Positions 1-55,669 of a DNA stretch of 55,669 nt are shown here, piece after piece. How positions within the stretch are numbered: position 1 is the stretch's first letter; every line of letters begins with the position of its first letter. The DNA comes from Pseudomonadota bacterium (GTDB lineage Archaea > Thermoplasmatota > SW-10-69-26 > JACQPN01 > JAJPHT01): assembly GCA_021325135.1 (NCBI GenBank), contig JAJPHT010000028.1:1-55669 (forward strand), in the 5' to 3' direction. Below the pieces are notes generated by a model. It did not search any database. It saw nothing but the letters and a program-made list of their open reading frames with translations, and had not been told where the DNA came from. The position numbers were made by a program, and so were the translations under genes.

Positions 1-2
1 AC

Positions 3-101
3 GACGGCTACTGGCTCTTCCTGAACACCCAGGTCAGCGAGGACGGCGGCGTGGTCACGGCCCAGACGGCCACGACCGGCACCCTCGCGGCGGACTCCTA
101 A
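3..101 (+). CDS. 3' end of a CDS entering from the left edge (…DGYWLFLNTQVSEDGGVVTAQTATTGTLAADS*)
   Basis: Open frame with GC3-biased codons ending at TAA 99-101; truncated by the window edge. Confidence 0.55.
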   Translation, partial: DGYWLFLNTQVSEDGGVVTAQTATTGTLAADS

Positions 102-465
102 GTCCGTCCCCGGATCGATGAGCCGCCCCTCGGGGCGGCGAGATCCTCGTTTCTTCCTTTCACTTGTTTTCCTCGGCGGGTGCTGCGCTTCGCGCGACCC
201 GGCCTTGAGCCCAACGACTCTTCTTCCCCTGAGCGTGCCGTCGCGCGGAAGGGGCCATCCAACACCTCTCCAGGGGCGAAGCTGCCCGCGGCGCTACCGC
301 TGGCCATGCAAGCGCGCCCACAGAATCCCGCGGCTCCATCGGAGGTCTTGGAGCTGAGTTGCGGAGGTACGGAGGCTAGGCGTGGCGACCGCGGGGCGAT
401 GGGCGCGGTTGATCCATCCTGTGTCATGGCTATGCCATTGTTGGAGGAAAAGTCGCAAGAGGGCC

Positions 466-783
466 TCAGTGCGCGCGCAGGTCACCGTTGTAGCCGCGGA
501 CGTTGCCCCGGCGGCGGTGGTAGCTCAGCAGCGTGTGGACGCGGGCCAGCGGCAGCCGCGTCTGGCGCTGGATCGCCCGGGCGTCGCGCGCCCCGCCGCG
601 GATGGCCGCCAGGACCTGGCTCGTCTGGGAGGGCCCCTTCCGACGCGCGGCAGTGGCCTCGTCCTGGCGGGGGTGGCGATCCGCATGCTCGTGGGCGCTG
701 GCCCGGCTCGCGAAGAGCTGGTAGCACGTCGTGCAGACGAACGCGGTGACCTTCCGGACGGGGCGCATGGTCGAGACTCCCAT
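466..783 (-). CDS. C2H2 zinc finger plus winged-helix small DNA-binding protein
   Basis: CTTC-YQLF-x8-H-ADR-H matches C-x2-C-x12-H-x3-H; C-terminal QVLAAIRGG…RAIQRQTRLPLARVHTLLSYHRRRGNV is wHTH-like. Confidence 0.7.
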   Translation of the reverse strand: MGVSTMRPVRKVTAFVCTTCYQLFASRASAHEHADRHPRQDEATAARRKGPSQTSQVLAAIRGGARDARAIQRQTRLPLARVHTLLSYHRRRGNVRGYNGDLRAH

Positions 784-794
784 TCGGGGAGTAT

Positions 795-812
795 TAGATG
801 ATTCTTGTGAAA
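795..812. promoter_or_regulatory. 18-bp candidate operator TAGATGATTCTTGTGAAA (copy 1)
   Basis: Identical to 2456-2473; lies 12-29 bp upstream of the 466-783 start. Confidence 0.6.
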
Positions 813-879
813 TTCAGTCTGGGCATGGCGCGTCCGCTGGACGAGAGGGTTTTGCTCTTGGAGAAGGAGCCGCTCTGGC

Positions 880-2367
880 TCAGTTCGCGCCCTTGCGGAG
901 TGCGTCGCGCACGAGGCGCTGGATGGGGGGCGAGGCGCGGAGGCGGTCGAACGTGTCGTCCAGCTCCACCTCCATGGCGAGGGTGGGGGTGCGGCTCAGG
1001 GCGCGGCCCAGGAACTCCGCCACGCGGGCGGCCTCGGCGCCCGTGGACGCGAGGAGCGTGGCCGCGACGAGGTCGGCCTCGCCGTCCTCGCTGAGGCGCG
1101 AGGCCTCGCGGTAGCAGGAGAGGGCCGCGTCGATCTCGCCCATGGCGGCGAGGCAGTCGGCCTCGTCGAGGCAGAGACGGCTGCTGGTGGGCGCGAGGTC
1201 GCGGGCGCGGCGGATCCAGTCCAGGGCCTCGGCAGGGCGGTTGGACTCCATGGCGAAGTCCGCGAGCTGGCGCAGCGCCTCCACGGAGAGCGTGGGGTCG
1301 GCCTCCACGTGGCGCCGGCGCGAGAGCGCGACGACCGCGCCCACGGCGAGGCCCACGGTGACGAGGGAGACGGGGAGCCACCACGAGGGGATGCTGCCCG
1401 GGAGGAGCTTGGACTGCCCCTGCACGTGGGGCGCGAGGTTGGTGTGGGCCAGCGTGCCCTGGACGTCGAAGGAGGAGGCCACGCCCTGGAGCGTCTCCTG
1501 GGGGTGGAGGGTGCCGCTGAGGGTCCCCTCGAGGTAGGCCTCCGTGCCCTGGGCGTCGTAGGTCCCCGAGCCGGTGGTCAGGGTCCCCGAGGCGTCGGGG
1601 AGCGTGACGCCGCCGACCCAGGAGAGGCGCGCGAGCCGGCCCGCCGCCTCCAGGGGGCCGCGGGTCTTCAGGGTCATCTCGCCGGCGTCGAAGACGATGG
1701 TGAGCCAGGTCTCCCGGACGCCACGGACGGGGGCGCTGGAGGAGAGGTGGCGACCCGTGTTCCAGGTGGTCGTGTTCTCAAGGGCCGTCAGGGTCACGGA
1801 GGGGCCGTCGAGCTTGATGGCGCCGGCGCCACGGAACTCGGCGGCGCCTTCTCCGTTGACCACGATGGCGGAGCCGTTCTGGCAGCAGCTGTAGGTGGGC
1901 GTCCAGGGGTTCACCTGGTCCTCGGGGATGGGGGAGCCCATGCGGGCGTTGTCCACGGCGCCGATGGTGGCCGGGCCTTCAAGCCCGAGGTCCAGGGAGC
2001 CTTCGGTGGGATAGAGGCCGGCCTGTCCCGCGACGGAGCCGGCGACCAGCGTGACGGTCAGGTTGGTGAGGTCGTACGAGGACTCGGGGGCGTTGAAGGC
2101 GTTGCAGTAGTTCAGCACGGGGGTGGAGATCTCGGTGCAGGAGCTGTCGCGCCGGAAGACGTGCGCGTGCGCCGCCTTGAGCTGGAAGGCCGTGAGCTGC
2201 TCGGTGTGGTCCGCGAGCAGGCCCATGGGGGTCATCTCGACGACGCCACCCGAGTCCAGGGTCGCGACGCCGTTGAAGGTGAAGCTGCCCTGGTCCAGGG
2301 CGAGGGCCCCAGGCGTCGCTAGGAGCGCGACTGCGAGTGCGACGGCAAGCCGCCATCCCCAAGGCAC
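880..2367 (-). CDS. Single-pass membrane protein: signal peptide, beta-rich ectodomain, TM, cytoplasmic TPR (receptor-like; paralog A)
   Basis: N-terminal hydrophobic signal; TM WWLPVSLVTVGLAVGAVVALS followed by RRR; TPR-like helices (AEALDWIRRARDLAP, AALSCYREASRLS); DDTFDRLRASP end motif; homologous to 24948-26486. Confidence 0.8.
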   Translation of the reverse strand: MPWGWRLAVALAVALLATPGALALDQGSFTFNGVATLDSGGVVEMTPMGLLADHTEQLTAFQLKAAHAHVFRRDSSCTEISTPVLNYCNAFNAPESSYDLTNLTVTLVAGSVAGQAGLYPTEGSLDLGLEGPATIGAVDNARMGSPIPEDQVNPWTPTYSCCQNGSAIVVNGEGAAEFRGAGAIKLDGPSVTLTALENTTTWNTGRHLSSSAPVRGVRETWLTIVFDAGEMTLKTRGPLEAAGRLARLSWVGGVTLPDASGTLTTGSGTYDAQGTEAYLEGTLSGTLHPQETLQGVASSFDVQGTLAHTNLAPHVQGQSKLLPGSIPSWWLPVSLVTVGLAVGAVVALSRRRHVEADPTLSVEALRQLADFAMESNRPAEALDWIRRARDLAPTSSRLCLDEADCLAAMGEIDAALSCYREASRLSEDGEADLVAATLLASTGAEAARVAEFLGRALSRTPTLAMEVELDDTFDRLRASPPIQRLVRDALRKGAN

Positions 2368-2455
2368 GCGTGCGGGAAGTCGCCGGCGGCTCTTGTGCTT
2401 TGCCTCACAAACGCGGTGAACACAGCCCGGAATCCAGATCCGAACACGGTAAAAC

Positions 2456-2473
2456 TAGATGATTCTTGTGAAA
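2456..2473. promoter_or_regulatory. 18-bp candidate operator TAGATGATTCTTGTGAAA (copy 2)
   Basis: Exact copy of 795-812, in a divergent intergenic region. Confidence 0.6.
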
Positions 2474-2533
2474 AACCGTGCAGGGGTGCGTCATGGTTAT
2501 GGTCGGCGAGGAAATGCAGCCGGGAGGCTTCCC

Positions 2534-2947
2534 ATGCGACAGATGATCCTGCTACTCGCGATCACCGCGATCGCGCCCGTGATGAGCGCAAGCTCTCCCC
2601 CGCCGCCGCCCATGAGCGTCGCGGCCATCGTGGTCGACCCCGCTGCCACGATCGTCTCGTGGCTCCCCCCGCCGACGACCAACGTCGCCCTGACCTACCA
2701 CGTCTATGGCGTCACCACGAGCGGCCCCGTCCTCCTCGCGTCCACCGACGGCACGGCTGCGGTCGTGTCCAGCGGGTACGAGGTGTACGAGGTCCGGGCC
2801 CTCATGGATGGCCAGGAGAGCTCGCCCGCCTCCACGGGCGAGGCCTGCCTCGAGACGACGCTGACCCCCCCACCCCCCAACGCGTGGCTGAACCCGGCCT
2901 GCAGCCCGGACGCGGTCTACCTTCACGTCATGGTGCCCCACCCGTGA
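2534..2947 (+). CDS. Small secreted FN3-like protein with C-terminal Cys-PPP-Cys loop (paralog A)
   Basis: GGGAGG before ATG 2534; signal peptide; VSWLPP…YHVYG…YEVRA…ES FN3-like pattern; homologous to 24296-24745. Confidence 0.75.
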   Translation: MRQMILLLAITAIAPVMSASSPPPPPMSVAAIVVDPAATIVSWLPPPTTNVALTYHVYGVTTSGPVLLASTDGTAAVVSSGYEVYEVRALMDGQESSPASTGEACLETTLTPPPPNAWLNPACSPDAVYLHVMVPHP

Positions 2948-3014
2948 GTGCTCTCGGCTGCGGGGTGGAAATGGTTAAGTTTGGCTTGACCAAACCGGGC
3001 GTGGAGGCTGAGCC

Positions 3015-3584
3015 ATGCCCTTAGGAGGACTCGCCGCCGTGGCGATGGATCAGCTTGCGCGCATCGGCCTCACCATGCCGATGATGGGCAGGCACGGCGC
3101 GGGGCGAAGCGAGGCCCGCGTCCTCGAGTCGGCGCTGCGCCGCCAGATCGTCGATATCATCCGCCAGGAGCCCGGCATCGCCATCGGTGGCCTGCTGGAG
3201 AAGCTCCCGGTGGGCTGGGGGACGGTCTACCACCACCTCTCCAAGCTGGAGCGCGGCGGCATCGTCCGCTGCGTGACCTCGGGGCGCCGCCGTCTTCTCT
3301 ACCTCGTGGAGCAGGGCGCCGCCGGGCAGGACCCGCACCAGCGCTCGCTCCTGGGCGGCCACACCGCCCGCACCATCGCGACCATCGTCGCGGAGGGGCA
3401 AGGGATGAGCATCGAGGCCATCGTGGAGCGCAGCCACGAGACGCCGCGCGTCGTCTACTACCACCTCAAGCGCCTCATCGAGGCGGGCCTCATCCAGTCG
3501 GAGTCCGCCACGCGATATCGCGGCCTCGTGGCCAGCGACCGCCTCCGCGAGCTTCTCGCCGAAGCGCGGCAGCGGGCTGCTTAG
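3015..3584 (+). CDS. Tandem winged-helix (ArsR-like) transcriptional regulator
   Basis: Two wHTH units: RRQIVDIIRQEPG…WGTVYHHLSKLERGG and RVVYYHLKRLIEAGLI; start may be 3045. Confidence 0.85.
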   Translation: MPLGGLAAVAMDQLARIGLTMPMMGRHGAGRSEARVLESALRRQIVDIIRQEPGIAIGGLLEKLPVGWGTVYHHLSKLERGGIVRCVTSGRRRLLYLVEQGAAGQDPHQRSLLGGHTARTIATIVAEGQGMSIEAIVERSHETPRVVYYHLKRLIEAGLIQSESATRYRGLVASDRLRELLAEARQRAA

Positions 3585-3590
3585 GGCGGC

Positions 3591-3648
3591 AGGGATTTGG
3601 GGGCAAGGCCTCCAGACGTTTTTCGTCGGCGAGCCCCTGAAACCCCTG
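3591..3648. repeat. REP-like palindromic intergenic element
   Basis: Between convergent genes; CCCCTGAAACCCC (3634-3646) is the reverse complement of GGGGTTTCAGGGG at 24229-24241. Confidence 0.45.
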
Positions 3649-3651
3649 GTT

Positions 3652-5157
3652 CTATCGTCTCCGGCGCAGCGCCAACGCCACGAGCACGGCGCCCAGCGCG
3701 GGCACCAGCGCGACGCCGGGCGCGTTCTTGGTGTGCACGGTGAGCACCCACTCGCGGCCGTCGGGGTAGAAGTCCTTCATCGTGCCGGTGTCGGGGCCGT
3801 CCTGGGCCTCGATGCGGTACGTGACGTTGGTCGCGTGGCCCGAGCCGTCGATGCGCTGGAACTCCAGCGGCAGGCGGAAGGCGGCCAGCGAGACGTTGGT
3901 CTGCTGGAAGGCAATGGTGCCGTTGGACGTGTAGTAGGCGGTGAAGTTCTCGCCGGTGAGGTTCACGCCGCGGCTGTCCCGCACGCGGAAGACCGAGGTC
4001 TTGAGGAGCTGGAAGTTCCCCATGGCGCCCGCGTTGGCGGGGAGCACGGGCAGCGTGTCGTTGCGCGGGAGGTCCGTGATGGCCGCGCCGAAGCCCGTGA
4101 CGCCGGTGAAGGTGACGTTGGTGAGGTTGAACCCCGCGCTGGCGACGCGCAGCGCGTTGCCCGCGATGGGGCCGAGCGCGCCGTCGGCGAGGGTGAGGTT
4201 CTTGCCGCCAACAGAGAGGACGGCGGAGTCGACGGGGCTCTCCGTCCGGATGGAGAAGTGCTTGAGGTGAAGCTCCGGCGTGCCCTGGTTGCCCACCTGC
4301 GCGGGCTCCAGGTCCACGGCGTGGCTCGTGAAGTTCGTGCAGGTGAAGCCGTCGAAGTCGAGGATGTCGCCCGCGATGGCCAGGAAGCAGGTGGCGCTGT
4401 CGCGCACGTTGACGTCCCGGATGTGCAGGATGCTCCCGCGCACGGTGAGCGCGGTGCCGGCGCCCTCGAAGGAGAGGTTCTGCATGCGGACGGGGACGCT
4501 GGGCACGGTGACGAAGAGCGTGCCGCCCGCGCCGTGGAAGTCGACGTTGGTGAAGTTGCCCGTGGCGCGGCTGACGAGCGCGGCCACGCCGGAGGTGGAG
4601 TTGAACGTCGCGTGGTCCGCGTTGAGGGTCCCCCCCTCGCCCGCGAGGAAGCCCGCGGAGTAGTTGGTGACGATGACGTGGCTGAGCGTGCCCGTGCCGT
4701 CCAGGAGGGTGAAGCCGCCCTGGAAGAAGATCGTCTGCCCCGACTTCCCGGTCTGCCCCCGCAGGCCGTCCAGGACGACGGGATCGCTCTCTGTGCCCAC
4801 GAAGGAGAAGTCGCCCTCGACGCGGGCGCCCCAGCCCGGGCCGTCGCCGCCCACGAAGCGCGCCGCGCGGCCGGGGAGGCTCTCGACGATGAGCTTGCTC
4901 CCCGCCTCGACGTTGACGCTGGCGTTCATCAGGGTCACCGTGATGCCGCGGATTGTTAGCGTGGCGTTGTCGGTGACGTTGAGCACGCCGTCCTTCACGA
5001 CCTGGTCCTGGCCGTCCCAGACGGTGTCGTGGTCGATGGTCGTCTCCTGGGGCCCCGCCTGGGCGTGGGCACCTGGGATCAGGAGGCTCACGACGAGGAA
5101 TGCGAGGAGAACGCGGGGGGCGCGCATGAGGGCCGGCGCACCCCGTTGGGGCCCCAT
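3652..5157 (-). CDS. Cell-surface right-handed beta-helix (pectin-lyase-like) protein with PGF-CTERM-like anchor
   Basis: Signal peptide; beta-helix-like repeats; many N-x-S/T sequons; C-terminus APGVALVPALGAVLVALALRRRR; start may be 5127. Confidence 0.75.
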   Translation of the reverse strand: MGPQRGAPALMRAPRVLLAFLVVSLLIPGAHAQAGPQETTIDHDTVWDGQDQVVKDGVLNVTDNATLTIRGITVTLMNASVNVEAGSKLIVESLPGRAARFVGGDGPGWGARVEGDFSFVGTESDPVVLDGLRGQTGKSGQTIFFQGGFTLLDGTGTLSHVIVTNYSAGFLAGEGGTLNADHATFNSTSGVAALVSRATGNFTNVDFHGAGGTLFVTVPSVPVRMQNLSFEGAGTALTVRGSILHIRDVNVRDSATCFLAIAGDILDFDGFTCTNFTSHAVDLEPAQVGNQGTPELHLKHFSIRTESPVDSAVLSVGGKNLTLADGALGPIAGNALRVASAGFNLTNVTFTGVTGFGAAITDLPRNDTLPVLPANAGAMGNFQLLKTSVFRVRDSRGVNLTGENFTAYYTSNGTIAFQQTNVSLAAFRLPLEFQRIDGSGHATNVTYRIEAQDGPDTGTMKDFYPDGREWVLTVHTKNAPGVALVPALGAVLVALALRRRR

Positions 5158-5165
5158 GACCTTGT

Positions 5166-5183
5166 TGGAGAATTGTTGTGAAT
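5166..5183. promoter_or_regulatory. Candidate operator variant TGGAGAATTGTTGTGAAT (copy 3)
   Basis: Matches the 18-bp motif; divergent region, 9-26 bp upstream of ATG 5157. Confidence 0.5.
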
Positions 5184-5244
5184 TTCCGCGTCCCCGCGCC
5201 GGGTGCGACCAAACGTATTTCACCCGGGGTCTTCACTCCGCCTC

Positions 5245-8200
5245 GTGAGCGGGAAGGAGCCTCGCGGACGCCGCGGGCGCGCCGCACGTTGGCGTCCCCA
5301 GCACGTGCGCTGGGCCTCCCTCGCCCTGGCCGCCCTGGCGGTCTGCCTCCTTCTCGGAAGCGCCCTCCTTCTCCACCTCCAGCAGCCGACCCTGCCGGCG
5401 GCCGCCTCGCAGGTGTCGGCCCCCGACCTCGACCACGACGGCATCCCCGACGCGGTGGAGAACGCCATCCTCGGCACGGACCCCCACGCGCGCACCACCG
5501 TGGGCGCGCTCCCGGGCGCCTGGGTCGCGGACCACGCCCTGGACATCACGGACCCGAACCTTCCCAACGAGACGGCGCCCTACCCGCGCCCCCCGGACAG
5601 CCCCGCCGTCTACGGCCCCGCCGGCCTGCCCGCGGAGTACCGCATGACGCTGGCGCAGGTCTACGCCTACGGGCGCCCCGCGACGTGGGACGAGACCAAG
5701 GACGGCCTCTGGGGTTCCGGCCTCGACCCCAAGCGGTGGGACGTGAACGGCACCGGCGTCCCGTACTCCTGGCTCATCCACTTCGGCCTCGACCCCAAGG
5801 ACGCCACGCTCCTGGACAAGGTCCCCAGCGCGCCCGGCGTCCACTGGACGCCCCGCGAGGCGTACCAGCGCGGCCTCTCCCCCGTCTCGGCCGACGGCGA
5901 CGCGGACGGCCTGCTGGACGAGGCGGAGCTCCAGCGCGGCACGAGCCCGCGCCTCTACTCCACCACGGGGAGCGGCATCGCCGACGGCTGGCTCGTCCTC
6001 CACGGCTTCGATCCGCTGGACCCCGCGGTGCCCTACCAGGACACCGACCACGACGGGCTCACCAACCTGGAGGAGTTCCAGGCCTCCATGCGCCTCGACG
6101 CCAAGGGCACGCTGGAAGGCAAGGGGCTTGACCCGCGCTCGCAGAGCACGGGCGGCAGCGGCATCCCCGACGGGTGGCTCGTGAAGCACGGCCTCAACCC
6201 CCTGGAGCCCGGCGTGGGCGCGCGCGTCACCGAGGCGGAGACGCTCAAGCGCGCCAACGGCACGCAGGAGCACGTGGAGTTGACCGTCAAGGACGAGTAC
6301 GCCGTGAACCGCCCTCCCAGCTGGAACGAGTCGGTGAACGGCCCCTGGTGGGGCGGCACCGACCCCACCAAGAGCGACACCGACGGCGACGGCCTCACCG
6401 ACCTGGAGGAGATCCTCGGCTTTGACATCCGGGTGGGCCAGGCCACCAAGCACGTCGTCTCCGACCCCACCAAGGGCGACACCGACGGCGACGGCCTGCC
6501 CGCCCCCGCCGAGGTCAACGGCCGCTTCCGCAACGTCACCTTCTCGCCCACCGACCCCTCCTCGCCCGACACCGACGGCGACGGCCTCACCGACGGGCAG
6601 GAGCTTGGCATCGAGCCCTACCAGGGCGTGACGCTCCCCGTCCTCAACCCCAACGAGCCCGACTCGGACCACGACGGCGTGCGCGACGGCGAGGAGGCCG
6701 GCTACTGGATCCACCGATATCAGGACGCCAAGGCGGCGCCCACCGCGCCGTATCCCGGCGGCCCGCCCGACGCGAAGACCACGCTGCGCGACGTGTTCGC
6801 GAAGCCCGGCGAGGGCGACTCCGTGTGGATCGCGCGCTTCATGCCCGGCGGCGACCTGGACGGCGACGGCATCCCCAACCTGCTGGACCCCGACTCCGAC
6901 GGCGACGGCCTGCTGGACGGCTGGGAGGTCCACCCCGAGCAGTACCGCTCCACGCAGTTCGCGTCCGACCAGCCGCGCTCGGCCAGCGACCCCGCCAACG
7001 CGGACACGGACCGCGACGGCCTGCCTGACGGCTGGGAGGTCCAGTACGGCGCGTTCGACTCCTCGCTCCACGGCTGGAACCTCGACCCTGCCAAGTGGTC
7101 CTCCTTCGGCGATGGCGCCTCCGACGCGGACAAGGACCTCGACGGCGACAGCATCACGTGGTACTCCTACGCGCAGACCCCCACGGGCATGAAGGGCACG
7201 GCGCACCAGTTCGTGGCCTCGAACCTCGTGGAGTACAAGGCGGGCTCCGACCCCAACCGCCGCTCCAGCAGCCCCGACGGCATCCCCGACGGCTGGAAGA
7301 TCTTCTGGGGCAGCGCGTACATCGGCCTCTCCCGCGAGGACCGCGGCGTCGTCTACCCCGGCGCTCCTGGCGACTTCTCGCTCCCCTCCGGCGTCGCGCC
7401 CCCGCGCATCGGCGCCGACGACCGCCGCCCCGGCGACACGCTCACCTACCGGCGATATCAGCCCGCCAACGCCACCGACCGCCTCCCATGGGAGACCGTC
7501 GTGGACACGCAGCCCGCGTTCAAGGACGACGCGGGCAACCCCGCGGGCTATCGCCTCCTCGCCGGCACCGTCACGAAGGACTACGCGGGCTCCGCCGAGA
7601 ACGGCACGAACCCCTACGTCCCCGACACCGACGGCGACGGCATGCCCGACCTGTGGGAAGGCGTGTGGGCGCGCCTCTCGCTGGCCAAGGACCACGTCAG
7701 CCCGGTCGTCCCCGACGCCAGCGGCGACCCGGACCACGACACGGTGAAGAACCTCGACGAGTACCGCGCCGGCACCGACCCGTACCGCGCGGACTCCGAC
7801 TTCGGCGGCGCCACCGACGACGTGGAGATCACGCTCCATCTCAACCCCATGCTGCCCGGCGACGACGCCAAGGCGCTGGACTCCAAGACCGACACCGACG
7901 GCGACGGCATCCCCGACGTGCTGGAGCGCCTGGGCCAGGTGGGCGCCGACGGCCACCGCATCGTCACGGACCCCAACGACATGGACACGGACCACGACGG
8001 CCTGCTGGACGGCAAGGCGTGGTCGCAGGTCCACGGCCGCGTCCTGCGCCTCGCCAACGCCGCCGACAACGCCACCGCCAAGGCCCTCGCGGCCCGCGGC
8101 CTCACCGTGATCGTGGCGGGCGACGGCACCGCGGACGTGCCCGGCGAGGAGTCGGTGGGCTCGGACCCCACGCAGTGGTCCACCTCTGGGACCGGCATCC

Positions 8201-11200
8201 CCGACGGCTGGGCGGTGCAGCACGGCTTCTCGCCCCTCCAGCCCGGCGACTGGCAGGCCGCCTACGGCTACGGCCGCCCCGCGTGGTGGAGCGAGCCCCT
8301 GGACGGCGTGTGGCACTGGGGCCTGGAGCCGGGCCAGACCGCCACGCGCGACATGGACAAGGACGGCCTGGACGACTTCAACGGGGAGGACCCCATCCCC
8401 ATCGCGAACCCGCACAACGTCCTCCCCCTGGGCGACCCCACGGAGCCCGGCATCAGCGCGCTGGACCGCCTGATGCGCTCGCAGGCCTACGGCGAGCCGC
8501 GCAACGCGACGCCGGTCCCCGACCGCATCGGCACGACGCTCCAACTGGACCCGCTGCCCCCCTCGCTGGACACCAACGGCACGGCCCTCTTCTCGGGCAA
8601 TCTCACGACGACGCGCAACGAGCCCGTGGCCAACGCCACCGTGCTCCTCTCGCTGGGCACGCGCGACCTCGTGCTGGGCGTCGCCATCACCAACGAGACG
8701 GGAGGCTTCCGCGCGCCCGTCCTCCTCGCCACCAGCCTCCACGCGCCGGATGATAGCAACGGCATCCCCGTCTTCGGCCGCTCCGACGGGCAGGGCGTCC
8801 ACGACAACGACGCGAAGCTCCTGGGCGCCAGCGACCCCACGCGCAGCGCGACGCTCTTCGCGTGGGCGTACAACGTCTCCCCCTTCGAGGGCGGCCGCCA
8901 GGGCGCGGCGCACCACCTCACCGACAAGACCACGGCGCGCGGCGTCCTGGGCAGCCAGAGCGCGTCCCAGACGACGCGGCTCAACCTCTCCACGACCCTC
9001 GCGCTGGTGACGCCCGCCGAGGTCCGCGCGGGCGACGCGGCCGCGGTCAACGCCACGCTCCTCGACGGCCTCGGGCGGCCGGTCCCCGGCGCGCTCGTCG
9101 ACGTGGAGCCCGTGGGCGCCACGGCGCGCACGGGCGACAACGGCACCGTCAACCTCACCGTCCTCCCGCAGGGCCTCGGCCCGTGGAACGTCTCCGTCTC
9201 CTTCGCGGGCGACGGCGGCCTCCTCCCCAGCAGCGTGAACGGCACCATCAGCGTGCGCGAGCCCACCCTCCTCTCCTTCACGCGCGGCTCCGCCCAGTCG
9301 CGCCCCGGCCAGACCCTCGCGCTTCCCGGCATCCTCCTCGCCCTCAACGGAACGGCGATCCCCAACGCGCCCGTGGACGTCTCGTTCGACGGCGAGCACG
9401 TCGCCGCGACGACGAAGGCGGACGGCAGCTTCGACGCCTCCTTCGACGTGTCCCCCGGGGCCGAGCCCGGCGACGCCCTTGCGCGCGTCTCCTTTGGAGG
9501 CGACGACCTCCTCGCGCCCTCCGCGGCCAACCTCTCCATCCAGGTCGTGGGTGTCCCGACGTGGCGCGTGCAGGACGTGGTCGCTCCCGCCTCCGACCCC
9601 GGCGACCTCGCGGCGCGCCTCGTCGACGCCTCCGACCGGCCCATCCCCAACGCCAGCGTGACGCTCCTCGTGGAGGGCCGCCTCCTGGCGAACCGCACCA
9701 ACGAGGGCGGCCTCGCCATCTTCCCCCTCGCGGACCTGGGCCTCGCCGCCGGCACGCACACCCTGGTCCTGGGCTACTCCGACCCCGTGCAGGGCTCCGA
9801 CGACGCGCCCGTCACGGTCACCCTCTTCTCCCCCACCACGCTCTCCCTCGACGCGGCCACCCTGGTGCGCGGCGCCCCCTCGCCCATCGAGGGGCGCCTC
9901 ACCGCCGGGGGCGCCGCGGTGCCGGGCGCCTTCGTGCGCGTCTCCCTGGGGGACGCCTCCGTGCGCGCCCGCACCGACGCGGACGGCCGCTTCGAGGCGC
10001 CCCTCCTCCTGGGCAACGAGACGCCCCTGGGACCCGCCCTCGTGGAGGCGAGCTACCCCGGCACCGCGGACGGCATCCTGCTCTCCACCAACCTCACGCA
10101 CGCCGCGAAGGTGGAGGACGCCGCGACGCTCACGCTCTCCGACGCCTCGGTGAAGCTGCGCGCCCCAATCCTCGAAGGGAAGGTCAAGACGCTCCTGGGC
10201 GACGCACTCCCCGACCGCTCGCTGGGCCTCACCCCCGCGGGCGGAGGCCGGACCGAGGCCGTGAGCGCCACCGACGGCTCCTTCGCCGCGCGCCTCAACG
10301 TCTCGCCCGCCACCCCGCTGGGCCCCCTCCAGATCGCCGTCTCCATGCCCTCGGAGGACTCGCTCGTGGGCATCGACCAGGAGGTCGCCCTGCTCCTGCG
10401 CGACGACGGCACGATCAACGCCTCGGTCCCCGCCACCGCGACGCTGGGCGATCCGCTCCCCTTCGACGCGCAGGTCGTGGACAGCGTGGGCCGGCCCGTC
10501 CCCGACGCCAAGCTCCGCGTCACGCTGGACGGGGTCCCCATGGGCGTGCTCGCGCCGGGCGCGCAGCCCCTCGCGCTCCCCAAGGGCGCGACGCTGGGCC
10601 AGCACACCCTCCAGATCGCCGCCGTCTCGCGCCTCGTGGACGCGCAGCCCGCGAGCTTCCCCCTCCTCCTCCGCGAGGCCGCCGCGCTGCGCGTCGTCTC
10701 GCTGGACCCCGGCGTCTCGGGCGGCACGGGGCGCGTGACGCTGCACCTGGCCACCGACGCCGCGCCGCTGGCGGGCCGCAGCGTGCTCGTCACCGGCGTC
10801 TCGCAGGCCGCGCTCAACGTCACCACCGACGCCCACGGCGACGCCGTCGTCACGCTCCCCGCGGGCCTGCGCCCCGGCTCCGTGCTCCAGATGGCCTTCG
10901 GCGGCGACGGGGGCGCCAGCGCCGCGGTCGTCACCGCGCGCGTCCCCGTCGCGGGCAGCGCCGTCGAGCCGGCGCGCGCCTCGCTCCTCGTCCCCATCCT
11001 CGGGGGCGCGCTCCTCCTGCTCGTCGTCGCGGCGCTCCTTCTCTGGCGCTACCGCGCGACGCCCGCCGAGCGCGCGCAGCGCGTCCTGCGCGAGACGGCG
11101 CGCGCCCTGCGCGACCCGCGCGCCGACATCGCGATCCTCCACCAGAGCTACAAGCGCCTGCTGCGCCTCGCGGGCCTGGACGAGGACTCCGCCGAGCGCC

Positions 11201-11424
11201 TCACCTTCGCCGACATCATGCACCGCATCGCGCCCTCCACCGACGGCGCGCGCGGCGCCATCCTCACGCTCACCGAGATCTACAACCACGCGGTGTACGC
11301 GCCGCACCTCGTCGATCGCGAGAGCCTCGTCGCCGCGGCCGACGCCTTGAGCCAGATCGCGGCCGAGATCGACCCCACGCAGGGCCCGCTGCCCCCTGAA
11401 GGGGCTCCGGAGGTGGCCCCGTGA
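5245..11424 (+). CDS. Giant membrane-anchored protein: many DxDGDG Ca-binding repeats, Ig-like domains, C-terminal TM and DUF4129-like tail
   Basis: Repeated DTDGDG/DSDGDG motifs (TSP3/binary-toxin-like), Ig-like beta-sandwich stretch, TM LLVPILGGALLLLVVAALLLW, tail with LTEIYNHAVYA. Confidence 0.85.
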   Translation: MSGKEPRGRRGRAARWRPQHVRWASLALAALAVCLLLGSALLLHLQQPTLPAAASQVSAPDLDHDGIPDAVENAILGTDPHARTTVGALPGAWVADHALDITDPNLPNETAPYPRPPDSPAVYGPAGLPAEYRMTLAQVYAYGRPATWDETKDGLWGSGLDPKRWDVNGTGVPYSWLIHFGLDPKDATLLDKVPSAPGVHWTPREAYQRGLSPVSADGDADGLLDEAELQRGTSPRLYSTTGSGIADGWLVLHGFDPLDPAVPYQDTDHDGLTNLEEFQASMRLDAKGTLEGKGLDPRSQSTGGSGIPDGWLVKHGLNPLEPGVGARVTEAETLKRANGTQEHVELTVKDEYAVNRPPSWNESVNGPWWGGTDPTKSDTDGDGLTDLEEILGFDIRVGQATKHVVSDPTKGDTDGDGLPAPAEVNGRFRNVTFSPTDPSSPDTDGDGLTDGQELGIEPYQGVTLPVLNPNEPDSDHDGVRDGEEAGYWIHRYQDAKAAPTAPYPGGPPDAKTTLRDVFAKPGEGDSVWIARFMPGGDLDGDGIPNLLDPDSDGDGLLDGWEVHPEQYRSTQFASDQPRSASDPANADTDRDGLPDGWEVQYGAFDSSLHGWNLDPAKWSSFGDGASDADKDLDGDSITWYSYAQTPTGMKGTAHQFVASNLVEYKAGSDPNRRSSSPDGIPDGWKIFWGSAYIGLSREDRGVVYPGAPGDFSLPSGVAPPRIGADDRRPGDTLTYRRYQPANATDRLPWETVVDTQPAFKDDAGNPAGYRLLAGTVTKDYAGSAENGTNPYVPDTDGDGMPDLWEGVWARLSLAKDHVSPVVPDASGDPDHDTVKNLDEYRAGTDPYRADSDFGGATDDVEITLHLNPMLPGDDAKALDSKTDTDGDGIPDVLERLGQVGADGHRIVTDPNDMDTDHDGLLDGKAWSQVHGRVLRLANAADNATAKALAARGLTVIVAGDGTADVPGEESVGSDPTQWSTSGTGIPDGWAVQHGFSPLQPGDWQAAYGYGRPAWWSEPLDGVWHWGLEPGQTATRDMDKDGLDDFNGEDPIPIANPHNVLPLGDPTEPGISALDRLMRSQAYGEPRNATPVPDRIGTTLQLDPLPPSLDTNGTALFSGNLTTTRNEPVANATVLLSLGTRDLVLGVAITNETGGFRAPVLLATSLHAPDDSNGIPVFGRSDGQGVHDNDAKLLGASDPTRSATLFAWAYNVSPFEGGRQGAAHHLTDKTTARGVLGSQSASQTTRLNLSTTLALVTPAEVRAGDAAAVNATLLDGLGRPVPGALVDVEPVGATARTGDNGTVNLTVLPQGLGPWNVSVSFAGDGGLLPSSVNGTISVREPTLLSFTRGSAQSRPGQTLALPGILLALNGTAIPNAPVDVSFDGEHVAATTKADGSFDASFDVSPGAEPGDALARVSFGGDDLLAPSAANLSIQVVGVPTWRVQDVVAPASDPGDLAARLVDASDRPIPNASVTLLVEGRLLANRTNEGGLAIFPLADLGLAAGTHTLVLGYSDPVQGSDDAPVTVTLFSPTTLSLDAATLVRGAPSPIEGRLTAGGAAVPGAFVRVSLGDASVRARTDADGRFEAPLLLGNETPLGPALVEASYPGTADGILLSTNLTHAAKVEDAATLTLSDASVKLRAPILEGKVKTLLGDALPDRSLGLTPAGGGRTEAVSATDGSFAARLNVSPATPLGPLQIAVSMPSEDSLVGIDQEVALLLRDDGTINASVPATATLGDPLPFDAQVVDSVGRPVPDAKLRVTLDGVPMGVLAPGAQPLALPKGATLGQHTLQIAAVSRLVDAQPASFPLLLREAAALRVVSLDPGVSGGTGRVTLHLATDAAPLAGRSVLVTGVSQAALNVTTDAHGDAVVTLPAGLRPGSVLQMAFGGDGGASAAVVTARVPVAGSAVEPARASLLVPILGGALLLLVVAALLLWRYRATPAERAQRVLRETARALRDPRADIAILHQSYKRLLRLAGLDEDSAERLTFADIMHRIAPSTDGARGAILTLTEIYNHAVYAPHLVDRESLVAAADALSQIAAEIDPTQGPLPPEGAPEVAP

Positions 11425-12335
11425 AGGTCGTGGCGATCGTCCTTGCCGCCCTCTGCCTCCTCTCGGGCGCCTACGTCGTCGCCGCGCAGGTCGCGGCGGC
11501 GCAGCGCGCGCCCACCGCGCTGGAGCAATCGCTGGGCTCGGGGGGCCTGCGCGTCGAGCGCGCGGTGGCGAGCCCGCTCCCCGTGCTGGAGCGCCCCAGC
11601 GGCGCGCCCGAGGTCGTCGTGCTCGCGGGAGCGGGCGCCATCCCCGCCGCGGAGCGCGCGGGCCTCGCCTCCTTCGTCAAGTCCGGCGGCGAGGTGTGGG
11701 TCGTCGGCTCCTCGCCGCAGCCCGCGCAGCTTGGCGCCGGCGACGCGTGGGCGCTCCAGGTGCTCGCGGGCCAGATCGTCGCCTCCGACACCGCCGCGCC
11801 CGCGCTCGCCACCGCCTCGGGCGCCAAGGTCCACGTCGAGGGCGCGCTGGCCCTGGGCGCCGCCGGCTCCGCGTTCTCGCCCTACCTGCGCGCGCCCCTG
11901 GAGTCGTTCCGCGACTCCAACGGCGACGGCCGCCTCAACGAGGGCGAGCCCTCCGGCCCCTTCCTCGCGGGCGTCACCGCCAAGCTGGGGCAGGGCCGCC
12001 TCGTCTTCCTCCCCTCCGACTCGCCCGCGGGCGTGCTCACGCCCGACCTCGTAGGCGACCTCCTCAAGGGCCGCCAGGGCGTGCGCGCACTGGTGGTCGA
12101 CCACTCCGCCATCGCCGCGTGGCAGGTCCCCGCCGCCACGCTCCTTGAAGAGGCGGCCACGCTGGGCCAGCCCTGGATCGGCGTCGCCCTCCTCGCCCTG
12201 GGCGTTGCGGCCTCCCTGGGCCTGGTCCTGGCGCGCGTCGCCGCCTCGAAGGAGGAGGACAAGGCGGCCCTCCTCATCCAACGCCTCGCCTACCCTGACG
12301 CTTCCCCCGACGAACCTGGAGACTCATCGTCATGA
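11421..12335 (+). CDS. Membrane/secreted protein, DUF4350-like (GATase-like fold)
   Basis: GTGA overlap; LASFVKSGGEVWVVG, DSNGDG, LGQGRLVFL; C-terminal TM; position in a MoxR operon. Confidence 0.6.
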   Translation: MKVVAIVLAALCLLSGAYVVAAQVAAAQRAPTALEQSLGSGGLRVERAVASPLPVLERPSGAPEVVVLAGAGAIPAAERAGLASFVKSGGEVWVVGSSPQPAQLGAGDAWALQVLAGQIVASDTAAPALATASGAKVHVEGALALGAAGSAFSPYLRAPLESFRDSNGDGRLNEGEPSGPFLAGVTAKLGQGRLVFLPSDSPAGVLTPDLVGDLLKGRQGVRALVVDHSAIAAWQVPAATLLEEAATLGQPWIGVALLALGVAASLGLVLARVAASKEEDKAALLIQRLAYPDASPDEPGDSSS

Positions 12336-13345
12336 CCGCACCCCTGCCACGCCCCATCGCCCCCGCCGCGCCCGCCTCGAAGCCCAACGTGGCCCTCGTC
12401 CAGCGAACCGTCGAGGGCATCCTGGGCCAGGTTCGCCAGGTGATCGTCGGCAAGCATCAGGTGCTCCGCTACGTCGCCGCGGGCATCGTGACCGAAGGCT
12501 GCCACATCCTCTTCGAGGACATGCCCGGCCTCGCCAAGTCCGTCATGGCCAACGCGGTCAGCCAGGCCGCGGGCTGCGAGTTCCGCCGCATCCAGTTCAC
12601 GCCCGACCTCCTGCCTGGTGATATCACAGGCACCTCCATCTACAGCGCCCAGGAGGGGAAGTTCAGCTTCCGCGCCGGCCCCATCTTCTGCAACTTCCTG
12701 CTGGCGGACGAGATCAACCGCGCCTCGCCCAAGACGCAGTCGGCGCTCCTGGAGGCCATGGCCGAGAAGCAGGTGTCCGTCGAAGGCACCACCATGCGCC
12801 TCCCCGTGCCCTTCATGGTGCTCGCCACGCAGAACCCCGTGGAGCAGGAAGGCACGTACCCGCTCCCCGAGGCGCAGCTGGACCGCTTCATGCTGAAGCT
12901 CAGCATGGGCTACCCCAGCCGCGACGAGGAGAAGGAGATCCTCATGCGGCGCGCGAAACGTGGCAAGGACAGCTTCGAGGTGAAGCCCGTCTCCAGCCCC
13001 GAGCAGCTCAAGCAGATGGCGGCCATCGTCGAGCAGATCCACGTGAGCCCCGCCATCTACGACTACATCGCGGACATCATCGACAAGACGCGCACGCACC
13101 CCGACCTGCACGCCGGCGCCTCGCCCCGCGGCAGCCTCGCGCTCTTCAAGCTCTCCCGCTCGTGGGCCGCAATCCACGGCCGCACCTACGTCACCGCCGA
13201 CGACGTGCGGGACCTCATCATGCCCGTGCTCGCGCACCGCGTCATCCTCCGCCCCGAGGCGCGCCTCGCGGGCAAGAACGGCAGCTCGGTCATGCGCGAC
13301 ATCATCGAGTCGACGCCCGTCCCGAAGTTCACGGTGTCCCCATGA
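12332..13345 (+). CDS. moxR: MoxR-family AAA+ ATPase
   Basis: HILFEDMPGLAKS (Walker A variant), RIQFTPDLLPGDITG, LLADEINRASPKTQSALLEAM, ATQNPVEQEGTYPLPEAQLDRF. Confidence 0.97.
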   Translation: MTAPLPRPIAPAAPASKPNVALVQRTVEGILGQVRQVIVGKHQVLRYVAAGIVTEGCHILFEDMPGLAKSVMANAVSQAAGCEFRRIQFTPDLLPGDITGTSIYSAQEGKFSFRAGPIFCNFLLADEINRASPKTQSALLEAMAEKQVSVEGTTMRLPVPFMVLATQNPVEQEGTYPLPEAQLDRFMLKLSMGYPSRDEEKEILMRRAKRGKDSFEVKPVSSPEQLKQMAAIVEQIHVSPAIYDYIADIIDKTRTHPDLHAGASPRGSLALFKLSRSWAAIHGRTYVTADDVRDLIMPVLAHRVILRPEARLAGKNGSSVMRDIIESTPVPKFTVSP

Positions 13346-14565
13346 GGCTCACGGGCGGCGGTCGCGCCGCGTTGGTCCTGGGCGTCCTCGCATGGGGCGC
13401 CGCCTTCGCGCTCTCCAGCGTCACCGCCGCCCTCGTCGCCGCCGCCGTCTCCCTCGCCTTCGCCTACGCGCTGGCCACGCTGCGCCCTCCCCGCGTCGAG
13501 GTGGAGCGCAAGGTGGAGCGCGCGCGATATCAGGAGGGCGAGCGCGTCTCCGAGACGCTCACCCTGCGCGTCGTCTCGCCCCGCGCGTTCAGCGCCAGCG
13601 TGGAGGAGCGCGCGAGCCCCGGCCTCGTCTCCCCCGACGCCAGGTGGCGCGCGCGCCTGCGCAGCCGCGAGCCCCACGTCCGCACGCTCGCCTGGGAGGC
13701 GCGCACCTGGGGCGCCAAGACGCTGGGGCCCTTGACCGTCGTCGTGCAGGACCCGCTCCACCTGCTGGAGCTGGAGGTCGTGGAGGGCGTCGGCCAGCCG
13801 CTTCGCGTCATCCCCTCGGTCCACTCGCTGGGCAAGTTCCGCCCCCGCGCCGGCAACCCCGAGCCCGCGCTGGGCGTCCACAGCGTCAGCAAGCCGGGCG
13901 ACGGCTTCGAGTTCTTCGCGCTGCGCGAGTACCAGCCCGGCGACAACATCCGCCGCATCAACTGGAAGGCCAGCGCGCGCAGCAGCAGCACCGTGGTCAA
14001 CCAGGTGACGCGCGACAGCTTCGCCCGCGTCGTCCTCGTCCTCGACGTGCGCGACAAGGAGGCCCTGGGCGAGCACGAGGCCAGCGCGCGGGTGCGCTCG
14101 GGCCGCGCCGCCGCTGCGGTGCTGGGCATGCACGACCGCATGAAGGACCACCTCACCGTCCTCTGTGTCGGCGACTCGCCGCGCAAGCTCTCCATGGCCG
14201 CGAACCCGCGCCTCAACGACCTGCTGAACGAGCTTTCCGAGGCGCCCCTGGGCGGCATGGGCTCCCTGGAGGAGGCCGTGCGCCAGAACCTCACGCGCTT
14301 CCGCCCGCGCTCGCCCGTCTACCTCGTCACGAGCGGCGTGCTCGACTCCGAGCTCGCCCGCGCCATCACGCTCATCCAGGCGCTCCGCGCCAACCCCATC
14401 CTCATCAGCCCCGCGCCCGAAGGCGCGCTCTGCGCCGACGCCGCGCTGGACGAGGCCGCGAAGCGCAGCCGCGAGGACGCCCTCGCCAAGGCGCGCTCGC
14501 TGGGCATCCGCGTCATCGACTGGCCCGCCGGCCAGAGCCTGGAGGTGGCGCTTGCCGTCGCGTGA
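13342..14565 (+). CDS. DUF58 domain protein
   Basis: GFEFFALREYQPGDNIRRINWKASAR signature; ATGA overlap with moxR. Confidence 0.92.
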   Translation: MRLTGGGRAALVLGVLAWGAAFALSSVTAALVAAAVSLAFAYALATLRPPRVEVERKVERARYQEGERVSETLTLRVVSPRAFSASVEERASPGLVSPDARWRARLRSREPHVRTLAWEARTWGAKTLGPLTVVVQDPLHLLELEVVEGVGQPLRVIPSVHSLGKFRPRAGNPEPALGVHSVSKPGDGFEFFALREYQPGDNIRRINWKASARSSSTVVNQVTRDSFARVVLVLDVRDKEALGEHEASARVRSGRAAAAVLGMHDRMKDHLTVLCVGDSPRKLSMAANPRLNDLLNELSEAPLGGMGSLEEAVRQNLTRFRPRSPVYLVTSGVLDSELARAITLIQALRANPILISPAPEGALCADAALDEAAKRSREDALAKARSLGIRVIDWPAGQSLEVALAVA

Positions 14566-15016
14566 GCGCTGGATCGCCGGGGGCACGGCCCTCGCCGCGG
14601 CCCTCCTCGCCGCCTACGCCGGCCCCAGCGCGGCGAGCCTGCGCGGCCTCGCGGGCGTCGGCGCCTTCCTCGCCCTCGCCATCGTGGCGCTCGTCCCCGC
14701 CGCCCCCGCGTGGGCGGGCGTCGCGCTGGCGGCGCTGGCGTGCGGCCTCGCCGACGCGCCCCTTCCCTGGAGCGGCGCCCTCGCCGCGCTCGCCCTCGTC
14801 TCGTGCCTGCACCTGGGCGAGCGCGCGCCGCGCCCCCACGTCGCCGCGCTCCTCGCGGCCCTCGTCATCGTCCTCGCGCTCCTTGCGGCGCAGGCGCTCT
14901 CCCGCCTGGCGGACGCCCTCGCTCCCGCCGCCCTCGCTGCGCTCTCGCTCGCCCTCGTGGGCGCGGGCCTGCTCGTCGCGCACCTGCGCGGAACCCTCCC
15001 GGAGGCCACTCCATGA
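14552..15016 (+). CDS. Small multi-pass membrane protein
   Basis: GGAGGTG before TTG; very hydrophobic; overlaps both neighbours in the operon. Confidence 0.7.
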   Translation: MPSRERWIAGGTALAAALLAAYAGPSAASLRGLAGVGAFLALAIVALVPAAPAWAGVALAALACGLADAPLPWSGALAALALVSCLHLGERAPRPHVAALLAALVIVLALLAAQALSRLADALAPAALAALSLALVGAGLLVAHLRGTLPEATP

Positions 15017-17694
15017 ATCGCCGCGGCCTGATCCTCGTCGCCCTCCTCCTGATCCCGCTCCTCCCCGCCTCCAGCGCGCAGGTGGGCATGACCACCGACG
15101 TGCAGGCCGTCTCGCTGGGCGTCGGGCAGCAGCCCATCGTGAACCTGGAGAGCGTCGTGGGCCTCCTCGTCTCGAACCCCGGCAGCACCGACTCCTACGT
15201 CAGCGTGCGCTTCAGCTACGCCGACGGCACGCTCCTCAACGGCACCGTGCAAGGCAGCACCAACGCGCGCCTCGTCCCCGCGGGGAGCCAGGTCAACCTC
15301 ACGCTCTTCTGGACGCCCGGCCCGGACCGCGCGGGCAAGCAGACCATCCACGCGCAGCTCTCCGCCTCGGGCGACACCAACAGCAGCAACGACGCGATGG
15401 ACCTCGACGTCTTCATCCAGGCGCCCGCGTGGTCGCTCACCGTCGAGAACGCGACGAGCAACGCGACCACCATCCCCTTCGGCACCGCGTTCCTTCGCTA
15501 TCACGCCAAGAACCTGGGCAACTCCAACGACACGCCCATCATCACGCCCATCTCCTCCAACGGCTCGTGGAACGCCACCCTCCTGGGCTTCCCCGTCCCC
15601 GTGCCCCCCGGAAAGGAGGCCGTGGGCGACATCCTCCTGCTCGCGAGCACGGACAACGCGAGCTACAACGAGTCGATCAACGTCACCCTCGTCTCCGCCC
15701 TCGACGCCAACGTGCAGGTCAAGGCGCAGACCTCGGACATCCACGTCGACCAGAACGCGACGCGGCTCCAGCGCTCCTTCGAGCTCACGGGCCTCCCCGC
15801 GCAGTCGCAGATCTTCCCCGGCGAGAGCCTCAACCTCACGGGCACGCTGCGCAACACCGGCGCCGTGGACCTCGTGCTCGACGTGAACGTCTCCAACATG
15901 ACGAGCCCCGGCTGGAGCGTCGCGGTGGACGCCTACAACGGCTCGTGGGTCCAGCCCAACCAGAGCATCCCGCTCAACCTCTCCGTCGCGCTGCGGCCCG
16001 GCGAGTCGCGCGACCTGCGCTTCACCGTGAACGCCAGCGCGGCCAGCGGCGCCTCGGACGCGCTGGACCTCAACGTCACGATGCGCGACGCGCCGCTCCT
16101 GCTCGCGATCGTCCCCGAGGGCACGCGCGTCCGCGCCACGGTGGCCCTCGTCCCCTCCATCGACGACGTGCGCGTCGCCAACGTCAGCCTCCCCGAGCCC
16201 GTCTACCGCGGCGACGACATCCAGGGGCGCATCCTCGTGGAGAACCACGGCCGCGCGCCCGCCAACGCCACCAACCTCACCGTCGTCCTTTCCGACGAGC
16301 TTCGCACCCTGGGCCAGTGGACGCTCCCCGTGCCCGCCCTGGCGGCCGGCGCCTCGGCGTCCATCCCCTGGTCAACCTCCGACGCGCAGTTCTCCGGCGA
16401 CGTGACCCTCGCCGTGCGCCTGACCGGCGTCAACAGCAGCGCCCCCGAAGGCCACGCCACCGCGCACGTGCGCGACCCCGTCCTCGCCGTGCAGGCGCCC
16501 GAAGGAATCGACGTAGTGCCCGGCGGCCAGCTCAACCTCACCGGCGCGCGCGGCGGCCTCCTCGTCCACCTCAGCGGCGACCGCCCCGAGACGGTCGCGG
16601 CCACGCTCACGGGCGGCGAGCCCTGGGTGCAGGCCTCCTGGACCGTCGACGTGCCCGCCGGCGGCGACGTGGTCCTGCCGCTCCGGCTCGCGGTCCCCGA
16701 GTTCCCGCACACGACGCACGTCGACGCCACGCTGAGCGCGCAGATCGTCGCGCGCCCCCGCGTCAACGCCACCACGGCCCTGGAGATGGTGGTGGACGAC
16801 CAGGAGGGGCCCACCCTCGCGCCCGCGCCGCCCGCCAACGGCACCGCCATGGGCGCGCCCGCGCTCCTTGCCGCCACCGCGGACGATGCGACGGGCGTCG
16901 CCAGCGTCGAGGTGCTCGTGAAGACGCCCTCGGGGCAGGCGACGCTCCTCCTGCTCGCGCGCAACGCCAGCGCGCCGGGCCGCTACGAGGCGCCCTACAC
17001 CCCGCAGGAGCCCGGCGCGTACACGCTGGCCTACCGCGCCGTGGACAGCACGCCCGAGGCCCACGCCACCGCGCTGGCGCCGCTGACGTGGACCGTGAGC
17101 GGGCCCTCCTACGCGGGGTTCACCCTCCAGCCGCCGCCCAACTCCACCGTGGGCTCGCGCGTCGTGCGCGCCCTGGAGGTCGAGCCGGGCACCACCGCCA
17201 GCCTGGAGGTCGACCTGGGCGCGGGAGAGCAGCCGGTCTTCTTCCCCTACGACATCCACCTGGACGGCTGGAGCGACGGGCGCCACACGCTGACGCTCCA
17301 CGCCAGGAGCACCAAGGGCGAGGAGTGGCGCGCGACGTGGAGCCTCACGCTGGACACGACGCCCCCCGTCATCACGGGCCACAACCTCTCCGCGCAGCCC
17401 GACGGCCGCCTCGACGTGACGCTCTCCACGTTGGAGGGCGCGAACGCGTCCGCCAAGTTCCACACGCAGTCGGGCGACGTCGTCGTGCCGCTGGACGTGC
17501 GCGGAGCGGGCCGCTTCGAGGCCATCGTCGCGCCCCCCGCCGGGTGGAGCGGCGTCTCGCTGGTCGCCCAGGACAAGGCCGGCAACGTCGCCTCCGTGGA
17601 CGTCGATCGCGAAGTCGCCAAAACGCCGGGGCCCGGCCTCCTGGGCGTCGCGATGGCGGTGGCCCTCGTCGCGCTGCTGCTGCGGCGGCGCTGA
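15013..17694 (+). CDS. Cell-surface glycoprotein with CARDB/Ig-like domains and PGF-CTERM-like anchor
   Basis: Signal peptide; DTNSSND, VENHG and LRNTG Ig-like motifs; C-terminus KTPGPGLLGVAMAVALVALLLRRR. Confidence 0.85.
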   Translation: MNRRGLILVALLLIPLLPASSAQVGMTTDVQAVSLGVGQQPIVNLESVVGLLVSNPGSTDSYVSVRFSYADGTLLNGTVQGSTNARLVPAGSQVNLTLFWTPGPDRAGKQTIHAQLSASGDTNSSNDAMDLDVFIQAPAWSLTVENATSNATTIPFGTAFLRYHAKNLGNSNDTPIITPISSNGSWNATLLGFPVPVPPGKEAVGDILLLASTDNASYNESINVTLVSALDANVQVKAQTSDIHVDQNATRLQRSFELTGLPAQSQIFPGESLNLTGTLRNTGAVDLVLDVNVSNMTSPGWSVAVDAYNGSWVQPNQSIPLNLSVALRPGESRDLRFTVNASAASGASDALDLNVTMRDAPLLLAIVPEGTRVRATVALVPSIDDVRVANVSLPEPVYRGDDIQGRILVENHGRAPANATNLTVVLSDELRTLGQWTLPVPALAAGASASIPWSTSDAQFSGDVTLAVRLTGVNSSAPEGHATAHVRDPVLAVQAPEGIDVVPGGQLNLTGARGGLLVHLSGDRPETVAATLTGGEPWVQASWTVDVPAGGDVVLPLRLAVPEFPHTTHVDATLSAQIVARPRVNATTALEMVVDDQEGPTLAPAPPANGTAMGAPALLAATADDATGVASVEVLVKTPSGQATLLLLARNASAPGRYEAPYTPQEPGAYTLAYRAVDSTPEAHATALAPLTWTVSGPSYAGFTLQPPPNSTVGSRVVRALEVEPGTTASLEVDLGAGEQPVFFPYDIHLDGWSDGRHTLTLHARSTKGEEWRATWSLTLDTTPPVITGHNLSAQPDGRLDVTLSTLEGANASAKFHTQSGDVVVPLDVRGAGRFEAIVAPPAGWSGVSLVAQDKAGNVASVDVDREVAKTPGPGLLGVAMAVALVALLLRRR

Positions 17695-17754
17695 GGGCGA
17701 CGGAGCCCCCGGGGCCAGAACATTCATCTCGCCCAAGCCAGAGAGCCCTTCCGC

Positions 17755-17916
17755 ATGCGCTCCCGCCTCAAGGGACCCCCGCTGGTGTTCGTGGGGGGCC
17801 TCTCCCTGGTGGGCTGGGGCATCAGCGACGAGACTCCGCTCCTGTGGGGAACGGGCCTCGTCGTGGCCGCGCTGGGGCTCGTCCTCCTGGCGAGGCTCAG
17901 CCGGCGCAGCCGCTGA
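17755..17916 (+). CDS. Small 2-TM membrane protein (53 aa)
   Basis: Manual translation MRSRLKGPPLVFVGGLSLVGWG…LLWGTGLVVAALGLVLLARLSRRSR. Confidence 0.5.
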   Translation: MRSRLKGPPLVFVGGLSLVGWGISDETPLLWGTGLVVAALGLVLLARLSRRSR

Positions 17917-18799
17917 TGGCGTTGCTCCAGAGCGTCTGGATGGCGAAGGTGCCGGTGCTCAGCACGATGTTGTGCGAGGCGCCGGGGCCCGAGCTGATCC
18001 ACGCGCACTTGTCGCCGTTCTCCTGGCCCGACGCGTCGGCCCAGCCGGAGGTGGGGACGGGGTCCGTGACCGCCTCGGCGTACTCGTGCCCGCCCACGAT
18101 GCTGACGCCATCGAGGTTGCCCGCCGCGCCGGCGTTGACGAAGTTCTGCCCGCAGACGCCGCCCTGGGCGTCGGGGATGTAGGGCAGGTCCGTGTACGCG
18201 ACGGGGCGGCCCAGCGTGTCGGTGGTGGAGCTGTGCCAGGCGCAGTAGCCGCCGGGCACGCCGAACTGCGCGTCGTTGTGCAGGTGCGGCGTCGCGATGA
18301 TGTAGTTCGCGTCCTTGTCGTAGCCGAAGTGCGTCGCCGCCTTCAGCGCCTCGCTGCCGATCTGCAGGTCGGGGACGGGCGGCACGGTGCACGAGTTGTC
18401 GGCCCACACGCCCTTGAGCTGGCCCGTGGGGTTGGTGATGGCGCCGCGCGCCGTCTCGGTGTACTGCGTCTGGGGCTGCATCCAGGCGCTGCCGCCCACG
18501 CCGTTGAAGAAATTCTGGAGGTAGGGCGCCTCGCTGGAGGGGTCCGCGCCGTTCCAGCACCAGAGGACGATGTAGACCTTGGGGATCTTCTGGATGGAGC
18601 CGCCGCCGTAGACCATGTTGTTGGACGCGGCGGCCTGCGCGCGGAGGCTGGGCGCCGCGACGCGCGAGGCGTCGAAGACCGGCATCGCGTGCTTCACGGG
18701 CGCGGCAGGGGCCTCCGGCGCGCCCAGCGAGAGCGCCGCCGGGATGGCGAGGGAGGAGAGCAGGATCGAGAGGGTCAAAAGCAGCGCCCGGTGCGACAT
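17897..18799 (-). CDS. Secreted Phi-1/EXORDIUM-like protein (paralog 1)
   Basis: Signal peptide; YGGG…KVYIV, YCAWHS, GHEYAEAVTDP, ENGDKC, FAIQTLWSN. Confidence 0.8.
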   Translation of the reverse strand: MSHRALLLTLSILLSSLAIPAALSLGAPEAPAAPVKHAMPVFDASRVAAPSLRAQAAASNNMVYGGGSIQKIPKVYIVLWCWNGADPSSEAPYLQNFFNGVGGSAWMQPQTQYTETARGAITNPTGQLKGVWADNSCTVPPVPDLQIGSEALKAATHFGYDKDANYIIATPHLHNDAQFGVPGGYCAWHSSTTDTLGRPVAYTDLPYIPDAQGGVCGQNFVNAGAAGNLDGVSIVGGHEYAEAVTDPVPTSGWADASGQENGDKCAWISSGPGASHNIVLSTGTFAIQTLWSNAISGCAG

Positions 18800-18933
18800 G
18801 CGGCCCCGCCACGGGCCGCGCGCCGTATGGCGTCCCTCGGCCGATGTTGAATCTGGGCCTCTTCAGCAGGAGACGCTTCGCAGGCATCCTCCTCTGGCGA
18901 GAGCGTATGAAGGGGTCCTTCAGGACGAGGCCC

Positions 18934-19392
18934 TCACCACGGGTTGCTGCGCCACTCCTCCTCCATCTGGAGCACGTGCGCGTCCAGGTCCCTCATCACG
19001 AGGCGCGGGAAGCTCCGGCGCATGAAGAGGCCCACCACCTTGCCGATGCCCTTCCAGCCGGGCGTCGCCACGGTGCGCAGCACCGTGCCGGTCCCTTCGG
19101 GCGTGAACGTCATCTCGCTCTCGGAGCGGTAGAGCGGGCTCTCGAAGACGTACGCGATGGCGTTGGTCCCCTTGAGGCGCACCGTGGCCTTGGTGGGGGG
19201 CCCCGCGCCGTAGTCGTCCTCCACGACGACGGTGTCCGCGCTGCGCGAGAGGATCCTGCGCGGCGCGCCCCTGCCGCGGTAGAGCGGCTTGTGGTGATGC
19301 CCCATGTGGTCGTCCTCGCGGAGGTCGAAGTACCACGCGCGGGCCTTGGAGGGCGGGACGCTCGTGACGCGCTCCCAGCGGATGGGGTCCAT
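18934..19392 (-). CDS. SRPBCC/START-like fold protein
   Basis: VPPSKARAWYFD…MTFTPEGTGTVLR…, C-terminal amphipathic helix. Confidence 0.55.
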   Translation of the reverse strand: MDPIRWERVTSVPPSKARAWYFDLREDDHMGHHHKPLYRGRGAPRRILSRSADTVVVEDDYGAGPPTKATVRLKGTNAIAYVFESPLYRSESEMTFTPEGTGTVLRTVATPGWKGIGKVVGLFMRRSFPRLVMRDLDAHVLQMEEEWRSNPW

Positions 19393-19401
19393 GGATCGAC
19401 C

Positions 19402-19518
19402 TCAGGACGCCTTGTGCCCCAGGCGGCGCGCGTGGTCCACCATCTCCTGCCGGTCGTGGAAGACCTTCCCGCAGGAGCAGGTGAAGTGCTGGTGGCCGGC
19501 GTGGGGGTCGTGCGCCAT
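19402..19518 (-). CDS. 38-aa zinc-finger microprotein
   Basis: MAHDPHAGHQHFTCSCGKVFHDRQEMVDHARRLGH has a C2H2-like pattern. Confidence 0.6.
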   Translation of the reverse strand: MAHDPHAGHQHFTCSCGKVFHDRQEMVDHARRLGHKAS

Positions 19519-19609
19519 CGGCCCTCCAGCGACGCGCCGCCGCATGGCCTTTCGCCTGGTCAAGCCGCGTACCGCATCTGACCTCCCCCGGGGCCGGCGA
19601 GACCCGTCC

Positions 19610-19876
19610 ATGCCCCTCGTGCGCCCCGACGCGCGCCTCGCCGACCTCGTCGTCCTCGACGTCCTGGACCTCCGCCTCGACGGCGCCTACGCCCTCAACC
19701 GCGAGTTCCTGGAGGCCTGCCGCGCGGCGTTCGACGCGGAGCCGGGCCGCCTCGACGGCGTCGTCTCCGACCTCATCCTCGCCCGCGCCATGGCCCGCGG
19801 CTACGCCGGCGCCGTGGACCTGCAAGGGCTGACCCTCGCGGCGCTGGAGATCGGCGCGGCTGAGCCCGAGGCCTAG
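19610..19876 (+). CDS. Hypothetical protein
   Basis: Host-like codon bias; co-oriented with the next gene. Confidence 0.55.
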   Translation: MPLVRPDARLADLVVLDVLDLRLDGAYALNREFLEACRAAFDAEPGRLDGVVSDLILARAMARGYAGAVDLQGLTLAALEIGAAEPEA

Positions 19877-19912
19877 GCAGGTCCAAGGGCGCGCCCGCCC
19901 CTGGCGCCCAGC

Positions 19913-20380
19913 GTGCATCCCCACGCGGCGCTGATCCAGCGCTTCTACGAGCGGTTCGGCGCGCGCGACGCCGAGGGCATGGCGGCGTGCTATCACCCCG
20001 ACGTGGTCTTCCGCGACCCGGTCTTCGGCGAGCTTCGCGGCCCCCTCGCGGCCGACATGTGGCGCATGCTCGCGGGCCGCGCGAAGGACCTCTCCATCCA
20101 AGCGAGCGGCGTGCAGGCCGACGACGAGCGAGGCTCGGCGCGGTGGGTCGCGACCTACTCCTTCGGCAAGGCGGGCCGCCCCGTGCGCAACGTCATCGAC
20201 GCGCGCTTCCTCTTCCGCGACGGCCTCATCGTCCGCCACGAGGATTCCTTCAGCCTGTGGCGCTGGGCCGGCATGGCCCTGGGGCCCGCCGGCCTCCTCT
20301 TCGGGTGGGCGCCCCCGGTGCGCCGCCGCATCCGCCGCGAGGCTCGCCGCGGCCTGGACGAGTTCGTCGCGAGGCGATAA
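19913..20380 (+). CDS. NTF2/SnoaL-like protein
   Basis: LIQRFYERF…DAEGMAACYHPDVVFRDPVF…GLIVRHEDSF. Confidence 0.9.
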   Translation: MHPHAALIQRFYERFGARDAEGMAACYHPDVVFRDPVFGELRGPLAADMWRMLAGRAKDLSIQASGVQADDERGSARWVATYSFGKAGRPVRNVIDARFLFRDGLIVRHEDSFSLWRWAGMALGPAGLLFGWAPPVRRRIRREARRGLDEFVARR

Positions 20381-20446
20381 CATTCCACCGCCCAGCGGGC
20401 GCCTCCAGCCGACACGGTGATACCGGGCGCTTGCCCTGGTGCCCGC

Positions 20447-21337
20447 ATGGCTCGGGCTGTCTCCTTGTCATTCGGAGTGACTGCGCTGTTGCTGTTGGCC
20501 GCGATCCCCGCGATGACGGGCCTCACCGGGGCCTCGTCCGGGTCGGTGGAGGGCGTGAAGCACTACATGCCCACCGTCCCCCAGGCGCCCAGCGCACCCG
20601 TGGTCGCCGCGTCGCCCCAGGTGAGCAACCTCATCAACCACGGCGGGCCCGTCCAGACGACGCCCAAGGTCTACATCGTCTACTGGGGCTGGGGCGGCAG
20701 CGACCCCTCCGGCGAGGCGCCCTACCTCCAGGCCTTCTTCAACGGCGTGGGCGGAAGCAGCTGGGCCGCCATCCAGACCCAGTACTCCGGCATCACCAAC
20801 CCCACGGGCCAGCTGAAGGGCGTGTGGGCCGACGACTCGGGCACCTACCCCGTCGTCCCCGACGCGTACATCGGCAACGAGGCCATCCGCGCCGCCGCGC
20901 ACTTCGGCTTCGACGCCAACGCGAACTACATCATCGCGACGCCGCACCTGCACAACGACGCGCAGTTCGGCGTGCCCGGCGGCTACTGCGCCTGGCACAG
21001 CAGCGTGACCTCGGGCGGCCACGTGATCGCCTACACCGACCTCCCCTACATCCCCGACGCGAAGTTCGGGAGCTGCGGCCAGAACTTCGTCAACGCCGGC
21101 GCCGCGGGCAACCTCGACGGCGTCAGCATCGTGGGCGGCCACGAGTACGCCGAGGCCGTCACCGACCCGCACCTCGACGCGTGGTACGACAGCAGCGGCG
21201 CCGAGAACGGCGACAAGTGCGCGTGGATCAGCTCGGGCCCCGGCGCGGCGCGCGACATCACGCTGAGCACCGGCACCTTCGCCGTCCAGAGCCTCTGGAG
21301 CAACGCGGCCTCGGGCTGCGTCACCAGCTACCCGTAG
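20447..21337 (+). CDS. Secreted Phi-1/EXORDIUM-like protein (paralog 2)
   Basis: Highly similar to 17897-18799; HGGPV, GHEYAEAVTDP, ENGDKC. Confidence 0.8.
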   Translation: MARAVSLSFGVTALLLLAAIPAMTGLTGASSGSVEGVKHYMPTVPQAPSAPVVAASPQVSNLINHGGPVQTTPKVYIVYWGWGGSDPSGEAPYLQAFFNGVGGSSWAAIQTQYSGITNPTGQLKGVWADDSGTYPVVPDAYIGNEAIRAAAHFGFDANANYIIATPHLHNDAQFGVPGGYCAWHSSVTSGGHVIAYTDLPYIPDAKFGSCGQNFVNAGAAGNLDGVSIVGGHEYAEAVTDPHLDAWYDSSGAENGDKCAWISSGPGAARDITLSTGTFAVQSLWSNAASGCVTSYP

Positions 21338-21527
21338 GCGCGCCCAGCCGGCCGCCCGCGCGCGGCCGGCTCCTCTCTTCTCGCTCCCCTTCGCGCAGCG
21401 TCCTCGCGGTCGGCGCCTGCGCGCTCCGGGCTCGCGGACGCCCCACCCGCGGCCGCTAACAAACGTTCCACCCTTGCGAGAGAAAGGGTATGGGGGCGCG
21501 CGGGAGGGTCGAAGCGAGTGACCCGCG

Positions 21528-21956
21528 ATGCTGCGAAGGAACCCTCCGTCCCGAGAAGCGCCCGTGGAAGCGGCAGCATGCCCGTCTGACCCTGCCCTGC
21601 TCTCCGCGGCCAGGCCAGCGGCCGCCATCGCCACGAGCGGCGACCTCACCCTCGCGGAGGGGGCCGTCGTCCACGAGTCGCTGCACGCGGACGGCCTGCT
21701 GCACATCGGAGCGCGCGTCGTCGTGGAGGGCTCCGTCGCCTCCCACACCGCCGCGGACGTGGGCGAGGGCGCGCGCATCGCGGGGTCCCTGGACGTCTCG
21801 GGCCCCGTGGTGTGGGGCACGGGCGCCAGCGCGGGCCGCGCGTTCGTGCTGGGCCCCTTCGTCACGCGCGGCGGCGTCGTGAGGACGCGCTCGCTGGACG
21901 CCCGCGCGGGCGTGCACCCGGCGGTCGCGAGGCAAGAGGGGGCCGATCCCGCGTGA
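21528..21956 (+). CDS. Bactofilin-like / polymer-forming cytoskeletal beta-helix protein
   Basis: Repeating GDLTL/GSV/GSLDV beta-helix rungs. Confidence 0.6.
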   Translation: MLRRNPPSREAPVEAAACPSDPALLSAARPAAAIATSGDLTLAEGAVVHESLHADGLLHIGARVVVEGSVASHTAADVGEGARIAGSLDVSGPVVWGTGASAGRAFVLGPFVTRGGVVRTRSLDARAGVHPAVARQEGADPA

Positions 21957-22501
21957 CGGGCCTCTTCGACGCGGGCGTCTCCCTCGCCCGCCTGCTCGTC
22001 CTCGCGGGGGGCCTGGGCCTCCTCCTCGTGGCGCTGGCCAGCCTCCCCCACATCCTGCGCCGCCTGAAGGCGCGCCACGCGGACGCGGACCCGCTGGCGG
22101 AGGCCGTCCCCACCGACGAGCCGGCCGCCCTGGTCGTCGAGGGCAACCTCCTCGTGCGCGGCGACCTCGCGCTCCCCACCACCGCGCTCGTGCGCGGCTC
22201 GCTGCGCCTGGCGTCGGACGCGTCGCTGGACGCCGACGTCGAGGTCATGGGCGACCTGGAGCTTGGCGCCCGGGCGTCCTCCTCGCGCCCCATGGTCGTG
22301 CACGGGGACGTGCGCCTCTGCCGCGACGCCGTGGTGCGCTCGACGCGCGTGGGCGGCGACGTCGTCCTGGAGCCCGGCGCGCGGGTGGAGGGGACGCTGC
22401 GCTGCAACGCGCTCTACCTGCGCGAGGAGGAGACGCCCCAGCCCATGTGGACGGAGATCGTCACGGTGGCGGACGCGACCGCCTCCGGGGAGCCGCCTTG
22501 A
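21953..22501 (+). CDS. Bactofilin-like protein with N-terminal TM anchor
   Basis: GTGA overlap; TM, then VEGNLLVRGDL…VMGDLEL…VHGDVRL…VGGDVVL…VEGTL. Confidence 0.65.
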   Translation: MTGLFDAGVSLARLLVLAGGLGLLLVALASLPHILRRLKARHADADPLAEAVPTDEPAALVVEGNLLVRGDLALPTTALVRGSLRLASDASLDADVEVMGDLELGARASSSRPMVVHGDVRLCRDAVVRSTRVGGDVVLEPGARVEGTLRCNALYLREEETPQPMWTEIVTVADATASGEPP

Positions 22502-22647
22502 GGCCCCCCTTCGGCGGTCCTCGCCGAGGGCTGGACCCCCGCGCCGCGTGGCGCGCCGTGGGGCACCCCGCCGGGAGGGCGCGCCGCGCCGGGATGGGCT
22601 GCGGAAAGGCCGCAAGCTCCTTGCTCGCGGGCTGCCGAAAGGGGGCC

Positions 22648-22857
22648 ATGGAGAACCCCACGGCGCATCGCCAGGTCGATCGGAGGGACGGTCGCCTGGA
22701 GGGCGCGCAGGACGACGAGCCCGACGCCAACGCGCCCGAGGCCGAGCGCGCGATGAAGGACGCGCAGCGCGACCTCACGAGCCTCTCGGGGCCGGTCACT
22801 CGGGACCCTTCACGCACGCCTCCCTCACCAAGCTTGCCTCCCCGCCGCGGCCCGTAA
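22648..22857 (+). CDS. Hypothetical small protein
   Basis: Short ORF filling an intergenic gap; no motif. Confidence 0.3.
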   Translation: MENPTAHRQVDRRDGRLEGAQDDEPDANAPEAERAMKDAQRDLTSLSGPVTRDPSRTPPSPSLPPRRGP

Positions 22858-22882
22858 GCCGGTGGACGCGCGAAGGGCCCGC

Positions 22883-23302
22883 ATGAGAGCCACGTGGGTC
22901 CTCCTTGCCGCCTCCCTCCTGCTAGCGTCCCTCTCCGTCGCCGCCGCGCGCCCCCTGGGCGATCCCGACGGCTCCATCTTCGTCACGCGAGGGGCCTCCA
23001 TGTCCACCCAGGAGGCGGACGCCCAGGCGCAATGCCAGGCGCAGATGCAGCGCGCGGTCGACGCCCTTCGCCAGGTGGGCGAGCCCCAGGGCGCGGGCTT
23101 CGAGTGCAACATCCACTGCTCTGCCCTTCAGGCCACGCAGGCCGGCGTGCGCATCGACCAGGCGCCGCGGTGCGTCGTCATGTTCGAGCAGCGCGCGTCC
23201 TCCGTGGAGCCCGTCGTCGACCAGACGATCGCGGACCAGGCCGCGGTGCTGGCGACGCAGCCCTACGTCCCGTGGTGGGTCGAGATGGGCAGGGGCTTCT
23301 GA
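22883..23302 (+). CDS. Small secreted protein (4 Cys)
   Basis: Signal peptide MRATWVLLAASLLLASLSVAAA. Confidence 0.6.
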   Translation: MRATWVLLAASLLLASLSVAAARPLGDPDGSIFVTRGASMSTQEADAQAQCQAQMQRAVDALRQVGEPQGAGFECNIHCSALQATQAGVRIDQAPRCVVMFEQRASSVEPVVDQTIADQAAVLATQPYVPWWVEMGRGF

Positions 23303-23305
23303 GCC

Positions 23306-23716
23306 TCAGCCCACCTTGGCCTCGAAGGCGATGGGCGCGCCCGCCCGCACCGTGCTGCCCACGCTGCAGTACTTCTCCACGGAGAGGCGCACCGCGTCGT
23401 CGAAGGCCTTCGCGGGCACGTCGCCTTCGACGCGGAAGAGGAGCTTGACGTCCTGGAACGGCTTGGGCGTGCCCTCGTCGGGGCGCGCGCCCACGCACTC
23501 CACGCGGAGGCCGGAGAACGTGAGGCGCTTCTTGCGCAGGATGACGTCCACGTCCATGAGCGCGCACGCGCCGATGGACGCCAGGAGGTGCTGCATGGGG
23601 GACGCGCCGTGGGGGCCCCCGTCGCCGTCGAACGTGATGACGGGGCCCTGGGGCGTCGCGCAGTCCAGCGAGCTCCCCTTTCCGGTGTGCGTGACGGTGA
23701 GGCGCATCTCGGCCAT
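23306..23716 (-). CDS. OsmC-family protein
   Basis: SPMQHLLASIGAC…DV…LRKKR…AVRLSVEKYCSV. Confidence 0.9.
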   Translation of the reverse strand: MAEMRLTVTHTGKGSSLDCATPQGPVITFDGDGGPHGASPMQHLLASIGACALMDVDVILRKKRLTFSGLRVECVGARPDEGTPKPFQDVKLLFRVEGDVPAKAFDDAVRLSVEKYCSVGSTVRAGAPIAFEAKVG

Positions 23717-23812
23717 GCCGTCGGCAGACGGGCAGCGGCACTTGAAAACTGCGCTCGTAGCCCTCAGCTTCTTGCATGGCACGCCCCTTGGGCCCGAACC
23801 AGGTGAACCGAC

Positions 23813-24202
23813 ATGGTCGCTGTTGAGAACGTGAGCACCATCTACGTCAAGCTCGAGAACCGCCCCGGCGCCATCGCCCGCGCCGCCAAGGCCCTGGCCG
23901 ACCACCGCATCAACGTGGACGCCATCTCCCTGGAGACGGTGGGCAGCGGCGGCTTCGCGCGCATCGTGACCCCCAAGGCGCGCGAGGGCGTCGAGGCGCT
24001 CCGCTCCCTGGGCATCGAGTCCTACGAGAGCCCCGCCATCCTCGTGAGCCTGCCCAACCGGCCCGGCGAGCTGAGCCGCGCGGCGCACGACATCGCCGCC
24101 GGCGGGCTCAACGTCGAGGGCATGATCACGACGCAGGACGGCCGCCTCGTGCTGCGCACGAGCGACAACGACCGCGCCGCGCAGATCCTGAAGAAGCTGT
24201 AA
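23813..24202 (+). CDS. Tandem ACT-domain protein
   Basis: LENRPGAIA…INV and LPNRPGELS…LNV repeats. Confidence 0.9.
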   Translation: MVAVENVSTIYVKLENRPGAIARAAKALADHRINVDAISLETVGSGGFARIVTPKAREGVEALRSLGIESYESPAILVSLPNRPGELSRAAHDIAAGGLNVEGMITTQDGRLVLRTSDNDRAAQILKKL

Positions 24203-24295
24203 GAAGGGCGTCGGCGGCGCCAAGATGGGGGGTTTCAGGGGACTATAGCCCTTGTGGGCCCATGCGGGACCCGTGACAGGCCCGCCTCGGGCCTG

Positions 24296-24745
24296 CTACG
24301 GGAGTCCGACCAGAAGGGTTTCCAGCTTCACGCGCCCCCCGATTCCGATTGGGCAACCCACCGCGCCGCTCGGGGGCGGGCCAGGATCAAATGTGATGCA
24401 GGGAAGGTTCGCTGTGAGCGCCAGGATTGCGGGTGATTCGGCGTTGCCGGTGATGGCTGACACGGAGTAGCCCGCGAAGCCCGCGGACACCTCGGCCCGG
24501 GGCTCGGCGTTTCCGCTGACGGTGGCGAGGAGGGAGGGCGCGTTCGGGTCGTCATACCCATACACCGCGTAGTAGTCCGGAGCTTGGGCACCCGGGGTCC
24601 ACTCCACGAGGGTCACATCCCCCGACTTGACGGCGAAGGCAACGGCGGGCGTTGTGGGATCGGGGAGAAGGCCTGCGGCGGGGGAAGCTCCGACCGTGGC
24701 GAGGAGAAGGCCAAAGGCGAGGAGCAAACGCAAGCGTGCGGACAT
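24296..24745 (-). CDS. Small secreted FN3-like protein with Cys-PPP-Cys loop (paralog B)
   Basis: Signal peptide; TLVEWTPG…YAVYG…PSLLA…YSVSA…ES…C…PPP…C. Confidence 0.75.
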   Translation of the reverse strand: MSARLRLLLAFGLLLATVGASPAAGLLPDPTTPAVAFAVKSGDVTLVEWTPGAQAPDYYAVYGYDDPNAPSLLATVSGNAEPRAEVSAGFAGYSVSAITGNAESPAILALTANLPCITFDPGPPPSGAVGCPIGIGGRVKLETLLVGLP

Positions 24746-24863
24746 GGTGAAGCCTCGGCCAGAACCGGCACGAGGTCCCTTAACCCTGTTGTCCGACCAG
24801 GGTACTCCCGTCCTTGAAGGTAGGAAATAATCTCCTGCCGATGATTGCCCGGTGCCGATTCTG

Positions 24864-24881
24864 TAGAGATTTGTTGTGAAA
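24864..24881. promoter_or_regulatory. Candidate operator variant TAGAGATTTGTTGTGAAA (copy 4)
   Basis: 14/18 identical to copies 1 and 2; in the divergent region of the second receptor module. Confidence 0.55.
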
Positions 24882-24947
24882 CTCGGGCCCCCGGAGGCTT
24901 CCGGCGCATAGGCTATACGTTACCCATCGGTTCGTTACGGGACCGTC

Positions 24948-26486
24948 ATGCGTTCTCTTGCGGGCAGGCTGGCCGCTGGATTTGTTCTCATGGCGCTTCT
25001 TGCGCCTCTCGTTGCGGCGGACGCAAGCGGCGATATCGCCACTCAGGGGCCCGCCACGTTCGACGGCCCTTCCGGAGGTCGCTATCAAGCAAGCGCCTTC
25101 TTCTTGCCCGACGCCTCGGCTCTCGCCTCCTTGTCGGTCGTCGGGTCGGCTCGCCTTTGCCACAACGAATGGACCTTGCAGGAGGTCCAAGTCCCGCAGG
25201 CGAGCAGCAATCCGCTCTATCGGCAGCCCACGGACAAGAAGGAGGGTTGCTTCGACACGGACGCCATTACTCTCTCCCTGGGACCCGGAGCGATGGGAGG
25301 TTGGCTTGGGGGCCGCTTCTCGGGCCCTGGCGCGTTCGACTTCACGGGCGCGGGGCCGGTCGTCGTCCAGCCTTCGGCCTCGTCCACCATGGCGAATCCA
25401 GATGCCTACTATGGGACCACCAATCCCACGCAAGACAGCCCCGACAAACCGTGGTTCTTTGAGCGCACGGTGGGACCGCACCTGAACATCACCGCCTCGG
25501 GCACTGCGCGCTATCACGGCACGGGCGAAATCAAATTCATGGGCCTCTCGGTGACGGTGACGACGCCCGCGAACCGCACGGACTATCAGACCGGCGACAC
25601 CGCCGGGACCGGCCCGCTCCATCAGCGGGAGTGGCGATGGATGACCGTTGACTTTGTGGGCGATCTGGTCCTTGAGAGCCCCCGCGCCGCGCTGGAGGTC
25701 CAGGCCACCGCCGCCTCCGTCTCCTGGGAAGGCGTGGCCCGGTTCGTGGCCGAGTCGGGGACGCTCACCATGGACGGGCGCTCCTACCCGCTCGCGGCGG
25801 GCGAGCCGGCCACGCTGGAGGGCCGATTCTCCGCGGACGTGAAGCCCGAGGGGTCGGACGGGAGCGCGCTGCGCGTGAGCCTCGCGGGCGAGGCGCGCAA
25901 CGCGGCGCTGGGGAGCGTGCGCGTCGCCACGGTGCCCGGCGGCCCCGCCTTCCCGTGGGCCACCGTGGCGGGCGTGGTGGTGGCGGCGGTCGTCGTGGGC
26001 GGCACGACCGTGGCCGCGCTGCGGCGCCACGCGCGGCCCAGGCGTGCGTTGCAGGCCGAGGCGTTGGCGCGGGAAGCCGGGCGGCTGGCGGAGGAGGGCG
26101 GCATGGCGCGCGAGGCGTTGGCGCTCTACCAGGCGGCGATTCGGCGTGCGCCTTCGGCGGCCTATTTCCTGGCCTCGGGTCACCTCTGGCGCGAGTTGGG
26201 AAAGCCGCGGCGGGCGCTGCGGTGCTTCGCGCGGGCGGCCAAGACCGGCAAGGGCGGGGCGGCGGAGTACGGTGCGATCATAGCGGCGCTCGATCTTGGC
26301 GCCGAGGACGCGGCGGCGGGGTTGGTTGTCTTGGCGTTGCAGCGGGGCGACTTGGAGCCGCGGCTCTTGAGCGTGTTTGCCACGGACGCGGGCTTTGCGG
26401 TCCTGCGCGAGCGGGAGCCCGTGAAGGAGGCGTTAGAGGCCGCGAAGCAGCGGCAGGAGTCGCGGGGCTGGCCGAGCTTGCGTTAG
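24948..26486 (+). CDS. Single-pass receptor-like protein with cytoplasmic TPR (paralog B)
   Basis: Signal peptide; ectodomain homologous to 880-2367; TM; TPRs (REALALYQAAIRRAP, RRALRCFARAA); DAGFAVLR end motif. Confidence 0.8.
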   Translation: MRSLAGRLAAGFVLMALLAPLVAADASGDIATQGPATFDGPSGGRYQASAFFLPDASALASLSVVGSARLCHNEWTLQEVQVPQASSNPLYRQPTDKKEGCFDTDAITLSLGPGAMGGWLGGRFSGPGAFDFTGAGPVVVQPSASSTMANPDAYYGTTNPTQDSPDKPWFFERTVGPHLNITASGTARYHGTGEIKFMGLSVTVTTPANRTDYQTGDTAGTGPLHQREWRWMTVDFVGDLVLESPRAALEVQATAASVSWEGVARFVAESGTLTMDGRSYPLAAGEPATLEGRFSADVKPEGSDGSALRVSLAGEARNAALGSVRVATVPGGPAFPWATVAGVVVAAVVVGGTTVAALRRHARPRRALQAEALAREAGRLAEEGGMAREALALYQAAIRRAPSAAYFLASGHLWRELGKPRRALRCFARAAKTGKGGAAEYGAIIAALDLGAEDAAAGLVVLALQRGDLEPRLLSVFATDAGFAVLREREPVKEALEAAKQRQESRGWPSLR

Positions 26487-26881
26487 TGCTTCTTCTCGCG
26501 CTCCTTGCGCTCGCGGGCCTTCTTGGCCCACTCGTCGGCCTGCATCTCGGCATCCGCGACCCGAAGGCCTTCCGGCGTCAGGTAGGTCCAGACGTAAGGG
26601 ACCTTGTTCTCATATCCCTCTTCGACGCGCAAGAGTCCGACGGCCTCCATTCTCTCGCGCCAAACGGCGCCCATCTCGATAGAAAGCTGCATGGCGTCGG
26701 CATTCTCGCGGGCGCTCAAAGGCTCGGGGTGCTTCTGCCGGTGGGCGATCAGGGAGCGCCTGACGCGATGACTGGCTAGGATTTCCTCCAAAGGCGCTCC
26801 CCCGGCTGACGGGAGCAAAGCCGCTGCACTCAGGAAACCCTTTTGTTCATGTAGTCGAATCAGGTCGACTGGTCGAACCAT
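26483..26881 (-). CDS. Winged-helix (MarR/ArsR-like) DNA-binding protein
   Basis: LSARENADAMQLS…RMEAVGLLRV…YLTPEG wing motif. Confidence 0.65.
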   Translation of the reverse strand: MVRPVDLIRLHEQKGFLSAAALLPSAGGAPLEEILASHRVRRSLIAHRQKHPEPLSARENADAMQLSIEMGAVWRERMEAVGLLRVEEGYENKVPYVWTYLTPEGLRVADAEMQADEWAKKARERKEREKKH

Positions 26882-27004
26882 GGCGGATGATCGAATCGGC
26901 TTCCCATGGTCCGGCCCACCAAGGAGCCGGGCGCGCGGGGGTGGATCGAAACTCCCGCACAAATCCAGCGTGAAGCCTCCCGCGGGGCCCTGCCGCGCGC
27001 CCCT

Positions 27005-27095
27005 GGGCTCCCTGAAGCGACGATGGGCGGCAATCCGGGGCGCACTCCCCACCTTCAGAACCAGCCTCCCACGCCCGCCCCGCTTCAGGGAGCCC
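27005..27095. repeat. 15-bp perfect inverted repeat with 61-bp spacer
   Basis: GGGCTCCCTGAAGCG (27005-27019) / CGCTTCAGGGAGCCC (27081-27095). Confidence 0.8.
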
Positions 27096-27383
27096 GCGGC
27101 CCTCGATGGTGCTCCAAAATCTTCCCCCGCTCCCAACTGGAATCCTCTCCAAAGCCCCGAATCTGCCGTCATGCAAGGCCAAGCTGCGATATAGCCTCTC
27201 AAGCACGAAGGAAAACGTGCAATCAATGCGTCTGGTCAGACTAGGCTTTAATGAAAATTTTTCCAGTTCAATATTCGTAACACGGAAGAATCTAAGTCTG
27301 TGAAGTTGTTACAGGCTTAGGGAGTCTGTTGAGTCTTGCCGGAGCGCATCTGGCCTGGATCGCAGGTCCCAGAGTTGAACACG

Positions 27384-27968
27384 ATGAAGACAGCATTCGC
27401 ATTCCTCGTGGTGTTCGTCACCATGAGTGGGATCGCCGCCGCTCAGAACATCGAATCTCTCAAGGGCCCCGAGATTTACGCGGTGGGCGTGCCCAACGTT
27501 GACACGGGGCCGGCTTTGCAGGTCATCAGTTCAGTTCTCGCCAGCGACCCTGACAAGGCGTGCGAGAACACCGACGCGAAGGCGGCCCCCGCCTGCAACT
27601 TCCACTGCGCTACGGGGGATCTCCTGTACGTCGACGCCAGCAGCACGGACACGCCCCCGGGCATCGCGCACGTCTACGCGGACGCCGACTGCGCGGGTAT
27701 CGGTGCCCACTGCGACGGGGACCTGCACTGCGAAGGCACGTCATCCGCCACGGTCCCCACGGACGGCCCGGGGCACTGCTCCGCAAGCACCGACGAGCCA
27801 TGGTTCTCCAAGGACTCGGCGACCGTCACCTGCTCCTCGGCCCCCGCGAAGAATACCGGGGACATCCTGACGCTCTCGATGGGCCTCCAGGGGAACCATC
27901 TCGTGAGCGCCGTCTACACGCTCGTGCAGCCCGACGGAACCGTGTTCATCTATCACGTCCATATGTAA
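27384..27968 (+). CDS. Secreted cysteine-rich protein (paralog 1)
   Basis: Signal peptide; CNFHC…ADCAGIGAHC…C…DGPGHCSASTDE…VTC. Confidence 0.75.
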   Translation: MKTAFAFLVVFVTMSGIAAAQNIESLKGPEIYAVGVPNVDTGPALQVISSVLASDPDKACENTDAKAAPACNFHCATGDLLYVDASSTDTPPGIAHVYADADCAGIGAHCDGDLHCEGTSSATVPTDGPGHCSASTDEPWFSKDSATVTCSSAPAKNTGDILTLSMGLQGNHLVSAVYTLVQPDGTVFIYHVHM

Positions 27969-28026
27969 GGACGTGACCGCGGCGGGGCTGAGCCTCGCCG
28001 CCCTTTCTTCTGCTGACGTGGTGCTT

Positions 28027-28575
28027 ATGCGACCCTCCTCCGCTCCAACTGTTGTGCGCGCCCCATGGCTCCTGGCGTTCATCCTCCTCCTGTCAGGTTG
28101 TGCCAGCCGCCAACTGGAAACGCAAAGCCCCGTCGCTATTCCTTCGCCTCCGGCGGAAATCGCGCCTTCCACCATATCGCAGTCGTTTGACCTCTTGGTA
28201 ACAGAAGTCGACGCGCCATCCGCTGTGAACGGGCGGGGGGAAAGTTGCGTGCATTTCACCTTCGGGTCCGACGTGTCGATCCTGAATGGATCGGCGCGGG
28301 CGGAATGGTCGCCCGTCCTGCCGGCTTCGGGGAAGCTGAGCCTCGGCTTCATCGTCTTGACGGAGGGCCCTCCGCGGACTTCCGTTCAAGGTGGATCGCC
28401 TCTGCAAATCGCGATCAATGCCTCAAACTTCACGCCGAAGTCGCCATATACTGCTATCTTTGTCGGCGCTCCCCGGAATTCGGCCAGCGTTCAGCAGCCG
28501 GTGAAACTCGATGTTTCCCTCACCTACCGCGGGAACCTGACCCTTGAAAAAACATCATGCGCTATCTCGGGATAG
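28027..28575 (+). CDS. Putative lipoprotein
   Basis: Lipobox LLSGC after a hydrophobic stretch; two further Cys. Confidence 0.7.
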   Translation: MRPSSAPTVVRAPWLLAFILLLSGCASRQLETQSPVAIPSPPAEIAPSTISQSFDLLVTEVDAPSAVNGRGESCVHFTFGSDVSILNGSARAEWSPVLPASGKLSLGFIVLTEGPPRTSVQGGSPLQIAINASNFTPKSPYTAIFVGAPRNSASVQQPVKLDVSLTYRGNLTLEKTSCAISG

Positions 28576-28576
28576 C

Positions 28577-28981
28577 TTACGTCACAACATCGCACTTCAC
28601 CATCAGCAGGTCCCGGGCCCAAGGCATCTCATTCGTGCTGGCCGAGCAAGCTCCGGGCCCGTCGGCGGGAATGCGCGCGCTTTGGTCATGGCAAGCCAAC
28701 GCATGATCGGTGCAGTGGGCACCGACACCCGCGCAATCTGCTGCGCCTTGAACATATGGGAACCAAGACCCATCGGCGCTACGCACTTCCACGGAAAGCC
28801 GCGCGCCCGCCGGGCATACAAAATAGCACGTCACGACGCCATAGCCCTTCGCTTCGCAGCTTTGCGTCCCCTCGCCCATTCTTTCGACGGTGGTTGGAGC
28901 GCGCCAGGAAGCGGCGACCGGAGCGCCGACCACCAACAGGAGGAGAAGCGTCGCCACCAACAGCGCCTTCTTCCGATGCAC
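28577..28981 (-). CDS. Secreted cysteine-rich protein (paralog 2)
   Basis: Signal peptide; CYFVC…ADCAGVGAHC…C…DGPGACSASTNE…VKC. Confidence 0.75.
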   Translation of the reverse strand: MHRKKALLVATLLLLLVVGAPVAASWRAPTTVERMGEGTQSCEAKGYGVVTCYFVCPAGARLSVEVRSADGSWFPYVQGAADCAGVGAHCTDHALACHDQSARIPADGPGACSASTNEMPWARDLLMVKCDVVT

Positions 28982-29404
28982 AGCCGCATAGCTGGGGCGG
29001 AGGGAAAATCCCTTCCTCCATGGGTCAGGTTGCCCTCGGGCCCCGGAAGACGCATAGAGCGCCGAGCGCGCGAGGTGCGGGGCGCGTTTCGCCTGCGCCG
29101 CCGCGGCCCCGGCGCACCGGTGCCACGATCTGCGCGACGACGCCCGGGCGCATCAGCTCGCGGAGCTGCGCGCGGACCGGCGGGACCCGTGGGACCGACA
29201 CCGGGCACCCGGCCCGGAAAGTGTCTCTCTCCGGCACATCTCTATTCTTTCTTCCATCACTGGGGGGAAGCCAGCGGCGAGGCCCCCCAGCATCGTCACC
29301 ATGACGGAGGGCAGCGGGGATGCCTCCCGGGTCGTCTTCGTGACGGGTCGGACGCGGCGCGCGCCGCACTCCCAGCCAGCCCCGCGCGTGTGTCCAGCCT
29401 CGCG

Positions 29405-29740
29405 TCGCGCACCGTTCTAGGCTGGCGCGTCCGGACGCCCGAGCGTTGGCCTGTGGCGATTAGCGGGAAGCAGAGGCAGAAGACCCACGAACCGTTCTAA
29501 GGCCCGCGCGCCCGCGCCCCGAACTGCTCGCCAATCGCCACCCGTTGCGTGCAGTTCTGGACGCCCGCGGGGTCGCTCCAAGGGCCACGCCATCCTGCGC
29601 GCCTGGGGCGACAGGCTGTCTTCTTCTTCCGAAAACCCCCCGCACCGTTCTAAGGTCCGCGCGTCCGAACCTCGGACGCCCTGCCCGTGACCATTAGCAA
29701 GCGGCGGCAGTGGAACCCCCCCACTTCGTTCTAGGTTGGA
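29405..29740. repeat. Four CGTTCTA(A)GG boxes in two degenerate tandem units (iteron/ORB-like)
   Basis: Cores at 29413, 29493, 29646, 29727 (spacings 80, 153, 81); apparently non-coding. Confidence 0.65.
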
Positions 29741-29777
29741 CTGTTGTCCCCCCTAGATCGACGGGCAGGAGGCTGAA

Positions 29778-29823
29778 GAAAAAAAAGGAAGTCGGCCCCC
29801 CGCTTATGGGCCGGCCCTTTTTT
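29778..29823. terminator. GC hairpin flanked by A and T tracts (terminator-like)
   Basis: AAAAAAAAGG…CGGCCC…GGGCCG…CCTTTTTT. Confidence 0.45.
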
Positions 29824-30079
29824 GGGGCTTCGGGGTCGGTCCTGGGCGTCCGGCGGGTCCCTCCGGCGAGGCCTCACGTCCCGCCAGGGCCACAAGGCGC
29901 CCATGACGACCCGCGCCCCCTTCACCACGCAGCCCCCGGGCGTCCCGGTGGCACCCCTTGCGGACCCCTGGCGCCCCCGCCGAAAGTCCAAGAGCCACCC
30001 CACGCACACATTCCCCGTGCCTTTCCTCGTCCTCGCGCTCGCGGCAATCCTCGCGCCCACCGGGAAGGAGGCGGCCACC

Positions 30080-30349
30080 ATGGAGCCTGACGGCCTCGCG
30101 GCGATCCTCCCCGATCCCGAGGAGCGCCGCCGCTACCTCCACACCCTCCACAAGCTGACGCACCGCCCCATCAGCGCCCAGCGCCTCGCGGACCGCGCCA
30201 AGCTCAAGCACCGCCGCGCCGTCATCCTTACCGCGCTGCGCGCCGATCCCCGCTTGCAGCGCATCCGCGAGCCCACGACCGGCCCGGAACGCTACGCCTG
30301 GCGGCCCGAGTACCGCCACGGCGTGCCCGCGCGGAGGGCCCCCGCGTGA
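30080..30349 (+). CDS. Small basic wHTH-like protein
   Basis: AGGAGG before ATG; PISAQRLADRAKL…ILTALRADPRL…RYAW; an upstream start at 29903 is possible. Confidence 0.55.
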   Translation: MEPDGLAAILPDPEERRRYLHTLHKLTHRPISAQRLADRAKLKHRRAVILTALRADPRLQRIREPTTGPERYAWRPEYRHGVPARRAPA

Positions 30350-30537
30350 CGCGCTACCGTCACGCCCTGTGGGCACCTTCCGCGAAGTGGCCGCACGGCT
30401 ACCAATGGGGCGCGCCTGTGACGATCTTCCGCGAGCGGTTCCCCGAGAAGGTGAAGGAGTTTGGGGCGCCCTTGCGCGTGTGGGAGTCGGAGAGCGGAGC
30501 GATCGAAGAAAATTCAGCACCGGGCATGAGTTCCTAG
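30346..30537 (+). CDS. Hypothetical small protein
   Basis: GTGA overlap with the previous gene. Confidence 0.45.
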   Translation: MTRYRHALWAPSAKWPHGYQWGAPVTIFRERFPEKVKEFGAPLRVWESESGAIEENSAPGMSS

Positions 30538-31421
30538 CTCTGTCGCGTGAAGAAGCGAGGACATGAGGCACAGCGACCGCCCAGGCCGTAGTTGTATTCC
30601 ACGTTTTCAACGCGCACGGCAAGAGCTTCGGCTTTTCGTTGCAGGGCTTCCCAATCCGACCGGAGCTTGTCGAAATCGCCGCGGGTCTTGAGGTCGTCGC
30701 GGATCGCCTCAAGCGTCGTCTTGGACCCTTCAGCGTTCTCTTTGGTCCCCAACGCTTCGGTTCCCTGGTGCATGATAAACGCCCATTCCTCGTCGCGATC
30801 GTTCTTGCGCTCCACGCGGAACGTCAGGCGTGTGGAAAGCGGCTCATGATATTCTTCTGCCAGCCACGGGAGAAGCGCCGTCACGAATATTCGGATGCCC
30901 ATTTTTGGAATCTTTGGGTCATGATAATTCCACTTGAGCGGATGGTTTCCTTGCTCGATACGTTGCTCAATCCGAAGTGCCACATCTACGATTTGTTCCT
31001 CAAAGGCAGCCACGTCCACCTGAAGGGCGTCCCATTCCCGGTGGAGTGCAGGCCAATGCTGCTTGCTGCGCTCCCACAGGGCGCCGCGCGGGTAGAAATT
31101 CCTGTCCGCATCACCAAACAGAGCGGGGACCTTGGCGCGAAAGGGGAAGTCCTTCTCATAGGCGGTATTGACCCACCTGCGAAGCCCGCTGTGGAGCTTC
31201 CATCCTGCGTAGCTCCGCAGGTGGGCCTTCCAAGGGCGGATCACTTCTGAGAGAAAATCTCTTCGGTGTTCGGCCCGAAGCTGGAGAACGTGCAGATAGC
31301 GATTTCCGGCGAGTGCTGCAATGACGCCAAGGAGGCCCACCAAGAGGGCAAGCGCGATTTGCGAAGCGGCGGCAAAAGGGTTCGGCCCCTCAGCCGTGGC
31401 ATTCTCCAACGCAAGGAGCAT
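30534..31421 (-). CDS. Hypothetical protein with N-terminal TM and C-terminal CxxC
   Basis: TM IALALLVGLLGVIAALAG; helical/coiled region; RCASCP; atypical codon usage. Confidence 0.7.
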   Translation of the reverse strand: MLLALENATAEGPNPFAAASQIALALLVGLLGVIAALAGNRYLHVLQLRAEHRRDFLSEVIRPWKAHLRSYAGWKLHSGLRRWVNTAYEKDFPFRAKVPALFGDADRNFYPRGALWERSKQHWPALHREWDALQVDVAAFEEQIVDVALRIEQRIEQGNHPLKWNYHDPKIPKMGIRIFVTALLPWLAEEYHEPLSTRLTFRVERKNDRDEEWAFIMHQGTEALGTKENAEGSKTTLEAIRDDLKTRGDFDKLRSDWEALQRKAEALAVRVENVEYNYGLGGRCASCPRFFTRQS

Positions 31422-31477
31422 CGGCGCTGGGTAGCCTCCCCCGCTGCATGAAACCCCCCCAATCTTTGACGGAAAGG

Positions 31478-32620
31478 CTATGCCCCCGCCTTCACGGTCC
31501 GGATCAGTCCCGCCACTGTCTGCGCGCCCTTGCGCGTGGGCATCAGGCGATTCCAAATCTCGCGCGCCCCCACCACGGGCATACACCGGTCGTACCAGTA
31601 GCGGGCTTCCGGCTTGCCTTCCAGTGTGCCCAGCTTGGTGTAAATTCCCTGGGTGGGGTCGGGCGTCAACTCGCTTCGGGTGAGCAGGCTGTCGCCGCGC
31701 AGGACGGCGACGATGTGCGAGGGGCAGCCGCGGCGCTTCAGGACGCTCGTGAAGCCCCGCCGGTTGGTGTGGCCCGTGACGTTGGACTCGCGGCTCGTGA
31801 TGCTCTCCGCGAGGGAGCTTGCCTGGACTAGGCACTGAATCTTGTGTTGCGCGGTCTGCATCTTGATGTGGCTGCCCTTCTTCTGACCGGGCCAAAGCCA
31901 CGGATTGCCGGGATGGGTCTTCGCATTGCGTTCGCACTTCAGCTTCAGGAAATACTCCAACTCCTCGTCAAAGTAGACCTTCAGATAGGTTCGCTTGGGG
32001 TGCGCCTCCAGCGTGATGATGCGCTCACGCCAGTTGATCTTGTCAACGCGAATGGTGATGGCCTCGCCCAGGCGCACGCCCGTCTTGAAGAGGAGCAATT
32101 CCAGGAGGAAGCTGTCCAGGTCTTCGGCAGCCTCCAAGAGGATTGCCACGTCGTGTTCGTCTACGGCGCGGTAGTCGGGGCGAAGCTCGGCCCGGTGGTT
32201 CTTCTTGAAACTCTTCTGGAGGTCGTGGAAGGGGTTGCCCAGGCAGAGGCTCCGCACGCGAGCCAAGTAGTTGTAAAGGCTGCTCGCGCAGATGATGTGC
32301 GACAAGACCGTGCCCGCCTTCAACGCGGCCTTCTTCTGGCGCCCCGCATAGGGGCCCGTCGTGACCCACTTCACGAACGCCTGCGCCTCCGGGCGCTGGA
32401 GGCTGAGGAGGTGGAGCTTCCTCGTGGAGACGTATTCCAAGAGGTGACGGGCGTTGCGCTTCCAGTTCTTGTTCCCGCCCATCCCCTCGTCGTCCAAGTA
32501 GGCGAACCAGTCGGAGACGAGCTTCTCATTCGGGTACTCGCGGCGGGCGGCCTCCGTGATCTTGACCTGAAGCTCGCGCGTCAACTCCTCCACCGTGGGC
32601 GTCGCAGTGGGGTGACTCAT
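31478..32620 (-). CDS. Tyrosine recombinase/integrase
   Basis: KTGVRLGE (R), HPKRT (K), HTNRR (HxxR), LRGD, GIYT (Y). Confidence 0.93.
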   Translation of the reverse strand: MSHPTATPTVEELTRELQVKITEAARREYPNEKLVSDWFAYLDDEGMGGNKNWKRNARHLLEYVSTRKLHLLSLQRPEAQAFVKWVTTGPYAGRQKKAALKAGTVLSHIICASSLYNYLARVRSLCLGNPFHDLQKSFKKNHRAELRPDYRAVDEHDVAILLEAAEDLDSFLLELLLFKTGVRLGEAITIRVDKINWRERIITLEAHPKRTYLKVYFDEELEYFLKLKCERNAKTHPGNPWLWPGQKKGSHIKMQTAQHKIQCLVQASSLAESITSRESNVTGHTNRRGFTSVLKRRGCPSHIVAVLRGDSLLTRSELTPDPTQGIYTKLGTLEGKPEARYWYDRCMPVVGAREIWNRLMPTRKGAQTVAGLIRTVKAGA

Positions 32621-33321
32621 TCGGTCTCATCTCCCGCAGGACTCGCCAGGCTGTAGCGTGCATCCTTGCCCTTCACGATGAGGCCCAGGCGCGCGGCCCC
32701 CGCAATCGCGCGGCTGGCCTCCTGCTCGCTTATCCCCGTCTCCATGAGGCGGGCCTCCAAGTCCTTCCTGGCGAGCCTGGGCGCGATGGTGAGCGCGCCC
32801 AGGATGGCCCGCGTCGGCCCCGGGACCTCCTCGTACTCCGTCCCCGCGCCCATCATGCGCTCGCGGTTCGCTTCGTGCGCGCGGTGAAGCTCCACCACGT
32901 GCCCCGCCAACTCGTGCGCCCGTTCCTGGCATTCCGCCAACCTCCGCTCCGCCTCCTCCGCTCGCCGCACGGCATCCGAGCGGTCCCGCTCCGCCAAGTC
33001 CGCCCGGTTGGACAACTCAGCCAGCGTCTTCTCAAGCTCCACGACGCGGCCCGCGTCGTTCGGGTTCCCCAGGAGGTGCTGCGCGAAGGCTGGGTCCCGC
33101 AACCGGCACAACTGGAGGAACAAGAGGGGATCGGCGCGGCTCTGAAGGATGAACCGGGCATACCCGCTGGCGCTCTGCGAATGGCTGCCCGCCTCCCGCT
33201 CGAAGGCCTCCCGCTCCGGAGCCGTAAGGTAGACCTTCAAGGGCGGGACCTTCGCCGCCTCCACGACGGGGACGGACGCGGGCGAGGCGATCAGGGCAGG
33301 GCGGGGGGTCTTGGAGGGCAT
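32617..33321 (-). CDS. RHH + coiled-coil + wHTH protein, DUF5805-like, coupled to the integrase
   Basis: LKVYLTAPEREAFEREA…SASGYAR (RHH), heptad region, C-terminal LGLIVKGKDARY; ATGA overlap. Confidence 0.7.
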   Translation of the reverse strand: MPSKTPRPALIASPASVPVVEAAKVPPLKVYLTAPEREAFEREAGSHSQSASGYARFILQSRADPLLFLQLCRLRDPAFAQHLLGNPNDAGRVVELEKTLAELSNRADLAERDRSDAVRRAEEAERRLAECQERAHELAGHVVELHRAHEANRERMMGAGTEYEEVPGPTRAILGALTIAPRLARKDLEARLMETGISEQEASRAIAGAARLGLIVKGKDARYSLASPAGDETE

Positions 33322-33463
33322 GAGGTCTCGGGCTCCGGGCCATGCCGAAGCCCACGCCACCTGGGCGCGTGCCCCTCGGGCTTGCCCTTCCGAAAAGGGC
33401 TATCCGAGGGGACCCAACCCGGGTCGGTCGCGGGCCCCGCACGGGCCCGCACAAAGGATAGAC

Positions 33464-33546
33464 TCAGGGGGGCTCGCCCCCCTGACGTTTCGTTTCTCTG
33501 ATCAGACGACCTCACGTCAGGGGGCTGCGCCCCCCGAACCCCCCGC
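33464..33546. repeat. Pair of REP-like GC palindromes
   Basis: TCAGGGGGG-CTCG-CCCCCCTGA and GGGGGCTGCGCCCCCCGAACCCCCC. Confidence 0.65.
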
Positions 33547-33580
33547 TGGTGCGCGCGCTGCGGCGCGCGCGAAACGACTC

Positions 33581-34513
33581 CTACGCGCACCGCCAGCCCG
33601 CCACGTCGGCGGCGCGGCCCGCCACGACGGCCCGGGCGATGGCCCCGGACCGCTCGTGGCGCAGGCGGATGGAGCGCGCGTCGTAGGCCCCAAGGTGGGG
33701 TGTCAGGATCACGTTGGGCAGCGCGGCGAAGCGCGCGAGGTCCGCCTCCGGCCGGGGCTCCCCGGGCAGCACGTCCGCCGCATAGCCCGCGAGCCGCCCG
33801 TCGCGCAGCGCCGCCTCCACCGCCGCCTGGTCGACCACGTCGCCGCGGGCGGTGTTGACCAGCAGCGCGCCCTGCCGAAGCATCGCGATCTCCCTGGCGC
33901 CGATCATGCCGCGCGTCGCGTCGGTGAGCGGCACGTGGATGGTGAGCGCGTCGCTCCCGCGCAGCAGCTCCTCCAGCGAGGAGGCGAAGCGCGTCGGCTT
34001 CCCGGGCGCGAGGTCGTAGCCCAGCGTCGGCACGCCCAGGGCGCCCAGCATCGCGGCGACGCGCGAGCCGATGCGGCCCACGCCCAGGATGCCCACGGTG
34101 AGGTCGGGCAGGTCGCGCGCCTCCAGGCCCGCGCGCTCCCACGTCCCGGCCCGGGTGCGCGCCCGCGCCTCGGGCATGCGGCGCGCCAGCGCGAGGAGGA
34201 AGCCCAGCGTCAGGCGCGCGACGGCGTCCGCCGCGTAGTCGCTCAGGTGATAGCCCGCGACGCCGCGCCCGCGCATCCACTCCGCGGGCATGTGGTCGAA
34301 GCCGTCGGAGCGCGTGACGATGGCCTCCAGCGCGGGGAAGCGCTCCAGCGTCGCGGGGTCGAGGCGGTCCGCGTAGGAGACGCTCAGCACGCGCACGTCG
34401 GGCGCCGCGAGGGCGTCCGAGAGGGGCGCGTCCACGATGCGGCCGCCCGGAAGCGCCATCTCCGCGAGGACGCGCTCCCGCGGCGGGACGGAGGTCGCGA
34501 GGAGGGTGGCCAT
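33581..34513 (-). CDS. D-isomer-specific 2-hydroxyacid dehydrogenase
   Basis: TRSDGFDH, VGILGVGRIG, LVNTARG, ADVLPGEP, LTPHLG. Confidence 0.93.
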   Translation of the reverse strand: MATLLATSVPPRERVLAEMALPGGRIVDAPLSDALAAPDVRVLSVSYADRLDPATLERFPALEAIVTRSDGFDHMPAEWMRGRGVAGYHLSDYAADAVARLTLGFLLALARRMPEARARTRAGTWERAGLEARDLPDLTVGILGVGRIGSRVAAMLGALGVPTLGYDLAPGKPTRFASSLEELLRGSDALTIHVPLTDATRGMIGAREIAMLRQGALLVNTARGDVVDQAAVEAALRDGRLAGYAADVLPGEPRPEADLARFAALPNVILTPHLGAYDARSIRLRHERSGAIARAVVAGRAADVAGWRCA

Positions 34514-34571
34514 CGGGTGCCGACCCCGCCGCTCCCGGATGGTTTTTCCGCCTGGGCTCCGAGTCCGGGGC

Positions 34572-35444
34572 ATGCCCGAGGGGTCGTTCAAGGAGCGGGT
34601 CTTCCACGCGCTGGAGGGCACGCCGCACGAGCCGGGGAAGCACCACGCGCCCGTCGTGTTCGTCATCACCGCGGTCATCGTGCTCAACGTCGTGGCCATC
34701 GTGCTGGAGTCCGTGCAGGCGGTGCGCGACGCCGCGGGCCCGGTCCTCGTGGCGTTCGAGTGGGCCTGCGTCGCCGTCTTCACCGTGGAGTACGCGGCGC
34801 GGCTCTGGTCCTGCACCGCGGACCCGCGCTTCTCGCGCCCCGTCCGCGGGCGCCTGAGCTACGCGCTCACGGGCTTCTCCCTCATCGACCTGCTCGCGAT
34901 CCTGCCCACCTACGCGACGCTTGCCTTCGGCTCCGCGGGCGTGGACTTCACCTTCCTGCGGGCGCTGCGTCTCTTCCGCCTGGTGCGCGTGCTCAAGCTG
35001 GGCCGCTACTCCACGGCCGCGCATCACCTCTCCACCGTGCTCCACGAGCGGAGGCACGACCTGGCCGTCACGGCGGCGGTGGCGGGCGTCTTCCTCCTCG
35101 TCTCCTCCAGCGTGATGTACGAAGCGGAGCACGACGCCCAGCCCGACAAGTTCTCCAGCATCCCCGAGGCCATGTGGTGGGGCGTCGTGACGCTGGGCAC
35201 CGTGGGCTACGGCGACGTGTACCCCGTCACGACCCTGGGCAAGGTGCTCGGCGGCGTCAGCATCGTGGCCGGCATCGCGTTCCTCGCCATGCCCACGGCC
35301 ATCATCGCGTCGGGCTTCCTCTCGCAGCTGGAGAAGTCGCGCGCCGCCGCGAAGCCGTGCCCCCACTGCGGGAAGCTGGAATCCGAGCCCGTGCTGTCGC
35401 GCTCCGTGGCGGTGGATGGGCCTCCGCCGCAGAAGCCCGCCTAG
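34572..35444 (+). CDS. Voltage-gated-type 6TM potassium channel
   Basis: S4 LRALRLFRLVRVLKLGR; pore WWGVVTLGTVGYGD; C-terminal CPHC. Confidence 0.95.
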   Translation: MPEGSFKERVFHALEGTPHEPGKHHAPVVFVITAVIVLNVVAIVLESVQAVRDAAGPVLVAFEWACVAVFTVEYAARLWSCTADPRFSRPVRGRLSYALTGFSLIDLLAILPTYATLAFGSAGVDFTFLRALRLFRLVRVLKLGRYSTAAHHLSTVLHERRHDLAVTAAVAGVFLLVSSSVMYEAEHDAQPDKFSSIPEAMWWGVVTLGTVGYGDVYPVTTLGKVLGGVSIVAGIAFLAMPTAIIASGFLSQLEKSRAAAKPCPHCGKLESEPVLSRSVAVDGPPPQKPA

Positions 35445-35462
35445 GCTCTGCCCTTCGCCTCT

Positions 35463-35612
35463 CCTGGGGGCTGCCGCCCCCAGACCCCCGCGAGACCCGA
35501 ATCTCCGAATCTCGGAATCACCGGACAAGAGACGCTCGTGCGTCGTTTTCTGCGGTGATTCCGAGATTCGGAGATTCGGGTCTTTCCGGGGGGAAAGGGG
35601 GCGGAGCCCCCA
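35463..35612. repeat. REPIN/MITE-like element: two REP palindromes enclosing a 31-bp perfect inverted repeat
   Basis: 35493-35523 is the reverse complement of 35553-35583; flanks GGGGGCTGCCGCCCCC and GGGGGCGGAGCCCCC. Confidence 0.8.
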
Positions 35613-35631
35613 GCGAGAAAAGGAAAAGAGA

Positions 35632-35910
35632 TCAGATCCGCTCGGGGTCGTCCACGAGGTAGATGGTGGGCGCCTCGAGGACGCCGGCCCGCTGCATGGT
35701 GGCCTTGAGGTCGGCGCTCGTGAAGAACGCCTTCGCCTTCTCGATGTCCCCGTAGCGCATCACGACGACGACGTCGTTGGGGTCGGCGAGGCTGCGGTGG
35801 ACGCGCTCCTCCTTGAGGCTCGCCGCTTCGCGGGCCCCCTTGTGGTTCTGGAAGAAGGGCAGCCACGCGTTGTAGTCCTTGACCTTGTGCTTGACGATCG
35901 CATAGACCAT
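35632..35910 (-). CDS. Small dimeric alpha/beta-barrel (ABM/cyclase-like) protein
   Basis: HKVKDYNAWLPFF…DPNDVVV…AKAFFTSADLKATMQRAGV. Confidence 0.8.
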   Translation of the reverse strand: MVYAIVKHKVKDYNAWLPFFQNHKGAREAASLKEERVHRSLADPNDVVVVMRYGDIEKAKAFFTSADLKATMQRAGVLEAPTIYLVDDPERI

Positions 35911-36053
35911 GGGAGACACGCTCCGACCATTCCAACGCCCTCGACGACCTCAAGGCGCGCAGGGGCCCGCGCCGCGCGATCCCACCCTCCACGGGCGGGC
36001 GCTGCGATTCTGCGGAAAGCGGCCCTCCGAAAACGCAATGCGCGGGGGCCGGC

Positions 36054-37049
36054 GTGGCCCCACCTGTGGATTCCCTCGACCACGCGATCCTGCGCGAGCT
36101 GGCCCGCGACAAGGTGCTCCTCTGGGGCGGTCTCGACCCGCGCGTGTCGGCGGCGAGCCTCGCGGACGCGGTGGGCGTCGACAAGAGCACCGTGCGCGCC
36201 CGGCTGCGCGCGTGGGGCAAGGCGGGCTTCCTGGGGCGCTTCCACGTCATCCCCAACCCGCGCCTCTGGGGGATGGGCTGCGCGGCGGGCGGCATCTTGG
36301 TGAAGGATCCCGCGGACAAGACGCGCGTGCTGGAGGATCTGGGGCTCGTGGACGGCATGCTCACCGCGCAGGAGCACGTGGGGGGCTGGATCGGCCTGGG
36401 GTTCGTGGACGACGGCCCCGCCGCGCTGGAGCGCCGCGCGCGGCTCCTCTCGCGCCTGCCCGGGGTCGTGGAGGTCCAGCCGGTCTTGCGCTGGGGCGCG
36501 CCCTCCTGCTCGCGCGCGCCCACGCCCCTGGACTGGCGCATCATGCGCGCGCTGCGCGAGGCCCCCTCCGCGCCCCTGGGCGACCTCGCCCGCGCCGTGG
36601 GCGTGAGCCCCAACACCTTCCACGCCCACTACGAGGCGCTCGTGGACGGGGGCGCCATCTGGAGCCTGCCCGACCTGGACTTCACGCGCTACGAGGGCGT
36701 CGTGGTGGCGCGGCTCATCATCACCTTGGCGCCCGAGGCGAAGCGCGACGCCACCATGCGCGCCGTGCGCGAGGCCGTGCGCGACCCCGTGCTGGAGACG
36801 ACGCAGCCCGAGGTGCAGGCGCCCGACGGCACGCGCTACCTGAGCCTCATGGTGCAGTCGCCCACGGTGGGCGCGGCGGAGGAGGCCGAGATCGCGGCGC
36901 GCGCCCTGCCCCACGTCCGCGAGGTGGAGACCCTTTTCCTGCGCCGCTACCGCGTCTACACGGCGTGGGCCCAGGAGCAGGTGGCCCGCATGGCATCGAC
37001 CTCGGGGCCAGAAGCGCGAAGGTCGCGCGGCGCCAGCCGCGACGCATGA
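36054..37049 (+). CDS. Lrp/AsnC-like regulator with two HTH modules
   Basis: DSLDHAILREL…LADAVGVDKSTVRARL and PLDWRIMRAL…LARAVGVSPNT. Confidence 0.85.
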   Translation: MAPPVDSLDHAILRELARDKVLLWGGLDPRVSAASLADAVGVDKSTVRARLRAWGKAGFLGRFHVIPNPRLWGMGCAAGGILVKDPADKTRVLEDLGLVDGMLTAQEHVGGWIGLGFVDDGPAALERRARLLSRLPGVVEVQPVLRWGAPSCSRAPTPLDWRIMRALREAPSAPLGDLARAVGVSPNTFHAHYEALVDGGAIWSLPDLDFTRYEGVVVARLIITLAPEAKRDATMRAVREAVRDPVLETTQPEVQAPDGTRYLSLMVQSPTVGAAEEAEIAARALPHVREVETLFLRRYRVYTAWAQEQVARMASTSGPEARRSRGASRDA

Positions 37050-37228
37050 GGGACCGGAGAGGGGCAAGCGCGACCGGGGGCAACGCGGGCCCGGAGCGCG
37101 TCGGCGCGCCGGATGCTGAGGGGTCGGACGCCTTCATGGGCACGACCTCCGGGCGCGGGCCGACGTTCGGGAAGAGGCGCCACGCGGGCAAGCCCGGGAA
37201 GGGATCGCGCGGCGACGACCTGCCCTAG
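37046..37228 (+). CDS. Hypothetical small protein
   Basis: ATGA overlap; low complexity. Confidence 0.25.
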   Translation: MRDRRGASATGGNAGPERVGAPDAEGSDAFMGTTSGRGPTFGKRRHAGKPGKGSRGDDLP

Positions 37229-37515
37229 AGAGGGCGATAGCAGATCGTGTGGTCGACGTAGATCATGCAGTACCAGCCGAACGACGTGTGGCAGTTGAAG
37301 CCGTAGAGGTCGTTGCACAGCAGGCTCGTCGTCGACACGTCCGTCGTGACGGGCAGGCCGTAGGGGAAGAGGCGGCACGCCATCTGGCTGGGCGGGGGCG
37401 GGCACCAGAGCGCGCAGAGGTCGTCCGAGGGCGCGCAGCCGGCGCTGGCCACGGGGACGAGCGGGATCAGGAACGACAGGCCGAGAAGAGCGGCAAGCGG
37501 GAGATGGAGCTTCAT
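37225..37515 (-). CDS. Small secreted 8-Cys protein
   Basis: Signal peptide ending ASA; 8 Cys in a ~70-aa mature part. Confidence 0.7.
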   Translation of the reverse strand: MKLHLPLAALLGLSFLIPLVPVASAGCAPSDDLCALWCPPPPSQMACRLFPYGLPVTTDVSTTSLLCNDLYGFNCHTSFGWYCMIYVDHTICYRPL

Positions 37516-37653
37516 GTGCCCAAGCCTCCCGCCTGCCACGCCAACGAGGAAAGATGAGCCTTGCGTCTCCGAGGCCGGCCGGCGGAGGGCCCCGCGGATC
37601 GTGGCGGCGGCGTAGCCGCCCTTTTTCGGGCGGTCCGGACATGGCCCCGCGTG

Positions 37654-38952
37654 ATGCGCCTCCTCCTCGCGCTGGCCCTCGTCGCCCTCGCCGCCGGGTG
37701 CGCCGCGCCCGCCACGACGCCCGCCCCCGCGGGGGCCCCGGACGCCATGGCCCCCCTTGCGTTCAGCGCGCCGGCCATCCTCGACCCCGTGCGCAGCGGC
37801 GGCGAGCCCGTGATCTTCGAGACGCCGAAGCACACCCTCCTCATCGCCGCGCACCCGGGCTTCACGCACGTCAAGGCGCCCCCGGGGCCCGAGGTCCTGG
37901 AGCCCGCCAACGGGCAGAGCTACCTCTACCGCTCCGCCGACGGGGGCGCGTCCTGGAGCGTCGTCACGGGGCCCTCGGGCACGCCCAGGAACGACGCGTG
38001 GGGCATCAGCGACCCGGACCTCGCGGCCAACGCCGACGGCTCGCGCCTCGTCATGGCGGACCTCCAGGCAGTGAGCGCCTCGACCGCCGCGTCCACGGAC
38101 GACGGCGCCTCGTGGCCCAGCGCCGCCCCCATGGTGACGGACCCGCAGGACGGCAGCGTCGACCGGCCGTGGCTTGCCTTCGCCGACGGCCACTTCTACG
38201 TGCTCTACAACGGCGACGGCAACGGCCACTGGCGGCTGCGCCAGAGCGACGACGGCGTGACGTGGAGCGACCTCTCCACGCCCGGCGACGGGAGCTACCC
38301 CGGCGCCATGGCCGCGGGCAAGGACGGCAGCCTCTACGTGGGCAACGGTGACAAGGTGTGGTGGAGCGTGGACGGCGGCAAGACGTTCACCGCCTCCAAG
38401 GTCCCCGCGCAGAAGCCCATGACCGGCATCGTCGCCCAGCGCCCCGCCGTGGACGACGCGGGCACCGTCTACTTCGCGTGGTCCGAGGAGAGCGCCATCT
38501 ACTACGCCGCGAGCCGCGACCACGGCAAGACCTGGGGCCCCGCGGTGCTCCTCAGCGCGGGCCTCCCCGGCACGCACGTCTGGCCCTGGCCCGCGGCGGG
38601 CGCCCCTGGCAAGCTCGTCGTGGCGTGGGTCGGCACCACCGAGACGAACCCGGACCCCAGCGCGGTGAAGGGCGACTGGCTCGTCCACGTCGCGGTGGTC
38701 ACCGGCGCCGACACGGACCACCCCACGGTGCAGGCCGCGCCCGTCAAGGACGCCAAGGTGACGACCGGAGGCATCTGCATGGACGGCACCGTCTGCGAGG
38801 CCGAGGCCAAGGACCGCCGCCTGGGCGACTTCATCACCGTGATCGTCGACCACGCGGGGCGGATCCACGTCGCGTATGGCACCACCACGACGGGGCACAG
38901 CATCTCGTCGCCCGCGTACTTCCGCGAGACGGACGGGCCCCGGCTGAGGTGA
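37654..38952 (+). CDS. Lipoprotein with BNR/Asp-box repeats (sialidase-like beta-propeller)
   Basis: Lipobox LAAGC; SADGGASW, STDDGASW, SDDGVTW, SVDGGKTF, SRDHGKTW. Confidence 0.88.
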   Translation: MRLLLALALVALAAGCAAPATTPAPAGAPDAMAPLAFSAPAILDPVRSGGEPVIFETPKHTLLIAAHPGFTHVKAPPGPEVLEPANGQSYLYRSADGGASWSVVTGPSGTPRNDAWGISDPDLAANADGSRLVMADLQAVSASTAASTDDGASWPSAAPMVTDPQDGSVDRPWLAFADGHFYVLYNGDGNGHWRLRQSDDGVTWSDLSTPGDGSYPGAMAAGKDGSLYVGNGDKVWWSVDGGKTFTASKVPAQKPMTGIVAQRPAVDDAGTVYFAWSEESAIYYAASRDHGKTWGPAVLLSAGLPGTHVWPWPAAGAPGKLVVAWVGTTETNPDPSAVKGDWLVHVAVVTGADTDHPTVQAAPVKDAKVTTGGICMDGTVCEAEAKDRRLGDFITVIVDHAGRIHVAYGTTTTGHSISSPAYFRETDGPRLR

Positions 38953-38980
38953 GCGCGCGACGCGCCGGGTTTTTGCTGGG

Positions 38981-39130
38981 GGCTTCTCTCAAGCCGGACC
39001 TCCGAGGGCGATCCGGGGCTCGGGCCTGAGGCGGCGTGGGCCCCAACGTGCTGCGATTCCCGGATAAGGCTCACGTCAACCTGCGCCCTCTTAGGGTGCA
39101 TGGTCCTGGAAACAGACCTTGAGAGTGCCT
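38981..39130 (+). ncRNA. Candidate structured RNA (multi-branch), family unknown
   Basis: Closing stem plus several internal helices with G-U pairs and a GAAA tetraloop on the + strand. Confidence 0.4.
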
Positions 39131-39180
39131 TGGGAACCTTGGAAAATGCCTTTACCATGGAAGAGGTGTCCATCCATTGC

Positions 39181-39414
39181 ATGGAAGAGACCACCTTGCT
39201 CTCCAGCGGCCAGACGCAGGTCCCGGCCCGGGTGCGCGCGAAGACGCAGGCGAAGCCGGGGGACAAGCTCGTCTGGGAGGAGATGGAGGACGGCAGCTTC
39301 CGGGTGACGCTCCAGCCCCGCACGGGCCTCGCCGACATCGTGGGCCTCGTGGACGGGCTGCCCCAGGGCGGCGCCGTGGAGGCCAAGCGGTGGGCGCAGC
39401 GCGGGGGCCGCTGA
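39181..39414 (+). CDS. vapB: AbrB/MazE-type antitoxin
   Basis: GQTQVPARVR…KPGDKLVW; directly upstream of a PIN gene. Confidence 0.85.
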   Translation: MEETTLLSSGQTQVPARVRAKTQAKPGDKLVWEEMEDGSFRVTLQPRTGLADIVGLVDGLPQGGAVEAKRWAQRGGR

Positions 39415-39797
39415 TGCCCGTCGTCGTGGACGCCACCCACTTCATCAGCCTCGTCAACAAGGGGGACCGCCACCACCGCGCGGCCAAGCGCAGCCAGGAG
39501 CGCCTGGGGGGCAAGCACAAGCTCTACACGACGCTCCTCGTCCTGGGCGAGGTCAGCGCCGTGCTGGGCCCTTCGCTGGGGGGCAAGCTCACCAAGCGCA
39601 TCCTCGACGGCATCCGCGCCGACGTCTCCGTCCTCCACCCGGGGGCGGCGGAGCTTGACGACGCCATGGGCTTCTTCCTCAAGTACGACGGGAAGCTGAG
39701 CCTCAGCGACGCGCTGCTCCTGGTGTACGCGCAGCAGATGCAGGCGTCCATCCTCAGCTACGACGCGGGCTTCCAGGGGAAGGCCGACCTCTTCTGA
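39414..39797 (+). CDS. vapC: PIN-domain toxin
   Basis: VVVDAT…LGE…LSLSDA…SYDAGF. Confidence 0.9.
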   Translation: MPVVVDATHFISLVNKGDRHHRAAKRSQERLGGKHKLYTTLLVLGEVSAVLGPSLGGKLTKRILDGIRADVSVLHPGAAELDDAMGFFLKYDGKLSLSDALLLVYAQQMQASILSYDAGFQGKADLF

Positions 39798-40289
39798 TCA
39801 GAGGTCGCCGCCCTCGGCCACCAGCGTCTCCACGCGCAGGACGAACTCCTTGGTGACGGGCACGTAGGCCTTGGTGTAGACCGCGCCGCGGTGGCGGCTC
39901 TTGGCCGGGCGGCTGTACTCCAGCACGGTCATGCCCTGCTGCTGCTCGGTGGTGAGGCGCTTCTCGTCGTCCCACGTCTCCATGGCCATGAGGGGCGCCT
40001 CGGCCTCCAGGGGCTCGTCCTGGAAGTCCTGGGAGAGGGGGGCGGGCTCCTCGGCGGCGGGCTGGGGGCGCGGCCCCCGGCGGCGCAGGAAGAAGGGGAT
40101 CTCCACGACGATGGCCACGAGGAAGAGGAGCGCGCCCCCCAGGGCAAGCTGCTCGTTCGTGACGCCCTGGACGACGCGGTTCGTCGCCGCCAGGAGGAGG
40201 ACGGCCGCGAAGTAGAGGACGCAGATCGCGGCCAGCGTGAACGCGAGCCACGCGCGCCGGATGCGGAAGGGCCGGGAGTCGTCCGCCAT
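39798..40289 (-). CDS. 2-TM membrane protein with cytoplasmic domain
   Basis: Two hydrophobic helices, acidic linker, beta-rich C-terminus. Confidence 0.7.
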   Translation of the reverse strand: MADDSRPFRIRRAWLAFTLAAICVLYFAAVLLLAATNRVVQGVTNEQLALGGALLFLVAIVVEIPFFLRRRGPRPQPAAEEPAPLSQDFQDEPLEAEAPLMAMETWDDEKRLTTEQQQGMTVLEYSRPAKSRHRGAVYTKAYVPVTKEFVLRVETLVAEGGDL

Positions 40290-40362
40290 GACAGGCTTGG
40301 CAGCGGGAGGGAGCGATAAGAGCGTTTCCAAACCAACGGCCGCAGCGAGGACCCTGCGAGAT

Positions 40363-40372
40363 GGTATAAGAA
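40363..40372 (+). promoter_or_regulatory. TATA box of tfb
   Basis: GGTATAAGAA about 30 bp upstream of GTG 40396. Confidence 0.55.
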
Positions 40373-40395
40373 GGCGCGGGCCGCGAACGGGGCAG

Positions 40396-41334
40396 GTGGC
40401 GTCATCCACCAGCCGGGGGGAGGAAGCCGGAAGCCCCTGCCCGGAGTGCAAGGTGGGCCGGCTCGTCCTGGACCCTGCGCGCGCCGAGGTCACCTGCGAC
40501 CGTTGCGGCCTCGTCACGCGCGAGAACCTCATCGACACGGGCCCCGACTGGCGAAGCTTCGCGGACGACCCCCGGGGAAGCTCGCCCGAGCGCGCAGCGC
40601 CCCTCTCCAGCCTCCAGCACGACTACGGCTTCGGCACCGTGATGTGGGGCAGCACCGACGCGCATGGCCGCTCCGTCTCCTCCAACAGCATGCCGCAGCT
40701 GAAGCGCATGCAGAAGTGGGACCGGCGCAGCAAGTTCCGCCGCGGGACCGAGCGCAACCTCGCCACCGCATTGACCGAGATCCGCCGCATGTCGGCGAGC
40801 CTCGACGTGCCGCGCAGCGTGCAGGAGGTCGCGGGGCGCTACTACCGCTCCGCCGCCGAGAAGAACCTCATCCGCGGCCGCAGCATCGACAGCGTCGCCG
40901 CCGCGAGCCTCTACGCCGCGCTGCGCACGAGCGGCGTGCCGCGCAGCCTGGAGGAGATCGCGGAGGTCAGCAAGGTGGACCGCCGCGAGATCGGCCGCGT
41001 CTACAAGGTCGTCGCGCACGAGCTGGGGTTGACCCTCGCGCCCGTGACGCCGCAGTCCTACATCCCGCGCTTCGCCTCGCGCCTCACCCTCCACCCCGAG
41101 ACGGAGGCGCTGGCCCTCGCGTTCGTGAAGCAGGCCGTCCTCGCGGAGGTCGTGAGCGGCAAGGACCCCAAGTCCGTCGCCGCCGCCGCGCTCTACATCG
41201 CGTGCATCCTGCGCGGCGAGCCCCGCACGCAGCGCGACGTGTCGGAGGCCACGGGCGTGACCGAGGTCACCATCCGGAACCGGTACAAGGAATTGGTGGC
41301 CTCGCTGGGGATCACGTTCGACTTCAAGGCGTGA
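40396..41334 (+). CDS. tfb: Transcription initiation factor IIB
   Basis: Zn ribbon CPEC…CDRCG, IDTGPDWRSF, ERNL, LIRGRSI, RTQRDV…VTEVTIRNRYKEL. Confidence 0.97.
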   Translation: MASSTSRGEEAGSPCPECKVGRLVLDPARAEVTCDRCGLVTRENLIDTGPDWRSFADDPRGSSPERAAPLSSLQHDYGFGTVMWGSTDAHGRSVSSNSMPQLKRMQKWDRRSKFRRGTERNLATALTEIRRMSASLDVPRSVQEVAGRYYRSAAEKNLIRGRSIDSVAAASLYAALRTSGVPRSLEEIAEVSKVDRREIGRVYKVVAHELGLTLAPVTPQSYIPRFASRLTLHPETEALALAFVKQAVLAEVVSGKDPKSVAAAALYIACILRGEPRTQRDVSEATGVTEVTIRNRYKELVASLGITFDFKA

Positions 41335-41340
41335 GGGCCG

Positions 41341-41658
41341 CTACCCCTCTTCCGCCTCGCGCACCGCGTAGGCCTCCGCGAGGTAGCCGCTGGTCATGAC
41401 CAGCGCGACCGCGCCCAAGGGGAGGAGCACGTCGAGCAGCAGCCCCAGGACGTTGAACCCGCCGCGGAAGAGGAGGATCGCGTTGTAGACGCCCCACGCG
41501 AGGCCGAAGAGGGTGAACGCGTGGTACGCCAGGGGAAGCAGGAAGAGGAGGCTCACCGAGAGGAGGAACCACGCGACGCCGGGCAGCGAGATGCCCAGCA
41601 CGTTGCTGCCCGTGGGGAGGATGAGAAGGGAGTAGAGGGCGCCCAGGGCGGCGCCCAC
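41341..41658 (-). CDS. Small multi-pass membrane protein (start uncertain)
   Basis: Four hydrophobic segments; possible frameshifted start near 41705. Confidence 0.65.
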   Translation of the reverse strand: MGAALGALYSLLILPTGSNVLGISLPGVAWFLLSVSLLFLLPLAYHAFTLFGLAWGVYNAILLFRGGFNVLGLLLDVLLPLGAVALVMTSGYLAEAYAVREAEEG

Positions 41659-41701
41659 CAGCGCGCGGCGGGGGATCGCGTGGCGGAAGAGCGCCAGCCG
41701 C

Positions 41702-41905
41702 TCACCCGCTCCGCGGCCGGTCCATCAGGAAGAGCACGACCTCGGCCGCCACGATGAGGATGAGCAGGCCCACGACGACCACGAGGATGGTGGCCGTGGC
41801 GTCGGGCGCGAGGAGCACCGTGAGGAGCGCCACGAGCACGCAGGCTCCCGCCGCGCCGCCCAGGCCCAGGAAGACGTTCCTTCGCATCGCTGGCTCCACG
41901 AGCAT
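41702..41905 (-). CDS. Small 2-TM membrane protein
   Basis: TGATG overlap with the upstream gene; two hydrophobic helices. Confidence 0.65.
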   Translation of the reverse strand: MLVEPAMRRNVFLGLGGAAGACVLVALLTVLLAPDATATILVVVVGLLILIVAAEVVLFLMDRPRSG

Positions 41906-44900
41906 CACCCCTTGCGCTTGACGACCACGAAGATGGCGATGGCGATGCCCACGACCGCAAGGAGCGCCAGGAGCACGAGGAGGCCGGCGTAGGTGGCGAA
42001 GACGTAGGCGGGCGTCAGCTTCGCGCTGAAGCTCGCGGCGTTCACCAGCGTCGACTCCTTGGTCTGGCCGTCCTCGCTGTAGTGCGCGACGATGGTCACG
42101 CTGTAGTCGCCGGAGGACGAGACGGGCACGCGCGCCGAGTAGATTTGGTCGTTGGCCGTCTTGTCGCCGTCCTTGCCGTCGTCGTGCATGACGTAGGAGT
42201 CCACCAGCGCGCCGCCGCGGTAGAGCTGCGCCTCCACGGTGGCGCCGGCCTTGCTGATCTGCGCCGTGATGACCACCTGGTCGCCGGGCACCACGTCGTC
42301 GACGTGCCCCACGGAGCCGATGGCGCTGCCGGCGTTGATGACGTTGACCGTCGTCTCGTCGAACTTGGCCGTGGTGCCGTCGCTGGCGGTCACGCGGAAG
42401 GTGTACTCGCCGTCGCCCGCGAGCTTGGAGGTGTCCAGCGAATATTTCCTGGCGCCGGTGGCGTCGAGCTTCGCAAGCTCGGTGTACGCGTCCTTGCCGG
42501 GCGCCTTGTAGAAGAGCGTGAACGTCAGCGGGTCCTGGTCGGCGTCGCTGGCGTCCCACGTGAGGTCCACGACGCGGCTCACGCGGCTGCCCACGACGGG
42601 GCTCGTGACCTTCACGACGGGGTCGTGGTTCGCGACCTTCAGCGAGCCGTAGGGCTGGCTGGGGCTGCCGAAGCTCTCGCTGCCGTCCGCGTTGTTGTCC
42701 ACGTTGTCGACGGCCTGCACGTAGTACGTGAGCGTCTGGCCGCGGTGGCCCTCGGGGAGCACGCCGCGCCACACGTCGCCCACGGCGTCCTTCACCATGG
42801 GGTAGGGCTGGTAGGGCTCGTTGTCGGCGCGCGCCCAGATGGTCGCGCTCTTGACGCCCGTCTGCTCGTCGACGATGGTAAAGTTGAGCCACCGGTCCTG
42901 GATGAGGGGGAGCGCCAGGTGCGGCGCCGCGTCGTCTAGGAAGAACGAGTACTGGTTGGGGCGCGTCGCGTTGGAGTTGCCCACGGCGTCGTAGGCCCAC
43001 ACGCTGATGGTGTAGACCGTGGCGCCCGCGTAGACCTCCTTGTTGTCCGCCAGCGAGAAGGGCCCGTTGTAGGTGGCCGTGACCGCGCGGCCGCCGCCCA
43101 CGATGGTGTAGACGACGCGGTCCACGGGCACGGGGCTGTCGTCGTCGGGGCTCGCCGTGATGGTGAACTTGGTGCTCAGGCTCACGTTCCAGAGCTGCGA
43201 GGCGCCGCTCTTGTAGCGCGGCGCGAAGTCGGTGATGCGCGCGCTGGGCGGCTTCGCGTCCACGACGAACGTGAAGTTGAGGTAGCTGGGCAGCGAGGTC
43301 TTGCCCGCCTGGAGGCCCGTGAGGTCGAAGACGCTGAGGTTCACGGGGACGACCTGGCCGTCCTGGAAGCGCTGCCCCTCGACGTTGGCCACCGTGTATT
43401 GGAAGAAGTAGCCGTTGAGGCCCGCGGGCGCGGGCGACGTGGTGACGCGCCCGTTGACGGTGGCGCCGTCCACGCTGAGGTTGAACGACTTGTCGTCGAC
43501 GCCCTGCGCGTCGTAGACGAGGAAGGTCAGCGTGGGCGCGGCAGGCGCGTAGAACTGGCCGTTGATCTTGACCGTGGGCGACTTGACCTCGATGCGCGGG
43601 CCGAGGTTCTCGCTGACGCTGAACGCGCCGCTCAGCACGCCGTGGGAGCCGTCGAGGAGGCCCTGCGACGAGAAGGCGCGGATGGTGTAGGAGTAGGTGC
43701 CCGACGTGTTGAACGTCGTGGTGTAGGTGAAGTTCTCGTCGTTGCCCAGCCCGTCCGTGACGTTCATGGGCTGCGCGTCCACGATGACGGCGTCGTTCTG
43801 GTCGGTGACGGTGACCTCGACGCGCGGGTCGTAGAGCGCGGACACCTTGGCGTAGAAGGTGACGGGCTGGCGGAGCTCCTGCTGCGGGGGGTCGACGCCG
43901 CGGTCCGTGATGGTGGGGTTCGTCGTCTCGTTGAGCGAGAACTCCACGGGCGGGGACGCGCCCCAGTTGCCGTTCACGTCCTTCGCGACGAAGGTGACCT
44001 CGAACGTGCCCGAGGCGTTGAGCGCGTGGCCGCGCCCGACGGCGAAGGTGTCGTTGAAGATGCGGCACGTGCGGCTGCTGTCGCCCGTGAGGCACGGGGC
44101 CGTGCCGTTGCGCAGCGTGAAGTTGAACGTCGGGTCCGCGTGCCCCTTGCGCGTCCAGACGGAGTAGACCTCGCTGGGGGGCGTCACCGACGAGTCGTCC
44201 GAGACGTTCACGTGGATCTGCACGGCGTGGCCCGGGACGCTGGAGTTGGTGAAGTGCGCCTTGTCGGTGACGTCAGAGACCGACAGGTCCTGGAACGCGG
44301 GGAGCTGGTCCTGGAGCGTGAGGTTGCGGAAGATGTGGCGCGTCTCGCCGCTGATGTCGGTGATCTGGATGTCGACGCCCCACGTCCCGGGGCCGTCCTC
44401 GGTGGTGGAGATGGTGGCGCTCGTGAAGTTGTAGCGCGAGGACGCGCTGGTGCCGCAGCCGGCCGCGGTCGTCCCGGCGACGCCCACGGTGCCGTTCCAC
44501 GGGTTGCCGTCGGGCGGCGTCTGGCCGACGCCTCCGCCGGCGTTCTTGCAGTCGGACCCGCCGCTTGTGAAGCCCGAGGTGATGTTGCGGCCGTGGCGCG
44601 GCGGCGAGAGGACCAGCGCGAGGTTGTCGACCTTGCTGACCTGGTCGCTCTGGTTGCTGACGTTGTCGATGTAGCCCGTCCAGTCGCGCCAGACCTGGAT
44701 GTCGTAGTAGGGCGCGATGGAGGTGAAGGGCACCGTGTAGTTGAGGTCCTGCGGCGCGGTCGTGTTCCGGACGCCGTTGTACTTGATGCCGCGGAGGATG
44801 TCCGTGTCGTTCACGGTCTGGATGGGCCACTTGGCGAGGTGGAACGTCTGGTTCCAGGACTTCTCCACCGTCTGGTTGAAGGCGTCCACGGCCTCGATGG

Positions 44901-46770
44901 TGAGCTTCCAGTCCTCCGAGGAGCCGTTGCCCACGTAGCTGAGGTTGTCCACGACGCGGACCCACTGGGGCGCCGACTGGTAATTGCTCGACGCCTGGTA
45001 GACGAGCGGGATCCTCTGGTAGATCGAGCTGTTGGTGGCCAGCGTGAAGTTGGCGGTGACGACGAGGTCCTGCGTGTCGGCCTGGCTGTCCTTGGGGCCC
45101 TCGGTCACGTCGACGTTGATGGTGAAGTTCTGGTGCGGGTGCGCGCCGGTGATCTGCGGGTTCGTCGTGGGATCGTAGGGCTTGACCTGGGCCGTGAGCC
45201 AGGGCCCGTCGTTGAACGTCGGCTTGACGCCCGACTTGACGCCCACGTAGAGGGGGATGCTGGCGACGTTGTTGCTCTCGTTGGACTCGATGATGGAGCC
45301 GTCCCCCGCGACGGTCGCGTCGTCGGCCTCGACGTAGAGCGTGTGGATGCCGGGGCCGAGGTATTGGGGCGAGTCGGGCTTGTCGCTCTGGGCGGACTTG
45401 GTGAAGTTGAACGCGAGGTAGAGCGTGGGCGTGCTCCAGTTCCCCACGTCGCGGAACCCAAGGGGGTTGTCGGTCCCGTCGCTGAAGTTGTAGGTGAAGT
45501 CGCCGTTGCGGTCGTCGATCCAGGCGCGCAGGTGCACGGCGTCGGGGCCTCCGGCGTGCGCGGGGCCGTTGTTGCGGATGCCCACGTGGCCGCCGATGAC
45601 GAGGCTGCCGAACTCGGCGGGGTAGGCGTGCGCGCCGTCGTACCCGAAGTCCGTCGCGTTGATGCTGGGCGCAAGGTCGTACCACGCCACCTGGACGTGC
45701 GTGACGTTCGTGCGGTTCGCGGCGCCCGCGGGGCTCATGCCGGCGACGGCCTTGGCCAGGGCGTTGTTCGCGTTGAGCCGCAGCGTCGCGGTGTAGTTGC
45801 CGATCTTGCCGTTGAGGTCGAAGGACCCCATGAGGTAGGCGCCGGAGTGGTCCGCGATGGCCGGCTTCGCGGTGGCGTCGGCCAAGGCGACGTTGGCCCC
45901 GGCGACCGTGGCCGTGTAGGGGATCTGCCAGGCGTTGCCGCGCGGGTCCGCGTCGCCGGTCCAGTTGCCGAAGTTCTGGATGGCGGCCTCGAAGAACGTC
46001 ATCGTCTTCGTGGAGGCGGTGACGTTGAACGGGCTGGAGGCGGTGAGGTTCAAGCAGTCCTTCACCAGGGGCGGGTCGCCATCCGCGGTGAGGTCGCCGC
46101 GGCACCACGAGGTGCTGGTGATGCGGTAGTCGATCTTGAGGTCGCGGACGAAGCCGATCCACGCGGCGTGCCGGGAGAGGTCGTCCGCGGGGGTGATGCC
46201 GTTGGTGGCGCTGGGGCCGGGGTCCGAGGCGCCCACACCGCTGTTGGTGGGGTCGTTGACGTTGCCGTGGTACTCGTAGCTGGCGTCGTGGCCCTGGCAG
46301 GGCGCGTAGCTGAACGTGCTGTTGGGGTGCCGGTTGACCCAGATGGTCGCGTTCCACGCGTGCTTGTTCACGTCGGTCGCGTTGCTGGGCACGTGGAAGG
46401 GGAAGGAGATGGGCGTCGTGGCGGCGCTGTTGCCGCTGGCCGCCGCGATGGGCACGAGGATGCAGGAGTTGATGGACGTGCTGGTGGTGGCGTCCAGCGT
46501 CAGGTAGACGGGGACGGTGGCCCCCTCGGCGCCGCTGTTGCTGACGGTGACGCGGAACTGGGCCGAGGCGTTGGCGTCGAAGAACTGCGTCGCGACGCCG
46601 CCGTGGTCCATGTCCACCAGCTGCGCCGAGCCGGAGACGATGGAGAGGGACATCTGGGTGGGCAGCGTGCTCTGGGCCTGGGCGGGCGGGGCCGCAGGGA
46701 GGAGCATCAGGACGCAGACGAGGAAGGCCGCGACCGCGACGAGGCGGCGCGGGGGCGGGCTGGCAACCAT
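41905..46770 (-). CDS. Large surface glycoprotein (CARDB/Ig-like repeats, choice-of-anchor-X-like motif, C-terminal TM)
   Basis: Signal peptide; IESNESNN; MHDDGKDGDKTANDQIYS; dense N-x-S/T sequons; TM followed by KRKG. Confidence 0.88.
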   Translation of the reverse strand: MVASPPPRRLVAVAAFLVCVLMLLPAAPPAQAQSTLPTQMSLSIVSGSAQLVDMDHGGVATQFFDANASAQFRVTVSNSGAEGATVPVYLTLDATTSTSINSCILVPIAAASGNSAATTPISFPFHVPSNATDVNKHAWNATIWVNRHPNSTFSYAPCQGHDASYEYHGNVNDPTNSGVGASDPGPSATNGITPADDLSRHAAWIGFVRDLKIDYRITSTSWCRGDLTADGDPPLVKDCLNLTASSPFNVTASTKTMTFFEAAIQNFGNWTGDADPRGNAWQIPYTATVAGANVALADATAKPAIADHSGAYLMGSFDLNGKIGNYTATLRLNANNALAKAVAGMSPAGAANRTNVTHVQVAWYDLAPSINATDFGYDGAHAYPAEFGSLVIGGHVGIRNNGPAHAGGPDAVHLRAWIDDRNGDFTYNFSDGTDNPLGFRDVGNWSTPTLYLAFNFTKSAQSDKPDSPQYLGPGIHTLYVEADDATVAGDGSIIESNESNNVASIPLYVGVKSGVKPTFNDGPWLTAQVKPYDPTTNPQITGAHPHQNFTINVDVTEGPKDSQADTQDLVVTANFTLATNSSIYQRIPLVYQASSNYQSAPQWVRVVDNLSYVGNGSSEDWKLTIEAVDAFNQTVEKSWNQTFHLAKWPIQTVNDTDILRGIKYNGVRNTTAPQDLNYTVPFTSIAPYYDIQVWRDWTGYIDNVSNQSDQVSKVDNLALVLSPPRHGRNITSGFTSGGSDCKNAGGGVGQTPPDGNPWNGTVGVAGTTAAGCGTSASSRYNFTSATISTTEDGPGTWGVDIQITDISGETRHIFRNLTLQDQLPAFQDLSVSDVTDKAHFTNSSVPGHAVQIHVNVSDDSSVTPPSEVYSVWTRKGHADPTFNFTLRNGTAPCLTGDSSRTCRIFNDTFAVGRGHALNASGTFEVTFVAKDVNGNWGASPPVEFSLNETTNPTITDRGVDPPQQELRQPVTFYAKVSALYDPRVEVTVTDQNDAVIVDAQPMNVTDGLGNDENFTYTTTFNTSGTYSYTIRAFSSQGLLDGSHGVLSGAFSVSENLGPRIEVKSPTVKINGQFYAPAAPTLTFLVYDAQGVDDKSFNLSVDGATVNGRVTTSPAPAGLNGYFFQYTVANVEGQRFQDGQVVPVNLSVFDLTGLQAGKTSLPSYLNFTFVVDAKPPSARITDFAPRYKSGASQLWNVSLSTKFTITASPDDDSPVPVDRVVYTIVGGGRAVTATYNGPFSLADNKEVYAGATVYTISVWAYDAVGNSNATRPNQYSFFLDDAAPHLALPLIQDRWLNFTIVDEQTGVKSATIWARADNEPYQPYPMVKDAVGDVWRGVLPEGHRGQTLTYYVQAVDNVDNNADGSESFGSPSQPYGSLKVANHDPVVKVTSPVVGSRVSRVVDLTWDASDADQDPLTFTLFYKAPGKDAYTELAKLDATGARKYSLDTSKLAGDGEYTFRVTASDGTTAKFDETTVNVINAGSAIGSVGHVDDVVPGDQVVITAQISKAGATVEAQLYRGGALVDSYVMHDDGKDGDKTANDQIYSARVPVSSSGDYSVTIVAHYSEDGQTKESTLVNAASFSAKLTPAYVFATYAGLLVLLALLAVVGIAIAIFVVVKRKG

Positions 46771-46855
46771 GGGGGGCCCCTCGGCAGGCGCAAGGACGTG
46801 TGGCTGCTTATAAAGGAACCGAATACGACCTCGTGTCGGAGCGCCGCTCCAGGCC

Positions 46856-47170
46856 TCAGGGGAGGCCGGTGGAGGGGATCATCTTGTCCACGGGCGGGGC
46901 CTTGCCGGCGTAGGAGGTGTCGGCGTGGTACCAGAGGACGCCGTCGGAGCCGACGCAGTCGCTCATCTGGAGGCCGGGGACGTTGTTGGACTCGGTCCAG
47001 AAGCCGGTGTTGCTCGGGTCGCCCACGACGAAGTAGACGCCCGGGGTGAGCGGGTAGACCGCGGTGGAGTCGTCGGAGGGGTGCGCCTTGCAGGCGGGGA
47101 CCTCCGCGCTGCCGATGGGGGCGGCGAGGAGGAGGGCGAGGAGGGCGAAGGGGGCGGCTCGGGGCAACAT
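46856..47170 (-). CDS. Small secreted protein with [ED][ST]N-xx-PGLQ motif
   Basis: Signal peptide; FWTESNNVPGLQ. Confidence 0.7.
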   Translation of the reverse strand: MLPRAAPFALLALLLAAPIGSAEVPACKAHPSDDSTAVYPLTPGVYFVVGDPSNTGFWTESNNVPGLQMSDCVGSDGVLWYHADTSYAGKAPPVDKMIPSTGLP

Positions 47171-47337
47171 GGGGACGGTCTCCCTGGCCCGCCGGCAAGC
47201 GGGCACGGGGCCCGTGGCCAAGGCCACGCATAAGCGGACGCTTGTCACCCGACGGACGCGCGCGCGGCCCCCGGCGCCGTCGTGAAGAAAGATTATGCCC
47301 CGCCCGGCCGTGGGAAGCCTGGAGGCGTAGAACCCCC

Positions 47338-47685
47338 ATGCGCCACGTTGCCCTCGTTGCCCTCGCGCTCCTCGTTGCCCTTCCGTCCATCCACGCGGGA
47401 AGCACCGTTCCCGACGACTGCGCGGCCGCCGGCATGACCGGCTGCACCGCCGTCCCCGTCCCCGACTCGCCCGCCGGCGGCAAGACGACCTACTTCGTCT
47501 ACACGGCCGTCGCCGGCTGCGCGCCCGACGTCAGCGACGACTCCTGCATGGGCCGCCCCAACGCCGGGCCCCTGGACCTCGCGGGCGTCGTCTACCAGGA
47601 CACCAACCCCCTTCCGGGCCTCCAGCGCACCATCGTGATCATCAACCACGTCACGTACCAGCCTGACGAGGCCGTCCTGATCTGA
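47338..47685 (+). CDS. Small secreted protein with [ED][ST]N-xx-PGLQ motif
   Basis: Signal peptide; VYQDTNPLPGLQR; 4 Cys. Confidence 0.7.
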   Translation: MRHVALVALALLVALPSIHAGSTVPDDCAAAGMTGCTAVPVPDSPAGGKTTYFVYTAVAGCAPDVSDDSCMGRPNAGPLDLAGVVYQDTNPLPGLQRTIVIINHVTYQPDEAVLI

Positions 47686-47736
47686 GCGGCATCGGTCGCA
47701 GCGTTCATGTAGAAGCAGGAATCCTGAGCCCTGGCC

Positions 47737-48690
47737 ATGCGTGCCACGCTCCTCGCCCGCGTGCGCGACCTCCTCGCCCGAGCGGGCTACTGCCTCTCCG
47801 TCGAGACCGCCATGAGGCCGCTCGCGTTCGACGTGGTGGCGCGCCGCGACGGGCAGCTCCTCATCGTGAAGGTGCTCACCAACGTCGATGGCCTCAGCGA
47901 GCCCGTGGCGCAGGAGCTTCGCCTCGTCGCGCGCTTCCTGGAGGCCGTTCCCCTCGTGGTGGGCGAGCGCAGCAGCAGCCGCCCGCTGGAGCCGGGCGCC
48001 GTCTACGCGCGCTACGGCGTGCACATCCTCGCCTTCGAGACGCTCCAGGACTACCTGGAGGACGGCGTCGAGCCCCTGGTCTACGCCGCGCCGGGCGGGT
48101 TCTACGTGAACCTCGACGGCGTGCGCCTCCGAGCGTTGCGCGAGGCGCGAGGCCTCTCGCTGGGCGACCTCGCGCAGGCGGCCGGCGTGTCTCGCCGCGC
48201 CATCGGCATGTACGAGGAGGGCATGGGCGCCATGGTGGAGGTCGCGCAGCGCCTGGAGGAGTTCCTCGACGAGCCCCTGGCGCGCCCCCACAACCCGTTC
48301 CTCCCCGCCAAGCCGGAGGGCCCGGAGCAGGCCGCGCCGCAGGAGCCCTTCCCCGACACGTTCGAGGGCGTCGTCCTGCGCGCGCTGGCCGAGATGGGCT
48401 TCCGCGTGGCCACCACCCAGAAGTCCCCCTTCGCGGCCATCGGCCGTGACGACGAGGCCGTGGTGCTCACCGGCTTCGCCGACGGCTCCCCCGAGGCCCC
48501 CAAGCGCGCCGCCGCGACGGCCAACCTCAGCGAGGTCACCGAGACCTACGGCGTCTTCTTCGTGGAGCGCACGACGACGCGCGTCGCCTTCGAGGGCACG
48601 CCCGTCGTGAGCCGCGAGGAGGTCGTCCGCTTCGCCGACCCCGAGGACCTCCTCCGCCTCCTCACCGAGCGCAAGGGCCGCGCGCGGTGA
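47737..48690 (+). CDS. Archaeal Cro/C1-type HTH transcriptional regulator (COG1395-like)
   Basis: FDVVARR…IVKVLTNVDGL…PLVYAAPGGFYV…LGDLAQAAGVSRRAIGMYEEG. Confidence 0.9.
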   Translation: MRATLLARVRDLLARAGYCLSVETAMRPLAFDVVARRDGQLLIVKVLTNVDGLSEPVAQELRLVARFLEAVPLVVGERSSSRPLEPGAVYARYGVHILAFETLQDYLEDGVEPLVYAAPGGFYVNLDGVRLRALREARGLSLGDLAQAAGVSRRAIGMYEEGMGAMVEVAQRLEEFLDEPLARPHNPFLPAKPEGPEQAAPQEPFPDTFEGVVLRALAEMGFRVATTQKSPFAAIGRDDEAVVLTGFADGSPEAPKRAAATANLSEVTETYGVFFVERTTTRVAFEGTPVVSREEVVRFADPEDLLRLLTERKGRAR

Positions 48691-48695
48691 CGCGC

Positions 48696-48839
48696 ATGGA
48701 CCCCGTCGTCATCGTGACGCTCGTCATCGCCGTGCTCATCCCGGTGACGATGATCGCCGGGGGCATCTGGTTCGTGTCGTGGTACATGCAGAGGAAGATC
48801 CGCCGCGACCTGGAGCGCGAGAACGCGCGGCGACGATAG
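48696..48839 (+). CDS. Single-TM microprotein (47 aa)
   Basis: MDPVVIVTLVIAVLIPVTMIAGGIWFVSWY with a charged tail; GTG 48687 is an alternative start. Confidence 0.55.
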   Translation: MDPVVIVTLVIAVLIPVTMIAGGIWFVSWYMQRKIRRDLERENARRR

Positions 48840-48888
48840 CCCTCCCGCCCGAAACGCTATATCCCCCTTCGGACAGACACGCGAGACC

Positions 48889-49188
48889 ATGGCGCTTCGC
48901 TCGACGCCCGCCGAGCGATTGAGGCAGTGGGTTGGCAACCTCATCATCGCGTGGACCGTGGTGGCGAGCCTCGCCGCCGTCATGGGCGCGGCGTACTACC
49001 AGCGCACGGGGGACAAGTGGATCCTCTGGGGCGTCATGGGCGGCGCGGGCGCCGGCTGCGCGGTGCTCATCGGCTTCGCCGTCATGGTGGGCATCATGAC
49101 GAAGGCGCGCAGGAGGCGCGGGCCCCTGGTGAAGATGCCCCACCAGAAGCGCAGCGACCGCGAGCACACCTTCATGGCGCGGCGTTAG
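48889..49188 (+). CDS. Small 2-TM membrane protein
   Basis: Two hydrophobic helices and a basic tail. Confidence 0.65.
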   Translation: MALRSTPAERLRQWVGNLIIAWTVVASLAAVMGAAYYQRTGDKWILWGVMGGAGAGCAVLIGFAVMVGIMTKARRRRGPLVKMPHQKRSDREHTFMARR

Positions 49189-49240
49189 CGCCGCCGCGGA
49201 AAACCGAAAGTCTCGTGACCCTTCAGGCCAAGCCTGGCCC

Positions 49241-50053
49241 GTGGACGACGCGGCCGCGCTCACGCTGTCCGCCGTCACGGACGTCGCCGTGGCGCTGGGC
49301 TACGCGCTCGTGGGGCAGGCCATCCGGCGGCGCGACGGGCCGCCCGCGGCGCGGCGTGCCCGCCTCGACCTCGCGCTGGGCTTCTGGGGCATCGCCGCGA
49401 CGGGCGTCGCCAGCGCGGCCCTGGACGTCGCGGTGCTCTCCGGCTCGCGCGACCTCGCGTGGCTGGGCGCGCTCTCCAACCTCCCGCTGGCGACCTTCGC
49501 GGTGGCCAGCGCGGGCTTCGCGGCGTATCTCGCGGAGGTCTTCCTGGGCTGGGGCCGGGTCCGCCCGCTCCTCTTCGTGGCCTACGCGGCGCTGGCCGGG
49601 TGGAACCTCGCGGCGGCGCTGCGCTGGCCCGCCTCGCGCATGGAGATCGTCGCGTGGCGCCCGGTGCTGATCTCCCCCGACGGCCAGGGCGTGACCATGG
49701 TGGCGACGGCGGCGCTCCTCGTGGCGCCCATCGTCGTGGGCTCGCTGGCGTGCCTCGTCCTGTGGGGCAAGACGCCCGCGGCCCGCGCGCGCTTCCGCCT
49801 CGGCCTCACCTCCGCGGGGCTGGCGCTCTGGAGCGCCGCCAGCTTCGTCATCACGCTGGGGGCCACCGACGCGGCGCAGGCCTCGGGCCGCGCCCTCGTG
49901 CTATCATCTGCGGGCCTGCTCCTCGTGGCCCACGCGCCGCCGCGGCCGCTGGAGGAGCGCCTCGCCGTCTGGGAGCGGGGCGACGCCGCGCGCGAGCTGG
50001 CGCGCCACGAGCGGGAGGCGAGCCTCGGCTCGCGCGTCCGCGAGCTGGTCTGA
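49241..50053 (+). CDS. ~7-TM membrane protein without a soluble output domain
   Basis: About seven hydrophobic helices and a short charged tail. Confidence 0.7.
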   Translation: MDDAAALTLSAVTDVAVALGYALVGQAIRRRDGPPAARRARLDLALGFWGIAATGVASAALDVAVLSGSRDLAWLGALSNLPLATFAVASAGFAAYLAEVFLGWGRVRPLLFVAYAALAGWNLAAALRWPASRMEIVAWRPVLISPDGQGVTMVATAALLVAPIVVGSLACLVLWGKTPAARARFRLGLTSAGLALWSAASFVITLGATDAAQASGRALVLSSAGLLLVAHAPPRPLEERLAVWERGDAARELARHEREASLGSRVRELV

Positions 50054-50054
50054 C

Positions 50055-50186
50055 CTACTTGGGCCGCTCGTCGCTCCAGAGCTTGATCCAGCCGAATTCC
50101 CAAGGGTTCGGCTTCTCAAGCTCTGGAGCGCGGAGCGGCCTCGTTCGCTTCGCTCACTTCGGCCGCTCGTCGCTCCAGAGCTTGAT
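50055..50186. repeat. Direct-inverted-direct triplication of a gene's 3' end
   Basis: 50055-50087 is near-identical to 50154-50186 (26-bp identical core); inverted copy at 50116-50140. Confidence 0.85.
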
Positions 50187-53177
50187 GGGGCCGCGGGGCC
50201 GCGCGATGCAGGTGAGCACGTACTTCTTCTGCTGGTCGGGCGAGAGCGCGCTGCCGGCGCTCTGGTCCGCCGCAGTGCCTTCCCAGCGGGCGCTGCACGT
50301 GTCGCACGAGCCCGCCTTGCACGAGGAGGGGAGATCGAGCCCGGCCTCCGAGCCCGCCTCCAGGAGGTTCTGGTTCTTGTGGACGGCGAGGACGACGCCC
50401 TCCTTCACGAACTCCACGCGGTAGTGGTCGGGCGGGATCTCCGGCTCGGCGGGCTTCGCGGGCTCGGCGGGGCCGGCGACGGGAGCCGCGGCGACGCCGC
50501 CCGCGGCGGCCTTCATGACCTGCGTGAGGACGACGTGCAGGTCCTGCACCTCGACGGTCGCCTTGGCCTTCTTCGCGGTGGTCTTGAGCTGCTGATAGCA
50601 GCCCGGGCTCATGGTGAGGAGGACCTCGGCGCCCGCGTCCTGCGCGGCGCGGACGCACTGCTCGGCCATGCGGCTGCTGAGCGTCTCGTCGAGGAGCTTG
50701 AGCCCGCGGCCGTGGCCGCACTCGTGGTGCGGCAGGTCGACGATCGTGGCGCCCGCGGCCTTGGCCAGCTCCATGACGGCGGCGCGCTGCGCGGGGTTGA
50801 GCCCCTCGGGCGCGTGGACGGCGATCTTCTTCGCGAGCTTCTTGGAGGCGTCGATCTCCAGCTTCTTCGCCTTGAGGAGCTCCGCGAGCACGGTGCTCGT
50901 GTGCTGGACCTCGGGGACCGCGACCTCGTTGGCCTTGCCCACCAGGGGCCAGTCCAGCGCCATCACGCGCGCGGCGTTGGCGTCCGGGGTGACGACGGCC
51001 TTCACGTTCTTCTTGGCCAACGCCTCCAGGAAGGGCGCCACGGCCTCGGCCGCGGCGGCGCGCTGGCCCGTCTCGAAGAGCGCGGCGGCGCTGCCCGCGT
51101 CCGCCTTCCCCATGTGGCCCACGGGGTAGCCTGCGTTGAGGAGCGCGAGCGCGGCGCTCTGCGCGACCTCGGGAGCGTCGTAGGCGGCGACGTCGTCCGC
51201 CACGAACATGGTGCTGCTCACGGGGTCGAAGCCGACGTTGACCCAGGCGCTGCGCTTCTCGGCGGGCTTGCCCAGGACGTTGCCGCTCTTCTTGACGTTC
51301 TCCGCGAGGGCGAGGTGCTCGGGGAGCGCGCCGTTCGCGCTGACCGCGGCGCCCAGGAGCAGGTCCGTCACGCGCTGGATGGGGATGGCGACGGGGCACA
51401 CCGCGTCGGCGTTGTGCTCCAGCGCGGTCCACGCGACGTTGCGCTGCGTGCGCGGGGAGATGGTCGCGCGGCCCTCGATGACGGCCTTGGCGAGCTGCAC
51501 GCGGCCGCGGGGCTGCGCGGACTCCCAGGGGCTCGTCTGGCCCTCGGGCGCCACGGCGTTGCACATGCCGCAGAAGATGCAGGTGGTGACCTCGGTCGCA
51601 AGCTCGCCCAGGTCGCCCGCGTGCACGCGGCCCATGGCGCGCTGGATGGCCGCCTGGTAGGGGTCCTCCTTGTCGCCGCCGGGGTACTCGAACCAGCCGC
51701 GCTGGAGCTTGAGCACGGGGCCCGCGAGCTTCAGCTGCAGCGGGAAGTCGCGCACGGGCAGCGGCATGAGGCGCGTGCGCGCGCCCAGCACGGGGCCGGG
51801 GTTGAACACGCTGCGCTTGTCGGTCGCCTTGCGCCACTTCTTGAGCATCTTGAGGCGCGGCTTGCCCAGCACGGCCTTGCTCTCGTTGGACGCGAGGACG
51901 CCGGTGGCGTAGCTCTGGCCGCCCTCCTTCTTCACGGCGTCGATGACCGCCAGCGCGTTGCCCAGCGCGGTGGGGTACGTCGCGCGGCGCTCGTCGTCGA
52001 GGCCGTAGTAGATGATATCAAAGGTCTGGGGCGAGACGGAGATGGCCCAGATGCAGGAGCGCTCCATCTTCTGGGCGCTCCACGCGGCGCTCCAGCCCTC
52101 GTGCAGGCGCTCGGCGTGGATGGCCGTCTCGGCCACGACGACGCTGGGGCCCAGGCGCTTGAGGTTGAGGTGGTTGAAGCGGTTGTCCCACGCCTTCTGC
52201 GCGTCGGCCTCCTTGGCCAGCGCGCCGCCCTCGGTGAGGACGACGCCCTTCACGATCTCCACGGCGCGGGGCTCGTCGGCGCTCTCCAGCGTGACGAGGA
52301 GGCCGTTCTTCGTGGGCAGGAGGCGCGAGCCCGCGGCCTTGTTGACGAGCTCCGCGTACTCGGGGCTGAAGACGCTGAGGCTCCAGGCGCCCGACTCCAG
52401 GGCGAGGCGGCGCGCGGCGCGGTGGCACTTCGACTCGTCGTCGAACGTCGCGAGGTAGCTGAGCTCCTGCTTCGCCTCGCGGACCTTGAGCACGACCTCC
52501 AGGATGAAGCCCGTCGTGCCGAAGGCGCCGTTGACGAGGTCGAGGTCGCGGCCCTTGAGGGCGTGCAGCGTGCCGTCGGGCGCCAGGAGGAGCACCTCGA
52601 CGACGTCGCTGGAGAAGGGGCCGTACTTGAGCGAGCCCACGCCGCCGCCCCCCTGCGCGACCCAGCCGGCGACGGTGGCCGCGTGGAAGGAGGTGGGGTA
52701 CTGGCGCAGCGCGAGGCCCTGCTTGCGCAGCGCCTTCTCCAGGTTGGCGAAGGTGACGTTGGACTCGACGCGGACGAGCTTCGCGGCCTTGTCGACCGAG
52801 AGCACCTTGTTGAACGCGCGCAGGTCGACGACGACGCCGCCCTCGGTGGGCACGCTTCCGCCGTAGCCCGACGTGCCCGAGCCGCGGGGCACGATGGGGA
52901 TGCTGTTGACGTTCGCGTACTCCAGCAGCTCGTAGAGCTCGCCGCGCACCTGGGGGCGCACGACGGCCCACGCGTCGCGCTTGAGCAGCATCTTCAGCGT
53001 GCCGGGAGGCGTCGAGGCGTCGCGGCTGTAGAGCACGCGCTCGCCGATGTCGTCGCTGGCGCGGTCCCCGAAATAGTACTCCAGCTTTCGAGCCTGCCCG
53101 CCGGGAAGCTCCTTGGTGAACGGGCTCATGCGCAGGGACGCCTTGCGCGGGTTGAGGAGAAGCTCGGGAAGATACAT
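50154..53177 (-). CDS. FAD-linked oxidase (GlcD/D-lactate dehydrogenase-like) fused to degenerate Fe-S/CCG (GlcF-like) domains and a C-terminal 2Fe-2S ferredoxin
   Basis: PIVPRGSGTSGYGG, ATVAGW, VFNPG; CIFCGMC, PRGR; ECG, SPGC; SSCKAGSCDTC…VLTCIA. Confidence 0.9.
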   Translation of the reverse strand: MYLPELLLNPRKASLRMSPFTKELPGGQARKLEYYFGDRASDDIGERVLYSRDASTPPGTLKMLLKRDAWAVVRPQVRGELYELLEYANVNSIPIVPRGSGTSGYGGSVPTEGGVVVDLRAFNKVLSVDKAAKLVRVESNVTFANLEKALRKQGLALRQYPTSFHAATVAGWVAQGGGGVGSLKYGPFSSDVVEVLLLAPDGTLHALKGRDLDLVNGAFGTTGFILEVVLKVREAKQELSYLATFDDESKCHRAARRLALESGAWSLSVFSPEYAELVNKAAGSRLLPTKNGLLVTLESADEPRAVEIVKGVVLTEGGALAKEADAQKAWDNRFNHLNLKRLGPSVVVAETAIHAERLHEGWSAAWSAQKMERSCIWAISVSPQTFDIIYYGLDDERRATYPTALGNALAVIDAVKKEGGQSYATGVLASNESKAVLGKPRLKMLKKWRKATDKRSVFNPGPVLGARTRLMPLPVRDFPLQLKLAGPVLKLQRGWFEYPGGDKEDPYQAAIQRAMGRVHAGDLGELATEVTTCIFCGMCNAVAPEGQTSPWESAQPRGRVQLAKAVIEGRATISPRTQRNVAWTALEHNADAVCPVAIPIQRVTDLLLGAAVSANGALPEHLALAENVKKSGNVLGKPAEKRSAWVNVGFDPVSSTMFVADDVAAYDAPEVAQSAALALLNAGYPVGHMGKADAGSAAALFETGQRAAAAEAVAPFLEALAKKNVKAVVTPDANAARVMALDWPLVGKANEVAVPEVQHTSTVLAELLKAKKLEIDASKKLAKKIAVHAPEGLNPAQRAAVMELAKAAGATIVDLPHHECGHGRGLKLLDETLSSRMAEQCVRAAQDAGAEVLLTMSPGCYQQLKTTAKKAKATVEVQDLHVVLTQVMKAAAGGVAAAPVAGPAEPAKPAEPEIPPDHYRVEFVKEGVVLAVHKNQNLLEAGSEAGLDLPSSCKAGSCDTCSARWEGTAADQSAGSALSPDQQKKYVLTCIARPRGPIKLWSDERPK

Positions 53178-53381
53178 GCGACGTCCCCGGGGGTCTGCGG
53201 CGCGATTGGGACCCCTCTATTTGAGTGCTTCGCGCTCGCTCGTCGGGCCGCCGTATGCACAGTATGGACTCTTTGAGCGCGCCAGCCAAGTGCGTGCGCC
53301 GCCACGGGAAATCCCGGTGAGAACGCGCACCCGGTGCGGTCGCTCGGCACGGTTAAATATGGCCTCTGGAATGGGGGCGCC

Positions 53382-54110
53382 GTGAGCCCCTTGAGGCCGG
53401 GTCGCAAGCTCTCTGCGCTCATCGTCTTCGGCACGATCCTCCTCGCCGCGCTGCTCAGCGCCGCGGCGGGCGTCGACGCGCAGGACCAGGCCGCGGCCGC
53501 TCCCCGCCAGGTCTACCTCGCGCCGCAGGAGGACAACTCCAAGTGCCCCGGCGGCAACGGCCCCTGCTGGGACATCCCCGTCATCCCGGTGAACCCGGGC
53601 GAGAACCTCCAGATCGTGGTGGACCTCAGCCACGCGAGCCAGCCCCACGACTTCCACGTGAAGGACGCCGGCGGCACGGAGCTTGGCAAGGTCCCGCCCT
53701 CGTCCACCATCGGCGGCGTCTACTACCTCAACATCACCGTCCCGCAGAACCTCAAGGGCTCGCTGGACTACTTCTGCAGCGTCCACCCGAAGACCATGGT
53801 GGGCAAGCTCACCGCGGTGAGCGCGCTCGGGCAGTCCGAGGCGCCCGCCGTGCCCGAGATGGGCGTCCACTTCCTCGCGTACTGGGTGGGCACCATCGCG
53901 TTCATGCTGCTCTTCCTGGTCTACGGCCTCACGTTCTTCCTATTCAAGTACAACGAGACCCCCGCGACGACGGACCACTGGGACCGCGTGGGCGCCGAGG
54001 GGCAGACCGAGAACCCGCGCCTGCGCGGCGGCATGGCGAGCCTCCTGGCGCTGGGCCTCGCGGTCGTCCTCATCGTGGTCGTCGTCCTCGTCGCGCGCTA
54101 CCTGAGGTGA
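53382..54110 (+). CDS. Membrane-anchored type-1 copper (halocyanin/plastocyanin-like) protein
   Basis: PHDF…YFCSVHPKTM ligand loop; two C-terminal TMs; TTAAATA about 25 bp upstream. Confidence 0.85.
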   Translation: MSPLRPGRKLSALIVFGTILLAALLSAAAGVDAQDQAAAAPRQVYLAPQEDNSKCPGGNGPCWDIPVIPVNPGENLQIVVDLSHASQPHDFHVKDAGGTELGKVPPSSTIGGVYYLNITVPQNLKGSLDYFCSVHPKTMVGKLTAVSALGQSEAPAVPEMGVHFLAYWVGTIAFMLLFLVYGLTFFLFKYNETPATTDHWDRVGAEGQTENPRLRGGMASLLALGLAVVLIVVVVLVARYLR

Positions 54111-54475
54111 GCAACCTGGCCAAGAAGTCCGGCGCGAATCCCGGCGACGTCGTGAGGTACGTGCCCGCCACCGAGCCCATGGTGGCCGCCCTCGCCATCG
54201 CGATCCTCACCATCCTCGAGGTCGTCTTCGCGGTCCTGTTCATCTTCCTCCTCGTCACCAGCGGCCCCTCGTTCCACCCCGTGAAGTGGGCGCTGCCCAA
54301 CGGCCAGAACCTCGCGTTCGAGGGCAACAGCGTCGAGGTCCAGCAGGCCGAGGCGTTCGCGCTGGGCGGCGCGCTGCTCACCCTCGCCGCCATCCTGTCG
54401 CTCTATCGCAAGTTCTTCCTGCCCGACGTGATGATCGTCAAGAAGCGGAAGCTGAAGTACGAGGATCTGATGTGA
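54107..54475 (+). CDS. Small 2-TM protein, probable bc-complex accessory subunit
   Basis: GTGA overlap; located between the cupredoxin and Rieske genes. Confidence 0.7.
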   Translation: MSNLAKKSGANPGDVVRYVPATEPMVAALAIAILTILEVVFAVLFIFLLVTSGPSFHPVKWALPNGQNLAFEGNSVEVQQAEAFALGGALLTLAAILSLYRKFFLPDVMIVKKRKLKYEDLM

Positions 54476-54485
54476 GGTTGCTCCC

Positions 54486-55352
54486 GTGAACCGCCGATCC
54501 TTCGTCAAGACCTGCGTCGGCGTCGCCGGCGCCGGAGCCCTCGCCGCCAGCGGCCTGAGCATGGCCGCGGGCCTCGCGATCCCCCGCCGCGCGGGCGGCG
54601 CGCTGATCCGCTACTACGGCGCGCACCGCGTCGGCGGCCCCGCGCCCCGCGGCGTGCCCCTCGTCCCCATCACCGTGGAGAACGGGAAGTTCGTGGGCAA
54701 GACCTCCATCCCGTCGTTCAAGAACGGCCAGGAGGACCCGTCGACCCCCATCAACGTCCTCGAGTGGTACAAGTACTGCGGCCACTCCGGCGCGCCCGGC
54801 CTCGTGCCCAACTTCACCAACGACAACTCGCTCCTCTACAACGAGAAGGACCTCTACAAGGTCGTGAAGCCCTGGTTCGACGGCAAGTACGGGCAGCCCG
54901 TCTCGCCCGACGACTTCCCCGCCAACAGCTTCGGCGCCGCGTTCCAGTGGCGCAGCAAGGGGCAGAGCGGCGTCAACGTCCTCTCGGGCGTCATCATCCG
55001 GGCGAACCCCGACGAGGTGAAGTACGTCACGGCCACCGTGGCGCCCGCGAAGCCCCTCGTCTCGCAGGCCGAGTACGACTACGTCGTGAAGAACGTCCAC
55101 TACGTGGACCCCGACACGAAGAACCACTACATCGCGGTGTCCACCTTCTGCACGCACTTCTGCTGCGTGCCCGGCTACAAGGAGGCCGAGGCGCTCGCCC
55201 GGCCCCGCAACGCGTGGGACAACATGTTCTGCACGTGCCACAACTCCAACTACAACTACCGCCAGCCCGTCGCCTACACGTTCTCGCCGGAAACGACGGC
55301 GACCTCCAACGAGGGCGTGTTCGACCCGCTGCTGAAGTCCCAGACGGCGTGA
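54486..55352 (+). CDS. petA: Rieske 2Fe-2S protein of a cytochrome bc complex
   Basis: Tat signal NRRSFVK; CTHFCC and CTCHNSNY boxes. Confidence 0.93.
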   Translation: MNRRSFVKTCVGVAGAGALAASGLSMAAGLAIPRRAGGALIRYYGAHRVGGPAPRGVPLVPITVENGKFVGKTSIPSFKNGQEDPSTPINVLEWYKYCGHSGAPGLVPNFTNDNSLLYNEKDLYKVVKPWFDGKYGQPVSPDDFPANSFGAAFQWRSKGQSGVNVLSGVIIRANPDEVKYVTATVAPAKPLVSQAEYDYVVKNVHYVDPDTKNHYIAVSTFCTHFCCVPGYKEAEALARPRNAWDNMFCTCHNSNYNYRQPVAYTFSPETTATSNEGVFDPLLKSQTA

Positions 55353-55361
55353 AGTGATATC

Positions 55362-55669
55362 ATGGCAGTCCTCCCCGGCGAAGCGAACGGCGAGATGGCC
55401 CCGAAGCGCGTGACCGGCGGCCAGCGCGCCGCGCTGCGCGTGTACGGCTGGCTCGACGAGCGGTTCCGCCTCCGCAACGTGGCGGACAAGGTCGGCAGCT
55501 TCTACATGCAGATCAACATGCAGCTGCCCCGCTCCCACACGGAGAAGTACAAGCTGCGCTCGATCTGGTACTGGTACCCCATGTACACGCTCGGCAGCCT
55601 CGCGCTGCTGAGCTTCGTCATCGCCGCCATCTCCGGCATCCTGCTCACGTTCTGGTACGTGCCCTCCAC
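55362..55669 (+). CDS. petB: Cytochrome b N-terminal part (truncated by window edge)
   Basis: Manual translation WLDERF…NMQLPRSHTEKY…WYWYPMYTLGS…SGILLTFWYVPS. Confidence 0.9.
   Translation, partial: MAVLPGEANGEMAPKRVTGGQRAALRVYGWLDERFRLRNVADKVGSFYMQINMQLPRSHTEKYKLRSIWYWYPMYTLGSLALLSFVIAAISGILLTFWYVPS

Follow-up and report, generated by a model that had tools for sequence, protein, structure and literature searches.

Paralogous receptor, secreted hairpin and wHTH gene modules of an uncultured Thermoplasmatota genome resemble a kinase-free peptide-signalling system

In the genome of an uncultured member of the Thermoplasmatota we found ~11 paralogous modules, each composed of a receptor (signal peptide, all-beta ectodomain, one transmembrane segment [TM] and a TPR domain), a secreted partner and a wHTH regulator, and judged from gene content the module looks like a kinase-free peptide-signalling system so far undescribed in archaea. 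Two of these modules, loci A and B, lie in the window (the whole 55,669-nucleotide stretch of DNA that was analysed; Table 1). A sequence-only reading of the window had proposed an architecture repeated at these two loci; every open reading frame it named was located where it had been placed, and the repetition proved to be real and more extensive than claimed. Relatives show the layout too, as do 9 of 10 metagenome contigs, and it extends to other orders and classes. That reading knew of no described archaeal system arranged in this way, and we found none in the literature searched, which took in few subscription papers.

Table 1. Positions of module genes, their parts and motif copies in the window
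Feature	Position	Strand	Description
C2H2-spaced zinc finger + HTH protein	466..783	-	C-x2-C-x3-F-x8-H-x3-H before HTH
18-mer identical to 2456-2473	795..812	+	Locus A, upstream of 466-783
Receptor A	880..2367	-	Signal peptide (residues 1-24), ectodomain, one TM, cytoplasmic TPR
Receptor A TPR / TPR-end domain	883-1299	-	Cytoplasmic
Receptor A TM	~residues 331-351
Receptor A ectodomain	~1363-2295	-	~290 aa, all-beta
Operator-like motif, GGAG-N6-TGTGAA type	2456..2473	+	Locus A divergent gap
Secreted partner A	2534..2947	+	Signal peptide, FN3 domain, hairpin
Partner A hairpin	2846-2902	+	Cys105-Cys123 beta-hairpin, Pro-Pro turn
Free tandem wHTH regulator, D type	3045..3584 (start may be 3015)	+	Co-oriented with partner A
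Fourth motif copy	5166..5183	+	Between two large secreted-protein genes
Secreted partner B	24296..24745	-	Signal peptide, FN3, hairpin
Partner B hairpin	24353-24400	-	Cys116-Cys131
Motif copy	24864..24881	+	Locus B divergent gap; 14/18
Receptor B	24948..26486	+	Architecture as receptor A; TM at ~residue 340
Single wHTH regulator, S type	26483..26881	-	Convergent on receptor B stop, 4-nt overlap

Receptors and their linked partners

The two window receptors were 26% identical over 507 columns (E 3e-30), and both had an N-terminal hydrophobic stretch, one TM and a C-terminal TPR, confirming the shared architecture first proposed for them, with the TPR of receptor B only weakly matched by Pfam TPR_2 (5e-8 for receptor A). 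The receptor family profile matched consensus TPR structures at 4e-82, the TPR forming a cytoplasmic part of ~140 aa. In 133 of 139 receptors a signal peptide was found together with one TM followed by K/R, so the receptor is not intracellular. Receptor A and partner A have orthologues (44% and 42% identity, respectively) in the syntenic metagenome locus L090.

The ectodomain family comprised 642 clusters at 50% identity. A match to a characterised family had been named as grounds for abandoning the signalling idea; no clear match was seen in Pfam or PDB sequences, by Foldseek (TM at most 0.13 by query), against VIA (best Z 6.5 over ~96 of 311 residues) or against the Atlas (TM at most 0.24; Atlas features blank), searches that leave room for a known family and stop short of proving a new fold. 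Since six paralogues encoded elsewhere in this genome join the same ectodomain to a TM and a tandem wHTH, we regard it as the input domain of a regulator.

The partner goes with the ectodomain and not with the cytoplasmic output: with a strict filter it adjoined 9 of 10 TPR receptors (a looser filter added the tenth) and all six of the ectodomain–tandem wHTH fusions, with counts of 0/24 for other signal-peptide wHTH membrane regulators and 33/482 for control secreted proteins. Linkage of the two families in other genomes, which the sequence-only reading had set as a test, was observed to be conserved. Its head-to-head pairing holds for the window loci and is typical of their family only; in distant families the partner lies upstream of the receptor on the same strand. 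A few receptors (L038, L041, the second receptor of L047 and the ectodomain-only C36) had no detectable partner, and one partner copy occurred without a receptor. In a crude scan we saw no kinase motif, including HK, within 3 kb of any receptor, in keeping with the kinase-free layout suggested earlier, and no dedicated processing protease or exporter motif near the loci.

Conserved hairpin, regulator types and an operator-like motif

Partners A and B, each divergently transcribed from its receptor, were 33% identical (E 4e-9) and predicted to fold as FN3 plus a Cys-flanked hairpin. The N-terminal domain was modelled as a seven-strand FN3 beta-sandwich (AF2 pLDDT above 90 over most of the domain), with Foldseek probability 1.0 for FN3, TM 0.65-0.68 by target for FN3tt and TM 0.52-0.66 for the Atlas. 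The early description of homologous, secreted FN3-like proteins with a Cys-PPP-Cys loop therefore stood as to homology and secretion and needed revision as to FN3, which is optional (absent, upstream or downstream), the Cys–Pro-Pro–Cys beta-hairpin being the constant unit. Its consensus is C-[VI]-x-[VI]-x2-4-PP-x-[VI]-x-[VI]-x-C, with invariant disulfide Cys, and it is found by itself in prepeptides of 56-89 aa, as tandem copies, and either before or after FN3; many partners are bare peptides with a mature form of about 35-45 aa. When an HMM of the loop alone was trained on 30 partners of other genomes, six receptor-linked partners and a partner B copy ranked within the first 8 among 3,581 candidate ORFs. 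In a tandem partner duplicate the FN3 was 80% identical and the loop 40%. We rejected FN3 as the essential ligand because it is dispensable and the hairpin is conserved, and likewise rejected a cationic antimicrobial peptide; the partners are acidic. Weak FN3 matches were also noted in giant surface proteins.

Of the wHTH genes said to adjoin each locus, the D- and S-type genes held up. The D-type product matched Pfam HTH_20 (8e-14) and HTH_HVO_0163_N (8e-11), and 6 of its 7 closest paralogues lay within 2.5 kb of a TPR-family gene; the S-type product, single wHTH-like with a weak HTH_34 match only, belongs to a family with 7 of 10 genome members within 1.8 kb of a TPR-family gene. With wHTH profiles built from linked members, a D- or S-type gene was found within 2.5 kb of all 11 TPR receptors. 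Regulator type tracks the TPR tree, on which the D/S label changed twice (shuffled mean 8.5, 0/500) as against six times on the ectodomain tree (16/500), and TPR distances were correlated with those of the S regulators (r=0.48, p=0.001); such change counts and Mantel tests overstate the association because kin share labels. The TPR of receptor B grouped in the clade linked to single-wHTH regulators, and an AU test neither showed nor rejected a single S clade. The remaining candidate, 466-783, was rejected as a core part: its family has six genome members, two of them within 250 bp of a receptor and most away from receptors, making it a loosely linked C2H2-finger/HTH protein.

As had been noted, the 18-bp motif is present in both divergent gaps, the locus B copy only imperfectly. 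The copy between two secreted-protein genes shows that it is not module-specific, and with about 53 intergenic sites genome-wide, including most module gaps, we rejected it as a module-specific operator and consider it a genome-wide operator-like element. These sites come from a model seeded with the window 18-mer, since de novo Gibbs sampling returned only signal-peptide codons, and trained on other genomes.

A candidate circuit and its alternatives

The reading we favour, for which we find the chances evenly balanced, is a kinase-free three-part circuit in which the hairpin would act on the ectodomain and the TPR would control a free wHTH. The partner would be exported via its signal peptide, presenting an 11-22-residue beta-hairpin closed by one disulfide, with FN3, if present, as a carrier. 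The hydrophobic face of the hairpin might bind the ectodomain of the receptor from the adjacent gene, altering the receptor's oligomeric state or conformation or exposing it to proteolysis. Co-segregation suggests that the cytoplasmic TPR holds or releases the separately encoded wHTH, tandem (D) or single (S), and the ectodomain–TM–tandem-wHTH fusions would be the one-piece form of the same circuit. Secreted and surface proteins are likely outputs, and the many divergent paralogues could serve as many separate private channels, which would suit the sensing of density or kin. Cognate specificity and self-recognition are putative; tree congruence between receptors and partners, earlier suggested as a test, was not significant, their distances being weakly correlated (r=0.18, p=0.057). 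This weak correlation counts against the favoured reading, as do the receptors with no detectable partner and the failure of the crude scan to show a processing protease or exporter motif.

The one partner per receptor, tied to the ectodomain whatever the cytoplasmic output, would also suit a co-component sensor, a rather unlikely alternative in which the partner is an obligate subunit on the producer cell that completes or stabilises the ectodomain sheet (like ToxS, TcpH and VtrC) while the complex senses another cue. The co-oriented partner-receptor operons of distant families fit such a subunit equally well, and co-component systems are known to include fast-evolving pairs and to involve protection from degradation (PMC9214523). 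VtrA/VtrC, ToxR/ToxS and TcpP/TcpH resemble the module as fast-evolving two-gene cassettes of a membrane regulator and an extracytoplasmic partner (PMC9214523); however, where they have a membrane-tethered lipocalin-like barrel the module partner is a hairpin, bare or joined to FN3, the module genes are often divergent, and the receptor is N-out, C-in. Points against an obligate subunit are that the partners carry a signal peptide that appears cleavable and, in most cases, nothing else to anchor them in the membrane, that the mature peptide-only forms are too small for a ligand pocket, that the larger ones match FN3 and not lipocalin, and that receptors without a partner exist, as does one partner copy without a receptor.

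It is quite improbable that the module is an envelope or protease sentinel, with the hairpin as an inhibitory plug whose loss (by proteolysis, reduction or failed export) would switch the receptor and induce secreted or surface proteins. The invariant disulfide agrees with this, as does enrichment of the motif of most module gaps before secreted/membrane protein genes (35/1175 vs 15/2278, p=2e-7), but the motif is tied to no module regulator, and a general sentinel would have no need of about 17 receptor-partner pairs that diverge from one another and vary in their loops. Very doubtful, too, is an adhesion or surface-structure pair whose wHTH neighbours regulate the pair itself rather than serve as signal outputs: surface proteins often contain FN3 and long beta folds, and the giant surface proteins' weak FN3 matches point the same way, yet six paralogues fuse the ectodomain directly to a tandem wHTH, and regulator type is tracked by TPR clade. 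Extremely improbable is a toxin on the SdpC-SdpI-SdpR pattern, with a receptor that would confer immunity or sense it, since despite agreement in three-protein logic (PMC1626106) and a weak SdpR-family match of the tandem wHTH far below cut-off (repress_SdpR, 27 bits, cut-off 100), the partners are acidic, rich in Pro and devoid of a membrane-active segment, no catalytic domain was recognised in them, and the receptor is single-pass, not polytopic.

Known systems and significance

The logic of the module has precedent in Sdp and in co-component regulators, although neither its receptor nor its partner matches a family from either. In Bacillus subtilis, SdpC-SdpI-SdpR comprises a secreted small protein, a membrane receptor and a separate repressor held at the membrane, encoded by adjacent genes with no kinase (PMC1626106, PMC2910880). 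The module has a like set of kinase-free adjacent genes built from unrelated parts, with no SdpI or SdpC family match among its proteins; whereas SdpI spans the membrane several times and SdpC acts as a toxin, the module combines a single-pass receptor (~290-aa ectodomain and TPR tail) with an acidic partner, in about 11 paralogous units. The six fused paralogues, having both a TM and a DNA-binding domain, fall within the definition of transmembrane transcription regulators such as ToxR, CadC and archaeal ArnR (PMC10269533, PMC6396743); the window receptors fall outside it, ending in a TPR, with the regulator as a separate gene and a dedicated secreted partner linked. A propeptide gene next to the receptor gene and many specificity groups are features shared with Gram-positive peptide quorum sensing (RRNPP, comCDE, agr), and the peptide-receptor-regulator order of distant-family operons recalls comCDE. 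Both comCDE and agr use a histidine kinase; the module differs in that no HK motif was seen within 3 kb of its receptors in the crude scan, the cytoplasmic part being a TPR. RRNPP receptors act inside the cell, where their TPR binds the peptide (PMC10075063), and they share with the module this domain and a small secreted propeptide gene adjoining the receptor gene; unlike theirs, the module TPR lies across the membrane from the secreted partner, in a receptor that is not itself intracellular.

Little is known of cell-cell signalling in archaea, where a two-component system reads the best-studied signal, a small molecule not yet identified (PMC12240190, PMC13464002). DFS of the Haloferax volcanii DFS/QarABC system is proteinase-K-resistant, is probably a small molecule and acts through a two-component system (PMC12240190, PMC13464002); the module, if likewise used in archaeal cell-cell signalling, differs in its gene-encoded candidate ligand and in having no kinase motif seen. 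Its candidate ligands are short, gene-encoded and synthesisable, its receptors are paired with them by position, and there are hundreds of natural variants, so binding and specificity are testable without culturing the organism. With somewhat less assurance than for the circuit itself, we suggest that the module may represent gene-encoded, multi-channel archaeal peptide communication, in which diffusible disulfide-hairpin pheromones would address cognate single-pass receptors that control a wHTH directly via the TPR, and ectodomain-ligand and TPR-regulator halves would be shuffled between loci, rewiring inputs to outputs. If true, the membrane would be crossed by a TPR route that uses no kinase, sensor domains would gain a new family, and membrane regulators would form a natural series leading from fused to split.

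Receptors and their secreted partners

Every gene named in the sequence-only reading was found in the window at the positions it had assigned (see table), and its proposal that the two loci are related was borne out by homology of the receptors (full-length alignment, 26% identity, E 3e-30) and of the partners (33% identity, E 4e-9). Iterated profile searches of the organism's own genome (3.77 Mb, 71.6% GC) found ten complete ectodomain-TM-TPR receptors, a divergent eleventh TPR receptor on contig C44, and one tail-less ectodomain-TM protein. A profile built from 28 ectodomains matched 642 clusters at 50% identity (245 with E <1e-30), with the same TPR domain C-terminal in 145 of the best 150; scoring 11 candidates per genome, we saw the ectodomain in 19/21 genomes of the class and in 5/180 sampled genomes outside it. 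Its AlphaFold2 model was confident (pLDDT 94.9) and all-beta with long strands. Variability was highest at a hairpin (residues 51-70) and at stretches 101-110 and 121-140, which may be specificity determinants.

At almost all loci a small secreted protein is encoded 5' of the receptor. Partner A fits its earlier description as an FN3-like protein with a Cys loop: the model has FN3-sandwich strands followed by a two-strand hairpin (Cys105 to Cys123), and the N-terminal part matches FN3 (Foldseek, Atlas). The FN3 domain did not generalize, however, as about half of the partners are 56-89-aa loop-only prepeptides, some with two loops. In distant families the partner and receptor share a strand, with the partner upstream, and FN3 can come after the loop. 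Because FN3 is so often missing and its order relative to the loop varies, the conserved hairpin loop is the constant element; it has two Cys separated by 11-22 residues, alternating Val/Ile and usually a Pro-Pro turn. When 3,581 candidate ORFs were ranked with a loop-only profile trained on partners from other genomes, the first eight included six receptor-linked partners and an orphan partner B copy. The orphan (774 bp, 93% identical) retains its promoter region and an unaltered loop with no receptor alongside. In a tandem partner duplicate, FN3 identity was 80% and loop identity 40%.

Co-segregation of the two halves

The same ectodomain is fused to a TM segment and tandem wHTH in six further genes of the genome. 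Among 30 signal-peptide wHTH membrane regulators compared there, a divergent small secreted Cys protein adjoined 6/6 of these fusions and 0/24 others (control rate 33/482); by this criterion nine of ten TPR receptors also qualified, and the tenth did so under looser settings. The partner thus follows the ectodomain, whatever lies on the cytoplasmic side, and partners of the fusions are Cys-rich and fit the loop consensus less well. The genome's ~30 signal-peptide-ectodomain-tandem-wHTH regulators, most with other ectodomains, far exceed the archaeal mean of ~4 transmembrane regulators per genome (PMC10269533).

Linkage extended to other genomes, with a divergent partner in 9/10 independent metagenome contigs (~2.9 kb from the receptor in the tenth) and an adjoining wHTH gene in 8/10. 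Locus A has a syntenic orthologue in metagenome locus L090, with identities of 44% for the receptor, 42% for the partner and 44.5% for the secreted protein next to them. We detected no partner for loci L038 and L041 or the second receptor of L047. Receptor-partner congruence did not reach significance, ectodomain and partner distances correlating weakly (r=0.18, p=0.057).

A free tandem (D-type) or single (S-type) wHTH gene lay within 2.5 kb of 11/11 TPR receptors in the genome, S-type genes being mostly convergent with the receptor. On contigs C23 and C46, genes that have just the TM-TPR tail or a free TPR also retain such a neighbour. Ectodomain-less TPR-family genes, free or TM-anchored, occur at L031, L032, L040, L043 and L045, mostly beside a wHTH regulator. 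Omitting rows with both regulator types or neither, D/S labels switched twice on the TPR tree (shuffled mean 8.5) and six times on the ectodomain tree; ectodomain and TPR distances were nearly uncorrelated (r=0.12) and TPR and S-regulator distances correlated (r=0.48, p=0.001). All these figures are overstated, since related genes carry the same label and linked genes went into the wHTH profiles. The regulator follows the TPR, and these comparisons suggest that ectodomain-partner and TPR-regulator halves have recombined between loci.

Motif and neighbouring genes

The 18-bp motif (GGAG-N6-TGTGAA type) said to be shared by both loci is exact at locus A but matches at only 14/18 positions at locus B. 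A matrix trained on other genomes scored >=14 bits in 8/11 module gaps of this genome vs 16/601 divergent gaps, and genome-wide, in both orientations, gave 53 intergenic matches vs 0-4 in shuffles, over-represented upstream of genes for proteins with a hydrophobic N-terminal stretch (odds ratio 4.6, p=2e-7). Exact pattern counts (23 here, 12 in genome G002, 0-3 elsewhere) run in step with copy numbers of receptors and of the finger/HTH family (6, 6 and 0-1). The motif is best read as the putative operator of a wider secreted-protein regulon, and the finger/HTH protein is a candidate for its binder. That family has a full-length member in 7/9 genomes, additional short copies in this genome and G002, and the motif upstream of several of its genes. 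The Cys-rich secreted pair and a lipoprotein-like gene just past the locus B regulator are possible module targets.

Coordinates of features in the window and elsewhere in the genome (G000)
Feature	Position (strand)	Remark
Finger/HTH protein	466-783 (-)	zinc finger with exact C2H2 spacing, joined to HTH
Motif	795-812	exact
Receptor A	880-2367 (-)	
Motif	2456-2473	exact
Partner A	2534-2947 (+)	
D-type wHTH	3045-3584 (+); start may be 3015	
Large secreted/surface protein	3652-5127	adjoins locus A; C-terminal tail resembles sorting signal; kept beside L090 module
Motif	5166-5183	fourth copy, between the large proteins
Large secreted/surface protein	5305-11424	adjoins locus A
Partner B	24296-24745 (-)	
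Motif	24864-24881	14/18
Receptor B	24948-26486 (+)	
S-type wHTH	26483-26881 (-)	convergent with receptor
Cys-rich secreted protein	27384-27968	paralogous to next, 46% over 81 aa
Cys-rich secreted protein	28577-28981	
tRNA-SeC	G000:C15:46271-46358	TCA anticodon (ARAGORN); may be a false call; to our knowledge not expected in Thermoplasmatota
Partner B copy (L030)	G000:C15:~140.9-141.7 kb	
~8,700-aa ORF	G000:C46:104676-130844	adjoins TPR-wHTH cluster

A ligand-receptor-regulator reading

Literature searches found no description of the module, which lacks a defining feature of each family compared. The closest working precedent is SdpC-SdpI-SdpR, in which a secreted protein causes a membrane protein to sequester a repressor (PMC1626106; PMC2910880). 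The fused ectodomain-TM-wHTH paralogues are by definition transmembrane transcription regulators (PMC10269533), and RRNPP systems share a propeptide and TPR, but with an intracellular receptor (PMC10075063). Co-component cassettes share a fast-evolving partner gene (PMC9214523), and the partner could be an obligate co-component subunit, a less likely reading than that of a ligand.

Some sensory role is very probable, and we give an even chance to the partner being a regulated ligand that acts on its cognate receptor. An envelope sentinel is unlikely; with the ectodomain also found fused to DNA-binding output, a purely structural receptor-partner pair is slightly more doubtful still. The partners are acidic and Pro-rich, a composition that differs from that of membrane-active antimicrobial peptides, and toxin-immunity is the most improbable reading. 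What the genomes establish is the architecture, the conserved hairpin, the linkage and co-segregation of the genes, and the ectodomain's fusion with DNA-binding output. With the partner as regulated ligand, the hairpin would bind the ectodomain and alter receptor oligomeric state or protease access, and the TPR would hold or release the wHTH. The module is real, selected and widespread in an uncultured archaeal lineage, and from its sequence is a putative kinase-free ligand-receptor-regulator signalling variant made of undescribed parts.
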